64,000 bases of DNA, taken from positions 248,001 to 312,000 of the forward strand of contig CBFDEM010000009.1 in assembly GCA_965603825.1 (NCBI GenBank), written 5' to 3'. Shown piece by piece: positions 1 through 64,000 of this stretch (positions within the stretch are counted from its first letter, which is position 1; every line of letters begins with the position of its first letter). The translations under genes were made by a program, and so were the position numbers. Below the pieces are notes generated by a model. It saw only the letters and a program-made list of their open reading frames with translations. It did not search any database and was not told where the DNA came from. The stretch is from Blepharisma stoltei ATCC 30299. Lineage: Eukaryota > Protista > Ciliophora.

Positions 1-97
1 ATTGTTTGTTTATTTATTTTTGTTTCACAAAAATTCATGATTTTGCTATCATAATTTTAAATATCGATAAATTAAATAATCTAACACTATTAATAAC

Positions 98-1594
98 ATG
101 GACCAAAGAACCTCTGCAAGAAAACCTGAAACAAGAGAAAGACCTGAAATTTCATCTGTTTCTCGAGAAAAAGCTGAAGCTGCAAAAGCATATATTGAGC
201 AAAAATACTCCAAACTCAAGCGAGAAGAATCAGAAAAACGTGAAGGCTGAAACGAGCTTTCACGCAAAATGACTGAGCTGAGTCTCTCCTCCACAGACCA
301 AGAATTAATTAAGCAAGAAATCCTCCACAAAGAAGCAGAACAGCTTCGACAAAAACGAAAAAGGACGACAATTTATGATTTTGAGCCAATTGCTATCATA
401 GGAAGAGGCGCATTTGGAGAAGTCAGAGTGGTCCGCAGCAAGATTTCAGGTGAAATCCTGGCCATGAAGAAAATGAATAAGTCAGAAATGATAAGGAAAA
501 ATCAAGTCCAGCATATAAGGGCTGAAAGAAATGTGCTAGCTCTGGCGAATAATCCGTGAATTGTTGAGCTGAAATATTCTTTTCAAGACGAAAGATACCT
601 GTATTTGGCAATGGAATATCTTCCTGGAGGAGATTTAATGACAATTTTGATTAAGCGGGATATTCTTCCTGAGGCAGAGGCGAGATTTTATATAGCTGAA
701 ATGATAATGGCAGTGGATTCAGTCCATAAATTGAATTATATACATAGAGATTTAAAGCCAGACAACATTTTAATAGATTCTCAAGGACATGTAAAGCTCT
801 CAGACTTTGGCCTTTGTAAGATGAGCGAAATTCAAACAGACCATCCTTACGCAAATTTAAGGAAAATAGAAGAAGACATCAAAACAAAGCAATACATTGA
901 CAAGAAAAGTGACTATAAAAGAAATAGAGTGCTTGCATATTCTACTGTAGGAACTCCTGATTATATTGCTCCAGAGGTGTTTGAGAGAAATGGATATACT
1001 GAAACTGTTGATTGGTGGAGCTTAGGTGTGATTTTATATGAAATGGTTGTCGGCTATCCCCCATTTTTCTCTGATGAACCTTCAATTACTTGTCAAAAAA
1101 TTCTGCATTGGAGTAAAACTTTGGCGATTCCTCGTGAAGCGAATTTAAGCAGATCTGTAACAGATTTGATAAGAAGACTGATATGTGATCGTCAAAATCG
1201 CCTTGGAATTAATGGTGTAGAAGAAATACAGCGCCATCCTTTCTTTATGGGGATTAATTGGGAAAATTTAAGGAATTCAAGAGCACCTTGGGTGCCAGAT
1301 GTAAGTTTTATGTAGTTAAGAAGTGAAGTTGACACATCAAATTTTGACCAATTTGAAGAAGTTGAGCCTTTTTACCCTCCAGAAAGCGAAAGAAAGAAAA
1401 AAATCAGAAAGGATAATAACTTTATTGGCTATACATATAAAAAAGAATTAGAAAATCAAAGAACAAGCTTAGTAACAGCTCTTCAAGAGCTTGATGCAGT
1501 TAAAACTTCAGTTTCTATACCAATTCCCCAGCCTGCACAAAAATACAACAAGCAACAATTTATGATAAATTCTCAAGAACTTTATTCAAGTTAA
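98..1594 (+). CDS. NDR/STK38-family AGC Ser/Thr kinase (TGA=Trp at 248 and 557; 15-nt intron 1301-1315)
   Basis: [41 protein letters not shown] and C-terminal FIGYTY hydrophobic motif. ORFs 269-559 and 605-1315 join through TGA (NNP-W-IV). Intron gtaagttttatgtag. Confidence 0.93.
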
Positions 1595-2032
1595 ATATAA
1601 ATAATTAATGATATTATTACATTGACTTAAGCAATTTGATATTTATCTTTTTTGTTCTCATTAAAGTTAGGAAAAATATGGGAAAATGAAAAATCATATA
1701 AATCATTAAATAAGTATTTTATAATCTGTCTACTTATTTAGAAGAATTTATCCACTAAATAAAATGACCCATTAGGCAATAATTGTCTTATAGGAATTAG
1801 CAATATATATTACATTAACAATTAATTGCCTGCTACAATAAAATGACCCAATCTCACAAATGTTTATAAATATAAATTTTAAAATAAAAAATTATTCATT
1901 TTTACTATCATATTTTCTTTCTATTGCAATTTTTCTATTTGATTTTCTTTATATTTTATTAATTTACTATCATCCATTTTGATATGTATTTCTGTCTGCA
2001 CTCACTTAATTAAAGATGCGTTTTTCAATAAA

Positions 2033-2665
2033 ATGGAAGATTGGGTTTCTCGTTCTAATGTTTTGGTCACTCAAGGACTAACCGAATCCGATCAGCTCAA
2101 AAATGGTGACTGGCACTTTGAAGAAGAAAAAAACGGCATAAAAATCTATACCAAGCCTTACACAGCATCTCTTGTGGCAGGAAAAGGAGAATCAGAATTT
2201 GCTAGATCTGCTGAAGAGATGTTTAATTTCATCAGTAATTGGTCACTTGAAACAAGATGGGGCAAAGGAAACACCGCAAATCCAATTGCTGCACCTGGAC
2301 CTCTTAATTCTGAAATAGTCGCTGAAGAAGGAACTAGAAAACTTGTGTTTGTGGTTCTTCCAATGAAATGGCCTATCAGCAACAGAGAATTTATATATAT
2401 TTCAGATACCAGAATTCAAGGAAACTCATACACGATTATAGAAAGATCATTGGAAGTTCCTGAAGTTCCACTCACTGAAGGATGTGTAAGAGCAAACCTA
2501 AATATGGCGACAATATATATTGACCCAATATCTGATAATAGATGCAAGGTAACATTTTTAGTACAATTTGACCCTAGTGGAGACATCCCTGATATGGTGA
2601 AAGGAAAAATCCAAAAAGGATGGGCTGAGCTTGTTCCTGCAATTCTCCATCAGCACACCGATTAA
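2033..2665 (+). CDS. START (StAR-related lipid-transfer) domain protein
   Basis: W..EEKNGIKIY, PMKWPISNREF, DPSGDIP motifs; first ATG at 2033. Confidence 0.85.
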   Translation: MEDWVSRSNVLVTQGLTESDQLKNGDWHFEEEKNGIKIYTKPYTASLVAGKGESEFARSAEEMFNFISNWSLETRWGKGNTANPIAAPGPLNSEIVAEEGTRKLVFVVLPMKWPISNREFIYISDTRIQGNSYTIIERSLEVPEVPLTEGCVRANLNMATIYIDPISDNRCKVTFLVQFDPSGDIPDMVKGKIQKGWAELVPAILHQHTD

Positions 2666-2855
2666 GAATAATCACATTAAATAAAAAATTAAGAAATTCA
2701 TATTGCATCAAGGACGATGATTTCTGCATTGATTTCAATTTACACAATTAATCTGATTATTTAATACATTGTGGAAAAAAATTACTGAAGTAATATTGAA
2801 AACAGAAGCCTAACTCTTACTTAATTAAGGAAATTCTAATTTCATATATTTAAGC

Positions 2856-3707
2856 ATGGATAATTCTTTTAATTCTTGCAAGCAAGAATGGTTTGAAAAA
2901 TATGTTGCACATATAGCAGAGCGGGAAAAACGAGAAAGAAATCTGATTGATACAATTGATTCTTTAGAAAATGATTTAAAGAAGCTTGTAGAAGAATTAA
3001 TTAAAGTAAATCAAGAAAAAGAAGTGATAAGGCTTCAATTAGAGATCATGGCAAGCGAAAAAGAACTGCATATTGAAGAGCATGCTATTGATGCAAATAA
3101 TTGGAAAAAAGAAAGAAAAAGGTTGATTGAAAGCTTTGAAGAGGAGAAAAAACAATTAAAAAAGCTATATCATCAAGCACTTCATGAAGCAGAAAAGTTT
3201 AAAAAGCTGTTTGAGGAAGTACAAATTAAAAAACACACAAAAGAGGATAATTTAAAGAAAAAAATTGAATTGAAAGCTGGGGAGTATTCAAAGATTTTGA
3301 CTGAAAAAGAAAAAGTTATTAGAGTAAATGCAAATTAGGATTTACAAATAAAAGTTCAAGATGCAGATAAGCCTAAGTCAAAAGCATCAAGATTAAACAC
3401 TTCAGCAAAGAAAAAAGTCTCAAAAAAGAAGCATCCAAGCATGAAAAGGCTAAACTCTTGTGCAGTATTAGACGCCCTAATTTCCCCAAGATCAGGCGCC
3501 AAAGGTGATTCCTTCGAAGACATAAGTGGGATTATTATTAATCTAGGAAAAGAGCAAGAGGTTTTAAAAGAAAAAGTAAGAAATCTTGAAGAATCTGCTA
3601 ATTCCCGATACTTGGATTTGAATATTTCAAAGCATGATGACCGATCTAGAGAAATTGGAAGATATCTAGACTCAAACAGCCAGAAAATAAAAATAGAAGA
3701 TTTATAG
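2856..3707 (+). CDS. Coiled-coil protein of unknown function (15-nt intron 3324-3338)
   Basis: Heptad-rich ORF 2856-3338 joins ORF 3441-3707 in frame after removing gtaaatgcaaattag. Confidence 0.75.
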
Positions 3708-3741
3708 TACAAATTTTATAAGGATGTTTAATAATAAATAA

Positions 3742-4461
3742 TTAATTTTTACGACGTGTATAATGATCATATAACACAACTTGGGCATATTCATGAGTTG
3801 GTATTTCAATCCTTTGTGTGTTATCTCCAGGAGATTCTGCATCTGGATCAACGTTTATGATTTTTCTATCTCTTTTATTCTTAAATTGCAAGCCACTTTC
3901 GCTGTAAGTGTCTACTCTAAAATTTGGGCTTTCATTGATACTTGTCTTTTGTCCATCCCAATAATAGTAGCTTAAATCCTGAGGAGTCGGCAGCAATAAT
4001 TTCGTCCCATTAAAATACTCTTCAAAGTTTTCTGTCTTTAATCTATGGTTATAATCAATATATCCTGATATTTCTCTTTTTTTATTTCCTTTGAATTGCA
4101 GATCTCTTATAAAAATGATTGTAGTGAGTCGGCCGTTGCGGACTTGCTCTTCTCTTTTGGCTAAGGCTTGCAGAAAAGGCTTTCCTGTCAGATCTTTATC
4201 AGCGCTCGCTAGTTTCTTTGGCACGTTTTCTTGTTTGGCTTTTTTTGCTGCTTCATTGTCTCTCTTCCGTTTTTCGAATTCATCTCTAGTGAGGATTTCC
4301 CCTTTTCCTTGGATTCCAAGCTCAACAAGCTGTCTTGCAAGATCTTCATCTTCTAAGTAATAGCGATCTATTTCGCTGATATGTGAATTCAAATAGCTTT
4401 CATATGATTCAAAATCTTCTAAGGAAGTATCGACTCCTTCTCTTTCATATTCGTCTTCCAT
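3742..4461 (-). CDS. CFAP299: Cilia- and flagella-associated protein 299 (DUF4464 family)
   Basis: FESYESYL...D.YYLEDEDLARQLVELG, LAKREE.VR.GRLTTIIFIR, EISGYIDY.HRLK, FKNKRDRKIINVDP, YDHYTRRK. Confidence 0.88.
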   Translation of the reverse strand: MEDEYEREGVDTSLEDFESYESYLNSHISEIDRYYLEDEDLARQLVELGIQGKGEILTRDEFEKRKRDNEAAKKAKQENVPKKLASADKDLTGKPFLQALAKREEQVRNGRLTTIIFIRDLQFKGNKKREISGYIDYNHRLKTENFEEYFNGTKLLLPTPQDLSYYYWDGQKTSINESPNFRVDTYSESGLQFKNKRDRKIINVDPDAESPGDNTQRIEIPTHEYAQVVLYDHYTRRKN

Positions 4462-4815
4462 TTTTAGTTATATTTCTTTTAAGTTTAATTTGTCGAATAA
4501 ATATTATTTGTTTTGAAATTAACTTTCCCGAATATCTTTTTCAACTATTTTTACGATTAATAGCTAATTAAATAATTTAAAGATTTATTCATAGGATAAG
4601 CAGCTATTTAATCATAAAATTTTAAAGCCATTGATTTATATCAACGATTTAAAAAATAAATTGCATTGAAATTTTCACCATAACGATATTTTTAAATTTC
4701 AATCCTATCCAACTGAAGCACACAAAACACATTAAAAATCACAAAAATCTTGATCTTTAAAAATCATCAAGCATTTTCGTAAGAAAAATTTATCTCTATA
4801 TTATAAATTATTAAC

Positions 4816-6180
4816 ATGGATCGCTACAGAAAGCTTCGAAATTTAGGAAGAGGTCGTTACGGTGAAGTTTGGCTTGTTGAAAGAGAAGATGGTGCCTTAG
4901 TTGCAATGAAAAAGGTGCCTTTAGAAACTGAACAGCCCAATTGTAAAGAGGTAAATGTACTGGAGCAGCTAGACCATCCCTATGTGATTCAGTACCATGA
5001 AAGCTTTATTGATGACAGCTATCTCTGCATTATTATGGACTACGCCGAAGGTGGAGATCTTGCTGCTCGAATTCGATCAGTTAAAGATCAAAATAGCAGT
5101 TTTAACGAGACTCAAATTTGGAAGTGGGTTGGACAACTCGCTGAAGCGCTAAACCATATTCACAACAATAAGGTTATTCACAGAGATCTAAAAAGCCATA
5201 ATATTTTTTTAACAAAAGACGGAGGTGTACAAGTTGGGGACTTTGGGATCTCAAAAATCCTCAATTTCAGCGATGAACTTGCTGTGACTAGTGTAGGAAC
5301 ACCTTACTATTTGGCTCCAGAAATATGCAAAGGAGAGCCATATGATAATAAAGCAGATATATGAAGCTTGGGCTGCATTATATATGAGCTTTGTACCTTA
5401 AAACGGCCATTTGAAGGAGAAAACCTTATAGCAGTAGTTAATGGAATATTAAATACAGAGCCAACTCCTATCCCAGAAAAATACAGTGAAAATTTAAAAA
5501 ATTTGATTTCATCCATGCTAAATAAAAGCAAAGATCTTCGGCCTTCAGCATCTGCAATTTTGGCGATGCCCAATTTTAATTTTACAGAGGAGCGCAAAGA
5601 GCTCAGCATAAACATGAGGAAAGTCAAAAAAGGCTACCAAAAAGAAATTTCTATTAATATCCCTACCCCCACTCACATTCCTCATAAATCAAACCCAATA
5701 CATCCTACATCAGCTCCATCTAGCCATAAGCCAGAAACTCCTATTGATTCAGCAAATGTTCAGACAGCTACCCATTCCCAATGTGCTAAAAAAAGTCCTC
5801 CGTCAAAAAATGACGGCTCAGCGACGTCAAGGTCTTCACAAAGGTGCTTTACTTTTTCAGAAAGTATATTAAAGCAATGCCCAAGCTCTCCTATTAGGCC
5901 TATGCTGATGGGAGACTTTTTAAGAAGCAAACTAGGAGATGACATTTTTGTAAGAGTAAGAAGAGTCCTCATGAATACCAAAGATCCAGCAAAATTAATA
6001 AGTGAAGAGCCTTGAATAATTTCTGACATCTGTGGAGAAGAAAACTTGAGTATTATTGACGTGGGGATTGCATTTGATGCTTTTAATTTAGATAACCAAG
6101 TGCCATATCCACCAACAAGTACAAGTAAAAGGGTGAATGTAAGGACTTTTTCGAATTTAAGTAGAAAAGCTAGCCAGTAG
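4816..6180 (+). CDS. NIMA-related (NEK) kinase (TGA=Trp at 5362 and 6013)
   Basis: HRDLKSHNIFL, GDFGISK, VGTPYYLAPE, ADI-(TGA)-SLG at the invariant subdomain IX Trp; ends at TAG 6178-6180. Confidence 0.92.
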
Positions 6181-6312
6181 TTAGCTGTAAAGATATTGAT
6201 ATAAGTATGGTAATGTTAAATAACATTTTTAAAATATTATCAAAAAGCTTGTGATTATTTATAATAAACCAAAAAATGATTTCTGCAATTTTTAATAATA
6301 ATTTCGCAGAAA

Positions 6313-8379
6313 ATGGCAGAAAATTTATCATCTATTGGGTTTTCTATTATGCTTGATTTTTGTATATTTTTGGTTCTGTTTATATTATTTCTTATTTATA
6401 GAAAACTAAGAAGTCAAAATATTGAGTTAGATCTTGGCGATAACGAATTTAAAGAGCCTTGCATGAATGAAGCGAAATATAGTTTATCTGAAATTTCATG
6501 GATGATAATGAAACTATCTGATCTGGAAATATCAGGATATCTTGGCGAGTGAGGATTCTTGTATATAACTCTTCATAGGTATATATTATACACATTGTAT
6601 TGTATTGGATTTTTTGGCTTATGCTTTCTTATCCCAATCTACTATTATGGAAGCTCAGATTCTTATAAAGATTTAAGGCAATATAGTATTACTCATATCA
6701 TTAAAGATGATAAAGGACTAATTTTGCCAGCATTGACAATTTTACTTTTTTCACTTGTGGTTTATTTTTTTGCAAGGCTTTATTATAAAAAAGCAGTCAA
6801 TTCTGATTTTGTGATACTAGCAGATTTACCTCAAGATTACGTTGTTTATATTTCAAACATTCCAAGGCAATATGGGCCAAGAGATTTCAGCCATAAGCTT
6901 CATTTATGATTGAAAAAAACTTATGGAAATGGAATCATGAATGTCTATGTGGTTCCAGATTATGGAGAAATTATTGAAGATTATAAAAAATACGAAGAAC
7001 TTTCTCTGAAATTAAGCTATCTTTTACACCAAGAACAATTAGGGATAGAAGGAACATCACAAAAACTATCTGATGAGGCTAATCCAATAAATCTCATTGA
7101 AAATATTAAATCAAGTATGGAAGATATTGCTAAAAAGATAAAAGAAAATATAAATAACTCACAAAATACAAATTCAGGAGCTGCTTTTGTTATTTGTTGT
7201 AACAGATCTTTATCTAGAGAACTTGCAGAGCCATATACTATAAGGAATGATTTATTTCAGAGTTTAGATTGACATAAAAATGAAACCCCTGCTCCTTCAG
7301 ATATTATATGAGAAAATATAGGCACTCCGGAAAATTATCATAGTTACACAGGAATTTGTATTAATTTGCTGTTTATTGTTATTTTTCTTGTAATTTTAAC
7401 TCCTTCGTCCTTTTCTCTGTATATAAGTACAGGGCTTGAAGAGATAGGAGTAAGATCTTCAATTGGGAATGCTATTGGGATGTATTTGCCTTCATTATTT
7501 CTTCTAATTTACCAACAAATTATCTTACCTCGGGCTGTATCTTATCTTGTAAAGCTAGAAAAGCATTACAATTCAGCAGAAGCTACAAACAGCTGTCTTA
7601 AAAAATATTTATTTTATTTGGCATTTTATATATTTTTGTATCCAGTCCTTGGACTACAATTTTACCAAATAATTGAGATGATTTTAACCTCAGAAAATGA
7701 CTGGAAAAATGAACTTGCTACAAGCATTAATGCTGCTGGCGAATTTTTTACAATTTTTATGGTCCATCAAGCATTTATAAAAAATGGTTTGGATTTATTA
7801 ATACTCCCAAAATATGCAAAAGTCAAGGCAAAATCGCTGAGAGCTTATACAGAAATAGAGAAAGCTTTAGCATATAGTGCAGATGATTTTGATTTTTCAA
7901 TGGAATTCGCAGTTACCTTGAATACTTTAATTATTTGCATAAGCTTTTCTATAGTTTATCCGATAATTCTGATACCAAGCATCATTTTCTTTTTTATCCG
8001 AGTATTTGCTATTTAGTATTATATACATCTCCACAACCTTTTATGCGTTTATTATGTAGATATCACTTCCTCAGCATATCCCATCCTTTTTTCTTTGCTT
8101 TGCGGAATGGTGGTATCAGCTTATTTTATGCAAATTATGACATCTAGTACTATGATTCTAAGCGGAAAAACTGAGTGGCTTGCAGCAAATTCTGTAATAA
8201 ACTCGTTTGGTTTAATTTTATTAATTGCTTTAATTGTAGTTTTTTATACTCTGACTGGCAAAGGAAGAAAGCCAATTTATGACGAAGAAGTAGAAGAAAA
8301 GACAGTGATTAAAATTGATCCAAAACTATATCAGCATCCAATTGATGTTTTAATTCTAAATTTAGATAATAGTGTATAA
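6313..8379 (+). CDS. OSCA/TMEM63 (CSC1-like) mechanosensitive cation channel (TGA=Trp at 6550, 6907, 7270, 7309; 15-nt intron 8002-8016)
   Basis: Multi-pass topology; SGAAFV; APSDII-(TGA)-ENI matches the family AP.P.DI.W.N motif; FS..YPII. Intron gtatttgctatttag. Confidence 0.88.
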
Positions 8380-8823
8380 ATTTCACTATTGAGCTATGGC
8401 GTTAATGTGTTTTTAAGTATTTTGTGTGGGCCTCATTTTTATAGCTTAATATATCATTCTTTAATTAGGATCCATTCAATAATAATTACATTTTATCGAC
8501 AATAAGATATTTCATATAGTGTTTTTACTTCTCAGTATAAGTGATTATGCTAGCACACTTGATCTGTCTTTACTCAACTATTGGTGCCGATATCAGCGAG
8601 ATAATTTATTCCTTGTTTGAGTTTTTTATATATAACATGAAAGCAGCACTAAGCCTATGCTATTTTGGAGAAGCTGATCAAAGTCTATTTCTACAGTGCT
8701 AATAGAATATCTTGCTAAATATTCATCAGAAATATGATCAATAAGACGAAAAACTTCTTCATGGTGCATGCGGTCTCAAAAAGAATAAATAATTTAAGCT
8801 ACAATTTTTCTAAATTTTAATTT

Positions 8824-9780
8824 TTATAATAGCTTCTTCAACTCCGCCTCAAGATCTACAGATTTCTTCGAATAAGCAATCAAACTAAATGCTATAATCC
8901 AAACCATGCTTAAAATTGCAATAACAATTAGCGACCATCCTAAAACCAAATTTTTCCCTCCAATTCCTGTTGTAGTACTAAAAATAACCCACTTCTCTCC
9001 ATCAAAATCGCTATAATCTTCATAATTCGAAATATTAAGTCACATATCTTTCCCATCCAAGTTCTTATCAATTTTCCCATAAAGTTTTCTTACAGTAGAA
9101 GTAGCTGAAGTCCTCATCCAAACTTTAAAATGTGGATCTTCAAAGTCTTTATATTGCTTTTGCTTATAGTCATCAGAATTTTTGTATTTTGAATCATCAT
9201 CAGTAAACCAATGAATATCATTATCTTCAATTGTAATATTGTTACCACTTTTGTCAATGAGGTAAAACTTATCTCGAAATAAGCTAAAAGCAATAAGACC
9301 GCAAGGGTTGACGATATCATGATCTTTAAATTTTGAAACCCCATCAAGCTTTGTTATTTTATTGCGCTTATCATCGGGATAATCATCTGCGCGGAGGTAA
9401 GGAGAGCAATATTGACAAGAAGAGGAGTCATAGGATTTATCTGCAAGTTGGTTTTGACAATATGACTTGACGTATTTTCGATGATTTTGGAAGTAGTTTT
9501 TCAGTTCGAAATAAAGGTAGACTGGCTTTGATAACTTGTCAGTGAAATTTAATCTGATGGGGCAAATTTTATTAATTTTATCTTCACATATATCGTCATA
9601 ACGAGCTTTGTAATCGACGATTTGATATGAGTAGGATAAAAGGACTGCTCCGAGTATGAGAGATATCACAAAGACAACAGCAAATATGCAAATTGCACAG
9701 AGAGATGTAGGAATGCACATGACGTACCGAAATTCCAGCTGCCTCCATCCTCCTTTTGGCTTCCTTGACTGTTCTTGCAT
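8824..9780 (-). CDS. CDC50/LEM3 family P4-ATPase flippase beta subunit (TGA=Trp at 9040-9042)
   Basis: PVYLYFELKNYFQNHRKYVKS, NPCGLIAFSLF.D, HFKVWMRTSA...RKLYG; read-through gives GEKWVIFSTTT.IGGKN..LG and the C-terminal TM helix. Confidence 0.92.
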
Positions 9781-10609
9781 TTTTGTTTATATATAGATAA
9801 ATTAAGATATTAACTTTAATCAATTTTTTACTTTTTAATCTTAAATATCTTAAATTTGACTAGATGCTATAGATGAGAGATTTGAAATTTTATTAAGAGT
9901 TATTATAAAAAACTAAAAACTTTTTACAAATTTTGGAAGATGGAGAAATAGAAATTCTCTGGCACCACCACAGTAAGATTAGATCCTAATTCTGTGCTCG
10001 GAGTTATACTATATACAGCATTGGTATTCAAAATAATGGTTTAAGTAAGATAATGCTAATTAGAGTAATTCATAATTTATTGAAACATTAATCCATAACG
10101 TTTGAAAATTCAAAGGTTTAGATAAAAAAATTTAATAAAATAAATTTTTAGCTGCAGCGTTATTAAGTTTAGGGCTGTATGATATTTAGATTTTTCAAAG
10201 ATAGATTAATATGCATGAAGAAGATTATGAGAGCTAGAAGTAGGCTACCAAGAGTTATGTTTAAAACGCTAGATTAAAAATAAGAAAATTCACGAATTTA
10301 TAAAAATGGGAAAAAAATTTTGAAACAGTGGGTAAGCAAGAATGCAAAATTGTCATTTTTGCATTTATTATTTCGAATATTAATTTATTCTTTTAATATT
10401 TTAAAAAATTCAAATGTATTCATTCTGCTATTTAAGCAGTTTCAAAAAAGTAATAATTCGAATAGCTTATCCAATATATTTTACAAATAACCAATTTCTT
10501 TTTGGTACAAATTATAGATGCTGATCGATTTCTTACGGATTTGCTTATAGTCTCAGCCCCTTAGTCCATAAGTAATTTTACCGAGTTAAAATAAATCATA
10601 TATAAAAAT

Positions 10610-11971
10610 ATGGATTGGACAGCAATCAAAGGCCTCGTTGAAGAAATGATTGATTCTAAACTCTCTCCACTTCAAGAAACCATCCACACTCAAAGAACAT
10701 ACCTCGAGGAGCTTATTAAGAAATTAGAACCTAATGGAAAAGATTCAAAAAGGACTGGGTCAGCTGGCAAACCAAGGCTTTCAATAAATGTTGGGGATAT
10801 TTCTCCTCCTGAAAAAGATAAAAGGCCTAAGACAACACGTGCAACTACTGGTAGAGCAACCAGCCCTGTCAATGAAGAACTAAAAAAAGAAAAGGAAGAA
10901 GAAGCTAAGAAAAAGGCTGAACTTAAGGCTCAAAAAGATCTAGAAATCAAAAAACACCAAGAAGAAATCAAGAAAAAGAAGCAAGAAGAGCTAGAAAAGA
11001 AAAAAGAGCAAGAAGAAAAGAAGAGAGAAGCCAAAGAAAAAGCAAAAGAAGAGGAAAATAAGAAAAAAGAAGAGGCAAAGAAGAAAAAAGCCGAAGAAGA
11101 AGCCAAGAAAAAAGAAGAATTCAAACAAAAGCAAGCTCAAGAGGCTGAGAAAAAGCGCAAAGACATGGAAGAGAAAAATAAATTGATAGAGGAAAAGAAG
11201 AAGAAAAAGGAAGAAGAGAAGAAAAAAGGAGGAGAAGAGGAGAAAAAGGAACCTAAAAAGAAAGAAGAGAAGAAAGAAGAGAAGAAAAAAGTCCCTGGCA
11301 AGAAAAAAGAAGAAACCAAAAAGATTGAGGAAGAAAAGAAAGTCGAAGAGCCAGCTCCTGTAGAAGAGGAAAAGAAGGTTGAAGAGCCTGTCTCTGAAGC
11401 CATAGATGAGCCTTCTTATAAGACTTTAGAAGAAGTCCAAGAAGCAATAAAAAAACTTACCTCAGAAAACCCAGAACCTCAAGAGCCAGCCTTTGAACTA
11501 TCAGAGAAATCTAAAGAGTCATTAAAAGCTCTCAATGAATTAGAAGAAGAAAAATTTTATCTCGAAATAACCCCTCCAGAGGACACTATTTTTGTATTGA
11601 GACTTTTCTTACAGCTCCTAGGGCAAAAAATCCAGGAAAATAGCGGAGAAGCTTGGGCTCAGTGCCAAGATTTCTTAAGGGATATAAAGAACAAAGATCT
11701 TCATGAAGGGAAAATATTGAGTGATGTGATTGAGGAAAAAGCCAGCTCTTTTGATTTTAGCTTTGAGAATTTAGACAAAGTTGAAGAAATTGCTAGAGGA
11801 AATCACGCAAAGTTAAATCCTAATTATCATGCAAGTACTTGCGCATTAGCAGAAAGTCTTTCATTCGTTGTGCGAGATGCTCTAGTATACGGAGGCATTG
11901 CAAGAGGAGAAGGACCTTCAAAACTCTATAGTTGGCTTTTGCATAAACAAGCATTACTAACAGCTAATTAA
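10610..11971 (+). CDS. Lys/Glu-rich charged helical protein, unknown function
   Basis: 453-aa ORF with a long EK-rich helix and a globular-looking C-terminal region. Confidence 0.75.
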   Translation: MDWTAIKGLVEEMIDSKLSPLQETIHTQRTYLEELIKKLEPNGKDSKRTGSAGKPRLSINVGDISPPEKDKRPKTTRATTGRATSPVNEELKKEKEEEAKKKAELKAQKDLEIKKHQEEIKKKKQEELEKKKEQEEKKREAKEKAKEEENKKKEEAKKKKAEEEAKKKEEFKQKQAQEAEKKRKDMEEKNKLIEEKKKKKEEEKKKGGEEEKKEPKKKEEKKEEKKKVPGKKKEETKKIEEEKKVEEPAPVEEEKKVEEPVSEAIDEPSYKTLEEVQEAIKKLTSENPEPQEPAFELSEKSKESLKALNELEEEKFYLEITPPEDTIFVLRLFLQLLGQKIQENSGEAWAQCQDFLRDIKNKDLHEGKILSDVIEEKASSFDFSFENLDKVEEIARGNHAKLNPNYHASTCALAESLSFVVRDALVYGGIARGEGPSKLYSWLLHKQALLTAN

Positions 11972-12139
11972 TCGTATTTAATCAAAATTTATTAGTCAGA
12001 ACCAGGCCTTTTCGAATAAAATGTCAACTTGCCTATTTATTAGCTAGCATTAATGCCTTTTCTGCATTCACAGAGTAAAGTCAGCAGGGCTCTTTCTATA
12101 TCATATTTTTAAAAAAAACTCCATCATAATAAAACTTTA

Positions 12140-12919
12140 ATGGGTTCTCAAACAAGTCGCCCAGAAAGCAATCAAACCAACTCTTTCATCCACGCCCAAA
12201 AAGACCTTGACAGAACAGACAGCCTCAACCTCGACGATACAAGCCAAGGCAGCTCAATTGCATCTTCACTGGTAGAAAATACTCCTGTTCAAGACCCCAA
12301 TATAGTTACAGTCACTTTCAAGTGGAACCACGGCGGCAACGAAGCATTTATCATTGGCTCTTTCAACAACTGGAAAGAACGTATCCGAATGGAAAAAAGA
12401 GGCAACGAATTTGTCCTAGAAAAACAACTAGAACGAGGAGTTCACGATTATAAATTTATTATTGACAATGAATGGAGATTTGCCCATGATCAGCCTATAA
12501 AGAAAGATCAACATGGAAATATTAACAATTGGATAGATACAAGCAGCATCCCTGAGCCAAAATATGAAGCTGAGGACCAGAAAATGATGGGGAATATGTA
12601 TACACAGGAGCTGTGCGCTGATTTGACAACTATGGACCCTGACCCGCTGCCTACACATTTGCAATATGTACTAGCTAATCACTCTAATTCTTTTGATTAT
12701 AGGCAGAAACAGACTATTCCGCATAATTCTCCAATTACGCAGACTAATGCAGAACTTGCAGGAGAAAACAATTTGCCACCTAATGAGCTGCCGATACCGC
12801 CACATGTGATTTTGAACCATGTGGGTGTAAGGGCAAATGAGCGTGTGATTGGCCTTACAACGACTCAGAGATATAGGGAAAAATTTATCACGACTGTTTA
12901 CTATAAGCCAATTAAATAA
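12140..12919 (+). CDS. AMPK/SNF1 beta subunit
   Basis: MG myristoylation start, CBM48 (FKWNHGG..FIIGSFNNW, YKFIIDNEWR), ASC domain (PPHVILNH, TQRYREKFITTVYYKP). Confidence 0.93.
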   Translation: MGSQTSRPESNQTNSFIHAQKDLDRTDSLNLDDTSQGSSIASSLVENTPVQDPNIVTVTFKWNHGGNEAFIIGSFNNWKERIRMEKRGNEFVLEKQLERGVHDYKFIIDNEWRFAHDQPIKKDQHGNINNWIDTSSIPEPKYEAEDQKMMGNMYTQELCADLTTMDPDPLPTHLQYVLANHSNSFDYRQKQTIPHNSPITQTNAELAGENNLPPNELPIPPHVILNHVGVRANERVIGLTTTQRYREKFITTVYYKPIK

Positions 12920-13149
12920 GATAGATTTTAACATTAAAAGAGAGAAGTCTTTATGATATAAAAGAAAGAGCTGATCAAATGTTATATCAATAAAGCAATC
13001 TCAAAATTTATTTAAATCAAAGTATGGTTCTTTTCCTTAAACAAAAAATCTTCATTACACTCGTGAATTAAGCTCAGGCTCAATGAGATTAAACTATGAT
13101 AAATCTGAAATCAAAGCTAAAACTTTACCTAAAAAACACAATCTGATAA

Positions 13150-13730
13150 ATGGAAAAAATCAAAACAAAAAACCGATTAAGCGAATTTTTTAATCATCGA
13201 GATCTTGAAGGTTTACTACCAATGTTTATTGAAAATAAAATTTCTTATGAAGGATTTGCAATATTTGACTAAAGAAGATTTAATTGATATAAATATACCA
13301 ATAGGACCTAGAAATCGGTTGCTTAATGCTATTTTTATAATCCAAAATTATATATTCAGCCTAAAAGCAGTTATAATTCGCCAAAAAGGCTAAAATTGAA
13401 ACAGGAAGTTGATCAGTTCATGCTAAAGCTATCAAAAATGAAATGATGCAAGAGATAAGCCATCTCCCAGAAAGTAGAGGATAGCTGGCAACTCCTTTGA
13501 GTAGCACATCTCAAAGATCTTATGAGTCAATAAAAATATATCTGCTGAGTTTAGATCTCCATAGTTTATATAATGCTTTATAATAGATGTGGATATTAGC
13601 AAAAAGCAAGATTTTGTGATCAAGATGATCCAAGAGTATCAAAAAGCTATCGCAATGCTTGAAAAAATTAAAATATTTTATTACCTTTATTAGCGCCAAG
13701 AGTAAAAAGTCTAGGCAAAGCAATTATCAA
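13150..13730 (+). pseudogene. Decayed SAM-domain gene
   Basis: RLSEFFNHRDLEGLLPMFIENKISYE | DLQYLTKEDLIDINIPIGPRNRLLNAI is split by an extra G near 13252; further frame breaks and stops downstream. Confidence 0.65.
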
Positions 13731-13806
13731 ATAATAAATAATTTATTGTAATTTAAAGGAATCTTGATCTAACGATTTAAAAGTCTTTTATTAGCATAAA
13801 AACATA

Positions 13807-15927
13807 TTAATCAAATAAACTGCTAGGAATATTTCCATACTTCTTGTTTGAGTCTTTATTGTTGGATACATTAGAAAAGAAATCAGCTACGCTTTCTTCA
13901 AATTGAAATGCCTGGCTGTTTTCTTGCTTATTCGATTGACCTTGAGTAGCTTTGTGAACTGGTGGAGAGCTTTGTTTATAGTTTAATGCATTTGTTTCAG
14001 GCTCTTTAATTTCAAACGTATTTTCAATATTTTCATTAAATTGAAAAGGATTTGATACATTTGGAGTAAAATCAAATAGACTTTCTATATTCTGATTAAA
14101 TGACTCTATAGGAGTTTGGTCAAGCTTTTGAGGCTTTTGTGGAGGCTTAGAATCAAAAAGACTCTCGATATTATCATTAAATAAATGCTGAGAAGGCTGT
14201 TTGCTATGTTGAGATTGAGTGTTTGGCTTAGGGTCAAATATTGCTGCAATATCATCTTTAGGAGCTTCCGAAATAGTTTTTTTAGGCTTAGGGTCAAATA
14301 TTGCTGTAATATCATCTTTAGGAGCTTCCAAAATAGGTTTTTTAATGTTTTGTTGAGGGTTCTTGATCTCAGAAGCGTGGACAATTGGCTTAGATACGCT
14401 AAACTGATCGATATTATCGAAGAAATTAGTAGCATCACTTGCGCCAGTGCTGAAAAAGAAGTCAGTATTTGTGTTTTCTTCAAAGAAATTTGCCGCTTCA
14501 ATATTTTTGTTTGGAATTTCTTTATTTTCTTCTTGAGTCCATGTTTGCACTTCTGGGTCGCTTTTAGCTTCTGAAGGAGGAATCCTAGTTATTTCAGGAT
14601 TTATGTCCTCTTCAAAAGACTCCGCATCAAAAAGATTTGAAATAGGCTGAAATGCCTGGTAGCTAGTTTCTTCTTTGCTTTTTTTAGCTGGATTTTCTGC
14701 CATCATAAAGGGATCAGATAAATTCACATGGTTTATTTTTTCAAAATGGCTTCCAATAGGCTTCCTTTCGGCAGAAAATTCAAACTTCATTTCTTCAGCC
14801 TTTGGAGGTGGCGCTATATCTTCAATTGGAGTTTCTCTGACTTCTTCAATGTCAGGAGACTTTTCATGATTTATTTTTCTCACTTTTTCAGGCTTTGGCT
14901 CTTCTCTTTCACTGCAAGGAGGCAAAATAATCTCCGGTGGTCTTTCTGTTTGTATTTCTTTATGCTCTGTTTTGCTTCTAATTTTCAATTGCTCATTTTC
15001 TTGCTTCATACTCAATATAATTTCCTCTTGTTTCTTTGAAATCTCATTTAATCTTTTTATTTCGTTCTCTTTTGTCTCTATATCCTTTATTTTCTCACTG
15101 TTCAGATTTTCAATCATTTTTTTCATTTCTGCAGATTTTTTTTCAGATTTTTGCAGCTCCAGCGCAATTTTATTTTTCTGCTGCAAAACTTGAGCAATAG
15201 CTTCACTTTGCGGCACAAAATTCTGATTAGCAGAAACTTCATCTAGCGTCTGTTGCAATCTTCTTCTCTAACTAAATCTTACGTTTTCTTCACTTTGAGT
15301 TTTGAAAGCTTCAAATTCTTGCCATGTGTTTTTTATGTGTTCTTTTAATTTTTCACGTTCAGCCTTGCTGGCTTGGAGTTCTTTTGCCATCAGTTCTATT
15401 TCTTTTATTTTATATGCCAGATTAGCTTTTATTCTTTCTATTTCTCCTTCAACATGTTGGTTTCCACTCCTATCTCTTTCCTTTCTCCTGATTTCTCGCC
15501 TTAGATTTTCATTTTCTTCTTCTAAAAGTGTTGATTTTAGTCTTTCATTTTGTAATTCGCTTTCCGACTGCATGCATCTACGCTTAGCTTCTTCAAGCTG
15601 CCTTCGTTTTTTTCTTATTTCCATTTGGAGAGCTCTAGGATCATCCCATACGCTTCCACTGTCGCTTTGTATGCTGTGTTCATAAGAATAACGAGGGTTT
15701 TGAGACCTCTGAGGCATTCTTGCAAGCTCACTACGCTGAGGGGTCCGCTGAGCGTCTAAAATGACTTCTAATGTTGGAACTTCATTACGGAAATCATGGG
15801 GTTCAATAGAAATAGGCTCTTCTGTATATAATGGAGCAGCTTCTTGGCCTTGACCATGCTGAATTTCGTGAGTTTCAATTATAGGGGGTGGAGGCCTTCT
15901 ATATGACTTACGCTCTTCTCTGCTCAT
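13807..15927 (-). CDS. Coiled-coil protein with a long disordered tail rich in F/FD motifs (15-nt intron 15268-15282)
   Basis: ORFs 15268-15927 and 13807-15258 join in frame after removing gtaagatttagttag. Confidence 0.8.
14225..14340. repeat. Near-perfect 60-bp tandem repeat inside CDS (EAPKDDIxAIFDPKP x2)
   Basis: ggcttagggtcaaatattgctg.aatatcatctttaggagcttcc recurs with a 60-nt period. Confidence 0.9.
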
Positions 15928-16348
15928 ATTTTATTGTGTCTTATAGATATTTAAGCCGATATAATTTTTATAATAAAATCTTTGAGATTTGTGAGTGATT
16001 ATTTCTTATATTTTAATGCAAGCAATATAATTGACTAAATAATAAGAGATTTAAAAATTAGCTTTATGGCAGGATAGATACATTTAAAAAGAGTAAAACT
16101 ATTATTAAAAGCTGAAAAATCCATTTATCTCTAGTATTTCACCAAAATTTCAAGAGAGCTATGACTATTTATGGAGATCTACAGCTTTGAAATAACTAAC
16201 TTTTACTTTTTCTGAGCTTAGGGCATTTTCTCTCTATTAAACAAGATAGAATGTCTAAAGTTGTTAATATTAAAGCATCTAAATTATCCAAATAATTTTA
16301 TAATTAAATCCCAAAGGTTTATGTATTTTGTTTCGTTTAGGCTCAAAA

Positions 16349-17743
16349 TTATTTATTTTTTCCGGAGTTAAAAGGAGAAATCCCTCCATATTTCTTTTTC
16401 AGTCTTTCGTACTCCAGCTGCTTTGTCAAAGTTTCTGTTTTTTTAATATATTCACCATTAGGTTTCCTCGCCAATGGCTTTATTAAAGTTATTTCTTTTT
16501 TCTTTAAAAATGGAGAAGTGCTTTGAGCTTGGGAGCTCTTCACTGAATTCGATTTTTTCATGATATTGCTGTGATCTAGTGCCCTTGTTGCTCTTGATGT
16601 GATTTCTTTTAAATCTTTCAAAACATCTTGATAAATGAGCTGCTCATTTTGGAGATTTTCCCCCATACCAGGGCCAAAGCTGTTTGCTCTTTTTCCAAGT
16701 TTTTTTGTCTCTTCTTCTAAGCCTTGCTTATCATTAGTTGCAGAAGATGATACTTCAGTTGCTAATGACAGTCGGCCTGATATTTGTTTTTCTAATTCTA
16801 GCTTGAGGCTACTAATTTGGCTTTCTAGTTGGGAAATATATGTATCTTTGTCTTTTACACAATTTTTCAAATCTTCAAAAGCATTGTCATGAAGAATATT
16901 TTGATTTTCTATGAAATCTGACTCAATTTTCCTGTTATAGCACTCCATTGAATTTTTTTCTTCTAGAGATTTTATTGTGGAATTAAGATGTCTTATGTCA
17001 TTTTCCAGCTTTTCTTGTTTTGTTCTATATCTATACATTCGAGAGCGAATTACTTCTAGTTTGCTAGAAATGTGGTTAAACAAATGAGGTCTAGAGATTT
17101 TACTTTGATTAGTATTATCTTCATCCTCGCTAATATTTTCAACTGATTCCAAAATTTTTATCATTTCTTCTTCCATCTCTTTTAGATTTTTCTGAAGCAA
17201 ACTTGCTTCAGATTTATGCCTCATCTGCTCTTGTGAAGAATTTTGCAATTCTTTAGAGTTTTGCTGAATCTCAAAAACAAGCTGTTTATTTTCCTTTGTA
17301 TATCTCTCACATTCAATTTTATATAGGTCTAATGACTGCTTTAAGCAATCAATTTCATCTTTCAATAACTTGATAGAATTTCTTGGCCTGATCTCAAAAA
17401 TTACTTCTGTTGCAATATTCAATGTGCCAGTTATTTGCATTGATAGCTTACTGTCTCTTTTCAATGTTTTTATATTAGACTCTGTATTAGGAGTTTGAGG
17501 AAGATAAGCAATAAAATTTTCATACTCTGAGCACTGAGAAATTTCTTCTTTACTTTGGTTTTGATTATAGAGATTTTCTGCATTAGAATCAAGCTCATCT
17601 TCTGTAAATGCTATAGAATTTTTGTGAGAACTTAAAGAGCCTGATGGAAAATAAAAGATTTTGTGTTGAATGGGGGAATATGATGTATTGATTTTAAGAG
17701 TGGATTGAAGTCGCCTTGGATCTAAATCAGCTTCTTCATCCAT
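16349..17743 (-). CDS. Coiled-coil protein, unknown function
   Basis: 464-aa uninterrupted ORF, heptad-rich. Confidence 0.75.
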   Translation of the reverse strand: MDEEADLDPRRLQSTLKINTSYSPIQHKIFYFPSGSLSSHKNSIAFTEDELDSNAENLYNQNQSKEEISQCSEYENFIAYLPQTPNTESNIKTLKRDSKLSMQITGTLNIATEVIFEIRPRNSIKLLKDEIDCLKQSLDLYKIECERYTKENKQLVFEIQQNSKELQNSSQEQMRHKSEASLLQKNLKEMEEEMIKILESVENISEDEDNTNQSKISRPHLFNHISSKLEVIRSRMYRYRTKQEKLENDIRHLNSTIKSLEEKNSMECYNRKIESDFIENQNILHDNAFEDLKNCVKDKDTYISQLESQISSLKLELEKQISGRLSLATEVSSSATNDKQGLEEETKKLGKRANSFGPGMGENLQNEQLIYQDVLKDLKEITSRATRALDHSNIMKKSNSVKSSQAQSTSPFLKKKEITLIKPLARKPNGEYIKKTETLTKQLEYERLKKKYGGISPFNSGKNK

Positions 17744-17939
17744 CTTTAACTTATTCCAGGCTTTTTAAAAGTGCGTCTATACTTAGATGACGGAATCGTC
17801 AGTTATTTCATGTTTTGCATATGAATATGCTTTATAATTTTAAATTAGGCTTAAACATCAAGTATATGTTAATATTTTTATAGCAGAAAGTTTATATATA
17901 TAAATTATTAATTTAAAATTTATTATGTAAGGGTCAGAG

Positions 17940-19803
17940 TATATAGATAATTTTAGCATTTGCTAACAAATTATTATAAATAAAATAAGAGCTTTGGACT
18001 AATTTTAAACGTCTTTTTTACCGAAATATTAAACATTTCTGGTATTTTTACATATCCATTTTCCCTATTTTCCTATTATCATTTCTGCTCTTTCCCAATT
18101 TAAATAAATTTTTGATAATAAATGTCAATGTTTGGAATTTCTCAACCTCAGAGTCAGCCTCAACCTCAATCTCAATCATCCGGTGGACTTTTTGGCCAGG
18201 CTGCTCCTGCTCAATCATCATTATTCAGTAATATTCAGCAGCCAGTGGATACTAGCAGCGTTTTTGGCAATGCTAATCAGCAACCATCATCACAAGGAGG
18301 ATTTTTTGGAAGTTCTAACATCAATTCTCAAGCTTTTCCACAACAATCTCAATCTCTCCCCCAAAATTCTTTTCCCCCTGCTCAACCAACATGCAGCTCT
18401 TTCTCTTTTTCAAACGCTACTCCCCAACCTCCTCAACCGCCTCAATCTTTATTCCTGCCTGTATCAAATTCGGATAATCCTATCTCATTAGCTCAGCCAC
18501 CTCAATCTAAAATTCAGCTAGTTTTTACTAATGACAGTCAAAGTTTGCTAAATGCCAAACCATATGGGCTTAATATTGCTGTTGGAACATCAGAAAAGCC
18601 TGCTGAATTTACTATTATAGTAAATGGCACAGACACCTTTATGCTTTCCTCAGAAATTTTAAAAGAAAGATCTTACTTCTTTAAAAAAGAACTCGAAGGA
18701 GAAAACATGGAAAATTTGAAGCTGGAAATAAGTATTCCGTTTCCTAATATGCTTCTTGACTTTTTCTTGTGGCTGCATTATCAAGATCAAGGGAAATTGT
18801 TGCAAAAAATTCACTTCTTACATGAGATGCTTGAGATCTATGCAATTGGAAGGATATTTCAAATAAAACCTGAGCTTGGGTTAGGAGAGCTTCTATTGAG
18901 AAATAGAAATATATCTAGTTGTTTACCCTTCCAACAGCTTCCAGATGTATGGGATAGGAAATACATTGATTTCAAATTTTTGACTAAGATGCTAAATCAA
19001 TCTGCAATGGTATTCTCAGGATTTGGAGGATTTGGTGGAGGTCTGTTTGGAACCCCTGATGATGGAAAAATTTATGCTGTTTTTGATTGGCTTGGAGAAA
19101 AAAGCTGCTATTGTGAAGAAGATATCGAAGACTTGAAAAACTCAGACGATTTCAAAAACATGGGAAAAGAATTAGAAAGAAATAACTATTTGCCAAAGAA
19201 CATCAACTCATATGCTCAGCTAGCTATAAGATATCCAGTTGCAATTCAAACTATCAGCATTACAAGACTTCTGAAAGGAATTAATCTGATTTAATCAAAT
19301 AATTAATAATTAGATGCGCAATTGTTGAAATTTATTAAAATAATTAGGTTTTACTTATAATAATCGTGCTTAGAGACAAAACACTGAATATTGATAGAGA
19401 AATCCTCACAAATATTAATTCAAAATGGGGGAACCAAGAGAATTCCAAGCAGTCACCAAAATCCTCAACTCTATGGTGGATTCTTACTCAGAAGACGTCC
19501 CATTCCTTTTCCACGAATTTTTCGACCGATACATCCACGAAATCTTATCAGGCGCCAAAATCCACGCGGACCGGCGAAATAATACAATTCAGCCTCGTGA
19601 CATCAAAGTATCTATAGATTTCCGTACCAAATTTGCATTTAAAGCCAGAATGTCCAAGCCAGAGCTTCAAAATCTGGCTGTAAAGAGGGAAAAAATAAAG
19701 CTTCCAATCCCAGGTGACCGAACAGGAATTTTATTGCCATCTGAAGAGCATTGTTGACTATCAAAAAATTATCAGTTAATAAGAGACCATGACATGAATT
19801 TAG
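17940..19803 (+). repeat. Tandem duplication A, copy 1 (FG/BTB-like gene plus TAF9)
   Basis: Highly similar to 20945-22799, including intergenic DNA (offset 3005 at the 5' end). Confidence 0.95.
18122..19294 (+). CDS. Protein with a Q/S/P-rich, FG-motif N-terminus and a BTB/POZ-like domain (paralog 1)
   Basis: MFG, GGLFG, SLFS, SVFG, GFFG motifs; FTIIVNGTDTFMLSSEILKERSYFFK...FFLWLH resembles the BTB core. Confidence 0.7.
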   Translation: MSMFGISQPQSQPQPQSQSSGGLFGQAAPAQSSLFSNIQQPVDTSSVFGNANQQPSSQGGFFGSSNINSQAFPQQSQSLPQNSFPPAQPTCSSFSFSNATPQPPQPPQSLFLPVSNSDNPISLAQPPQSKIQLVFTNDSQSLLNAKPYGLNIAVGTSEKPAEFTIIVNGTDTFMLSSEILKERSYFFKKELEGENMENLKLEISIPFPNMLLDFFLWLHYQDQGKLLQKIHFLHEMLEIYAIGRIFQIKPELGLGELLLRNRNISSCLPFQQLPDVWDRKYIDFKFLTKMLNQSAMVFSGFGGFGGGLFGTPDDGKIYAVFDWLGEKSCYCEEDIEDLKNSDDFKNMGKELERNNYLPKNINSYAQLAIRYPVAIQTISITRLLKGINLI

Positions 19804-20093
19804 TTTTTTCTTTCAAGGCCAAAACTGTTGCTTCTTTTCTTAGTTTTTTTTCTTCTAAGCCTTGCTTATCATTGGTTGCAGTGGATGATACTACAGTTGC
19901 TAAAGACAGTCGGCCTGATAATTGTTTTTCTAACTCAAGCTTGAGGCTACTAATTTGGCTTTTGAAAAATTGTGTACACAATTTTTCAAAACTTCAAAAG
20001 CATCGCATTGAAGGACATTTTGATTTCTATAAAATCTGAATTAATTTTCCTCCATTGAATTTTTTTCTTCTAAAGATTTTATTTTGGAATTAA
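19425..20093 (+). CDS. TAF9: TAF9 paralog with lost stop and antisense-derived C-terminal extension (possibly a pseudogene)
   Basis: Histone fold nearly identical to 22421-22807; TTA>TGA(Trp) at 19755. The frame crosses the duplication junction and stays open to TAA 20091-20093. Confidence 0.6.
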
Positions 20094-20230
20094 GATGTCT
20101 TATGTCATTTTCCAACTTTTCTTGCTCTGTTCTATATCTATATATTTGAGAGCGAATTATTTCTAGTTTGCTAGAAATGTGGTCAAACAACTGAGGTCTA
20201 ATGATTTTACTTTGATTAGTATTATCTTCA
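19812..20230 (-). pseudogene. Degenerate partial copy of the 16349-17743 coiled-coil gene (matches ~16668-17123)
   Basis: Shared peptides (SQISSLKLELEKQ.SGRLSLAT, EDNTNQSKI.RP.LF.HISSKLE) with several deletions and frameshifts. Confidence 0.9.
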
Positions 20231-20944
20231 CACTGCAGAGCATCTAGACAGCTTGAGACTGGAGATGCATAACAATAGGCTGATAAGGAGGACAGGAGCG
20301 AAAGAATGAAAGGCAACTTTGGAAGATGCTATAAGAAGGTGCAACTTGAAGGAAATTACGAATATACTGGAAACCGAGACACATAGGACGATGGAAATTA
20401 TACAGATGGTCGTTAGAGGGCTGAAACAGCTTACTCGCCAACATGTGTCTTGATCAATTCCAATATGCACATGGCAATTGGTGCCATGCACAGGCTGAGA
20501 GCAGGTTTTAATAGCAGTAACCGCTGCGCATACAGGAGACACCTAACCAAGAATCCGATATGCAGTAATTGCGCAGTGATAGAAACTGAGGAGTACATGC
20601 TAGCACTCTGCCATATGTATGGCACATAAAGAATAAAGCCGATGAATAGTGCAAATAAAGTGATTCGAGACGCAATGATACTGAATGTGGTGCTGCAGGT
20701 TGAGCCGGTGCAGGAATTTGTATTATAGGCTATGCGAATGCAGAGTAAACAGGCACAAGAATCGGTGATACTGAATGAGATAATACAATAGAACCAGCAC
20801 AAAGTTTGGCATTTCAGGCTATGCAAGAGTAGGGTGAACTAATGCAGGAGGTGCAAAAGCAGGACAACGCGAGTGGGTTGGCATGGAACCGAGTATGCAT
20901 AGGAATACTGGATCTAGTGTTGTGTGCTTGGAGACACGAGGCTT
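20231..20944 (-). pseudogene. Foreign, more GC-rich segment resembling a decayed Cys-rich (furin-like/CxxC) repeat gene
   Basis: Minus-strand pieces read CTSCISSPYSCIA, NSCTGSTCST, SSCLDALQC in shifting frames; no similarity to the corresponding part of copy 1. Confidence 0.5.
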
Positions 20945-22799
20945 TATATAGATAATTTTAGCATTTGCTAACAAATTATTATAAATAAAATAAGAGCTTT
21001 GGACTAATTTTAAACGTCTTTTTTACCGAAATATTAAATGTTTCTGGTATTTTTACATATCCATTTTCCCTATTTTCCTATTATCATTTCTGCTCTTTTC
21101 CATTTTAAATAAATTTTTGATAATAAATGTCAATGTTTGGAGTTTCTCAACCTCAGAGTCAGCCTCAATCTAAATCTCAATCATCTGGTGGACTTTTTGG
21201 CCAGGCTGCTCCTGTTCAATCATCATTATTCAATAATCCTCAGCAGCCAGTGAATGCTAAAAGCTGTTTCTGCAATGCTAATCAACAACCGTCATCACAA
21301 GGAGGATTTTTTGGAAGTTCTAACATCAATTCTCAAGCTTTTCCACAACAATCTCAATCTCTACCCCAAACTTCTTTTTTCCCTGCTCAAAACCAACAAA
21401 CAGGAAGCTCTTTCTCCTTTTCAAACGCTACTTCCCAACCTCCTCAGCCCCCTCAGTCTTTATTCTCGCCTGTATCAAATTCAGACGATCCTATTGCATT
21501 AGCTCAGCCACCAAAATCTAAAATTCAGCTAGTTTTTACTAACGACAGTCAAAGTTTGCTAAATGCCAAACCATATGGGCTTAATATTGCTGTTGGAACA
21601 TCAGAAAAGCCTGCTGATTTTACTATTATAGTAAATGGCACAGACACCTTTATGCTTTCCTCAGAAATTTTAAAAGAAAGATCTGACTTCTTTAAAAGAG
21701 AACTCGAAGGAAAAGAAATAGAAAATTTGAAGCTGGAAATAAGTATTCCGTTTCCTAATATGCTTCTTGAATTTTTCTTGTGGCTGCATTATCAAGATCA
21801 AGGGAAATTGTTGCAAAAAATTCACTTCTTACATGAGATGCTTGAGATCTATGCAATTGGAAGGATATTTCAAGTAAAATCTGAGCTTGGGCTAGGAGAG
21901 CTCTTATTGAGAAATAGAAATATATCTAGTTGTTTACCCTTCCAACAGCTTCCAGATGTATGGGATAGGAAATACATTGATTTCAAATTTTTGACTAAGA
22001 TGTTAAATCAATCTGCAATGGCAGGATTTGGTGGAGGTCTGTTTGGACCCCCTGATGATGGAAAAATTTATTATGTTTTTGATTGGCTTGGAGAAAAAAG
22101 CTGCTATTGTGAAGAAGATATCGAAGACTTGAAAAACTCAGACGATTTCAAAAACATGGGAGAAGTACTAGAAAGAAATAACTATTTGCCAAAGAACATC
22201 AACTCATATGCTCAGCTAGCTAGAAGATATCCAGTTGCAATTCAAACTATCAGCGTTACAAGACTTCTGAAAGGAATTAATCTGATTTAATCAAATATTT
22301 AATAATTAGATGCGCAATTGTTGAAATTTATTAAAATAATTAGATTTTACTTATAATAATCGTGCTTAGAAACAAAACACTGAATATTGATAGAGAAATC
22401 CTCACAAATATTAATTCAAAATGGGGGAACCAAGAGAATTCCAAGCAGTCACCAAAATCCTCAACTCTATGGTGGATTCTTACTCAGAAGACGTCCCATT
22501 CCTTCTCCACGAATTTTTCGACCGATACATCCACGAAATCTTATCAGGCGCCAAAATCCACGCAGACCGGCGAAATGACACAATTCAGCCTCGTGACATA
22601 AAAGTATCTATAGATTTCCGCACAAAATTTGCATTTAAAACCAGAATGTCCAAGCCAGAGCTTCAAAATTTGGCTGAGCAGAGGAACAAAATAAAGCTTC
22701 CAATCCCAGGTGACCGAACAGGAATTTTATTGCCATCTGAAGAGCATTGTTTACTATCAAAAAATTATCAGTTAATAAGAGACCATGACATGAATTTAG
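20945..22799 (+). repeat. Tandem duplication A, copy 2
   Basis: Matches 17940-19803. Confidence 0.95.
21127..22290 (+). CDS. FG-motif plus BTB/POZ-like protein (paralog 2)
   Basis: Intact ORF, near-identical to 18122-19294, in-frame indels only. Confidence 0.7.
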   Translation: MSMFGVSQPQSQPQSKSQSSGGLFGQAAPVQSSLFNNPQQPVNAKSCFCNANQQPSSQGGFFGSSNINSQAFPQQSQSLPQTSFFPAQNQQTGSSFSFSNATSQPPQPPQSLFSPVSNSDDPIALAQPPKSKIQLVFTNDSQSLLNAKPYGLNIAVGTSEKPADFTIIVNGTDTFMLSSEILKERSDFFKRELEGKEIENLKLEISIPFPNMLLEFFLWLHYQDQGKLLQKIHFLHEMLEIYAIGRIFQVKSELGLGELLLRNRNISSCLPFQQLPDVWDRKYIDFKFLTKMLNQSAMAGFGGGLFGPPDDGKIYYVFDWLGEKSCYCEEDIEDLKNSDDFKNMGEVLERNNYLPKNINSYAQLARRYPVAIQTISVTRLLKGINLI

Positions 22800-22807
22800 A
22801 TTTTTAA
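22421..22807 (+). CDS. TAF9: TFIID subunit TAF9 (histone fold)
   Basis: PREFQAVTKIL..M...Y...V...LHEFFDRY...IL..AK..AD...TI...DIK, A..RN.I.LP, LP.EEHCL...NYQL. Confidence 0.85.
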   Translation: MGEPREFQAVTKILNSMVDSYSEDVPFLLHEFFDRYIHEILSGAKIHADRRNDTIQPRDIKVSIDFRTKFAFKTRMSKPELQNLAEQRNKIKLPIPGDRTGILLPSEEHCLLSKNYQLIRDHDMNLDF

Positions 22808-22825
22808 GTAAAATTAATGAAGATT

Positions 22826-23218
22826 TTATTTTGAATTTTTATGGCTCTCTACATATGCTTGAAGCTCATCTTTTCTCCTTAAAGAAATCTGTGCTATGAG
22901 CTCATGATATTTAGTCATTGAAGGATTTATATAATATCCAGCTCCTATCACTCCATAAATTGTAAGAATCTTCATTATGATTTCAGTAATTGGGAAGTTT
23001 TGCCTATATCGAAATTTGTAAAGTGCACATGTTGGTATTATTGCTGCTAAAACTTGGCATATACGAGAAGCTTGCATTATACCTTCCTCAGCTTCTTTAA
23101 GAGCGGGGTATGCTGGATCGTTTTCTAAGTTGATTTTGTTTTCTTTTAGTGCTGCTTTCAATGCTAGACTTGCCTGAAAATTTGTAAATTTATTCTTATC
23201 TTCTTTGCTATCAACCAT
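22826..23218 (-). CDS. Small two-TM membrane protein, unknown function
   Basis: 130-aa ORF with two hydrophobic segments. Confidence 0.65.
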   Translation of the reverse strand: MVDSKEDKNKFTNFQASLALKAALKENKINLENDPAYPALKEAEEGIMQASRICQVLAAIIPTCALYKFRYRQNFPITEIIMKILTIYGVIGAGYYINPSMTKYHELIAQISLRRKDELQAYVESHKNSK

Positions 23219-23298
23219 TTTATAGTTAATTAATAAGATGATAAAAGAAGAAAGCTTATAAAGCCAAAATACTGGGATTTTTTGTAGTTAAATGATGA

Positions 23299-23931
23299 TT
23301 AGTAAATAAATGGAATTATTATCTTTCTATTTGGGTATTTTGGCTTGTCTTTTTCTCCATTAAACTGTTTTATATAGTTCATATGTTTTGATTTCCCCCA
23401 AGTAGTAGTAATCAATAAAGCTGTCATTAAAAACATTAAGGAGTACATAGTTTGGGATGCAATATAGAATCCTAGCCATGTAAGTAGCTCGAAAAAGTAA
23501 TGTGGGCATGATACATATTCAAATAAAAATCCTGTTGGAATCAATTTAACACCATTATTAGCCTTTTTAAATGATCTCAGCTGGAGATGGACATATGTAT
23601 TACAGATAAGTCCAACTGAAAAAATAAGAATTCCTAATATAATAATCCAATTATCAGGTCTAATAAACTCTGGAGTATAGATTTCATTAGAAATATTCGA
23701 AGAAAAGGACCATAAATAAGTTCATTCCATAAAAAACATAAATAAGTTTGTGTCTTGTTGATTTGACCTAATGTGTATGAAAAGAGCATCAATTGACCTT
23801 TTCAGCATATACCCAATTCACATAGAAAAATACTCAATTTCCAAAATTTTGCCTTTTCTATAAGCAACATTTGTCCAGATATAAGCTGCCACTATAAAGC
23901 CAATAGTCGGCAAAATTTTTTCCTTTGTCAT
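23299..23931 (-). CDS. Steroid 5-alpha-reductase/TECR-like enoyl reductase (TGA=Trp at 23818-23820 and 23722-23724)
   Basis: KR..DALFIH, N.YVHLQLR, IPTGFLFEYVSCPHYFFELLTW, YP.RKIIIPFIY. Confidence 0.88.
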
Positions 23932-23969
23932 TTATTAAATATTTATTAAAGATTTTGTAAATCAAGCTA

Positions 23970-24585
23970 TTAATTTAACTCAGCTGGTCTACTTATTTTT
24001 TCCATCAGATTTTTAGCTCTTGAAAGCTCTTGAATTAATAAATTTAGCTGTGGAGCTGATAAGCATACTGGATGCCTTTGGAGATCAGATGTTGTAACTA
24101 CAATAGATGCATCTGTAGACTTGGTTCTTAAGTCTAAATCGACTTTCCAACTAATATTTTCGACTTTTGAAACTATTTTAGAATTTACCTCTTAAAAAGC
24201 TGTTTTCTAATGATCTCTGCATGTTATTGAGATGATCTCCATAAGTTTTGCTGAGAGCTAAAGCATTTTCTAGAGGAAGTCCGAGTTGTCCTATTTCATC
24301 ATTTAAGACATTTGAGGTGACGCTGAATTTTGCAGCTGTGGAGAATATGAAATGAATTGATGCCAGGGCAGATTGAATTTCTTCTTTGCTAAGGCCGCAG
24401 TCTGAAGAGAGTTTCCAAGCTTTCTCCATGTCAAATTTATTCTCTGAGATTTGCTTCGCAATTATTGTAGATATCAACTTTATTCTCACAGCAGTCTATT
24501 TAGAAAATACAATTCTTGATAACTGATTAACCTCTGCCAAAAGCCACTCTGGAGGCTCTATATCTCCACAAAACTTGAACCTCAT
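23970..24585 (-). CDS. COMMD4: COMM domain protein 4 (introns 24496-24510, 15 nt; 24173-24188, 16 nt)
   Basis: MRFKFCGDIEPPEWLLAEV N-terminus, E..QLGLP.E, COMM-domain WKVD; both introns restore the frame. Confidence 0.9.
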
Positions 24586-24942
24586 TTATGTTAATGAATA
24601 AAATTATTTCTCTCGCAGAAAAAATTGCTAATTTATTAATAGTTATAAATTGTTTTGGAAAATATTAGCTGGTAACAAGTAATATTAAGCATTTTTAGCA
24701 TAAAGCGCTACCAGCGTGAAAAATTAATTCCACAACCATTAGGAAAGTTGCAATTTTTAATAAAGAAAATCCAATGTTTTCAAAATAGAAAGATGTTTAT
24801 TGGAAATTAATAAAAAATATCTAGAACTTGAAGCCAATAATTTAATTTTTCTATGGATTTACCTTTAGAACTGTTAAAGATGCTACCATTCAAAATGTTT
24901 TAAGTAATTTCAAATAGAAAAATATTTTTTATAACTCGAAGC

Positions 24943-26064
24943 ATGGAGCGATACAAAATTATAAAAACACTAGGGGATGGGACCTTTGGGTCTGTCTATA
25001 AAGCAGTTGTAAAAGGAACTAACGAATTCGTAGCTATCAAAAGAATGAAAAAAAAATTTTACAGCTGAGAAGAATGTCTAGAGCTAAGAGAAATTAAAGT
25101 ATTAAGAAAATTGACTCATCCCAATGTTGTCAGGCTAAAAGAAGTTATTAGAGCAAACGATGATTTGCATCTAGTTTTTGAATTCTGTGAGAAAGATGTG
25201 GTTCACTTGATGACTGAACAAGGATCTCCTTGTTCTGATATGCAAGTAAGAGATATCATTGGACAGATCTTAAATGGGCTTTCTGCGCTACATAAAAGTG
25301 GATTTTTTCATAGGGATATGAAGCCTGACAATATTTTGGTCAATGATGGGGTTTTTAAAATAGCAGATTATGGGCTTGCAAAAGAAATCAGAAGTCAGCC
25401 TCCTTATACAGATTATGTAGCCACTCGATGGTACCGAGCTCCAGAAATTTTGCTACACAGCCGAAGATACAATTGGCAAGTTGATATATATGCAGTCGGC
25501 TGCATAATGGCTGAACTCTACATGATGCGACCTTTATTCCCAGGAGCAAGCGAAGTAGACCAGCTCAATCGTATATGTTCAGTCCTAGGGACTCCAAATG
25601 ACTGAATTGAAGGACAAAGACTTGCATCTCAAGTCAGCTACTGCTTTCCTCAGTACATACCTATGCCTTTACATGAGTTAATGCCAAATGCATCTCCAGA
25701 TGCAATTCATTTTATACAGCAAGTCCTCGCTTGGGACCCAGCGAATCGACCTTCAGCTGATCAGTGCCTGCAGCATCCTTTTTTTACTGAAAACCATAGG
25801 ACACTTAATCACAATGCCAGCTTTTTAGATGTCCCCAAAGCTGAAAACAGTCGGCATCATTCATTGTCTTCCGAAAGTCAGCATACACTTATTGAAGGGC
25901 CACATACAAGATCAGGAATCTTAATTGGGATTGGAGAAGCAAGGAATCCACCACCAAGCCTTGTGACAAGCCGAGCTAAACTTGGAGGAGGACTAGGACA
26001 GTTCGGAGCGAGCTTGATTGGGAAGCAAAATGGAGGAATTGGGATGGGAAGACATAAATTCTAA
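24943..26064 (+). CDS. MAK/ICK (RCK family) kinase (TGA=Trp at 25066 and 25603)
   Basis: [20 protein letters not shown]-(TGA)-[22 protein letters not shown] with TDY motif. Confidence 0.93.
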
Positions 26065-26373
26065 GTAGCAATGTTATAAATAAGCAAAACGGAAAGACAT
26101 AGATAATAAGTATGATATGCAAGCAATTCAGATAAAAAATGGATACTTATAGATTAGCGATAATAACCATAATTGCATTTAAAATAATTAAGCATGATAA
26201 TGTTTCATAATGGACCATAATGATGTCAAAATAATTAGAATACCTAAGTTGGATAAATATTGGATTAGCGTTTAAAATTAAATAGGGGGCATTTCCTATT
26301 ATAAAATAAATCTATATTATCCATAGTTTCCCCATTAAAGTCCCATTCTTTGGAATTCTTAATATAATTAAAA

Positions 26374-26892
26374 ATGGCTTCAAAAGCAGGGGGACATATG
26401 CTAAGCACACACTGTGAAGGCTGCAGAGATCCAGTGAAACGCGCAATTCTATACTCAAAGCAATCCGCATCTCTTTGTGCAAGATGCAACGCCCATGCCT
26501 CAGGTAGATCTTCTTATGACTACTTCGAGCACGCTGAAAGAGAGGTGGAAAGAGAAAAAGCCTGAAGACGAAAAAGAGTAAGGCAATTCGATTCATGCTC
26601 AAAACTAAGGAAATACGCTTTACTTCTCTCAGAACAAGTAGGCAGCAAGTATCTCGCAGATGTTATCAAGATCGCAAGAAGAGACTATAAACTGATAGAA
26701 AAACTGGTAGCGCTCCATAAAGCCACACCAGCTGAGCATAAGATGAACCTGGCGAGGGCAGTAAAAGTATGCTACAGCAGGGACTATACGCTGGAGCAGG
26801 TGAACAATTATTTAAGGCCAAAGGGATTTCCTTATGAAAATGTGGCGATTATGTTTCAAGAGCTGTATGACAATTATATCAGTAGAAAGTAA
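26374..26892 (+). CDS. 172-aa protein with a degenerate B-box-like Zn-finger N-terminus (TGA=Trp at 26563)
   Basis: CEGC...AILY....ASLCARC..H; frame stays open through TGA to TAA 26890-26892. Confidence 0.65.
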
Positions 26893-26915
26893 GCAAAAAT
26901 TAATAGATTATTTAG

Positions 26916-28724
26916 TTACAGCTGACGCTTGCTAGGCTCTGTATTGTGGATTGTGTAAGATTCAGATTTTTTCTTAGATCTAGCCTCGGTGTTAGCACCT
27001 CGAAGCATTTCTTTTAGCAAAATTATTTGGCGGTCTTTTTCGTCGAGATCTTTGCTGACTTTGCTTAAGATGTCACCTTCAATGGTTTTCATTTTGGAAT
27101 ATGCCTTTTGAAGACTGTCATTTTTAGTTTGAAGTTCAGATTCCAGTTTGGCAATTTCTTTATGTTTAGCGATTACTTCTGTGTCTTTTTTATATATTTC
27201 TTCTCTGAGAGTTTGCAGCTGAAACAAAGCCTTTTTAATTTTATTTTCTCTCTGATTATTGACTCCATTACTTTTCTTTTCCATAACAACGCTTGAATAC
27301 TTTGCTTTCCACAGTGAAGTTTCTCTTCTTAACTCTTCTTCTTTTGCAATCTGTTCCTTTCCTCTTTTAATTAAAGTATCCACTCTATTATTTATATTAG
27401 CCAGTTTTGTCAATGTTTTTTGCAGCTCAGCTTCTTTTTTTTCATTTTCCTGCCTTGCTACATCTAATTTGTCTCTAAAAGCATCATTTTGTTCTTTCAT
27501 GATATCAGCGTGCTTTCTTATTTTGTTAGCATTGTCTTCATATTCCGCTCTCATCTTTTTCATAGTGTTTTCTAGCCCTTCTATTTGATTTAAAAGAGGA
27601 TTTTGTGAAGTTAAAGCAGTTTTCATATTATCGTTCATTATTTTAAGCTGCTCTTCAAGATGAACTACTCTTTCCCTAACAGATTCTTCAGTGTCATTTA
27701 CGCTGAAGCTTTTCGGGGTATGCTTAATAAGCATTGATTTCGTCTCATTTAGTTCTTTTTCAATATTTCTTAAAAAAATCAGCAATTCATCATCTTCTGG
27801 TTTTTCGACATCCAATCTTTTTACTTGTGCGCCGATGCCTTCCTCTGCTTCTTTGATTTTTTCTTTAACATCTTCTACAACTTTTAAATAATTTTTCATA
27901 TCTTCTTGCTGGGTTAGCAGCTTAGCATTGCTTTTCTGCAGCCTCGTTTGCTCTGACATATACTGTGCTATTGTATTTTCAAAATCTTCTACATTGTCTG
28001 CTTTTACTTTAGCTTCATAATATCTTTTAGTGGTTTCTTCCATATCTGCGTGTATTTTATCGATTTTATCATGCAAATCTTTGTTAAGTGTAGTCATTTG
28101 GTCAATGATTTTTGATATTTGGATAATATCAGATTTAATTGCGTTTACTTCGTTTTGTTTGCTTGCTACTTGAGCTCTAGAAGCTTCGAGCTCTTCTGTG
28201 ACTGCTTCTTGTAGAAGCTGAAGGGATTCTTTTTCGTCTTTTCATTCTTCTTTACTTTTATCAAATTCTAGTTTCAAGTCAAAGTATTTTTTCTCCTCAT
28301 TAAGTTTCAGGATTTTTTCAGCCTGCAATTCTTCTTCAAGCCTTTCGGCTTCAATTGCGTGTTCTTTAGCTTGCTTTCTTTTTTCATCACTTACTTTTAA
28401 GCTTGTCTTGAGAGCTAAAATAGTTTTATTTAGCTCATTGATATGCTTATCTCTTGCTTGAATTTGTAATTCAAGATCTTTATCAAGATCCTCTGTTTTT
28501 GAATTTAATAAATCAAGGGTTCTTTGTTTTGAAACTAGTAAATTTTCTATATTAAGAATTTGGTCAGGTATCCAAAAATCAAATTTTTCTTTTGGGGTTT
28601 CTGGTTTGAGATGAACTGGAGTAAGATTTCTTTGGTTTTTTAATTTTGTTACTGGAGATCTTCTGGCCACAGGAGAAGGCATTTCTGATGACGAGTTTAC
28701 TAGATCCCTTCTTGTTTTCTTCAT
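26916..28724 (-). CDS. Long coiled-coil protein (TGA=Trp at 28242-28244)
   Basis: Two ORFs join in frame through a single TGA. Confidence 0.8.
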
Positions 28725-29104
28725 TATTTATTTAAATAACTGTTTATGGGTCATAAAAGATATTAAATAAAATATCAGCTTGCTCTTTAAAGCTAAATCA
28801 ATTTAAATTCTTTTTTATTAGTCTATAGACAGCAAAAACTAATTTTTTATAAATAAATTATGATTATTATTTATGCACATTATTTAAATTTATAAAATAA
28901 CTTCGCATTCTTGAAAGTTAAGCGGATGTAATATAAAAACTTGAAAACATCAAAAATCAGCAAGATTCCTATATATTTTAGTAAGGCTACGATAATTATA
29001 TCACCAAAATCCTTCAAACAGTCTTAACCTTTTATTTGAATTTCGAAAAGTAATTTAATTAAATTTCAATTTTATTGGCCATTGAGCCATTTATATATAA
29101 ATCC

Positions 29105-32100
29105 ATGAGCAGCAGTGACAGCATAAGTGCAGGATCCGACTCAGATTGGAGCGATGAAGACGAAGATATGGACGTCGACGAAGGAGCTGGAGCAGTTAGG
29201 TTAACTACAATTCAAGAAGTTTCTCAAATGGCTTCCGTTGCGAAAAAGGCACCTGAATCTGACTCGTCATCATCTAGTATGGGAGAGTCAGATAAAGAGC
29301 CTGACATGCCCAGTGAAAGCGAAGAAGAAAGCAAGGAAGAAGAGGAAAGCAAAGAGCCAGACCAAAAATCTCAGCCTGAAGAAGCAGTTAAAGCAAACAG
29401 TGAAATAAAGCCAAGCGCATCCCCAGCAAAAGTTAGAATAAGTCCTCAAAAACCCAAAAAGACTAAAAAAAAGAAAACAGAAGAACTGTGGAACCAAAAA
29501 TCTCCAAGGATTTCTTCAATCCCTGTCTTGAATAAAGACACAACCAACCCAAATACATACGATATGGACTTCCTTCTTAACCCTCGTGTCCAAGATATAA
29601 CTTATAGCGGGCACAGATTTACAAACTCCACCACCAACTATGTTCCCGGCAAGTCTACGTCTGTAAGTCAAAATGATCATATTCGTGCCAATATTGACAA
29701 CATAACTAAAGTGACTCATCAGCCAGTGGTCAACGTTTCAAGTATTGGGATCGTTGATAGGACATCAATTCTTTCTCCTCCTTCAAAGCGAAAGCCTACT
29801 GATGCTAAAGAGCGCTTTTACCCACATATCGAAAAAACCAAAAGAAAAGTAGAGAAACTCAGAGAGGACCAAAAAGAAGAGGAAGGGAAAATATGCACTT
29901 TTAAGCCTGAAATTAACCAAAAAGATGAGATGAAAAGGACAACTCAAGAGTTTTATGAATACCAGAAGAAGTTTTTGCAGTCTAGAGAGGATAAATTAAA
30001 AGCAATGAGGGAAGAAGCAGAAAAAAACCAAAGCAGAAGTGACGATACTCTTCATCATCCAAAAATATGCAAAAAAAGCGCAAAAATGGTTAAAGAAAAG
30101 CAAGAAGGAAATGAGCCAGCTTACGAGAGACTTCATAAGATTTATAAAGCCAAAGCTCAAAAACAGATAGAGCAAATGAAAATTAAAGAAGCAAATCCTC
30201 TTGATAAGTCTGATGATAGTGAAGATAAAGCCAAGCCTTTCCATCCAACTATTAACCCGAAGTCTAAGAGTCTTGTAAGAGACCAGCCTATTGATGTTCA
30301 TCTTTATGAAATATCCAAAAAGCAAAACACAAAAAGTCCCACTGTTTCGGAAAAAAAGAAGCCACAAAAGTACGCTAATCAAAGCTCTGAAGAAGTTTTG
30401 ATTGAAAAAGTGCAAGCTGAGTTTGATGAATACTTAAAGTCAAGAGACCCTGAATTGGTATCTTTAAATTATACTGCATTCCTTGATGTACTTAGATCAA
30501 TGCTCTTCATTAAAGAAGACGAAAAAAACTATGAGACAGAGAGAAATCTTGTCGTTGAAGCTTGGAAAATATTAGGAGGCACATCAGAAAGCACAGTTGA
30601 AAAAAAATCCCTTCTGATTTTCCTAATAGCAGTTATGGGCTACTATATATACTGGATGAACGAAGGCGACAACTTCAAGCTAAAAGAAGAAGAGGCTCAA
30701 AAAATCCACCGCCAATTCAGGCTTTTCTTTGAAAATCGCACCCAAAAGCCCAACGAAAAGCGCTTTAACGAAAAACTAAAATACATGTATGAGTATCCTT
30801 TCAAGCCAACTTTAATAGCAGAAAGCGAGCAATATGCCAACGACTGGAGAGCATCGAGAAGCCAAGAAAGGAATCAAAAGCTAGAAGACGTTTTAATAGC
30901 TGAAAGAGAAAGGCACAAACAAAGGATTGATCAAATCAAGCAGGCAATCGATAAAAATGTTTACAGTGAATGCACATTTAAGCCTATCACTTCAGAGATG
31001 CCTGACTTTTATCGAGATCTTGAAAAGAAAAAAGAAAGAGACGAACTGACTGAAGAATACTATAAAGTAATGAGTAATGAGAAAGATATACATAAAGGGA
31101 TAGCTCTTTATAAGTTGGCACAGCCTGTAAGAGAGAAGAAAGAAAATTTAGCTAAAAGGGTTCAAGAAGAAGAGCTGGAAAAAACTTTATCTGTTTGCAT
31201 TTTCAGACCAAATATAGAAACTAAAGTTATCCCTGATAATGTTGATGAGCACTATGGAATAGAAGCATCAATTGAAAGGATGAGTAAAGGGAGACAGGCT
31301 AAAGATGATTTCAAAAAGAAGACTGCAAGAGGCTATGATTATGATAAAGAAACGGAAGTCTGGAGATTTGGCCTTGGAAATGAAGCAAAAGAAAAAGAAA
31401 TACAGTTTAAGTATAAAGACTTGAGAGATGAAGTAAAACAAGCAAAATTGAAAGAATGGGAAGATAGGAAGAGAAAAGAGAGAAAAGAAAAAGAACTTAG
31501 AGAAAGAGAAAAACAAGAGCAAAGTGAACAAAGGGAGCAGCAAATCAAATATTTAAAAGAACTTAAACTTCTTGAAGAAAAGAAAGCAAGGACTGAGCAG
31601 CTAATTAAAAGAGAGCAAGAAAGAAAAATCAAAAATGACCAAAGATTATCTCAAGAGTCATACTCCCATAGTGAGTCTGATAACCAAGAATTCCAATATA
31701 CTAGCGTTGAAGAAAAATCTGTAAACGAGCCTCAAATAATTTATAAGCAAGAAATTGAAGACAAAAAAGAAGAAGTTGATCATTTAAACCCAAGCTCTGA
31801 AAGTCTACCTTCTCCTAAAGAAATAGAGAAGAGCGAAAACGAGCAAGATAGCTCACAGCCACAGCAAGGAAATAATGAAAGTTTATCAGCGGAAGAAGAA
31901 GTAGAAGAAGTAGAAGAAATTGAGGAATATGAGCTTAATGTGAAAATAGATGGTGGCGAAGAAGCAACTTTGAAATTTAACCTGTATGATGATGCTGTCG
32001 AATTGGTAACTAATTTTGCAAATCTTCATGGTCTATCAAACGAAGAAAGAGATCAATTGATTGCGGAAATTCAGGAAATTCAGCAAGAAGAATTAGGAGG

Positions 32101-32131
32101 AGAGGAAGAAGGAGAAGAGCAGCAAAACTAA
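29105..32131 (+). CDS. Large charged protein with dispersed (C)TFxP repeats
   Basis: Six motifs: CTFKPEIN, LHHPKIC, PFHPTIN, PFKPTL, CTFKPIT, CIFRPNI; first ATG at 29105. Confidence 0.75.
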   Translation: MSSSDSISAGSDSDWSDEDEDMDVDEGAGAVRLTTIQEVSQMASVAKKAPESDSSSSSMGESDKEPDMPSESEEESKEEEESKEPDQKSQPEEAVKANSEIKPSASPAKVRISPQKPKKTKKKKTEELWNQKSPRISSIPVLNKDTTNPNTYDMDFLLNPRVQDITYSGHRFTNSTTNYVPGKSTSVSQNDHIRANIDNITKVTHQPVVNVSSIGIVDRTSILSPPSKRKPTDAKERFYPHIEKTKRKVEKLREDQKEEEGKICTFKPEINQKDEMKRTTQEFYEYQKKFLQSREDKLKAMREEAEKNQSRSDDTLHHPKICKKSAKMVKEKQEGNEPAYERLHKIYKAKAQKQIEQMKIKEANPLDKSDDSEDKAKPFHPTINPKSKSLVRDQPIDVHLYEISKKQNTKSPTVSEKKKPQKYANQSSEEVLIEKVQAEFDEYLKSRDPELVSLNYTAFLDVLRSMLFIKEDEKNYETERNLVVEAWKILGGTSESTVEKKSLLIFLIAVMGYYIYWMNEGDNFKLKEEEAQKIHRQFRLFFENRTQKPNEKRFNEKLKYMYEYPFKPTLIAESEQYANDWRASRSQERNQKLEDVLIAERERHKQRIDQIKQAIDKNVYSECTFKPITSEMPDFYRDLEKKKERDELTEEYYKVMSNEKDIHKGIALYKLAQPVREKKENLAKRVQEEELEKTLSVCIFRPNIETKVIPDNVDEHYGIEASIERMSKGRQAKDDFKKKTARGYDYDKETEVWRFGLGNEAKEKEIQFKYKDLRDEVKQAKLKEWEDRKRKERKEKELREREKQEQSEQREQQIKYLKELKLLEEKKARTEQLIKREQERKIKNDQRLSQESYSHSESDNQEFQYTSVEEKSVNEPQIIYKQEIEDKKEEVDHLNPSSESLPSPKEIEKSENEQDSSQPQQGNNESLSAEEEVEEVEEIEEYELNVKIDGGEEATLKFNLYDDAVELVTNFANLHGLSNEERDQLIAEIQEIQQEELGGEEEGEEQQN

Positions 32132-32321
32132 ATATACATCAAAATTAAATAGAGATAATTAAAATATAATCTTGACTATAATATTCTTTTTAGAGAAAAA
32201 TTTTTTAACAAATAATTTATAAAGAGCTGACATTCAAAATCAAAAATAAATATTATTTTTACATATTGAGAATAGAGCTAGAAAATTATAATTTTTCTTA
32301 TCGCAAAAATCATAAAAATAT

Positions 32322-34304
32322 ATGGAGAGTCTTAAAAAGGCAGCAGTCAATTTTAAAGACAAACTGACCAAAACAGGACTCGAGCGGCTTATAATAGAGT
32401 CAACAATGAACGATGACGCTATCCCTCCAAAAACAACCCAATTAGCAATTGCTGACAGAACGATTTCTCAAATCGATATCGAGACTATCATGAGAGTGCT
32501 TTGGGAAAATCTAAAATCTCCAGAACGAGAATGGAAAAAAATTAATAAAACCCTATGCTTGATCCATTCACTTCTTTTATCAGGCAGTCCTCGAATGGTA
32601 AATGAGTTAAGGGATTCCGCTCACAAACTAAAAGGATTTGAAACATTTAGCTACCGAGAAAATGGGGTTATTGAAAAAGGAGGGCCAGTAAGGGATAAAG
32701 CACGACAAATAAGCTATTTATTGGCAAATGCTGGGCTGCTTGAAGAGGAAAGGGAAAATTCGAGAAGGAATAGGGAAAAATATGTAGGGATCTCATCAGA
32801 CGAATATGGTAGAAGTGGAAATTCAAGTGGATATTCAGGCGGATATTCAGGTGGATATTCAAGCGGATCTTCAAGTGGGTATTCAGGTGGATATAATTCG
32901 TATGAAAATAGAAGTGATAGTTATAATTATCAAGCACCAACAAATGAAAGAGTCGACAAAGGGTACGATCAAATTTTTGGAAACCAAAGCAATAATGCCC
33001 CTGCTTATAGTGGTGATGAGAGTAGGTATAGAAATCCGGGAAGTGGTACTACACAAAATGAAACTTATGAAAATTATCAGCCGAGACAAGAGCAAGGGAT
33101 TCCTTCAAATGGAAATAATTGGCCACCACAAAGCAGCAAAGCACAAACTGTTCCAGATATTTTTACTAGCGTTCCAGTAAGGAGACAAGAACAATATCAA
33201 TATAAACAGCCTGATGTAGAGCTTATTCATGAAGAAAATAGGCAGCCAATCAATAATTTCCAACAGAATTCTTCTCAAGTCCCTGCTCAAATGTCTAAAG
33301 ATATTTTCCAACCTATTTCGTCTCAGTTTCCAAAATCTCAACCTACAAATCAAAATCTCCAACCAAAGCAATCAATTGACAATTTTCAGCCAATAATCAA
33401 CAATCCACCTCCTACAAGAGCACAAGTTGATATTTTTCAACCAAAACCAACTAATGATATTTTTAAACCAAAGCCTGCAAATGATAATTTTCAGCCTAAG
33501 CCAGCAAATGATATTTTCCAGCCAGCTATCAATAATTTACCTTCAACAAGAGGTCAAGTTGATATTTTCCAGCCAATATCCCAACCTTCTCAACAGCAGT
33601 CAAACCCACTCCCCAAACAACAAGATAATATGTTTAAGAGCCTAAATACAAAACCATCACCAGCAACGGTATCTCAGCCAGATTGGACACAAGAGATTAC
33701 AAATTTATCATTAAAAACAACTCCAAGTCAACCTCTTCAAATGCTAAATCTTCAAACGGCCCCAGTGCTACCTAGTTTTCCATCAGTAAATATTTCGCAA
33801 GGGCCTTCTCCCCAGCAAAATATCCCACTTTATCAGAGCAGCTCATCCCAGCCTCCAATGCAGCCATATTTATCACAGCCAACAGTTCTACCTTATCAAA
33901 ATGTACAATCTCCATTACAGCTTACAATCCTTCCGGGCTATCAAAATAATATATCCCAAGCTCCAATTAAGTCATACCAACCTAACAATCCTCATTCCCC
34001 TATGCAGCCAGTTCAGCAGCCTTATCAACCAGCTAGCTCTCCTCCTTTACAGCCGCAGGCATATCCAGCCCCTCCCAAATCCAATATCAAAATCGCTCAC
34101 AATCTAGATACGACTTCAGGAATCTCAATCAGCCAGCTTAAATTCAGCCCATCACTGGTCCAATCTCAAGTTCCCCAAGCCCAACAGAAGCCAGAAAAAC
34201 CAATTAACCTTGAAGACGCTCTCTTAGGTTTAGAAGATCTTTCATCTTCCCTATCAACTTCCAAAGAAAGAGAGAAGCCTCAAAGAAATCTGGGATACTT
34301 ATAA
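32322..34304 (+). CDS. ENTH-domain (epsin-related) clathrin adaptor
   Basis: W..L......WK.I.K.L.L...LL..GS, VRDKA..I..LL....L..ER ENTH pattern; SGGY repeats; repeated DIFQP motifs in a disordered tail. Confidence 0.87.
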   Translation: MESLKKAAVNFKDKLTKTGLERLIIESTMNDDAIPPKTTQLAIADRTISQIDIETIMRVLWENLKSPEREWKKINKTLCLIHSLLLSGSPRMVNELRDSAHKLKGFETFSYRENGVIEKGGPVRDKARQISYLLANAGLLEEERENSRRNREKYVGISSDEYGRSGNSSGYSGGYSGGYSSGSSSGYSGGYNSYENRSDSYNYQAPTNERVDKGYDQIFGNQSNNAPAYSGDESRYRNPGSGTTQNETYENYQPRQEQGIPSNGNNWPPQSSKAQTVPDIFTSVPVRRQEQYQYKQPDVELIHEENRQPINNFQQNSSQVPAQMSKDIFQPISSQFPKSQPTNQNLQPKQSIDNFQPIINNPPPTRAQVDIFQPKPTNDIFKPKPANDNFQPKPANDIFQPAINNLPSTRGQVDIFQPISQPSQQQSNPLPKQQDNMFKSLNTKPSPATVSQPDWTQEITNLSLKTTPSQPLQMLNLQTAPVLPSFPSVNISQGPSPQQNIPLYQSSSSQPPMQPYLSQPTVLPYQNVQSPLQLTILPGYQNNISQAPIKSYQPNNPHSPMQPVQQPYQPASSPPLQPQAYPAPPKSNIKIAHNLDTTSGISISQLKFSPSLVQSQVPQAQQKPEKPINLEDALLGLEDLSSSLSTSKEREKPQRNLGYL

Positions 34305-34347
34305 TTCAATTTAACCCACAATTATTATAACTTTTATTAAAATTATC

Positions 34348-35124
34348 CTAGAACATGCAGGATTCATAAGTAGGGACCATATATTTGATGTTGATATAAG
34401 CATCTTCTCCTCCATAGGTTTCAAATAATTCCAGAGTTTCTTGAACTAAGTCACTTATATTGCATCCTTTATATTGCCCATAGTCAATTTCATCCCCTAT
34501 ATTTAATCTTTTGTTTTTAAACATATTAAAAATTGGCAAAATTTGTCGGTAGTAAGGCACCAATGCTTCAGCCACAGCATTTCCGCACTTAACCAGCTTC
34601 TGAAGCTTTTTCAAAGTAACAACGATAACCTCAGAGTGTTTTGTATTTAACGCAGTTTTAATAGGTATAATCAGCTGTGGAAGCACAGGTAACACTTTAT
34701 GTGGGCATCTGTCTAATAGATCATCAATAGATTTGTCTGCGATAAATTTGAAAGGTTCTTCGACTTCTCTTAGTCCTTCAAAAAACAAAGGCAGGTAATG
34801 ATGATAATCGAGAAGCTCCAATTCAACCTTCCATGCAATTTTTCTATGAGCACCTAGGAAATTAACGACTACAGGGAGATCGCCTCTGAGATAAAATTTC
34901 CTGAATGCAGTTGCAGGGATTTCGGTTTTCCTGAGTAAATTTTACCTTTGCTTTTTGAATACTCCAGAACTTGAAGGTTTTGATAGACTTCTAACTGATT
35001 TTGGGGCAATTGAAGAACTGGATCCTCCGAGTCCTTTTGTGATTAATGGCATTGGCTGAGCCCTTGAAGATGATGTGCTTGGTCGAGCAAGACCTGTCCA
35101 GAGTCCTCGATTCATGTAACTCAT
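34348..35124 (-). CDS. PACRG: Parkin co-regulated gene protein, axonemal inner junction (15-nt intron 34931-34945)
   Basis: [82 protein letters not shown]. Confidence 0.96.
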
Positions 35125-35438
35125 AACTGATGTAATTAATTAAATAGTAAATGATAGAATCTGAAATTTAAATAATAATTAAGGTTTTATTTTCCATGAT
35201 CTGAAGAAATCATTATTTTTAAATACATTTCTCTTTTAATGGCTTTAGTAATCTACTTAAGCAGGGACTTTTATATTATTCTTGATTTTATTGTTCTTCT
35301 TTATTTTATTTTAATTACTTTTTTATTCTCAATAGATTGCATATCTAAGTAATCATTTTCTTTATTTAGACTGATATTTAACATTTATTTAGAAATGTCT
35401 TCGCGATCTCAATAAATCCTTTGAATTTAAACTAATAA

Positions 35439-35675
35439 ATGGAAAAAGAGCTTTGAAGAACAGAGCAAAATATTAAAGAAGATGATTGGGAAATATTGAA
35501 TGATAATGAGCAGAATGAATGCACTAAAAGCAGCAATGATTGAAAGCAGCAAGAGCAGTATTGAAGATCACAACAAAATTCATGAAATCAAAAACTAAAA
35601 GATTATAAAGAGCAAGAAAACTATTGACTGTCTCAAGCTTCCTACTGGAGCCAATTCAGTAATTCCAAGCCTTAA
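35439..35675 (+). CDS. 78-aa microprotein with heptad-spaced Trp and a LIR-like motif (5 in-frame TGA)
   Basis: MEKELWRTEQNIKEDDWEILNDNEQNECTKSSNDWKQQEQYWRSQQNSWNQKLKDYKEQENYWLSQASYWSQFSNSKP with TGA=Trp; coding-like island in AT-rich DNA. Confidence 0.72.
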
Positions 35676-35767
35676 TTTATGCTAATTCTCAAAAAATTAT
35701 CTGAAAAGAATTCTTTTTAAAATTATTTAGCAAAATATTTTGCTTATCGAACCTATAAAATATTAAA

Positions 35768-36664
35768 TTACTTATCTGCAGTTAGCATTTTATTTCTGAT
35801 TTCAGTTGAGCTCACATCTTCTCTGAAATTTGGTAAAGGTATAATCAACCCTCTTAGCACGTCAGGAACCTCATCAACCCTCAGTTCTCTATATTCCTCA
35901 TCAACAACTCTTCCAGCTACCAAAAACTTGTTCCCATGCAGCTTAATTTCCCCCATAGCGATCATCAAGCTATTAGCATCACTATAATATATAGGATTAA
36001 GGATCCTGACAATTGTATCGTACCCAACGATAAAGGTACTGTTTTTAAATAGCATTGATTTATTTACATATAGAGATCGGTTTGTAATCATAATTGGTTG
36101 GGAGAAATCTTTTAATCTAGCTGTTAAATCTTCTTCAGTTACAATTCCTTTGTCAGGATGCTGAATAGTGAGCTCGAAAAGTGCATGCTTGGAGTGCAAA
36201 AACTCTGAAGCTTTCTTTAATAGATTTATATGGCCATGATGAAGGGGCCTGAATGAGCCTGAGAGTATGGCTGCGTTTGATACTTCTAAATCCCTTAGTT
36301 TTTTCCCTGAATAAAAAATTAGATTGTGACAGTCTCCAGTCCTAAGCTCCTCAATTCCAAAGGTGCCACAACAATCAGGATTATCCCACGTCTTTTGTAT
36401 GTTTTCTTCAATTGATTCACTGAAATTTCTATGCTTTTGCATTCATCGCTCATCTGTTTCGATCTCGATCCAATCGCCAATTTTTACACCCACAACTGGC
36501 TGTCTTATTAGGCTTTCAAAGCCTTCATCATTCAGAATCCTACTACACTCAGCAATTCATAAGGTTCTGAGATCTCAGTTTTCTGCAATTACAACAATAT
36601 TTGGAAGGTTAATTGAGCCAAGCATACCTTTGCTGCACGATATTACATATCTGCATGTGTTCAT
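35768..36664 (-). CDS. HxGH nucleotidyltransferase (NMNAT/cytidylyltransferase-like) (three TGA=Trp in the 5' part)
   Basis: LSGSFRPLHHGH, FIVGYDT.VRILNP.YY, FLVAGR, FREDVSSTEIR. Confidence 0.85.
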
Positions 36665-36886
36665 ATTTATCTACTTATATATGTGCATTTATTCAGGAGA
36701 TGAGAAATGATTAGCTTTTCTAATATTTTTCTCTCTAAAATAATTTATATAGACTTTAATATGCTAATATGCTTATTTAGATATTTGCATATTATATAAT
36801 AGAAAGCTCGATTTTTCTTATAAAAAATCAATTTAGTTAATTTATTTTCAAATCTAAAATTATTAATTATTTATATAAATTATTAC

Positions 36887-37396
36887 ATGAAGCAAGGACA
36901 CAAAATTTCAATAAAACTTTTTCCTTATGATGATGCTTATGAGTCTATAACCTGTGGCTTAAAATGTGAGCTCTGTAAAAAGTCATTTAAACGAAAATTT
37001 TCTTATGAAAGGCATATTCGTGTAGTCCACTTAAATCAAAGACCTTATGAGTGTTCCTGCTCCAAGTCGTTTGCAACAAAAGAACAAATAAATAGACATA
37101 TTATTAGTAAGCATACAAATGATAAGCCTTTTTCATGTGAAAAGGGATGTGAAAAATCTTTTACTTCAAAAAACGCAAGACTATATCATTATAAAATGTA
37201 TCATGAAAATCAGAAGTTTAAATGCAATTTCTTAGGCTGTGGAAGAGAGTTTTCTGCATTAAAGCATTTAAGAAACCACTCAGAAAAATCACATCAAGAA
37301 ACATTGCAAACGCTTACTGAAAAGCTAACTGAGAAAAGTGCTATTATAAAAAAGCTAAAAGCAAAAATAAAGAAATTAAAGAAAAATAAGCAATAA
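36887..37396 (+). CDS. C2H2 zinc-finger protein (4 fingers) with a coiled-coil tail
   Basis: CELC..H...H, RPYECSC, KPFSCEKGC, FKCNFLGC fingers. Confidence 0.9.
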   Translation: MKQGHKISIKLFPYDDAYESITCGLKCELCKKSFKRKFSYERHIRVVHLNQRPYECSCSKSFATKEQINRHIISKHTNDKPFSCEKGCEKSFTSKNARLYHYKMYHENQKFKCNFLGCGREFSALKHLRNHSEKSHQETLQTLTEKLTEKSAIIKKLKAKIKKLKKNKQ

Positions 37397-37417
37397 ATTA
37401 AATTATTATTTATGCAT

Positions 37418-39529
37418 TTAAAAAGTTATGCAGATACTTTGAGTACAAAGACGATTGCAGGTCCCTCTTTTTAATTTTTCTTCTTTTTTGTCTTCAAATG
37501 AAGGGATTTCAATTGAGCTGCTCATTCTGCGAGGCTCAGGATTTGTATTGATTTTCTCTTGTGGGTGAGTAGGGGATACTATTATATTATAGTCTTCATC
37601 TATTTCATGAGATCGTTTTTTATTGAAATGAGACGGAGAAGGACGTCCTGGAGATCTAGTTACATCAAATAGGTTTACTTGCTTATGATCAGACATTACT
37701 TTTATATCAATTTGACTAGCATTTGAATCTTCAACTTCAACGCTTTCCATATTATGAGCAATTTTCATTAAATCATTCTTGATTTCTAAGCTTTTTGATA
37801 AATAATCGTTTACATCAATAGAAGTGCCTGAAAGATCTAAACTTTTGGAAAAACTGATATCTTGTGATATATCTGAATAGGAGTATTCGATTGAATTTTC
37901 AATTGGGGATGGGATCTGATAAATGTGTGCAGGCTGTTTATTTTCTATTTTGATATCATTTGAGGAGATTGCCTCAATGGAGGTTATAAGATTTTTACAA
38001 AATTTGTTTTGTGTCACAAATCGTATAAATTCTTCTAAATCAATTTTTCCGTAAGAATTTGTGATAAATGAAGAGGAATATTCTTTAGCTTCAATCAGAA
38101 GTAAGCATGATCTTTCATCAATACAAGTTTCTATTATGCAAAGCAGGGCGATTGCTTCTTCAACACTCAGCAGACCTGATCTGTCATTGCTATGTGCTTG
38201 AAAACAAAGCTCAAGCTTTTCTTCTAGGCTGCCTTCACATATGATTGCAAAGCCACATTTTAAGGCTGTTATATTAATAGAGCTGTTACCCTGCTGATCA
38301 AAAGTGCTGAAAATATTCAACATCACAGGAAATGGTCAATTCAATCGATTTATTAAATTGATAAACTCTTGAAAGCTCACGAAATTGCTTGAAAACGATA
38401 GAGCTGAATGAACAACTTTGCATTTATCAATAGAAAAACTGTTATCTTTGCCCTGGACAAGTGATTTGCATGTTCTGATCTTTGTAAGCCTTTGAATATT
38501 ATTTCTCTCAATATTTTTCGCTCTATTCACAAATAAAACCCTTTCTAAGGCTCGATAATTTGGCTTTAATATAGACTTTTTGATTAATTTTTCAACCGAT
38601 ATTGTCATTGTCCTTGAAATAAAAGCATTTTTTAAAGCAGCCCCAGCAATCATTAAAGTATCAGGAGTTACGATATTTCCTATGTTTTTTATCTCAGCTT
38701 TAACTTGATTTATTAATACTCCCTCATATTTACTTAAAAGAGTTAAAGCAAATTTTTCAATAAATTCGATCCCATATATAAAAATGTTATCCCATATCCT
38801 CATTAAGGTTGATTTCAGTATCAGAGTTGTAAAAAGTGTCGAAAACAAAAATTCCCCAATTCATTTAGTGGTACATAAAAACGCAGCTTTATCTTCATCA
38901 AATGGGCTACTTTCAGATTCTTTGAATTTAGCTGTTAAGGAGTTTAAAAGTCTAGGCCTAAGTATTTCAGCCATCATTTCAAATATTCTCAATTCTGTGT
39001 GCTTTTCGAGCTTTCTGTTTTCTAAGCTCCAGAAGTCCTAATTAAATTTTACTTCAGGTAAAATATCCTCAATTATATGAGAAAATAATATAAAAGCGCG
39101 GCGTTCATTTTTCACTACCGCAATAATAAAAGCTGCTATATGATTCATCTTAAAATCATAATATATATCAGGTCTCTTCAATAAGAACATCCTCATCATC
39201 TCTCTAAAACTTTCGACCCGTTCAGGAGTTTTTAAGCCAGACAAAGTTCCAACCCATGCATTTTCAGCACCATTATTTATTTTTTCTCTTATTTCAACTG
39301 ATATTTCTTTATAACCTTCAATAGAATCAGAGAAGTCTTTTGACTTAGAAACTGTCTCAGGATTGATCAGATTTATTCATACACTAAATCAAGTTTACTC
39401 TTCTCGTTTATCTTTTGGATCAATTGAAAATAAGTGAGATTCCTGCAAAATGCTTATTTTCTGTTTAAATTTTCCTTTTAAATCTAAGAAAGCATCTCAT
39501 GACTTAATTTTTTTGCGGTGATTTCTCAT
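37418..39529 (-). CDS. Divergent TBC (Rab-GAP)-like domain plus EF-hand protein (introns 39384-39398 and 39038-39052; several TGA=Trp)
   Basis: PDIYYDFKMNHIAAF, AF.LF..I.E.ILP, LMRIWD.IF.YG, G.LEEKL.LCF, recoverin-like EF hands; introns and TGA read-through give one frame. Confidence 0.75.
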
Positions 39530-39655
39530 TATTTTTCATTAATTTTGTCATTAAATGATTAATATCATATGAAAGAGAGTCTTATGCTAATATGAATAAT
39601 TTTTATAATATTTTTCTGATTAATTTATATAGAATTTTAAATTATAAATAAAACT

Positions 39656-40880
39656 ATGGAAGCTGAAGAAAAAATTGTCTCAGAGTTGAATAGAATTAAA
39701 GAAATCTCAGCCAACCTTCAGCCAAGAGCTGTTTATTTAGCTGGATGCATAAGAACTAAAACATCTTTATCGCCAGAAGTCATCTACACCTTTATTAATA
39801 AACTTTATGACTCAGTCAAGATTGGTGTGATATCAGAAGAAAATCAGCATAAAATTGAAATAAAACTTTATCAAGGAAAAATTGGAGAAGCAAATGAAAT
39901 GCTTAATGCATTGCCTCTTAAAAAGAGCACAAATCCTAAACTTCCTTCTACAGAACTAATAGCAGCTTCTCCAAATGGGAATACTTATCAATTCAAATAG
40001 ACCCAAAATCCCATCAGCCTTTTCCTGTTTTGCCACTTGTCGGCCCCAACTGTGGCTGCTGTTCTAGAATCGTCCAATACGAGACCACAAATTTGCTAAA
40101 TTCATGTAAACACTATTTTCATCAAGCCTGCTTAAATACTTATTTAACAAGCATGATAAACGATGAAGTTTTAGAAATTGCATGCCCGATTTGGGAATGT
40201 GGGAAAATTATCCAGCCAGCTGACATACAAAACTTTGTCTCTGAAGAGTTTATGAGAAAATATAACGACTATACATTTAAAAAAAGAGTTGAAAAAGGTG
40301 AATTTGGAAATATCATATAGCTTATTGGCTATTATAGCAATTCATCTACATAAGCAGAAATATGATAATCAGAGCCAATTCATAAAAAATTTGCCAATTT
40401 AAAAGGAGAAGGAAAAAAAGCTTATATACAATAAAATGCCCTAACCCATTTTGTTCAGAAATATTCGAGGTAGCTGGAAGTGATGCAGTGTGTCCTGGGT
40501 GCGATCATTTTATACGTGGCGGGTGTATGGCACTTAAAAACCAGTGCAAATGTCATTATCCTGGAAAAATCAGAGATAATAAAACTTGTGCAAGCTGTTT
40601 TATGCAGACAAGACCAGTGCCATGGTCTAAATTGAATTATTGCAATACATGCCATATATATTATTGCTCAACTTGCGAAAAGAGGCTGTATGATTGCAGC
40701 TGTGGAGTCGGGCCATTTAGGATTCAAAATTGTCCCGTGTGTAGAAATATAATTCACGTTAGAGAGGGTCTTGGGAATGTGCAATGTTTAACTTGCAATT
40801 ATGTGATATGTTTAAAATGCTACTATGTAGTGACTAATTGTCAGTGTGAAAAGAGGTACTTAAACACTTTTAAGCATTAA
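39656..40880 (+). pseudogene. RBR-type (RING-IBR) E3 ligase-like gene, interrupted by a frame change (~39940-40000) and a TA-bounded insert (~40316-40433)
   Basis: RING CGCC...CKHYFHQAC...IACPIWEC; IBR-like KCPNPFC...CPGC; further Cys clusters. May be intact in vivo if the insert is an excised IES and the frameshift an error. Confidence 0.6.
40316..40433. other. Candidate internally eliminated sequence (IES), TA-bounded, 107-116 bp
   Basis: AT-rich, stop-containing insert; TA-to-TA excision restores GEFGNII-KCPNPFC; ends show an imperfect inverted repeat TATAGCTT / AAGCTTATA. Confidence 0.55.
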
Positions 40881-41792
40881 TTAATCTAGTTTATTTTCAA
40901 ATATAATTTCTTCGCTATCTTCGTATATAGCTTTTATACTCATTGTATTTCCATCAACTTGCAATATTTCAATTGCTGATTTTATTCCATTAACAGCTTT
41001 ACTAATCCCTGTATCAATAAAAATTGCCTTGCCGCTGCATCTCATTGTGATTTCTTTATACTCAAAATGCCCCATCACCATAAATTTCGCATCTAGTTTT
41101 TTCAGTACAAATTTCAGCTCGTCACAAATTCATTTTTCCTGCTCTCTCGCATACTTTCCAAACCACATAGGGCCACCTTTGCTTCACAACACATTTCTAT
41201 CAGGAGGGTTGTCTCTTGATGCACGATTAATTTCTTCTATAGAGCCAAATTTGGTTAAAATTTCTTCAGAAATTCCTCCATGCACAAACACAATATCCCC
41301 GATTTTTTCTGCTAAATTTCTATTGATAAGAAATGACCCATAATGATCTCTTTCCATAAAAAGCTCTTTACGTTTAGATAAGCCACCGAAAGCTTGGGTG
41401 TCTTTATCAGTTGCATATTTAAAGTTTTGAACTAAATTTAGTTCTTCGTGGTTTCCTAATAAAAGTTTGACTCTTCTATTATGATTTTTTACGAAATAAT
41501 CAAGCAGATTTTTAGCCTCATCTCCTTTGTCAAGAAGATCTCCCAGCTGTATCAGCGTATCTCCATCTCTTCAATCTGTAAAATCAAGAATGTCTAAAAA
41601 TGCACGATAATCCCCATGAAGATCACCAATTGCAATAATTCTGTCATGTTGAAGAGGAATTAAAGGAGCATCAGGCAAAAACTCCATAAATTTAGCAGGC
41701 TCTTTGATATTTGTTGAGAGAATATTAATTGCCACGAAAAATAAGACTGAAACCCCAAGCAGAGCCCAAAGCAAGTTTTTTAGGGTAAACAT
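40881..41792 (-). CDS. Shewanella-like (SLP) calcineurin-like metallophosphoesterase with N-terminal signal/anchor (TGA=Trp at 41571, 41184, 41130)
   Basis: GDLHGD, QLGDLLDKG, LGNHE, FVHGG, GPMW, MVMGH, IDTGIS motifs. Confidence 0.9.
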
Positions 41793-41896
41793 TACAAATA
41801 GCCAATAATAATTTAATTATAATTTTTAAATTAATAAATCCTCAGCACATCCTAAAATTTTTTGAATAAATTAATCTATTGAAAACATGGAGAAAT

Positions 41897-42856
41897 TTAA
41901 ATTTCAATACAAAATTTAGCCATAATATTTTGTTCTTTAAACCATAAATACCCAGCAGCTTTAACAATAGTTTTAATAGGTTCCATAACTGCGATTTCAA
42001 TAAAAAGACAAATCCCAAATGCGACAACAAATGATATTTCATCGTCAAGCTAAATATAAACTACCTCTAATATGAAGCTTGATAAACAAACTGCAATCAT
42101 CGCGATTCAGCTGATAATATATCCTAATAAATTTAGAATAATTGAAATAATTGAGCCCTAAATATTTTATACATTGTCACGAAACAGAGGTGTAAGGGCA
42201 AACCCAACTGGTAGTACTCCCATGCATGAGATTATTGGATATAGGACAAATTTCCCAGCACTATCTCCTGGTTTTAGATCTTCATAAAACAGAAGTAAAA
42301 CCAAAAAAAATTCAGTAAAAATTCCTGTCCATCATATGGTGATCATTGATGTTCTTTTAAATGTCTCTTTGTGAGAGTAATAAAAAGAAAGCGGATAGCA
42401 CTGTTCTTTGAAGTAGCCAAATATAAACTCTTTTTCTTGGTCTTGCAATTTTTTAAGGTCTTTATATTGGGGACTGGCAGGTATTTGGATAGTTAAATTT
42501 CTTTTAAATTTAGGCCGTTTAATAGTGGTGGAATTTAGGGATTCTGGATCTTCGTTTGGCTTTTTAAATTTTGGCTTAGGCTTTGGCTGCTTGCTGTCGA
42601 TTGCACTTATGTCTAAAATTGTGCTTTGGTCGATACCTGACTGAGTATCAACTTTGCCTGAAAATTGAAAAGATTTTGAAGTTTTGGTGATCATGGATTC
42701 TTTTTCAATAGACTTTTTCTTGTTTTGTTTAAATGCGAAGTAAATAAGCATAATAATATAGGTTAAAAATCCGCATATGCTTAAGTAAATAGCAATCATT
42801 TCAATATTTCCATTTATCTTTAAATTCAAGGAATAAGAAGAATTATACCAAAGCAT
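41897..42856 (-). CDS. Multi-pass membrane protein, unknown function (15-nt introns 42158-42172 and 42050-42064; TGA=Trp)
   Basis: ORF 42332-42880 continues through TGA; two canonical tiny introns keep a hydrophobic frame open to TAA 41897-41899. Start uncertain. Confidence 0.7.
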
Positions 42857-43017
42857 AAGAGCATCATTTATTAATGACAAAAATTGGTTTTCTATTATAA
42901 AATAGTGTTAAATTCTAAATAATTTGTGATATAAAACCATAATTATATTACAAATATTTATTAATTTTCATTAAGTTTATATTTCCTGTTTCTATTAATC
43001 AAAGTAAATTTTCAGTT

Positions 43018-44028
43018 ATGGCAAAAAACTACTATTCAACCCTAGGAATCACCAGAGAAGCTACAGATGAAGAAATCAGCCAAGCTTATCGACAATTAGC
43101 ACTTCGTTGGCATCCATCTAAAAAGCCAGATGACCCACACACAGCAACTCACATGTTTAATGAGCTTGCTGAAGCATATGAAGTCTTAAGCAATGATATC
43201 TTCAAAAGCTGCTATGATATGTATGGAGAATATGGCTTAAAAGAAGGAGTAATTGATGGAAAAGGTGGCTATACAGGCGGATATAGATACAGAGGTAATG
43301 CTGAAGAAATCTTTGAAAAATTCTTTGGATCTCCTAATCCATTCTATGGAGGATCAGATGAAGCGACTATAGCTGGAAGTTTATTTGGGGCAGCTACAAG
43401 GGGGATGAAGCAAGTTAAAGCAGACCCTCCACAAGATTTGATTGTTGAAGTGCCGTGCACACTTGCTGAGCTGTACTTAGGATGCCAAAAAAGAGTTACA
43501 TATGAAAAGATTGAGCTGAATAATGATAGAATTACGACCTCAAAAGTCTTGAATACAAAAAATTTAGAAATAAGAAGAGGGTATAGCAATCAGACAATAA
43601 TTTCTTTTCCAGGGGACGGTAATGAATCTCCACATTACCCAAACTCTCAATTAATTTTCAAAATAGTCGAATTGCCACATGAAGCATTCCAAAGGAAAGG
43701 AAATGACCTAATATATACAGCGAAAATCCAGCTCGTTGATGCTTTGATGTCAGATCCAATACAAATTGTAAAAATTACTTAGACTGCTTTAGATGGAAGA
43801 GTTTTAACTCTGTCATTTGATGAAGTTGTGAGCCTTTCAACCAGAAAAATGATTGAAAATGAAGGAATGCCTGTATTTAAGGACAATGAGTATGCCAACG
43901 ATTTGAAAAAGTTTGGATTAGATAAGAGATCAATTGAAAAAGGAAATTTGATTGTGAGATTTGATATTGAATTTCCACAATATATTCCAGAAGAAAAGAA
44001 AAGACAACTTAAATTGCTGCTAAGCTAA
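43018..44028 (+). CDS. DNAJB13: Type II Hsp40, DNAJB13/RSP16-like radial-spoke chaperone (15-nt intron 43768-43782)
   Basis: J-domain with HPS instead of HPD, YGEYGLKEG, F..FFG..NPF, DnaJ C-terminal domain, GNLIVRFDIEFP. Confidence 0.8.
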
Positions 44029-45114
44029 AATTATAAAGTTATTATTAAAAATTGTTAAATTATTTTTTGAGTGTGCATGACGATTTATAAGTTAATGTTG
44101 TGGGAAATATTTTGTTATAAATAGATTTAAGCTACATTAATTTTCAGATTCTTTGCATAAGAATTTGGAAGAATTTCTTTATGCAATCTAAGAATTAAAT
44201 ATTTTCCATATTGTTTTATATGGCACTTCAATATATTGTTATACAAATAAAACTATGGATGATGAATATTTCCGACTTCAGATCTATTGATGACAATATC
44301 CAAATACTGACTTTCACACAATAAAACTACATATAATTAAATTCTTCGCAATTCTATCACAATTTCTAATGTCTCCCCAAGCTAGCTAAAATAGAAATTT
44401 GATATGCCGATTGAGTGAATATGATTATATGCTTATGGTGCAGATTCATATAATCTTAATCACAATTGTGCCAATTTTATCTTAATTGAAGCGCGAAATT
44501 TTGATTTTTAGGGCTTCTCCTTAGCATATGGAATATTAGAAAGCATTAACTCTTTATATGAGAAATGCAAAGCTTATTAATCTATTAGTGTCTTTCTTTT
44601 AATCGATTAACTTTATACGACGATTAAAAAAATTATTGATAAAATTACTGGGCTGTTTATAAACCCCAGTCAGCACTATTAAATCAAGTTTAATTATATT
44701 ATGATAATTAATAATCTCAAAATTTTCCTTCAAAGATATAAAGATTTTAAGAATTATTAATTAAGTCATTTAGTTATTTAAAATAATAACTAATTCTTTA
44801 TTCCTCTTAATTTAACTCTAAAAGTGTTATATCAGCAATATCTATGAGTATGGCAAAGAATAAGCATAAAACATAACAAATATTAAAACAACAGTTAGAG
44901 TAAAAAATCCGTTCTAAATTTAACTTTTAAATATTAAAATTCATGTGGCTATTTAATATCTTATTCTCACAATGCCTCATTACTGTATGATTTTAAGAAA
45001 AAATATTGAGATTGAGACAGGTAAGGATCAAATAATACCCAAAGAAATTAAAAATCAATAGTAATCATTAGTATTCTCCTTGTCGTCAGAAAATATTTAA
45101 AATAACACCAAAAA

Positions 45115-45606
45115 ATGGAAATGAGACGAACAGATGCTGCAAACCGAGGAGACTTGTCACCGATCTCTCCATTTACTCAATTTTGTTTGACTTCTCTACC
45201 GCCAATAGGAGCCTTTAGCATTCGCGCAGAATCAGAAGCGATGGATATTGAAAAAGAAGAAGTAAAACCTGAAGCGGCTCCTCAAGCACCGACTCCTTGT
45301 GGTTGTCAGAAAACCCACTGTTTAAAATTATACTGTGAATGTTTTGCTAATGGACGTTATTGTGTAGGCTGCAATTGTCACAATTGTCATAACCTCTCTA
45401 GCTATGAAGAAATAAGGACTGAATCAGTAAGACAGATCTTAGAAAGAAATCCTGCAGCTTTTAGACAAGATGCAGCTACTAGTCACAAAGCCTGCCATTG
45501 TAAGAGATCAAATTGCATTAAAAAATATTGCGAGTGCTATGAAGATTCTAGGCCTTGCACACCTCTTTGTAAATGTGAAGGTTGCCAGAATATGGGAAAT
45601 CAGTAA
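45115..45606 (+). CDS. Tesmin/TSO1/LIN54-like CRC (two CXC domains) protein
   Basis: CGCQKTHCLKLYCECFA, RNPAAF linker, CHCKRSNCIKKYCECY. Confidence 0.92.
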   Translation: MEMRRTDAANRGDLSPISPFTQFCLTSLPPIGAFSIRAESEAMDIEKEEVKPEAAPQAPTPCGCQKTHCLKLYCECFANGRYCVGCNCHNCHNLSSYEEIRTESVRQILERNPAAFRQDAATSHKACHCKRSNCIKKYCECYEDSRPCTPLCKCEGCQNMGNQ

Positions 45607-45661
45607 ACTAAAAATAAATTTAAAAGTAGTTACTTATGAGAATTATCATTTTTAGCTTTTC

Positions 45662-45958
45662 TTAGAAAAACGTGAATTCAGGCCCAGGTTTTGACACACT
45701 TACAGGAGAATTCAAAGATGTAAGTTTAACTCCAGTTCTTAGCTCAATTACTTTAGCGTGACTAGCCCTAAAATGTTCAAGCAGCATTTCTGCCATTCTC
45801 ATATGTTCCTTAAATTCATTTTCATCAGTAATTGTCTTGAATTTTTCATAATGTTCATGGACACCTTGCAGAATGAATGGTCGATTTTGTGATGGGTAAA
45901 ATCGTCCATGTTTAAAAGTTGTTCTTAGCATAGATAGAATTTTCTGCTTATTATCCAT
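45662..45958 (-). CDS. Small LYR-motif-like mitochondrial protein
   Basis: K.KIL.MLR...K.GR.YP..NR.FI...V.E.YE.FK..TD resembles the Complex1_LYR pattern. Confidence 0.6.
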   Translation of the reverse strand: MDNKQKILSMLRTTFKHGRFYPSQNRPFILQGVHEHYEKFKTITDENEFKEHMRMAEMLLEHFRASHAKVIELRTGVKLTSLNSPVSVSKPGPEFTFF

Positions 45959-45961
45959 TTT

Positions 45962-47404
45962 TTATAATTTTCTTAATCCTAAAAATCCTTCGGCATGCAA
46001 TTCTCCATTATAAACAATTGAGATTCTAGCTCTAGCAGGAAGCGCTATAAAATCGATTAAAGTAAGGCCTGCAATATTTCCGTTGGAATGATTGCTGACA
46101 GACCTTAATTTTCCTGAGCTGTGGTGGACCGCATAACTAGCTGAATTTATAGCTGTCAAAATAGGCTCACCATTTACCAATATTTGAATAGTTGGTTTTT
46201 TCCTTGAATAAAATCCCAGCATCACTTCATAAAGCCCAGGGGCAACTGTAATTATATAAGCCCTGTCCTTTTCCCACATAAAATTGTCTGGAGCTGTATT
46301 AACACTTTGAACTTCCCATGGGACATAGCTGCTTTCATCTAAATTCCCTGATTTTCATATCCATCTCGACACACAATTTTCAGCACATAGCGCTTCAATT
46401 ATTGTTTGTTGCTCCGCTACATATGAAGAAAAGTTGTCAATCCTTAGCTTTACGTCAAGTTCTTTATGAATTTCACTTAAAACTTTATTAACATCGTCAA
46501 TATTTGCTTTCATATCTAGCAGCGTGCACATATCTTTAATGTTTGATTTAACGAGCATATCTCTTGCTACCTCTTCAAGGGCTAATTTAGTGCTTGAAAC
46601 GTGTGCAGCAAGGTCACAAGAATTGCATTTTCGCTGGACTTCTACTTGGAGATGCTCAAGGTTTGTCATGATTTTATCGATCTCTTCTTGTTCTGCTTTT
46701 TGGGCGAGAAATTTATTGAAAATGCTGGAATCGACTTTGGGCTCGAGGACTTTGTGAAGCTCAGATAGGCTTACTTTGTTGTCGAGGGATCTTTCAAAAT
46801 CAGATTCAAGCTTTAATAAATTGTCTTTTATTTGATCTTCTAAATCTTCAATATACATAAAGATTTCTTTTTTATTCTTCATAATAACTTCGTTATACGT
46901 CCCTACATCCACTTTTGATTCTTTGATGCTAGTTATTGCCCGCTCTAACGTAGCAATGTCACTTTTTCCGATCTTTTGAGCTTCTAGTTCGTTAACTTTA
47001 TCAACAATAGCGTCTATATCTTTTTTAATCTCGCTTTTTATCGAAGCTGCTTCTCTTCTCATTAATTTTTTGGGCTCATCTGAATCTTTTTTTCTTTCTT
47101 CAGAGATTTTAATCATTTGTTCTCTTAAATAATGTATTTCATCTTCAAGGCTTCGCTTTAATTCCCCGAACTCATCATTTTTTTTCCTTTTTTCAGCTTT
47201 TAAATCTCTTAAGCATTCATTAACCAATTCTTTGGTTTCTGATTTTATTTTTTCAATTAGCTCAATTGTTGGTTCGTAGTCTGCTTTTTGTGTAAGCGTG
47301 GAAATAAACTTTTCTAAGTCTTTAATATCTGCTTTTTTAGCTAAAGATTTGCGAAGAATCTCGATTTCAGCTTTCATAGTAATAGTGTAGGTGTCTATAT
47401 CCAT
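45962..47404 (-). CDS. Coiled-coil protein with a C1q/TNF-like beta-sandwich C-terminus (TGA=Trp at 46355-46357)
   Basis: RWI-(TGA)-KSG....VPWEVQSVNTAPDNF.WEKD...I.V.PGLYEV..GF; ORFs join in frame. Start uncertain. Confidence 0.75.
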
Positions 47405-47619
47405 ATTGTCAATTATATTTAAAAAAATATTCATTTGAATCACGAATAAACCAATATTGTAAAATAAAATAATTTATGAAAGAATTTATTTTACAAAATA
47501 CAAAAAATGGAAAAAAATTAAAATAAACAATTATAAACTCTTATTATGTTTTATAATGAAATTATTTAAGGCTAAAAATCTGTCTGTGAAGTATCATGAA
47601 ATATCCATATTTATAAAGT

Positions 47620-48729
47620 ATGCTGACCAGATTTTCAAGAAGATTAATAGGTGCTCATAAATTTTCTCTTCCTGACATAAAAACTCATAATATTGACCCA
47701 AAACTTGTCCCTACAGAAGCAGAATCCACAAAAGACGAACTAATGAAATATTTGACTGATATGATGACAATTAGAAGGCTAGAAATCCTTGCTGATGACC
47801 TATATAAAAATGAAAAAATAAGAGGCTTTTGCCATTTAAGTGATGGACAAGAAGCCATTGCAGTTGGCATGGAAGCTGCAGTTACTTATGAAGATAGCCT
47901 AATCACAGCATATAGAGACCATGGAAATGCTTATATGCGCGGGATAAGTCTAGACCATATTTTTGCTGAGCTATTCGGAAAAGCTTCTGGCTCAAGCAAA
48001 GGAAAAGGAGGCTCAATGCATTTTTATCATAAAGAGCACAGCTTTTATGGAGGAAATGGCATTGTTGGAGCTCAATGTGCAATTGGGGCAGGCCTTGCAT
48101 TTGCTTTAAAATACAAAAAGAAGCCAAATGTCGCCTTAATATTATTTGGAGATGGAGCTTCTGCCCAAGGTCAATTATACGAAGCATCTAACATGGCTGA
48201 GCTATGAAAATTGCCAGCCATTTTTGTATGTGAAAATAATTTGTATGGTATGGGTACTCCTATTGAAAAAGCCTCTGCAAATTTAGAGCTTTATACAAAA
48301 GGTCACCCAAGTCCTGGTATTAAAATTGATGGTCAAAATATTTTAGCTGTCAGAGAAACTTTTCACTTTGCAAAAGATTATGCTTTAAAAAATGGTCCAA
48401 TTTGGATAGAATGTGCAACATATAGATATCATGGCCATTCAATGTCTGATCCTGGAGTTTCTTATAGAAAAAGAGACGAAATCACAGCAGCAAGAGCAGC
48501 AAAAGACCCTATACAGAAAGTAAAAGATTGGCTTATAGAAAAAAATGAAGCAACTGAAGAGGAGCTTGATAAGATGGAAAAAAATATAAGGAAAAAAGTG
48601 CTAGAGATCGCAAATAAAGCAAAAGAGGAGCCTTGGCCAGATCATAAAGAGCTATTTACAGATGTTTATGGTCCAGGAAGAAAATATTTTTATAGGAATA
48701 TTGAATTTAAAAATAGCACCATGTTCTAA
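47620..48729 (+). CDS. PDHA1: Pyruvate dehydrogenase E1 alpha subunit (TGA=Trp at 48205)
   Basis: IRGFCHL.DGQEA, GKGGSMH, GGNGIVGAQ, FGDGA..QGQ, NMAEL-(TGA)-KLP, TYRYHGHSMSDPG.SYR. Confidence 0.97.
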
Positions 48730-51263
48730 ATTCGTGGTTAGAAAATATATTTTAATAAATTGTTAGATACAAATTTATGACAAAATAAACCAAAATATTA
48801 TAAGCATTTTAATTTGAATTAACTTATAATTTTTAAGATGAGCAGCATTGACCCGAGACAGCCTAAATGGACTCCTAATGAAGCTAGGAGACCACAAGAT
48901 GCTTCAGATACCTCTGAAGAGTCTGAAGAAGAATATTTTAGACGAGCAGCTCCTTATGAAGTAAAATTAAGACTAGGCCAAATAGAATACGGACAAGACA
49001 TCGCCTACTATAATGATAATCAAGCAGCCTTAACCGAGCTTACTTACCTCCAGCAAAGACAGATGAATACCGATCACTCATTGTATCGCAAAGACAAAAA
49101 AGGTCGAGTCATCAAAAACATTGACAAAGACAAGCTTGAAAAACGAACAGAAAAAAAAATCGAGCGGTTTAATCGCAAAAAGCTAGAGAAAAAACAGCTA
49201 AAAGAGCTTCAGAAAAAATTAGAAAGCCAAGTTTACTTAGAAGACACTCAAATTGAATCTTCTGATGAACTGCAGAAACTTGGACTTCCTACACATTTTG
49301 GGAAAGGAATAAGCAATAATTATGTGGAAGATAAAGAAATCAATAATTTGTTTCAAAGAGAAGATAAAACAGAAGCAAATGAAGAAGAAATGAATTCGGA
49401 TGGAACCAATGAAAGCGATTATATGGACGTAGATGATACAAAAGTCATTGAAAACTTGCCAGTGACACACGAAATTGTAATTGAAGGGCATAGTCGAGCA
49501 ATAAGTGATTTTGATATAAATCATGCCCATTCAAGATTTGCAAGTGGGTCTTTGGATTATTCGGTGAAGTTTTGGGATTTTACAACGATGACTGAATCAT
49601 TGGAGTACTTCAGGAGCTTTGAGCCAATTGAAAGCCACCCTGTTGTGAATGTAAAATACAGTTTGAACGATAAGCATGTCTTAATATGTGCTGGAGGAGT
49701 GCAGCCGAAAGTATTTAGTCCTGAAGGAAGAGTTCATTATGAATGTGTTAGAGGAGATATGTACATGACAGATATGGCAAATACCCATGGACATACAAGT
49801 ATGGTGACTCAATGTCAGTGGCATCCACATATTGAAAAATATTTCTTATCAAGCTCGCTTGACGGGACTGTAAGAGTTTGGGATCTCGCAGGAAGATTGG
49901 TTGGATTAGATAGACAATTAGGGCACAAAACCTTACATAAAGCTCGGTCTCAAAAATACACCAAAATCGGTGTAAATTCTTGCACATGGAACATTGATGG
50001 AAACTTGTGTATTGGAGGTTGCACTGATGGCTCTTTACAGCTATGGGAAACTGATAAAGGCAACTCAGTCCAGCCAAAACTTACCAACTTCAACGCCCAC
50101 AAAGCCGAAGGCGAAATCACTTGCATAAAATTTTTTAAAGACTCCAAAAAATTCTTATCTAGATCTCAGGACCACACCATGAAGCTATGGGATATCCGAA
50201 AATTCGACACTCCAATATATACATGGGACAATCTCTATAATCAAAACTACAAAATTCAAGTGGACTTATCCCCAGACGAAAAATTTATCATCACTGGTAC
50301 ATCTTCCCTCAAAAAAGAATCAAGAGGTGCATTAAAACTCTTCAGTACAGAAGACGAGTATAAACAGATCGGACAAATTAAATATGACAGTGCTATAATT
50401 GCTGTTAAATGGGACCCTACTTTTAATCAAATTTTCCTTGGGTGTTCTGATAGTAAAATTCGTGTACTTTATAAGCCTGATATGAGTTATGGAGGTGTCC
50501 TTGATTCCATAAAAAGAAAAGCCAAAACTTATGAGAGTTCTGACATGTTTTTGGAAAAACCGATCATCACTCCTTATAGTTTGTCTCAATTTAAGTTGAC
50601 ATTTTTAAATAAAGACAAAGAAAGGACAAGGATTAGAGATGACCCTGCTGCTTCTCATAAGCCAAAAGAGCCACTGTTTAACCCTGATAAGCAAGGGAAA
50701 ATGTCAGGGATCAATACAGTCACACAATATATTTTGAGAAGCATTAATGAAGAACCAAGACCTGAAGATGATTCCAGAGAACAGGTAATAAGCTATGATC
50801 CTGAAGCTAAAAAGAATCCAGAATGAGTCACTCCTGCTTACCTGAAAACTCAGCCAAAACCATTGTTTGATTATACTGGAGAACAGTTAGAAGAGCTTGA
50901 TTACTTGGCGAGAAATCCAGCACCCAAATGCTTATCGTGTGGAAAGAAGTTTTGTGGATGCGCAAAGAGAAGGACAGGCGATAACCCTGTATTTAGCGTT
51001 GATAAGTAGTTTATTATAAAAACGGTCTAATCTTAATGCAATGCTTGGCTTTTTATTTTTTTTCCGATGTTTTCTTTTAACATTCTATATCTTTTTACTA
51101 ATATGGAATATCTCCATACCTTCAAGGTAGAAAATATCACAGAAGTCCAAACCTTAACTGCAGTTTTCCTCGAAGCTTCAATTCACTCTTTTTATACACC
51201 AGAGGTCTTACCTCTCAAGCTTTCACCAACCATACTTTATTTGGTGTCAACATTAAATGTGCA
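48410..51263 (+). repeat. Tandem duplication B, copy 1 (PDHA1 3' part, WDR70, REV7 5' part)
   Basis: Repeats at 51256-54112 with period ~2845; bounded by aatgtgca. Confidence 0.95.
48838..51009 (+). CDS. WDR70: WDR70/GAD-1-like WD40 protein, paralog 1 (TGA=Trp at 50824)
   Basis: LP..FGK, LPVTHE, GS.DY.VKFWDF..M, GDMY..DM.NT.GH; the paralog has TGG at the TGA position. Confidence 0.88.
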
Positions 51264-51580
51264 ACATATAGATATCATCACCATTCAGTATCTGAGCCAG
51301 GAGTTTCTTATAGAAAAAGAGACGAAACCATAGCAGCAAGAGCAGCAAAAGGTCCTATATAGAAAGAAAAAGATTGGCTTATAGAAAAAAATGAAGCAAC
51401 TGAAGAGGAGCTTGATAAGATGGAAAAAAATATTAAGAAAAAAGTGCTAGAGATCAAAAATAAAGCAAAAGGGGAGCCTTGGCCAGATCATAAAGAGCTA
51501 TTTACAGATGTTTATGGTCCAGGAAGTAAATATTTCTATAGGAATATTGAGTTTAAAAATAGCACATGTTTTAAATTCGT
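51103..51580 (+). pseudogene. Chimeric junction relic: frameshifted REV7 5' fragment fused to a PDHA1 3' fragment
   Basis: 51103-51263 matches 53947-54112 with small deletions; 51256-51580 matches 48410-48730 with substitutions and a frameshift. Confidence 0.9.
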
Positions 51581-54112
51581 GGTTAGAAAATATATTTTAA
51601 TAAGTTGTTAGATACAAATTTATGAAAAAATAAGCCAAAGAATTATAAGCATTTTAATTTTAATTAACTTATAATTTTTAAGATGAGCAGCATTGACCCG
51701 AGACAGCCTAAATGGACTCCTAATGAAGCTAGGAGACCACAAGATGCTTCAGATACCTCTGAAGAGTCTGAAGAAGAATATTTTAGACGAGCAGCTCCTT
51801 ATGAGGTAAAATTAAGACTAGGCCAAATAGAATACGGACAAGACATCGCCTACTATAATGATAATCAAGCAGCCTTAACCGAGCTTACTTACCTCCAGCA
51901 AAGACAGATGAATACCGATCACTCATTGTATCGCAAAGACAAAAAAGGTCGAGTCATCAAAAACATTGACAAAGACAAGCTTGAAAAACGAACAGAAAAA
52001 AAAATCGAGCGGTTTAATCGCAAAAAGCTAGAGAAAAAACAGTTAAAAGAGCTTCAGAAAAAATTAGAAAGCCAAGTTTACTTAGAAAACACTCAAATTG
52101 AATCTTCTGATGAACTGCAGAAACTTGGGCTTCCTACACATTTTGGGAAAGGAATAAGCAATAATTATGTGGAAGACAAAGAAATCCATAATTTGTTTCA
52201 AAGAGAAGATAAAACAGAAGCAAATGAAGAAGAAATGAATTCAGATGGAACCAATGAAAGCGATTATATGGACGTAGATGATACAAAAGTCATTGAAAAC
52301 TTGCCAGTGACACATGAAATTGTAATTGAAGGGCATAGTCGAGCAATAAGTGATTTTGATATAAATCATGCCCATTCAAGATTTGCAAGTGGGTCTTTGG
52401 ATTATTCGGTGAAGTTTTGGGATTTTACAACGATGACTGAATCATTGGAGTACTTCAGGAGCTTTGAGCCAATTGAAAGCCACCCTGTTGTGAATGTAAA
52501 ATACAGTTTGAACGATAAGCATGTCTTAATATGTGCTGGAGGAGTGCAGCCGAAAGTATTTAGTCCTGAAGGAAGAGTTCATTATGAATGTGTTAGAGGA
52601 GATATGTACATGACAGACATGGCAAATACTCATGGACATACAAGCATGGTAACTCAATCCCAGTGGCATCCACATAATGAAAAATATTTCTTATCAAGCT
52701 CGCTTGATGGAACTGTAAGAGTTTGGGATCTCGCAGGAAGATTGGTTGGATTAGATAGACAATTAGGGCACAAAACCTTACATAAAGCTCGGTCTCAAAA
52801 ATACACCAAAATCGGTGTAAATTCTTGCACATGGAACATTGATGGAAACTTGTGTATTGGAGGTTGCACTGATGGCTCTTTACAGCTATGGGAAACTGAT
52901 AAAGGCAACTCAGTCCAGCCAAAACTCATCAACTTTAGCGCCCACAAAGCAGAAGGCGAAATCACTTGCATAAAATTTTTTAAAGACTCAAAAAAATTCT
53001 TATCTAGAGCCCAAGACCACACCATGAAGCTATGGGATATCCGAAAATTCGACACTCCAATATATACATGGGACAATCTCTATAATCAAAACTACAAGAT
53101 CCAAGTGGACTTATCCCCAGACGAAAAATTTATCATCACTGGTACATCTTCCCTCAAAAAAGAATCAAGAGGTGCATTAAAACTCTTTAGCACAGAAGAC
53201 GAGTATAAACAGATCGGACAAATTAAATATGACAGTGCTGTAATTGCTGTTAAATGGGACCCTACTTTTAATCAAATTTTCCTTGGGTGTTCTGATAGTA
53301 AAATTCGTGTACTTTATAAGCCTGATATGAGTTATGGAGGTGTCCTTGATTCCATAAAAAGAAAAGCCAAAACTTATGAGAGTTCTGACATGTTTTTGGA
53401 AAAACCGATCATCACTCCTTATAGTTTGTCTCAATTTAAGTTGGCATTTTTAAATAAAGACAAAGAAAGAAAAAGGATAAGAGATGACCCTGCTGCTTCT
53501 CATAAGCCAAAAGAGCCACTGTTTAGCCCTGATAGGCAAGGGAAAATGTCAGGGATCTATACACTTACACAATCTATTATAAGAGCCATTAATGAAAAAC
53601 CAAGACCTGAAGATGATTCCAGAGAACAGGTCATAAGTTATGACCCTGAAGCTAAAAAGAATCCAGAATGGGTCACTCCTGCTTACCTGAAAACTCAGCC
53701 AAAACCATTGTTTGATTATACTGGAGAACAATTAGAAGGGCACGAATATTTGGCAAGAAATCGAGCACCCAAATGCTTATCGTGCGGAATGAAATTTTGT
53801 GGATGTGCAGAGAGAAGGACAGGCGATAACCCTGTATTTAGCGTTGATAAGTAGTTTATTATAAAACGGTCTAATCTTAATGCTAGGCTTGGCTTTTTAT
53901 TGTTTTTCCGATGTTTTCTTTTAGCATTCTATATCTTTTTACTAATATGGAATATCTCTACACTGTTCAAGGTAGAAAATATCACAGAAGTCCAAACCTT
54001 AACTGCAGTTTTCCTCGAAGCTTCAATCCACTCCTTTTTATACATCAGAGGTCTTTATCCTTCTCAAGCTTTCACCAATCATGCTTTATTTGGCGTCAAC
54101 ATTAAATGTGCA
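51256..54112 (+). repeat. Tandem duplication B, copy 2
   Basis: Matches 48410-51263. Confidence 0.95.
51683..53854 (+). CDS. WDR70: WDR70/GAD-1-like WD40 protein, paralog 2
   Basis: Intact 723-aa ORF, colinear with paralog 1. Confidence 0.88.
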   Translation: MSSIDPRQPKWTPNEARRPQDASDTSEESEEEYFRRAAPYEVKLRLGQIEYGQDIAYYNDNQAALTELTYLQQRQMNTDHSLYRKDKKGRVIKNIDKDKLEKRTEKKIERFNRKKLEKKQLKELQKKLESQVYLENTQIESSDELQKLGLPTHFGKGISNNYVEDKEIHNLFQREDKTEANEEEMNSDGTNESDYMDVDDTKVIENLPVTHEIVIEGHSRAISDFDINHAHSRFASGSLDYSVKFWDFTTMTESLEYFRSFEPIESHPVVNVKYSLNDKHVLICAGGVQPKVFSPEGRVHYECVRGDMYMTDMANTHGHTSMVTQSQWHPHNEKYFLSSSLDGTVRVWDLAGRLVGLDRQLGHKTLHKARSQKYTKIGVNSCTWNIDGNLCIGGCTDGSLQLWETDKGNSVQPKLINFSAHKAEGEITCIKFFKDSKKFLSRAQDHTMKLWDIRKFDTPIYTWDNLYNQNYKIQVDLSPDEKFIITGTSSLKKESRGALKLFSTEDEYKQIGQIKYDSAVIAVKWDPTFNQIFLGCSDSKIRVLYKPDMSYGGVLDSIKRKAKTYESSDMFLEKPIITPYSLSQFKLAFLNKDKERKRIRDDPAASHKPKEPLFSPDRQGKMSGIYTLTQSIIRAINEKPRPEDDSREQVISYDPEAKKNPEWVTPAYLKTQPKPLFDYTGEQLEGHEYLARNRAPKCLSCGMKFCGCAERRTGDNPVFSVDK

Positions 54113-54595
54113 GGTGAAAAATACCTTAAAGACTACATCACTCAGGTAATCAATCTATAAGGTTTATGGAATCAATCGAATACATTCACAAAAAAGTAAA
54201 ATCCTATATAGGGCATTTTAAAAGGAATTGTAATTCTTGTTATGATGGAAAACCAGGTCATTGAAAGGTTTTTTATTAGAATTAACTGGATGACTTCCTT
54301 GTTTGGGCTCAATGAAATTGATAAACTGTCAACACCAATAAATGTAGAAAATGAGCTTGGAAACGCCTTAAGGAATATTTATGAAAAACCTATTTCAAGA
54401 TATAATGGAGAAACGTTCAAAATTGTAGTAGAAACACATAAAGAAGAAGCTGCAGATGTAGAAGAGCTCATGTCTAACACAATGTGGGATGTGGTCACTT
54501 TGGAATGCCACGAACCGCTTTCTCAGCATACTGCAAAAGTGGAAAATCTAATTGAGCTGTCTTGGGGTCATGAGTCAATTTCTCAGTCTGGGTAA
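53947..54595 (+). CDS. REV7: HORMA-domain protein REV7/MAD2L2-like (introns 53972-53987, 54146-54162, 54196-54211)
   Basis: FLEASIHSFLYIRGLYP..AF....FGV, L.DYI, IERF HORMA pattern; the frame needs three tiny introns, the second non-canonical. Confidence 0.75.
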
Positions 54596-54668
54596 ATAAT
54601 CCATTTAAATTATATCTGCTGAGTCTCTCTACCAGTATTTATTTAATATTTAACATAAGCTCTTATAA

Positions 54669-55196
54669 ATGCAGCAAGCTGACGAAAATGCAGTCCTCAA
54701 AAAACTAGTCGAAGAGCGCAAAGAATTTTACCTCAGAAAATACTGTTCCTCTTTCGAGCCAGAATATGACCACTACACAATAAAAACTCGGCCTCCTCAC
54801 TATGTGTATAATTTCCGACTGAATTATTATAGAAGGTCCAGAGAAGAAGAATTAAGAGACGAAGCAATGAGAGCAGCCAGACTTAAATGTCACCAGACTG
54901 CCAATGATTTTTCTAAATGCTCAGTCGCGAACCCATTCAATGAGCCTACAATGTGCAAAGAGCTATATCAGAAAATGAAACTTTGCTTTCGACAAGAGTT
55001 TGAAGTAGAAATGGATAAGAGAAGAAGAGATATGGAAAGAAACACTGAGTGGTGATGGAAAAATATTTATGATGAAGATGGAGAGGTAGGGGAACAAGCT
55101 AAAGATCCACCTTATACTTATGTCGAAAAAGTTGGAGATGCAGTCGAGTGGCTTATGAATAAAATGGATGGAGTGTTTTATAGGCACGATAAATAA
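54669..55196 (+). CDS. Twin CX9C, CMC1-like mitochondrial protein (TGA=Trp at 55053)
   Basis: EEELR..A...A...CHQTANDFSKC...CKELYQKMKLC; frame open to TAA 55194-55196. Confidence 0.75.
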
Positions 55197-55385
55197 AAAA
55201 TTGATATAAATTGGCACAAACAGTAGGTTTTATACAAATACGCAGAATTTAATAATTTTTTGAAGTTAAAAATTAGGATTCACTCAGCTATCTCTAATAT
55301 TTCAATAAAGTCTATCAGATTCATAATAATTTCTTTTGTATTTCCTCTTTATCTAAAATGTAAATCTGTGGGTATAAAAATAGGG

Positions 55386-55730
55386 ATGAAGTATTTATGC
55401 GCATACGCATTGGCTTGGCTTAGTGGAAACACACAACCAAAAGCTTCTGATTTAGCAAATATCATCAATGCCATTGGAGGAGACTTCGACACAAGCCGAG
55501 CTGAATCTCTATGTGATCTACTCGCCGAAAGAGACTTAACCAATGTCATCAAGGCTGGACTTCCAAAGCTCCAAGCCTTCGCCGGTGCATCCTCAGTAAG
55601 CAGCGCCCCAGTGACCACTTCTGAAGCTCCAAAGGAAGAAGCAGCTGAGAAGAAGGAAGATAAGAAAGAAAAGGAAGAAGTTGAAGATATTGAAGGTGCA
55701 ATGGACTTATTCGGAGGTGACGAATGGTAA
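55386..55730 (+). CDS. RPLP2: 60S acidic ribosomal protein P2
   Basis: MKYL.AYAL..L.GN..P...D...I..A.G, Ala-rich hinge, acidic tail ending MDLFG. Confidence 0.93.
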   Translation: MKYLCAYALAWLSGNTQPKASDLANIINAIGGDFDTSRAESLCDLLAERDLTNVIKAGLPKLQAFAGASSVSSAPVTTSEAPKEEAAEKKEDKKEKEEVEDIEGAMDLFGGDEW

Positions 55731-55850
55731 TATCTTAACAAAAACCTTTTTAATCCTATTTCTCCCTTTCTATTATTCAAATTGTTAGAGTGACTAGCAT
55801 TAATTTATTTCTGCGATTATTTTTAAACGTAATTATTTAAAATTTAAATA

Positions 55851-58800
55851 TTATGCAGACGCAAGCCTTGCATAAGCTCCTTGAAGCTGCATAAGTTCAT
55901 CGTGTGTTCCTCTTTCTACAACATCTCCTAGCTCTAATAGAATAATTTGGTCGCAATACTTAATAGTGCTGAGTCTATGGGCAATAGAAATCACTGTAAT
56001 ATTCATTCCTTCTATAGCTTCTTGGACTTTTCTCTCTGTAGCAGTATCAAGAGCGCTAGTTGCTTCATCAAGAATTAGGATTTTTGGCTTTTTAATTAAA
56101 GCCCTAGCTATTCCTATCCTTTGTTTTTGCCCGCCGCTAAGTTTCTGTCCTCTTAGTCCAACGTCTCTTTCCAGTCCTTCTTCATATTTTGAAATAAATT
56201 CATAAGCTTGTGACTGACTGCAGGCATCAAGAACTTCTGCATCAGTTGCGCCTGGGTTTCCGAATTTCAAGTTGTATCTTAAAGATCCTGAAAAAAGAGT
56301 AGGCTCTTGGCCAACCCAGCCGATTTCGTCTCTGAGATGGGTTAAGTTGAAAGCTTTGATGTCAATGCCGTTCAATAAAATTCTACCTTCAGTTATATCA
56401 TAAAACCTCAACAAAAGCTGAGTCACTGTAGATTTTCCAGATCCAGTAGTTCCACATATCCCAAGACTTCTACCAGGATCAAGCTTAAAGCTAAGTCCTT
56501 TCAGCACTTGAACCTCCCTAGCTGGATATTTAAATTTCACATTATCAAACTCAACACTCCCAGTCAGTGGATGAATTACTCCTTTATCAGAGCTCGCATC
56601 AATATTTGGTTTATAATCAATCACCCTAAACAAGTTTCTAGCAGCTGCAATTCCTCCATCAATATCAGGAGTCAAAGCACCAACCATGGTATTCGCCCAA
56701 GTTGCGAACATTACAGTGAAAAATGCCAATGTCATTGCTTCATAAGATAGCCCATCCTCTTTGACTAGATAAGCGCCATACCAACTTGATACTCCATATG
56801 TGAAATAGAGTACCAAAATCATGTATCCAAAGTAAAACCCTGAGGTAACTGCTTGTTTTTTAGCTTCCTCAGCTACACTTAAAGCTCCTTGATAGTAGTT
56901 TTTAATACAAGTGTTTTGGTAGTTATAAGCGTGAACAGTTTTTAGGTTCATCATAGCATCAGATGCAGCTGCTGTAGCTTTTTCGTGGCCTACTATGGCA
57001 AAGCCACGGATTTGTGCCATTCTGCCTTTTCTTTGTCCAATGTATATTAAAGGTAAACAAATAGCAACAAGAAAGGCAAGTGAAATAGAATATTGGCTTG
57101 CTATTCCTAAAGCAACGACCATTGCTGCAATTGCTAAAACTTGAACTCCAAGGACTGGCCCACCAATTGCGTTGATTCTTGCACAGTCTGCGCTCAGTCT
57201 TGTTGATAATACAGCTGGGTTATTTGCTGGGCTATCAAAAAAGGAGTTATCATAATACAAAAATGATCTTAACCCTTTAAATCTCATATCATAGGTAAAC
57301 AAAGCAGTAGATCTTGTCAAGCTGCCAGTTAAAAGTGTTAAGGATAAGACTACTAAAAAGGCTTCAAGTACAAGCCATGGGAGGTTTTGTAAGACATCTC
57401 CAGGCATATCCCCAGATTCATCTTGTGTAAGGTAAATTGTATTTGTAGCAAAAATAAACCCGAAAACAGGGAAAACTGCACCAGCAAGAATAGCAGCGAA
57501 AAAGGCTAGCAAAAGCCATTGCCAATAAGCAATAATCATAGAGAAGACTCTTGCCATTAAACTACTAGCACTTGCAAGCTGAGCTGCTTGTGCAGCAGGA
57601 CCTACTGGAGCTCTGATACTTTTAGCTTCTTCAGCTTCTAGTTTTCCAAGTCCAAGTTTTTCTTCACTAGACTGTTGCATTTTCACAAGTGTCGCATAAA
57701 TTCCGTCTTTCTGTATAAGTTCTGCATGGCTTCCAAGTTCTTGTACCTTACCTTCTTTAAGGACACAAATTACGTCACATTTTTTTACAGTTGAAAGTCT
57801 TTGGGCTACCATAATGGTTGTTCTCCCTGGCATAATTTTGTTGATTGTTTCTTGAATAGCAGCTTCAGTCCTAACATCTAAGGCACTTGTAGCTTCATCG
57901 AGTAATAAGACTTTTGGATCTCTGATAATAGCCCTTGCTAATGCAATTCTTTGTTTCTGGCCACCTGATAGCTGAGATCCTTTTGGTCCTACTAGAGTAT
58001 AGTACTGTTGAGGAAGACTTGAAATAAATTCATGAATGCCTGCATTTTTGGCAGCTTCAATAATTTGGGCATCAGTTGCATAAGGCTTGCCGACTAGGAT
58101 GTTTTCTTTGATGGTAGCATTAAATAAAATAGGTTCTTGGCTTACAAGACCCATCTGTGTCCTTAAACTAGCAATATTATAGCTTGCAATATCAGTTTTA
58201 TCAATCAAAATTCTGCCTCCACATGACTTATAGAACTGTTGGACTAGATTAATAATTGTGCTTTTTCCAGCCCCGGTTTCTCCTACAATTGCTACACTTT
58301 GTCCTGGATTAATCTTAAGATTGAATTTTTTCAAGACTAAAACAGCAGGGTTTGTAGGATACGCGAAATCGACGTCTTGGAATTCTATTCCTCCTTTAAT
58401 TCCTGTAGCATCCATATTGCCGCCTTCATCTACAGGTTCGTCAATAATTGGAACAATTGAGGCGATGCTTATTCTAGCTCTTGTGATATATTGGAAAGCT
58501 GGTAAGGCGTTTCCAAGTTGATGAGATGATACACCAACAGCAAAGAAAACAGTGACTACAAATCCTGGGCTTATTGGTTCACCTGTAATCCAGTTGTCTT
58601 GATCATATTCAAGTAAGTAGGCACCAACCCAGAATAAGACTCCTTGGAAAATGAATAAAGTGGCGTAATATACTGACCAGCCCACTCCAAACATAAACCC
58701 ATCCTTTGTTTGCATTTTCAAAGTAGGCTTGAGTTTCTCTTGGTAAAGTCTGGCCACACGTTCTTGAGCGTTATTAGCAGCAACTGTTTTTACCTCATAT

Positions 58801-59471
58801 AACGCTTCTTCACTAATCCCTCCAGCTTCTTTATAAGCAGCCTGTAGTCTCGCAATAGCTTTGATCCCAGACCCTTCAATAATTTTTCCTGCATATAGCT
58901 GTATAGGAAGCTGAAGCAATGCTAATAAAGCAAGCTGAGTACTAACAAAAAATGCAATTACCCATGAGTTAATAAACATACAAATAGCATCAATAAGAAT
59001 CATAACTTTTTCTCCAGACGCTGATTCAATTGCAGCGCACTCCATATCAATAGATGCAGCCATTTGGACTGCGTTTTTCTTATCATAATATGATAGAGAT
59101 TTGTTGACTAAAGCTTTGAAATAGTTAAGTCTGAAATTTAATGATTGATCTGTACCAACTCTGATGTAGCAGGTAACTGCAATCATACCAATAAATAAAG
59201 CAGTAAATCCAAGTCCAAATAGTAATTTAGCTATACTCACTTCTGCATCATAAAATGTGTCTACATCTGATGTTGGGTCCATAGTATTGAAAATAAGCCC
59301 GATTTGGAGAGCTAAAAATCCTGGTAAAACTGCGTGACAAAGGGTTCCAAGTAATCCTATTACCATTAGAACGTAGTCAGTGTTTGTAGCATAACGAAAC
59401 ATCATTGATAGAGGAGCAATGTCTGGCTGCTTCTTTTCTCCTGATTTTAATAGTGGATCGCTTTCTCTCAT
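55851..59471 (-). CDS. Full-length ABCB (MDR/P-glycoprotein) transporter
   Basis: Two TMDs and two NBDs (GETGAGKST, GTTGSGKST, LSGGQKQRI, LDEATSALD). Confidence 0.95.
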   Translation of the reverse strand: MRESDPLLKSGEKKQPDIAPLSMMFRYATNTDYVLMVIGLLGTLCHAVLPGFLALQIGLIFNTMDPTSDVDTFYDAEVSIAKLLFGLGFTALFIGMIAVTCYIRVGTDQSLNFRLNYFKALVNKSLSYYDKKNAVQMAASIDMECAAIESASGEKVMILIDAICMFINSWVIAFFVSTQLALLALLQLPIQLYAGKIIEGSGIKAIARLQAAYKEAGGISEEALYEVKTVAANNAQERVARLYQEKLKPTLKMQTKDGFMFGVGWSVYYATLFIFQGVLFWVGAYLLEYDQDNWITGEPISPGFVVTVFFAVGVSSHQLGNALPAFQYITRARISIASIVPIIDEPVDEGGNMDATGIKGGIEFQDVDFAYPTNPAVLVLKKFNLKINPGQSVAIVGETGAGKSTIINLVQQFYKSCGGRILIDKTDIASYNIASLRTQMGLVSQEPILFNATIKENILVGKPYATDAQIIEAAKNAGIHEFISSLPQQYYTLVGPKGSQLSGGQKQRIALARAIIRDPKVLLLDEATSALDVRTEAAIQETINKIMPGRTTIMVAQRLSTVKKCDVICVLKEGKVQELGSHAELIQKDGIYATLVKMQQSSEEKLGLGKLEAEEAKSIRAPVGPAAQAAQLASASSLMARVFSMIIAYWQWLLLAFFAAILAGAVFPVFGFIFATNTIYLTQDESGDMPGDVLQNLPWLVLEAFLVVLSLTLLTGSLTRSTALFTYDMRFKGLRSFLYYDNSFFDSPANNPAVLSTRLSADCARINAIGGPVLGVQVLAIAAMVVALGIASQYSISLAFLVAICLPLIYIGQRKGRMAQIRGFAIVGHEKATAAASDAMMNLKTVHAYNYQNTCIKNYYQGALSVAEEAKKQAVTSGFYFGYMILVLYFTYGVSSWYGAYLVKEDGLSYEAMTLAFFTVMFATWANTMVGALTPDIDGGIAAARNLFRVIDYKPNIDASSDKGVIHPLTGSVEFDNVKFKYPAREVQVLKGLSFKLDPGRSLGICGTTGSGKSTVTQLLLRFYDITEGRILLNGIDIKAFNLTHLRDEIGWVGQEPTLFSGSLRYNLKFGNPGATDAEVLDACSQSQAYEFISKYEEGLERDVGLRGQKLSGGQKQRIGIARALIKKPKILILDEATSALDTATERKVQEAIEGMNITVISIAHRLSTIKYCDQIILLELGDVVERGTHDELMQLQGAYARLASA

Positions 59472-60267
59472 ATTTTTATAAATCCATTTTAAATTCAAAT
59501 TCAATTTATCCATGAATTTCCGTTAAAGTAAAAATGTCGCAAAAAATTTTATAAAAACTGGTAAGAATGCATATAAATGCAAATATCTCTTGTATAAAAG
59601 CTAAAGGAACTCATTATTTTCCATGCAATAACTAAATCAAGTTTAATAGGAAAAAAGAATCATTTTTATCAATTTATTTTACATTAAATTATCCTATATT
59701 TAAAATTCAATTTTATATAAAAATGAAGAATGAAGTGCTTAAAATTTTGCGGTAATATTATGAATGCAAATTTAGATTAATATCTACTTTTTATTTATAT
59801 TTTGAAACACTTTCATTTTTGAATAAATTTTTCATAAAACTAAGGCTACCTCAAAAATCATTTTATTATTAAAATTTTACTTGAATAAATCGGCTTCCCA
59901 ATTTATAATATTCATAATACTTAAATTCATATTATTGGGATTGTTTATTTTGGAAAGTATCCTATATATTTATATCTCTGACTTAAATAATTTTCATATC
60001 TTAAAACATGAATAATTCTTAATTTAATATATTAAGCTTCGAATGCCTAAACTTTCGAGCTATAATTTTGTAGTGAAGCACTATTTTCTGGTTCAAATCC
60101 TCTAAAATAAAATTAATCCTAAATTCAATGATTGTCTTCTAACTTAAGAAGACTTCTTATAAAATTTCATTGGAGATCTAATTTGGCTTCATTATATACA
60201 TAAAGTCTCAATGAGATTAGTTTACCCTCTCTACTATTTTTACCATAGTTAGCCAAAATCATTCTAA

Positions 60268-61581
60268 ATGGTAAAAAGGCCAAATTCCTTTAAAGAGCCT
60301 TTACCCACAAAGAAACCAAAACACAACCTTGCTGATGAAGAAATTCTAAGTGACGAGGCAGAAGATGATAATTTGGAAAACCAGGACGAATTCTTCGAGC
60401 CTGAAGAAAGTCCAGAAGAAAAAAGAATCCGTCTCTCCAAAGAGCTTATAAAGCAAGCAGAAGAAGCCTCAGGAAACAACAAAGAAGAAGTCGAAAATAT
60501 TTTAAACCAAACAGCTCTAGACACCAAAGGGCGACTTACTATCGAAATTGCTGATAACCTGAATGACCATTACGAAGCTAGCTTTGCCAAAGGCCATTTA
60601 CTCGGAGTCACCTGTATCGCTTTGATGCCAGACAACAAAAAATGCATCTCCGGCTCCAAAGACTGCTGCCTAATCATATGGAACCTTGAAACCATGCAAA
60701 AAGAGCACATTATAAAAGGCTTCAGACACGACAGAAAATACGGTGGGCACTTTGATGAAATCATGTGTGTCGCTGTATCAGACGACTCAAAATATATAGC
60801 AAGTGCAGGAAAAGACCGAATTGTAAGAATTTGGGATGGCCAAACCTACACGTCTGTTGAAAATTTCAAAGGGCATCGCGATACAGTCAATGCCATGAAA
60901 TTTTGCCCAAACTCACACATTTTGTTTACAGCAGCTTCAGATCGGTGTGTCAAGGTGTGGAACTTGGACGATATGGTTTTTATGGACACTTTATATGGCC
61001 ACCAAAGCTTTATATTTGATATTGACACATACCCAGGCGAAAAAGCAATAACATGCTCTTATGACTTATCAGTAAGACTATGGAAAACCTTGGAAGAGTC
61101 GCAATTTGTATATAATGGACATACACAAAGCATTGACTGCGCTAAAATCATTAATGCTGACCATTTTGTTACAGGAAGCCAAGATGGAAGTATTGGGTTA
61201 TGGAAAACAGGAAGGAAAAAACCTGAAAAATATTTCAAAGATTTGCATGGAGGGAAATGAATTACTTCGCTTGCAGTTTTGAAGAGAAGCGACTTGTTGG
61301 CATCTGGGAGTTCAGATGGGTGGATCAGGCTGTATAAAGTAAGTGAAGGAGAAATAGAACTTAAAGCAAGTGTAGAAGCATTTGGGTATATAACAAGCCT
61401 TGATTTTTCCAAAGACGGGAAATATTTAGTCGCTGGAGTAAGTCCTGACCATCGATTTGGAAGGTGGACTGAAACAATCAAGGTAAAGCCAGGAATTCTT
61501 ATTATTGACTTAGATCTCAGCGAAACACGTCAGGCTTTTATCAATCAGTTCCAAAACAAAGTTAATTTCGATAATATTTAG
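60268..61581 (+). CDS. RRP9: U3 snoRNP WD40 protein RRP9/U3-55K (TGA=Trp at 61258)
   Basis: ESPEEKRIRLSK, GSKDC.LI.W, F.DTLYGHQ, W K..EESQ.VY.G, GK-(TGA)-ITSL, HRFGRW. Confidence 0.88.
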
Positions 61582-61699
61582 CATTTTGTTTAAAATGAAT
61601 CTGAAATGGTTCTTTATTGTTTTTTGTGATAAATCTTTTAAATTATAAGCATTTAGGCCGATTGGGTTTAAAAAACGCATATCTCATAGTTATAATTAG

Positions 61700-63355
61700 A
61701 TGAAATATATATGCCTGCTTTTGCTTTGTCTCAATGTTTATTTAACTGCAGGATATGAAAAATCAACAAAACAAGCATTTTTAGAAGTAAGTGAAGATTT
61801 GGATGAAGATAGCTCAGATATTTCTGAAGGATCTAGTGATGAAGATTCAGATGAATTAAGCGATGGAGATGATTATTCTTATACTGATTATGATGAAATG
61901 GATTATCAAGATAGTGATGAATCAGAAAGTGAAGAAGACTACGACTCTGATGTCCTTGAAGATTATAGTTCTGAACCAGCAGAAGATGATGCAAGTGATG
62001 AAGATGAGCCAGAAGACAGCTCATCAGAGAGTACTGAAACTTCTGACGAAACTATCTCAGAATCCAGCACTTCATCTACTGAAAACACTGAAACTTCAAA
62101 TGAGTCTGAAAATTCAAGCGAAACTGAAACTTCAAGCGAAAATTCTTCATCTGATTCCAGTATATCAACATCTACAGGAACCTTAGCAGAAGGAGTAGGA
62201 ACAGTTAACAGCAACCTAGCAGACTTATCATCACAATTTAGTTCTTCAATGCAAACTCTAAATGATCAATTGGACGTCGCAATCAATATAAATTCTCAAG
62301 TAGGCGTTGCTCTTTTAGATAACCAAATTTCTGACCTTGAATATGAGCTTGAAAAAGTTAATGACGAAATAGACGACTTAGAAAAAGAATACGCTGACCT
62401 TACAGGGGAATGCGATTCTTCAAATACATGCACAGACTGTTTACAAAATTCTAATTGCATATGGTGCAGCTCGTCACAAGAGTGTATGGTAGGGGACGAA
62501 GATGGCCCATATAGTGATTCTTGTAGTGAATATGATTATAAAAAATGCTCAGATGGAGAATGTGGAGGATATGGAGACTGCACTGAGTGTTTGACTAATA
62601 GTTTATGTGGATGGTGTGAGAATGGAAGTTATTGCTTGGCTGGAAGTACAGATGATTCCGGCAGCTGCAGTTCGTCGTTTTATTACTATGAGCAATGCCC
62701 AGATGGTAGCTCTGATAGCGAAAATAGTTCAGAGGAAAATGAGGACAGTCAGGATAGTGAAAGCAGCACTGATAGTGAAGAAGCTGAAGAGCTGCAAGAA
62801 GATATAAACGATTTAAAAGAATATGCAGCTAGTCTTGAATTACAAATTGAAGAATTAGAAAATCAAAAAGAAGAACTTCAGAATACCGCATCTGAAGGAA
62901 CTAGCATTGAAAGCGATGGCACTGTTGTTGAAGACAATCTGCAAGGACTTGGCGAAGAAGTAGACAGCTTAGCAGAAGAAGAAAACGATGACTCTAGAGC
63001 TTATCAAGAATACCTAGCAAGTGTTTACAGTCAAACAATTATTGATTCTACTGATGAAGCTATTGATCAAAGTACTGATGAAATTGTTACTGAAATTGAT
63101 GAAAGCGAACAGGCAATTCAAGGTGATATTCAGAGCATGGACAATAGTTTAAGTAACCAAATTGATGATATTGATGACCAAGTCGTTGAAATTGACGAAA
63201 CACTTAATGAAGCAATTGACTCAACTGAAGAGTGGCAGCAAGAACAAAATGAAAGCGAGTCAGCTTCGACAAATTCAACGTCTGATGCTACAGAAACAAC
63301 TGAAGCTTCTGAAGATACAACTGAAACCACGACAGAAGATGAAGTGGCTGCTTAG
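61700..63355 (+). CDS. Secreted, very acidic protein with two PSI-like Cys repeats flanked by coiled coils
   Basis: Signal peptide MKYICLLLLCLNVYLTAG; C....TC.DCL....C.WC....EC twice; D/E/S-rich. Confidence 0.8.
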   Translation: MKYICLLLLCLNVYLTAGYEKSTKQAFLEVSEDLDEDSSDISEGSSDEDSDELSDGDDYSYTDYDEMDYQDSDESESEEDYDSDVLEDYSSEPAEDDASDEDEPEDSSSESTETSDETISESSTSSTENTETSNESENSSETETSSENSSSDSSISTSTGTLAEGVGTVNSNLADLSSQFSSSMQTLNDQLDVAININSQVGVALLDNQISDLEYELEKVNDEIDDLEKEYADLTGECDSSNTCTDCLQNSNCIWCSSSQECMVGDEDGPYSDSCSEYDYKKCSDGECGGYGDCTECLTNSLCGWCENGSYCLAGSTDDSGSCSSSFYYYEQCPDGSSDSENSSEENEDSQDSESSTDSEEAEELQEDINDLKEYAASLELQIEELENQKEELQNTASEGTSIESDGTVVEDNLQGLGEEVDSLAEEENDDSRAYQEYLASVYSQTIIDSTDEAIDQSTDEIVTEIDESEQAIQGDIQSMDNSLSNQIDDIDDQVVEIDETLNEAIDSTEEWQQEQNESESASTNSTSDATETTEASEDTTETTTEDEVAA

Positions 63356-63484
63356 ATGAGCTAATATATAATTATTTTTAATTCACCTAATAAAATGATT
63401 ATTAAATGGACTGAGCAATTATTTAATATAAGAAGCAAACTATGAGCTTTTATCCTTTATGAAATAGCAATGATAATTATAAGT

Positions 63485-63492
63485 AAAAAAAA
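63485..63492 (-). terminator. RNA polymerase III oligo-T terminator of tRNA-Tyr
   Basis: Run of 8 T on the minus strand directly after the discriminator base. Confidence 0.8.
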
Positions 63493-63575
63493 TCCGATCA
63501 CCCGGATTCGAACCGGGGACCCTGGGATGACTATTTTTCTACAGTCCCATGCTCTACCAACTGAGCTATAATCGG
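63493..63575 (-). tRNA. tRNA-Tyr(GTA) with a 10-nt intron (63529-63538)
   Basis: CCGATTATAGCTCAGTTGGTAGAGCATGGGACTGTAG-[AAAAATAGTC]-ATCCCAGGGTCCCCGGTTCGAATCCGGGTGATCGGA folds as a cloverleaf. Confidence 0.96.
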
Positions 63576-63658
63576 AGACATGCTTTTCTCCTATTTTTCA
63601 AATAAATACAATCCAACATTATCATATCTTCACACCCAATTAATAAATATCAATTACC

Positions 63659-64000
63659 TTAATTATCATCAGCCACTTTTGGTGCAAGAAAATACTTCAA
63701 TTCTCCCAAATCAAACACAAACTGTATCACAATTGGTACTTCTGGCGACAAAAATAGCACAACTTCCTCTGAAAGCATGGCTGCCTTATTAAATAAATTC
63801 AAATACCTGAGCGAAAAAGCCATATTTACATTTCCATTGACCCTTATAAATAAATTTTCTTCAACTTTATCTGAAACATTCCCCCTCATTGTTATGCATC
63901 CAGCGCCCACATTTCCGCTCACAGCAAATTTTATAGCTTCTTTATCAATAGAAATATTTAAGGTGTCAGTCACCTGTGTTAATTCTCTACAAATCTTCGT
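63659..64000 (-). CDS. PCNA: Proliferating cell nuclear antigen, 3' part (runs off the window)
   Basis: KICREL, KF.VSG.VG.G, FSLRYLNLFNKA..LS..V.L.LS..VP, G.LKYFLAPK. Confidence 0.95.
   Translation of the reverse strand, partial: TKICRELTQVTDTLNISIDKEAIKFAVSGNVGAGCITMRGNVSDKVEENLFIRVNGNVNMAFSLRYLNLFNKAAMLSEEVVLFLSPEVPIVIQFVFDLGELKYFLAPKVADDN

Follow-up and report, generated by a model that had tools for sequence, protein, structure and literature searches.

Between two minus-strand genes of the ciliate Blepharisma stoltei ATCC 30299, within the 64,000-nt stretch of DNA analysed here (the window), lies a 78-codon open reading frame (ORF) that contains five in-frame TGA codons. Is this ORF a gene and, if so, what would it encode? 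An earlier note on this DNA had proposed a hidden microprotein that assembles through a heptad of tryptophans, binds ATG8 and depends on UGA decoding for its output. We favour a plainer answer, to which we assign a probability of about 0.55: the ORF is a genuine small protein-coding orphan gene restricted to Blepharisma. It is already known publicly as an ab initio hypothetical gene.

[quoted passage not shown] The genome that we searched comprised 41.46 Mb of MAC (somatic) DNA in 64 contigs, and genome statistics were taken from a 264 kb sample with 106-107 long genes. At the locus studied here, UGA is read as Trp. Translation of the neighbouring nucleotidyltransferase-like gene (35768-36670, minus strand) with code 4, including three in-frame TGA codons, reproduces the annotated protein exactly, and its TGA-74 is aligned to a TGG-encoded Trp in a 61%-identical orthologue from a related organism. 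The reverse is found in the other neighbour, PACRG, where a conserved Trp is encoded by TGG in B. stoltei and by TGA in the same related organism (Logan run SRR24908292).

Under the B. stoltei code (UGA=Trp), the ORF is complete, starting with an ATG at 35439 and ending with a TAA at 35673-35675. In-frame TGA is found at codons 6, 35, 42, 49, and 63 (35454, 35541, 35562, 35583, and 35625), TGG at codons 17 and 70 (35487 and 35646), and a Tyr codon at position 56. The letters thereby bear out several statements of the earlier note: five of the seven Trp codons are TGA and two are TGG; aromatic residues recur every seven positions at codons 35, 42, 49, 56, 63, and 70, with Tyr at 56 and TGG as the last of the series; and an EDD-WEIL motif is present near the N-terminus, at codons 14-20. 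The ORF and its surroundings comprise the following features:

35125..35438, no strand assigned: AT-rich spacer of 314 nt with a GC content of 0.20, in head-to-head arrangement with PACRG (from composition and annotation)
35439..35675, plus strand: ORF of 78 codons, ATG to TAA, with UGA=Trp; its DNA is identical to a public 78-residue gene
35454..35456, plus strand: first in-frame TGA, codon 6, outside the repeat (from the sequence)
35478..35498, plus strand: E14-D-D-W-E-I-L20, an acidic Trp motif that matches the xLIR pattern, with W17 encoded by TGG (pattern match)
35541..35603, plus strand: repeat unit A, residues 35-55, three heptads, with TGA at unit positions 1, 8, and 15
35604..35666, plus strand: repeat unit B, residues 56-76, with TAT, TGA, and TGG at unit positions 1, 8, and 15
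35676..35767, no strand assigned: AT-rich spacer of 92 nt with a GC content of 0.17, in tail-to-tail arrangement with the nucleotidyltransferase-like gene (from composition and annotation)

The ORF is not hidden, as had been claimed. It is indeed missing from the ORF list supplied with the DNA, which follows the standard code, but only there, as the public annotation contains it. The B. stoltei MAC+IES assembly (GCA_914767885.1; 10.1101/2022.05.02.489906) carries a 78-residue gene without a Pfam domain on contig CAJZBQ010000009.1 (locus L002:2624-2860, plus strand), called between PACRG and a CTP_transf_like gene. We located this annotated locus through an exact-sequence look-up of the zinc-finger neighbour. 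The public gene and the ORF share the same 237-nt DNA on the same strand; the entry lists neither a function nor a repeat description nor a motif. The MAC+IES gene set was transferred from the MAC assembly GCA_905310155 and originates from Intronarrator/AUGUSTUS, run in intronless mode with table 4. The call is therefore ab initio and not transcript-defined.

Within the genome, the ORF occupies a 643-nt gap between its two minus-strand neighbours, namely PACRG, whose first ATG is at 35124, and the nucleotidyltransferase-like gene, whose stop codon is at 35768-35770. An exon of a neighbouring gene was ruled out, as the ORF runs on the strand opposite to both neighbours and is bounded by in-frame stops. 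A search of the ORF for tiny-intron candidates of the GT...AG type returned none. Comparison of the MAC+IES locus with window positions 33540-40468 revealed additional DNA in the former (about 0.72 kb, 0.93 kb, and 3.3 kb), presumably IESs, which apparently lies mostly within the ranges of the PACRG, nucleotidyltransferase-like, and zinc-finger genes; the 78-codon ORF and both spacers contain no such extra DNA. PACRG itself has, at about 34942-34956 of the window (minus strand), an in-frame intron that includes a stop codon, and PACRG of a related species carries a 15-nt intron, GTA...TAG, in the same place (L004:133-147).

The heptad periodicity of the ORF reflects a 21-residue unit that was duplicated in tandem and has since diverged. 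Five of the seven Trp residues fall into one phase modulo 7 (P=0.003; 100,000 residue shuffles), and the residue autocorrelation reaches its maximum at lag 21 rather than at lag 7, with 14 identities (z=4.55, P=1e-4, or 0.0017 once corrected over 30 lags). Units A and B are identical in 10 of 21 residues, and in each of them the heptads follow the rough consensus W-x-x-Q-x-x-Y. Across the units, the Trp positions pair TGA with TAT, TGA with TGA, and TGA with TGG, in line with the earlier observation that the TGAs stand in register with an ordinary Trp codon. At the nucleotide level, the units match in 13, 12, and 6 of 21 cases at codon positions 1, 2, and 3, respectively. The first two positions together (25 of 42) lie above codon shuffles (P=2e-4), whereas the third is at random level (0.29 vs 0.31 expected). 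Under a composition-aware neutral model, this codon-position asymmetry has a P of 0.02 in the phase of the ORF and of 0.06 in any phase. Several conserved repeat residues are encoded by synonymous pairs (AAG/AAA, GAG/GAA, TCA/TCT, and TGA/TGG). TRF detected no 21- or 63-nt DNA repeat, and the repeat is seen at the protein and codon level only. The retention of codon positions 1 and 2 next to a random position 3 provides the best internal sign that this frame is, or once was, translated with TGA as Trp. As a sign of selection on the peptide it is weak, and we take it as suggestive, not decisive.

We further considered what kind of protein the ORF would specify. Its 34 N-terminal residues include 11 acidic and 4 basic ones, whereas the 42 residues of the repeat comprise 10 aromatic residues, 20 Q/N/S, and only 3 aliphatic residues. 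In heptad notation, position a is occupied by W, W, W, Y, W, W and position d by Q, Q, K, Q, Q, F. The mean normalised hydropathy of the product (0.285) lies on the unfolded side of the charge-hydropathy boundary (0.436), and its hydrophobic moment is low (0.26). The proposed Trp-heptad zipper does not agree with these properties, which leave a single aromatic residue per heptad on the seam. A coiled coil or Trp-zipper, with hydrophobic residues at both a and d, was rejected on the same ground, the d positions being largely polar. The other fold known as a tryptophan zipper is a beta-hairpin with cross-strand Trp pairs, a pattern unrelated to that of the ORF product. The design 1T8Z reportedly carries Trp at both a and d of a stable helix. 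With this designed tryptophan-zipper pentameric coiled coil (PDB 1T8Z; Liu et al, 2004, as cited in PMC4619341), the ORF product has the seven-residue Trp period in common, but it is aromatic at a only, has Q/K at d, and contains almost no aliphatic residues.

The product contains no glycine, and its Trp residues are flanked by Y, K, R, N, L, and S. This composition also bears on the GW/WG or "Argonaute-hook" proteins, in which Trp residues flanked by Gly form repeat arrays. The ORF product resembles them in that several Trp residues are embedded in polar and probably disordered sequence; as it is glycine-free, an assignment to the Argonaute-binding repeats was rejected. A parallel in style of sequence is offered by prion-like or low-complexity domains of the FUS and hnRNPA1 type, which carry evenly spaced aromatic "stickers" separated by polar spacers. 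The ORF repeat is similar in its regular aromatics, its Q/N/S spacers, and its very low hydropathy. In contrast to these domains, however, the ORF product is much shorter, is dominated by Trp rather than Tyr/Phe, and lacks glycine.

The UGA density of the ORF had been described as far above that of the rest of the window. The density is indeed high, but this is mainly because the ORF is rich in Trp, which makes up 9% of its codons compared to 1.25% of the codons in 107 long genes (264 kb), and not because of an unusual preference for TGA. In the sampled genes, TGA and TGG stand at 219:429, in agreement with the published count for B. stoltei of 44,087:78,535 (10.1101/2023.10.09.561518), and the coding average amounts to 34% TGA among Trp codons. 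The share of TGA varies greatly from gene to gene (mean 0.36, sd 0.28), with a fifth of the genes at zero and one third of the real genes with at least five Trp reaching a share of at least 0.6. For this reason, the 5:2 ratio of the ORF is ordinary for the genome, and the chance of finding at least five TGA among seven Trp codons, given the dispersed per-gene share, is P=0.24. Stretches of 78 codons with at least four TGA were found in 7 of 106 long genes, and the TGA-rich stretches among the sampled genes include those of a MORN-like and a channel-like protein. In the three frames of the ORF stretch, TGA occurs 5, 1, and 5 times, a second frame equalling that of the ORF, and the 5:2 ratio is closer to a neutral A-over-G bias than to the coding average.

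The comparison gene of the earlier note, an ABC transporter without TGA, is found at 55854-59522 (minus strand) and has 0 TGA among its 11 Trp codons. The TGA share differs widely between genes, from this 0/11 to several genes (at L008, L010, and L016) with 8-10 TGA vs 4-5 TGG. Such unevenness suggests gene-specific avoidance or tolerance of UGA.

We then looked for relatives of the ORF. Neither a DNA search of the 41.46-Mb genome nor a search with a 28-residue N-terminal piece identified a paralogue, and tblastn searches of the remaining window and the collected loci under code 4 returned low-complexity or off-frame matches only. One of the weak alignments extends over the whole 78-residue product and involves the E/K/Q-rich C-terminal tail of a 1,022-codon ORF (31571-31810, plus strand). 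It scores 28.5 bits uncorrected, a value reached by 0.7% of shuffles, and has a composition-corrected E-value of 0.15; it is probably a low-complexity effect. Both neighbours, ENTH-PACRG and the nucleotidyltransferase-like gene, are retained in the related UGA=Trp organism represented by Logan run SRR24908292. On the nucleotidyltransferase side, its contig sequence reaches 79 nt beyond the stop codon, and on the other side it breaks off about 12 codons into PACRG, which places the spacer outside the comparison. At the end of one of these contigs (L003:8901-8979, minus strand), an open frame enters on the strand opposite to the nucleotidyltransferase-like gene and stops 33 nt from its stop codon. 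The visible part comprises 14 codons, is K/S/Q-rich, includes one TGA, and lies at the expected end of an ORF orthologue. Synteny is absent at a more distant PACRG locus (L006). Two ORFs that the standard code gives within the stretch (shadow ORFs) were looked up exactly to catch RNA contigs, and neither yielded a record.

The main rival to a genuine gene is a chance ORF, that is, a purine-rich, partly duplicated intergenic stretch that was over-called by AUGUSTUS and yields no protein, which we regard as a possibility of real weight, if a doubtful one. With TAA and TAG as the only stop codons, such a stretch can stay open, and 22% of simulated gaps with matched block-wise composition contain an ATG-initiated code-4 ORF that is 78 codons long or longer. 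The codon log-likelihood of the ORF (0.067 per codon) corresponds to the 11th percentile of real 78-codon chunks, but it rises to 0.18 vs a gene mean of 0.16 when the Trp codons are left out. A cross-validated 3-periodic Markov model assigns the ORF a score of 0.159, compared to 0.216±0.09 for real genes, 0.051±0.08 for shadow ORFs, and 0.106±0.063 for chance ORFs of the same composition, 21% of which reach the score of the ORF. Length and coding-potential scores overlap with those of chance ORFs and do not discriminate between the two readings. The equally TGA-rich second frame, the TGA share that fits a neutral bias, and the failure to find a homologue in the genome, the window, or the collected loci are all consistent with a chance ORF, as is the ab initio origin of the annotation, in which 3 of 9 calls in the 13-kb locus are predicted small genes without a Pfam domain. 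Against a chance origin stand the repeat, which is kept at the first two codon positions but not at the third, and several features of the ORF that mildly favour a gene. Its frame is the best-scoring of six; its start context scores 1.65, compared to 0.65±1.12 for 106 long genes and -0.24±1.16 for random ATGs; and its GC content of 0.33 is set against 0.25±0.06 in strict intergenic windows and 0.356±0.05 in coding windows, forming an island with sharp edges that coincide with the ATG and the stop. A non-coding RNA in place of a protein gene, such as a C/D-box snoRNA, is the least probable of the readings considered. Although the stretch contains many TGA/ATGA strings and positions 35463-35524 give a weak match to Rfam snoR79 (E=0.11), this match attains 21.8 bits vs a gathering threshold of 80 bits, includes no CUGA D box, and belongs to a stretch whose fold is not more stable than shuffles (z=+0.70), and the snoRNA was rejected.

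Much less probable than a chance ORF is the reading put forward in the earlier note, in which a self-assembling Trp-heptad helix with an ATG8-binding LIR serves as a minimal multivalent autophagy adaptor with UGA-decoding-dependent output. In ATG8 interactors, the LIR/AIM consists of acidic residues followed by W/F/Y-x-x-L/I/V, and the xLIR pattern of the iLIR resource describes such motifs. The DDWEIL of the ORF (codons 15-20) fits the xLIR pattern as well as the LIR core and its acidic preface; a stricter pattern, [DE][DE]W..[LIV], has a single occurrence among 51,792 residues of real proteins and turns up in 1.8% of shuffled versions of the ORF. The genome also offers potential partners, with 16 ATG8-family (PF02991) loci above the Pfam cut-off. 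The likeness to a canonical LIR/AIM is, however, known here as a pattern match, and such matches are frequent in the B. stoltei proteome: xLIR is matched 1.26 times per 1,000 residues, and 46 of the 107 long proteins (43%) contain it. The motif was, moreover, singled out in hindsight among the many short motifs that could have been considered, and we regard DDWEIL as a fair candidate LIR. Against the helix stand the polar d positions, the predicted unfolded state, and the low hydrophobic moment, and against UGA-dependent output the ordinary TGA share. The latter idea has some basis in the literature, as UGA is reportedly depleted from the 25-30 codons before stops in B. stoltei, a hint of eRF1 competition, and eRF1 of B. 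japonicum recognises UGA weakly (10.1101/2023.10.09.561518). Codons 49 and 63 of the ORF lie within this depletion zone, and the Trp codon nearest to the stop is TGG. In our 107-gene sample, however, the depletion was not seen, with 13 TGA in 3,210 terminal codons and about 13.6 expected. UGA-dependent output of the ORF is possible, as a speculation that draws on this work (10.1101/2023.10.09.561518). An elaborated version would make the ORF a natural reporter of position-dependent UGA decoding: a translated micro-ORF with UGA at 5 of 78 codons, all at most 74 codons from the stop and two in the depletion zone, whose yield would be set by near-cognate tRNA-Trp(CCA) versus eRF1 and whose product would bind one of the 16 ATG8 paralogues via the acidic W-x-x-L. 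We consider this version very improbable as well.

If the ORF is a small orphan gene, as we prefer, its translation with UGA=Trp would yield a very hydrophilic 78-residue protein with an acidic N-terminal third and a C-terminal aromatic/Gln-Ser-Asn repeat. The repeat may have arisen stepwise, from a 7-residue unit through a 21-residue unit to two copies in tandem, and, instead of a coiled coil, would form a disordered array of aromatics evenly spaced by polar residues. Its function, if any, would most likely be weak multivalent binding or self-association through Trp/Tyr, with the acidic W-x-x-L as a candidate docking site. If translated, the ORF would add one more lineage-restricted small repeat protein to those of a heterotrich ciliate and would provide a compact natural test of the efficiency of UGA decoding late in a message, given that the organism has no cognate UGA tRNA. 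More generally, ORF tracks based on the standard code miss many B. stoltei genes, and a functional reading of short motifs or heptads in low-complexity ORFs calls for expression and conservation data first.

A minor observation concerns the downstream neighbour. The best matches of the nucleotidyltransferase-like gene (PF01467; 35768-36670, minus strand) outside Blepharisma-like organisms are bacterial MAG proteins from Chloroflexota with about 40% identity, and this gene could have been acquired horizontally or belong to a eukaryotic family that is poorly sampled.
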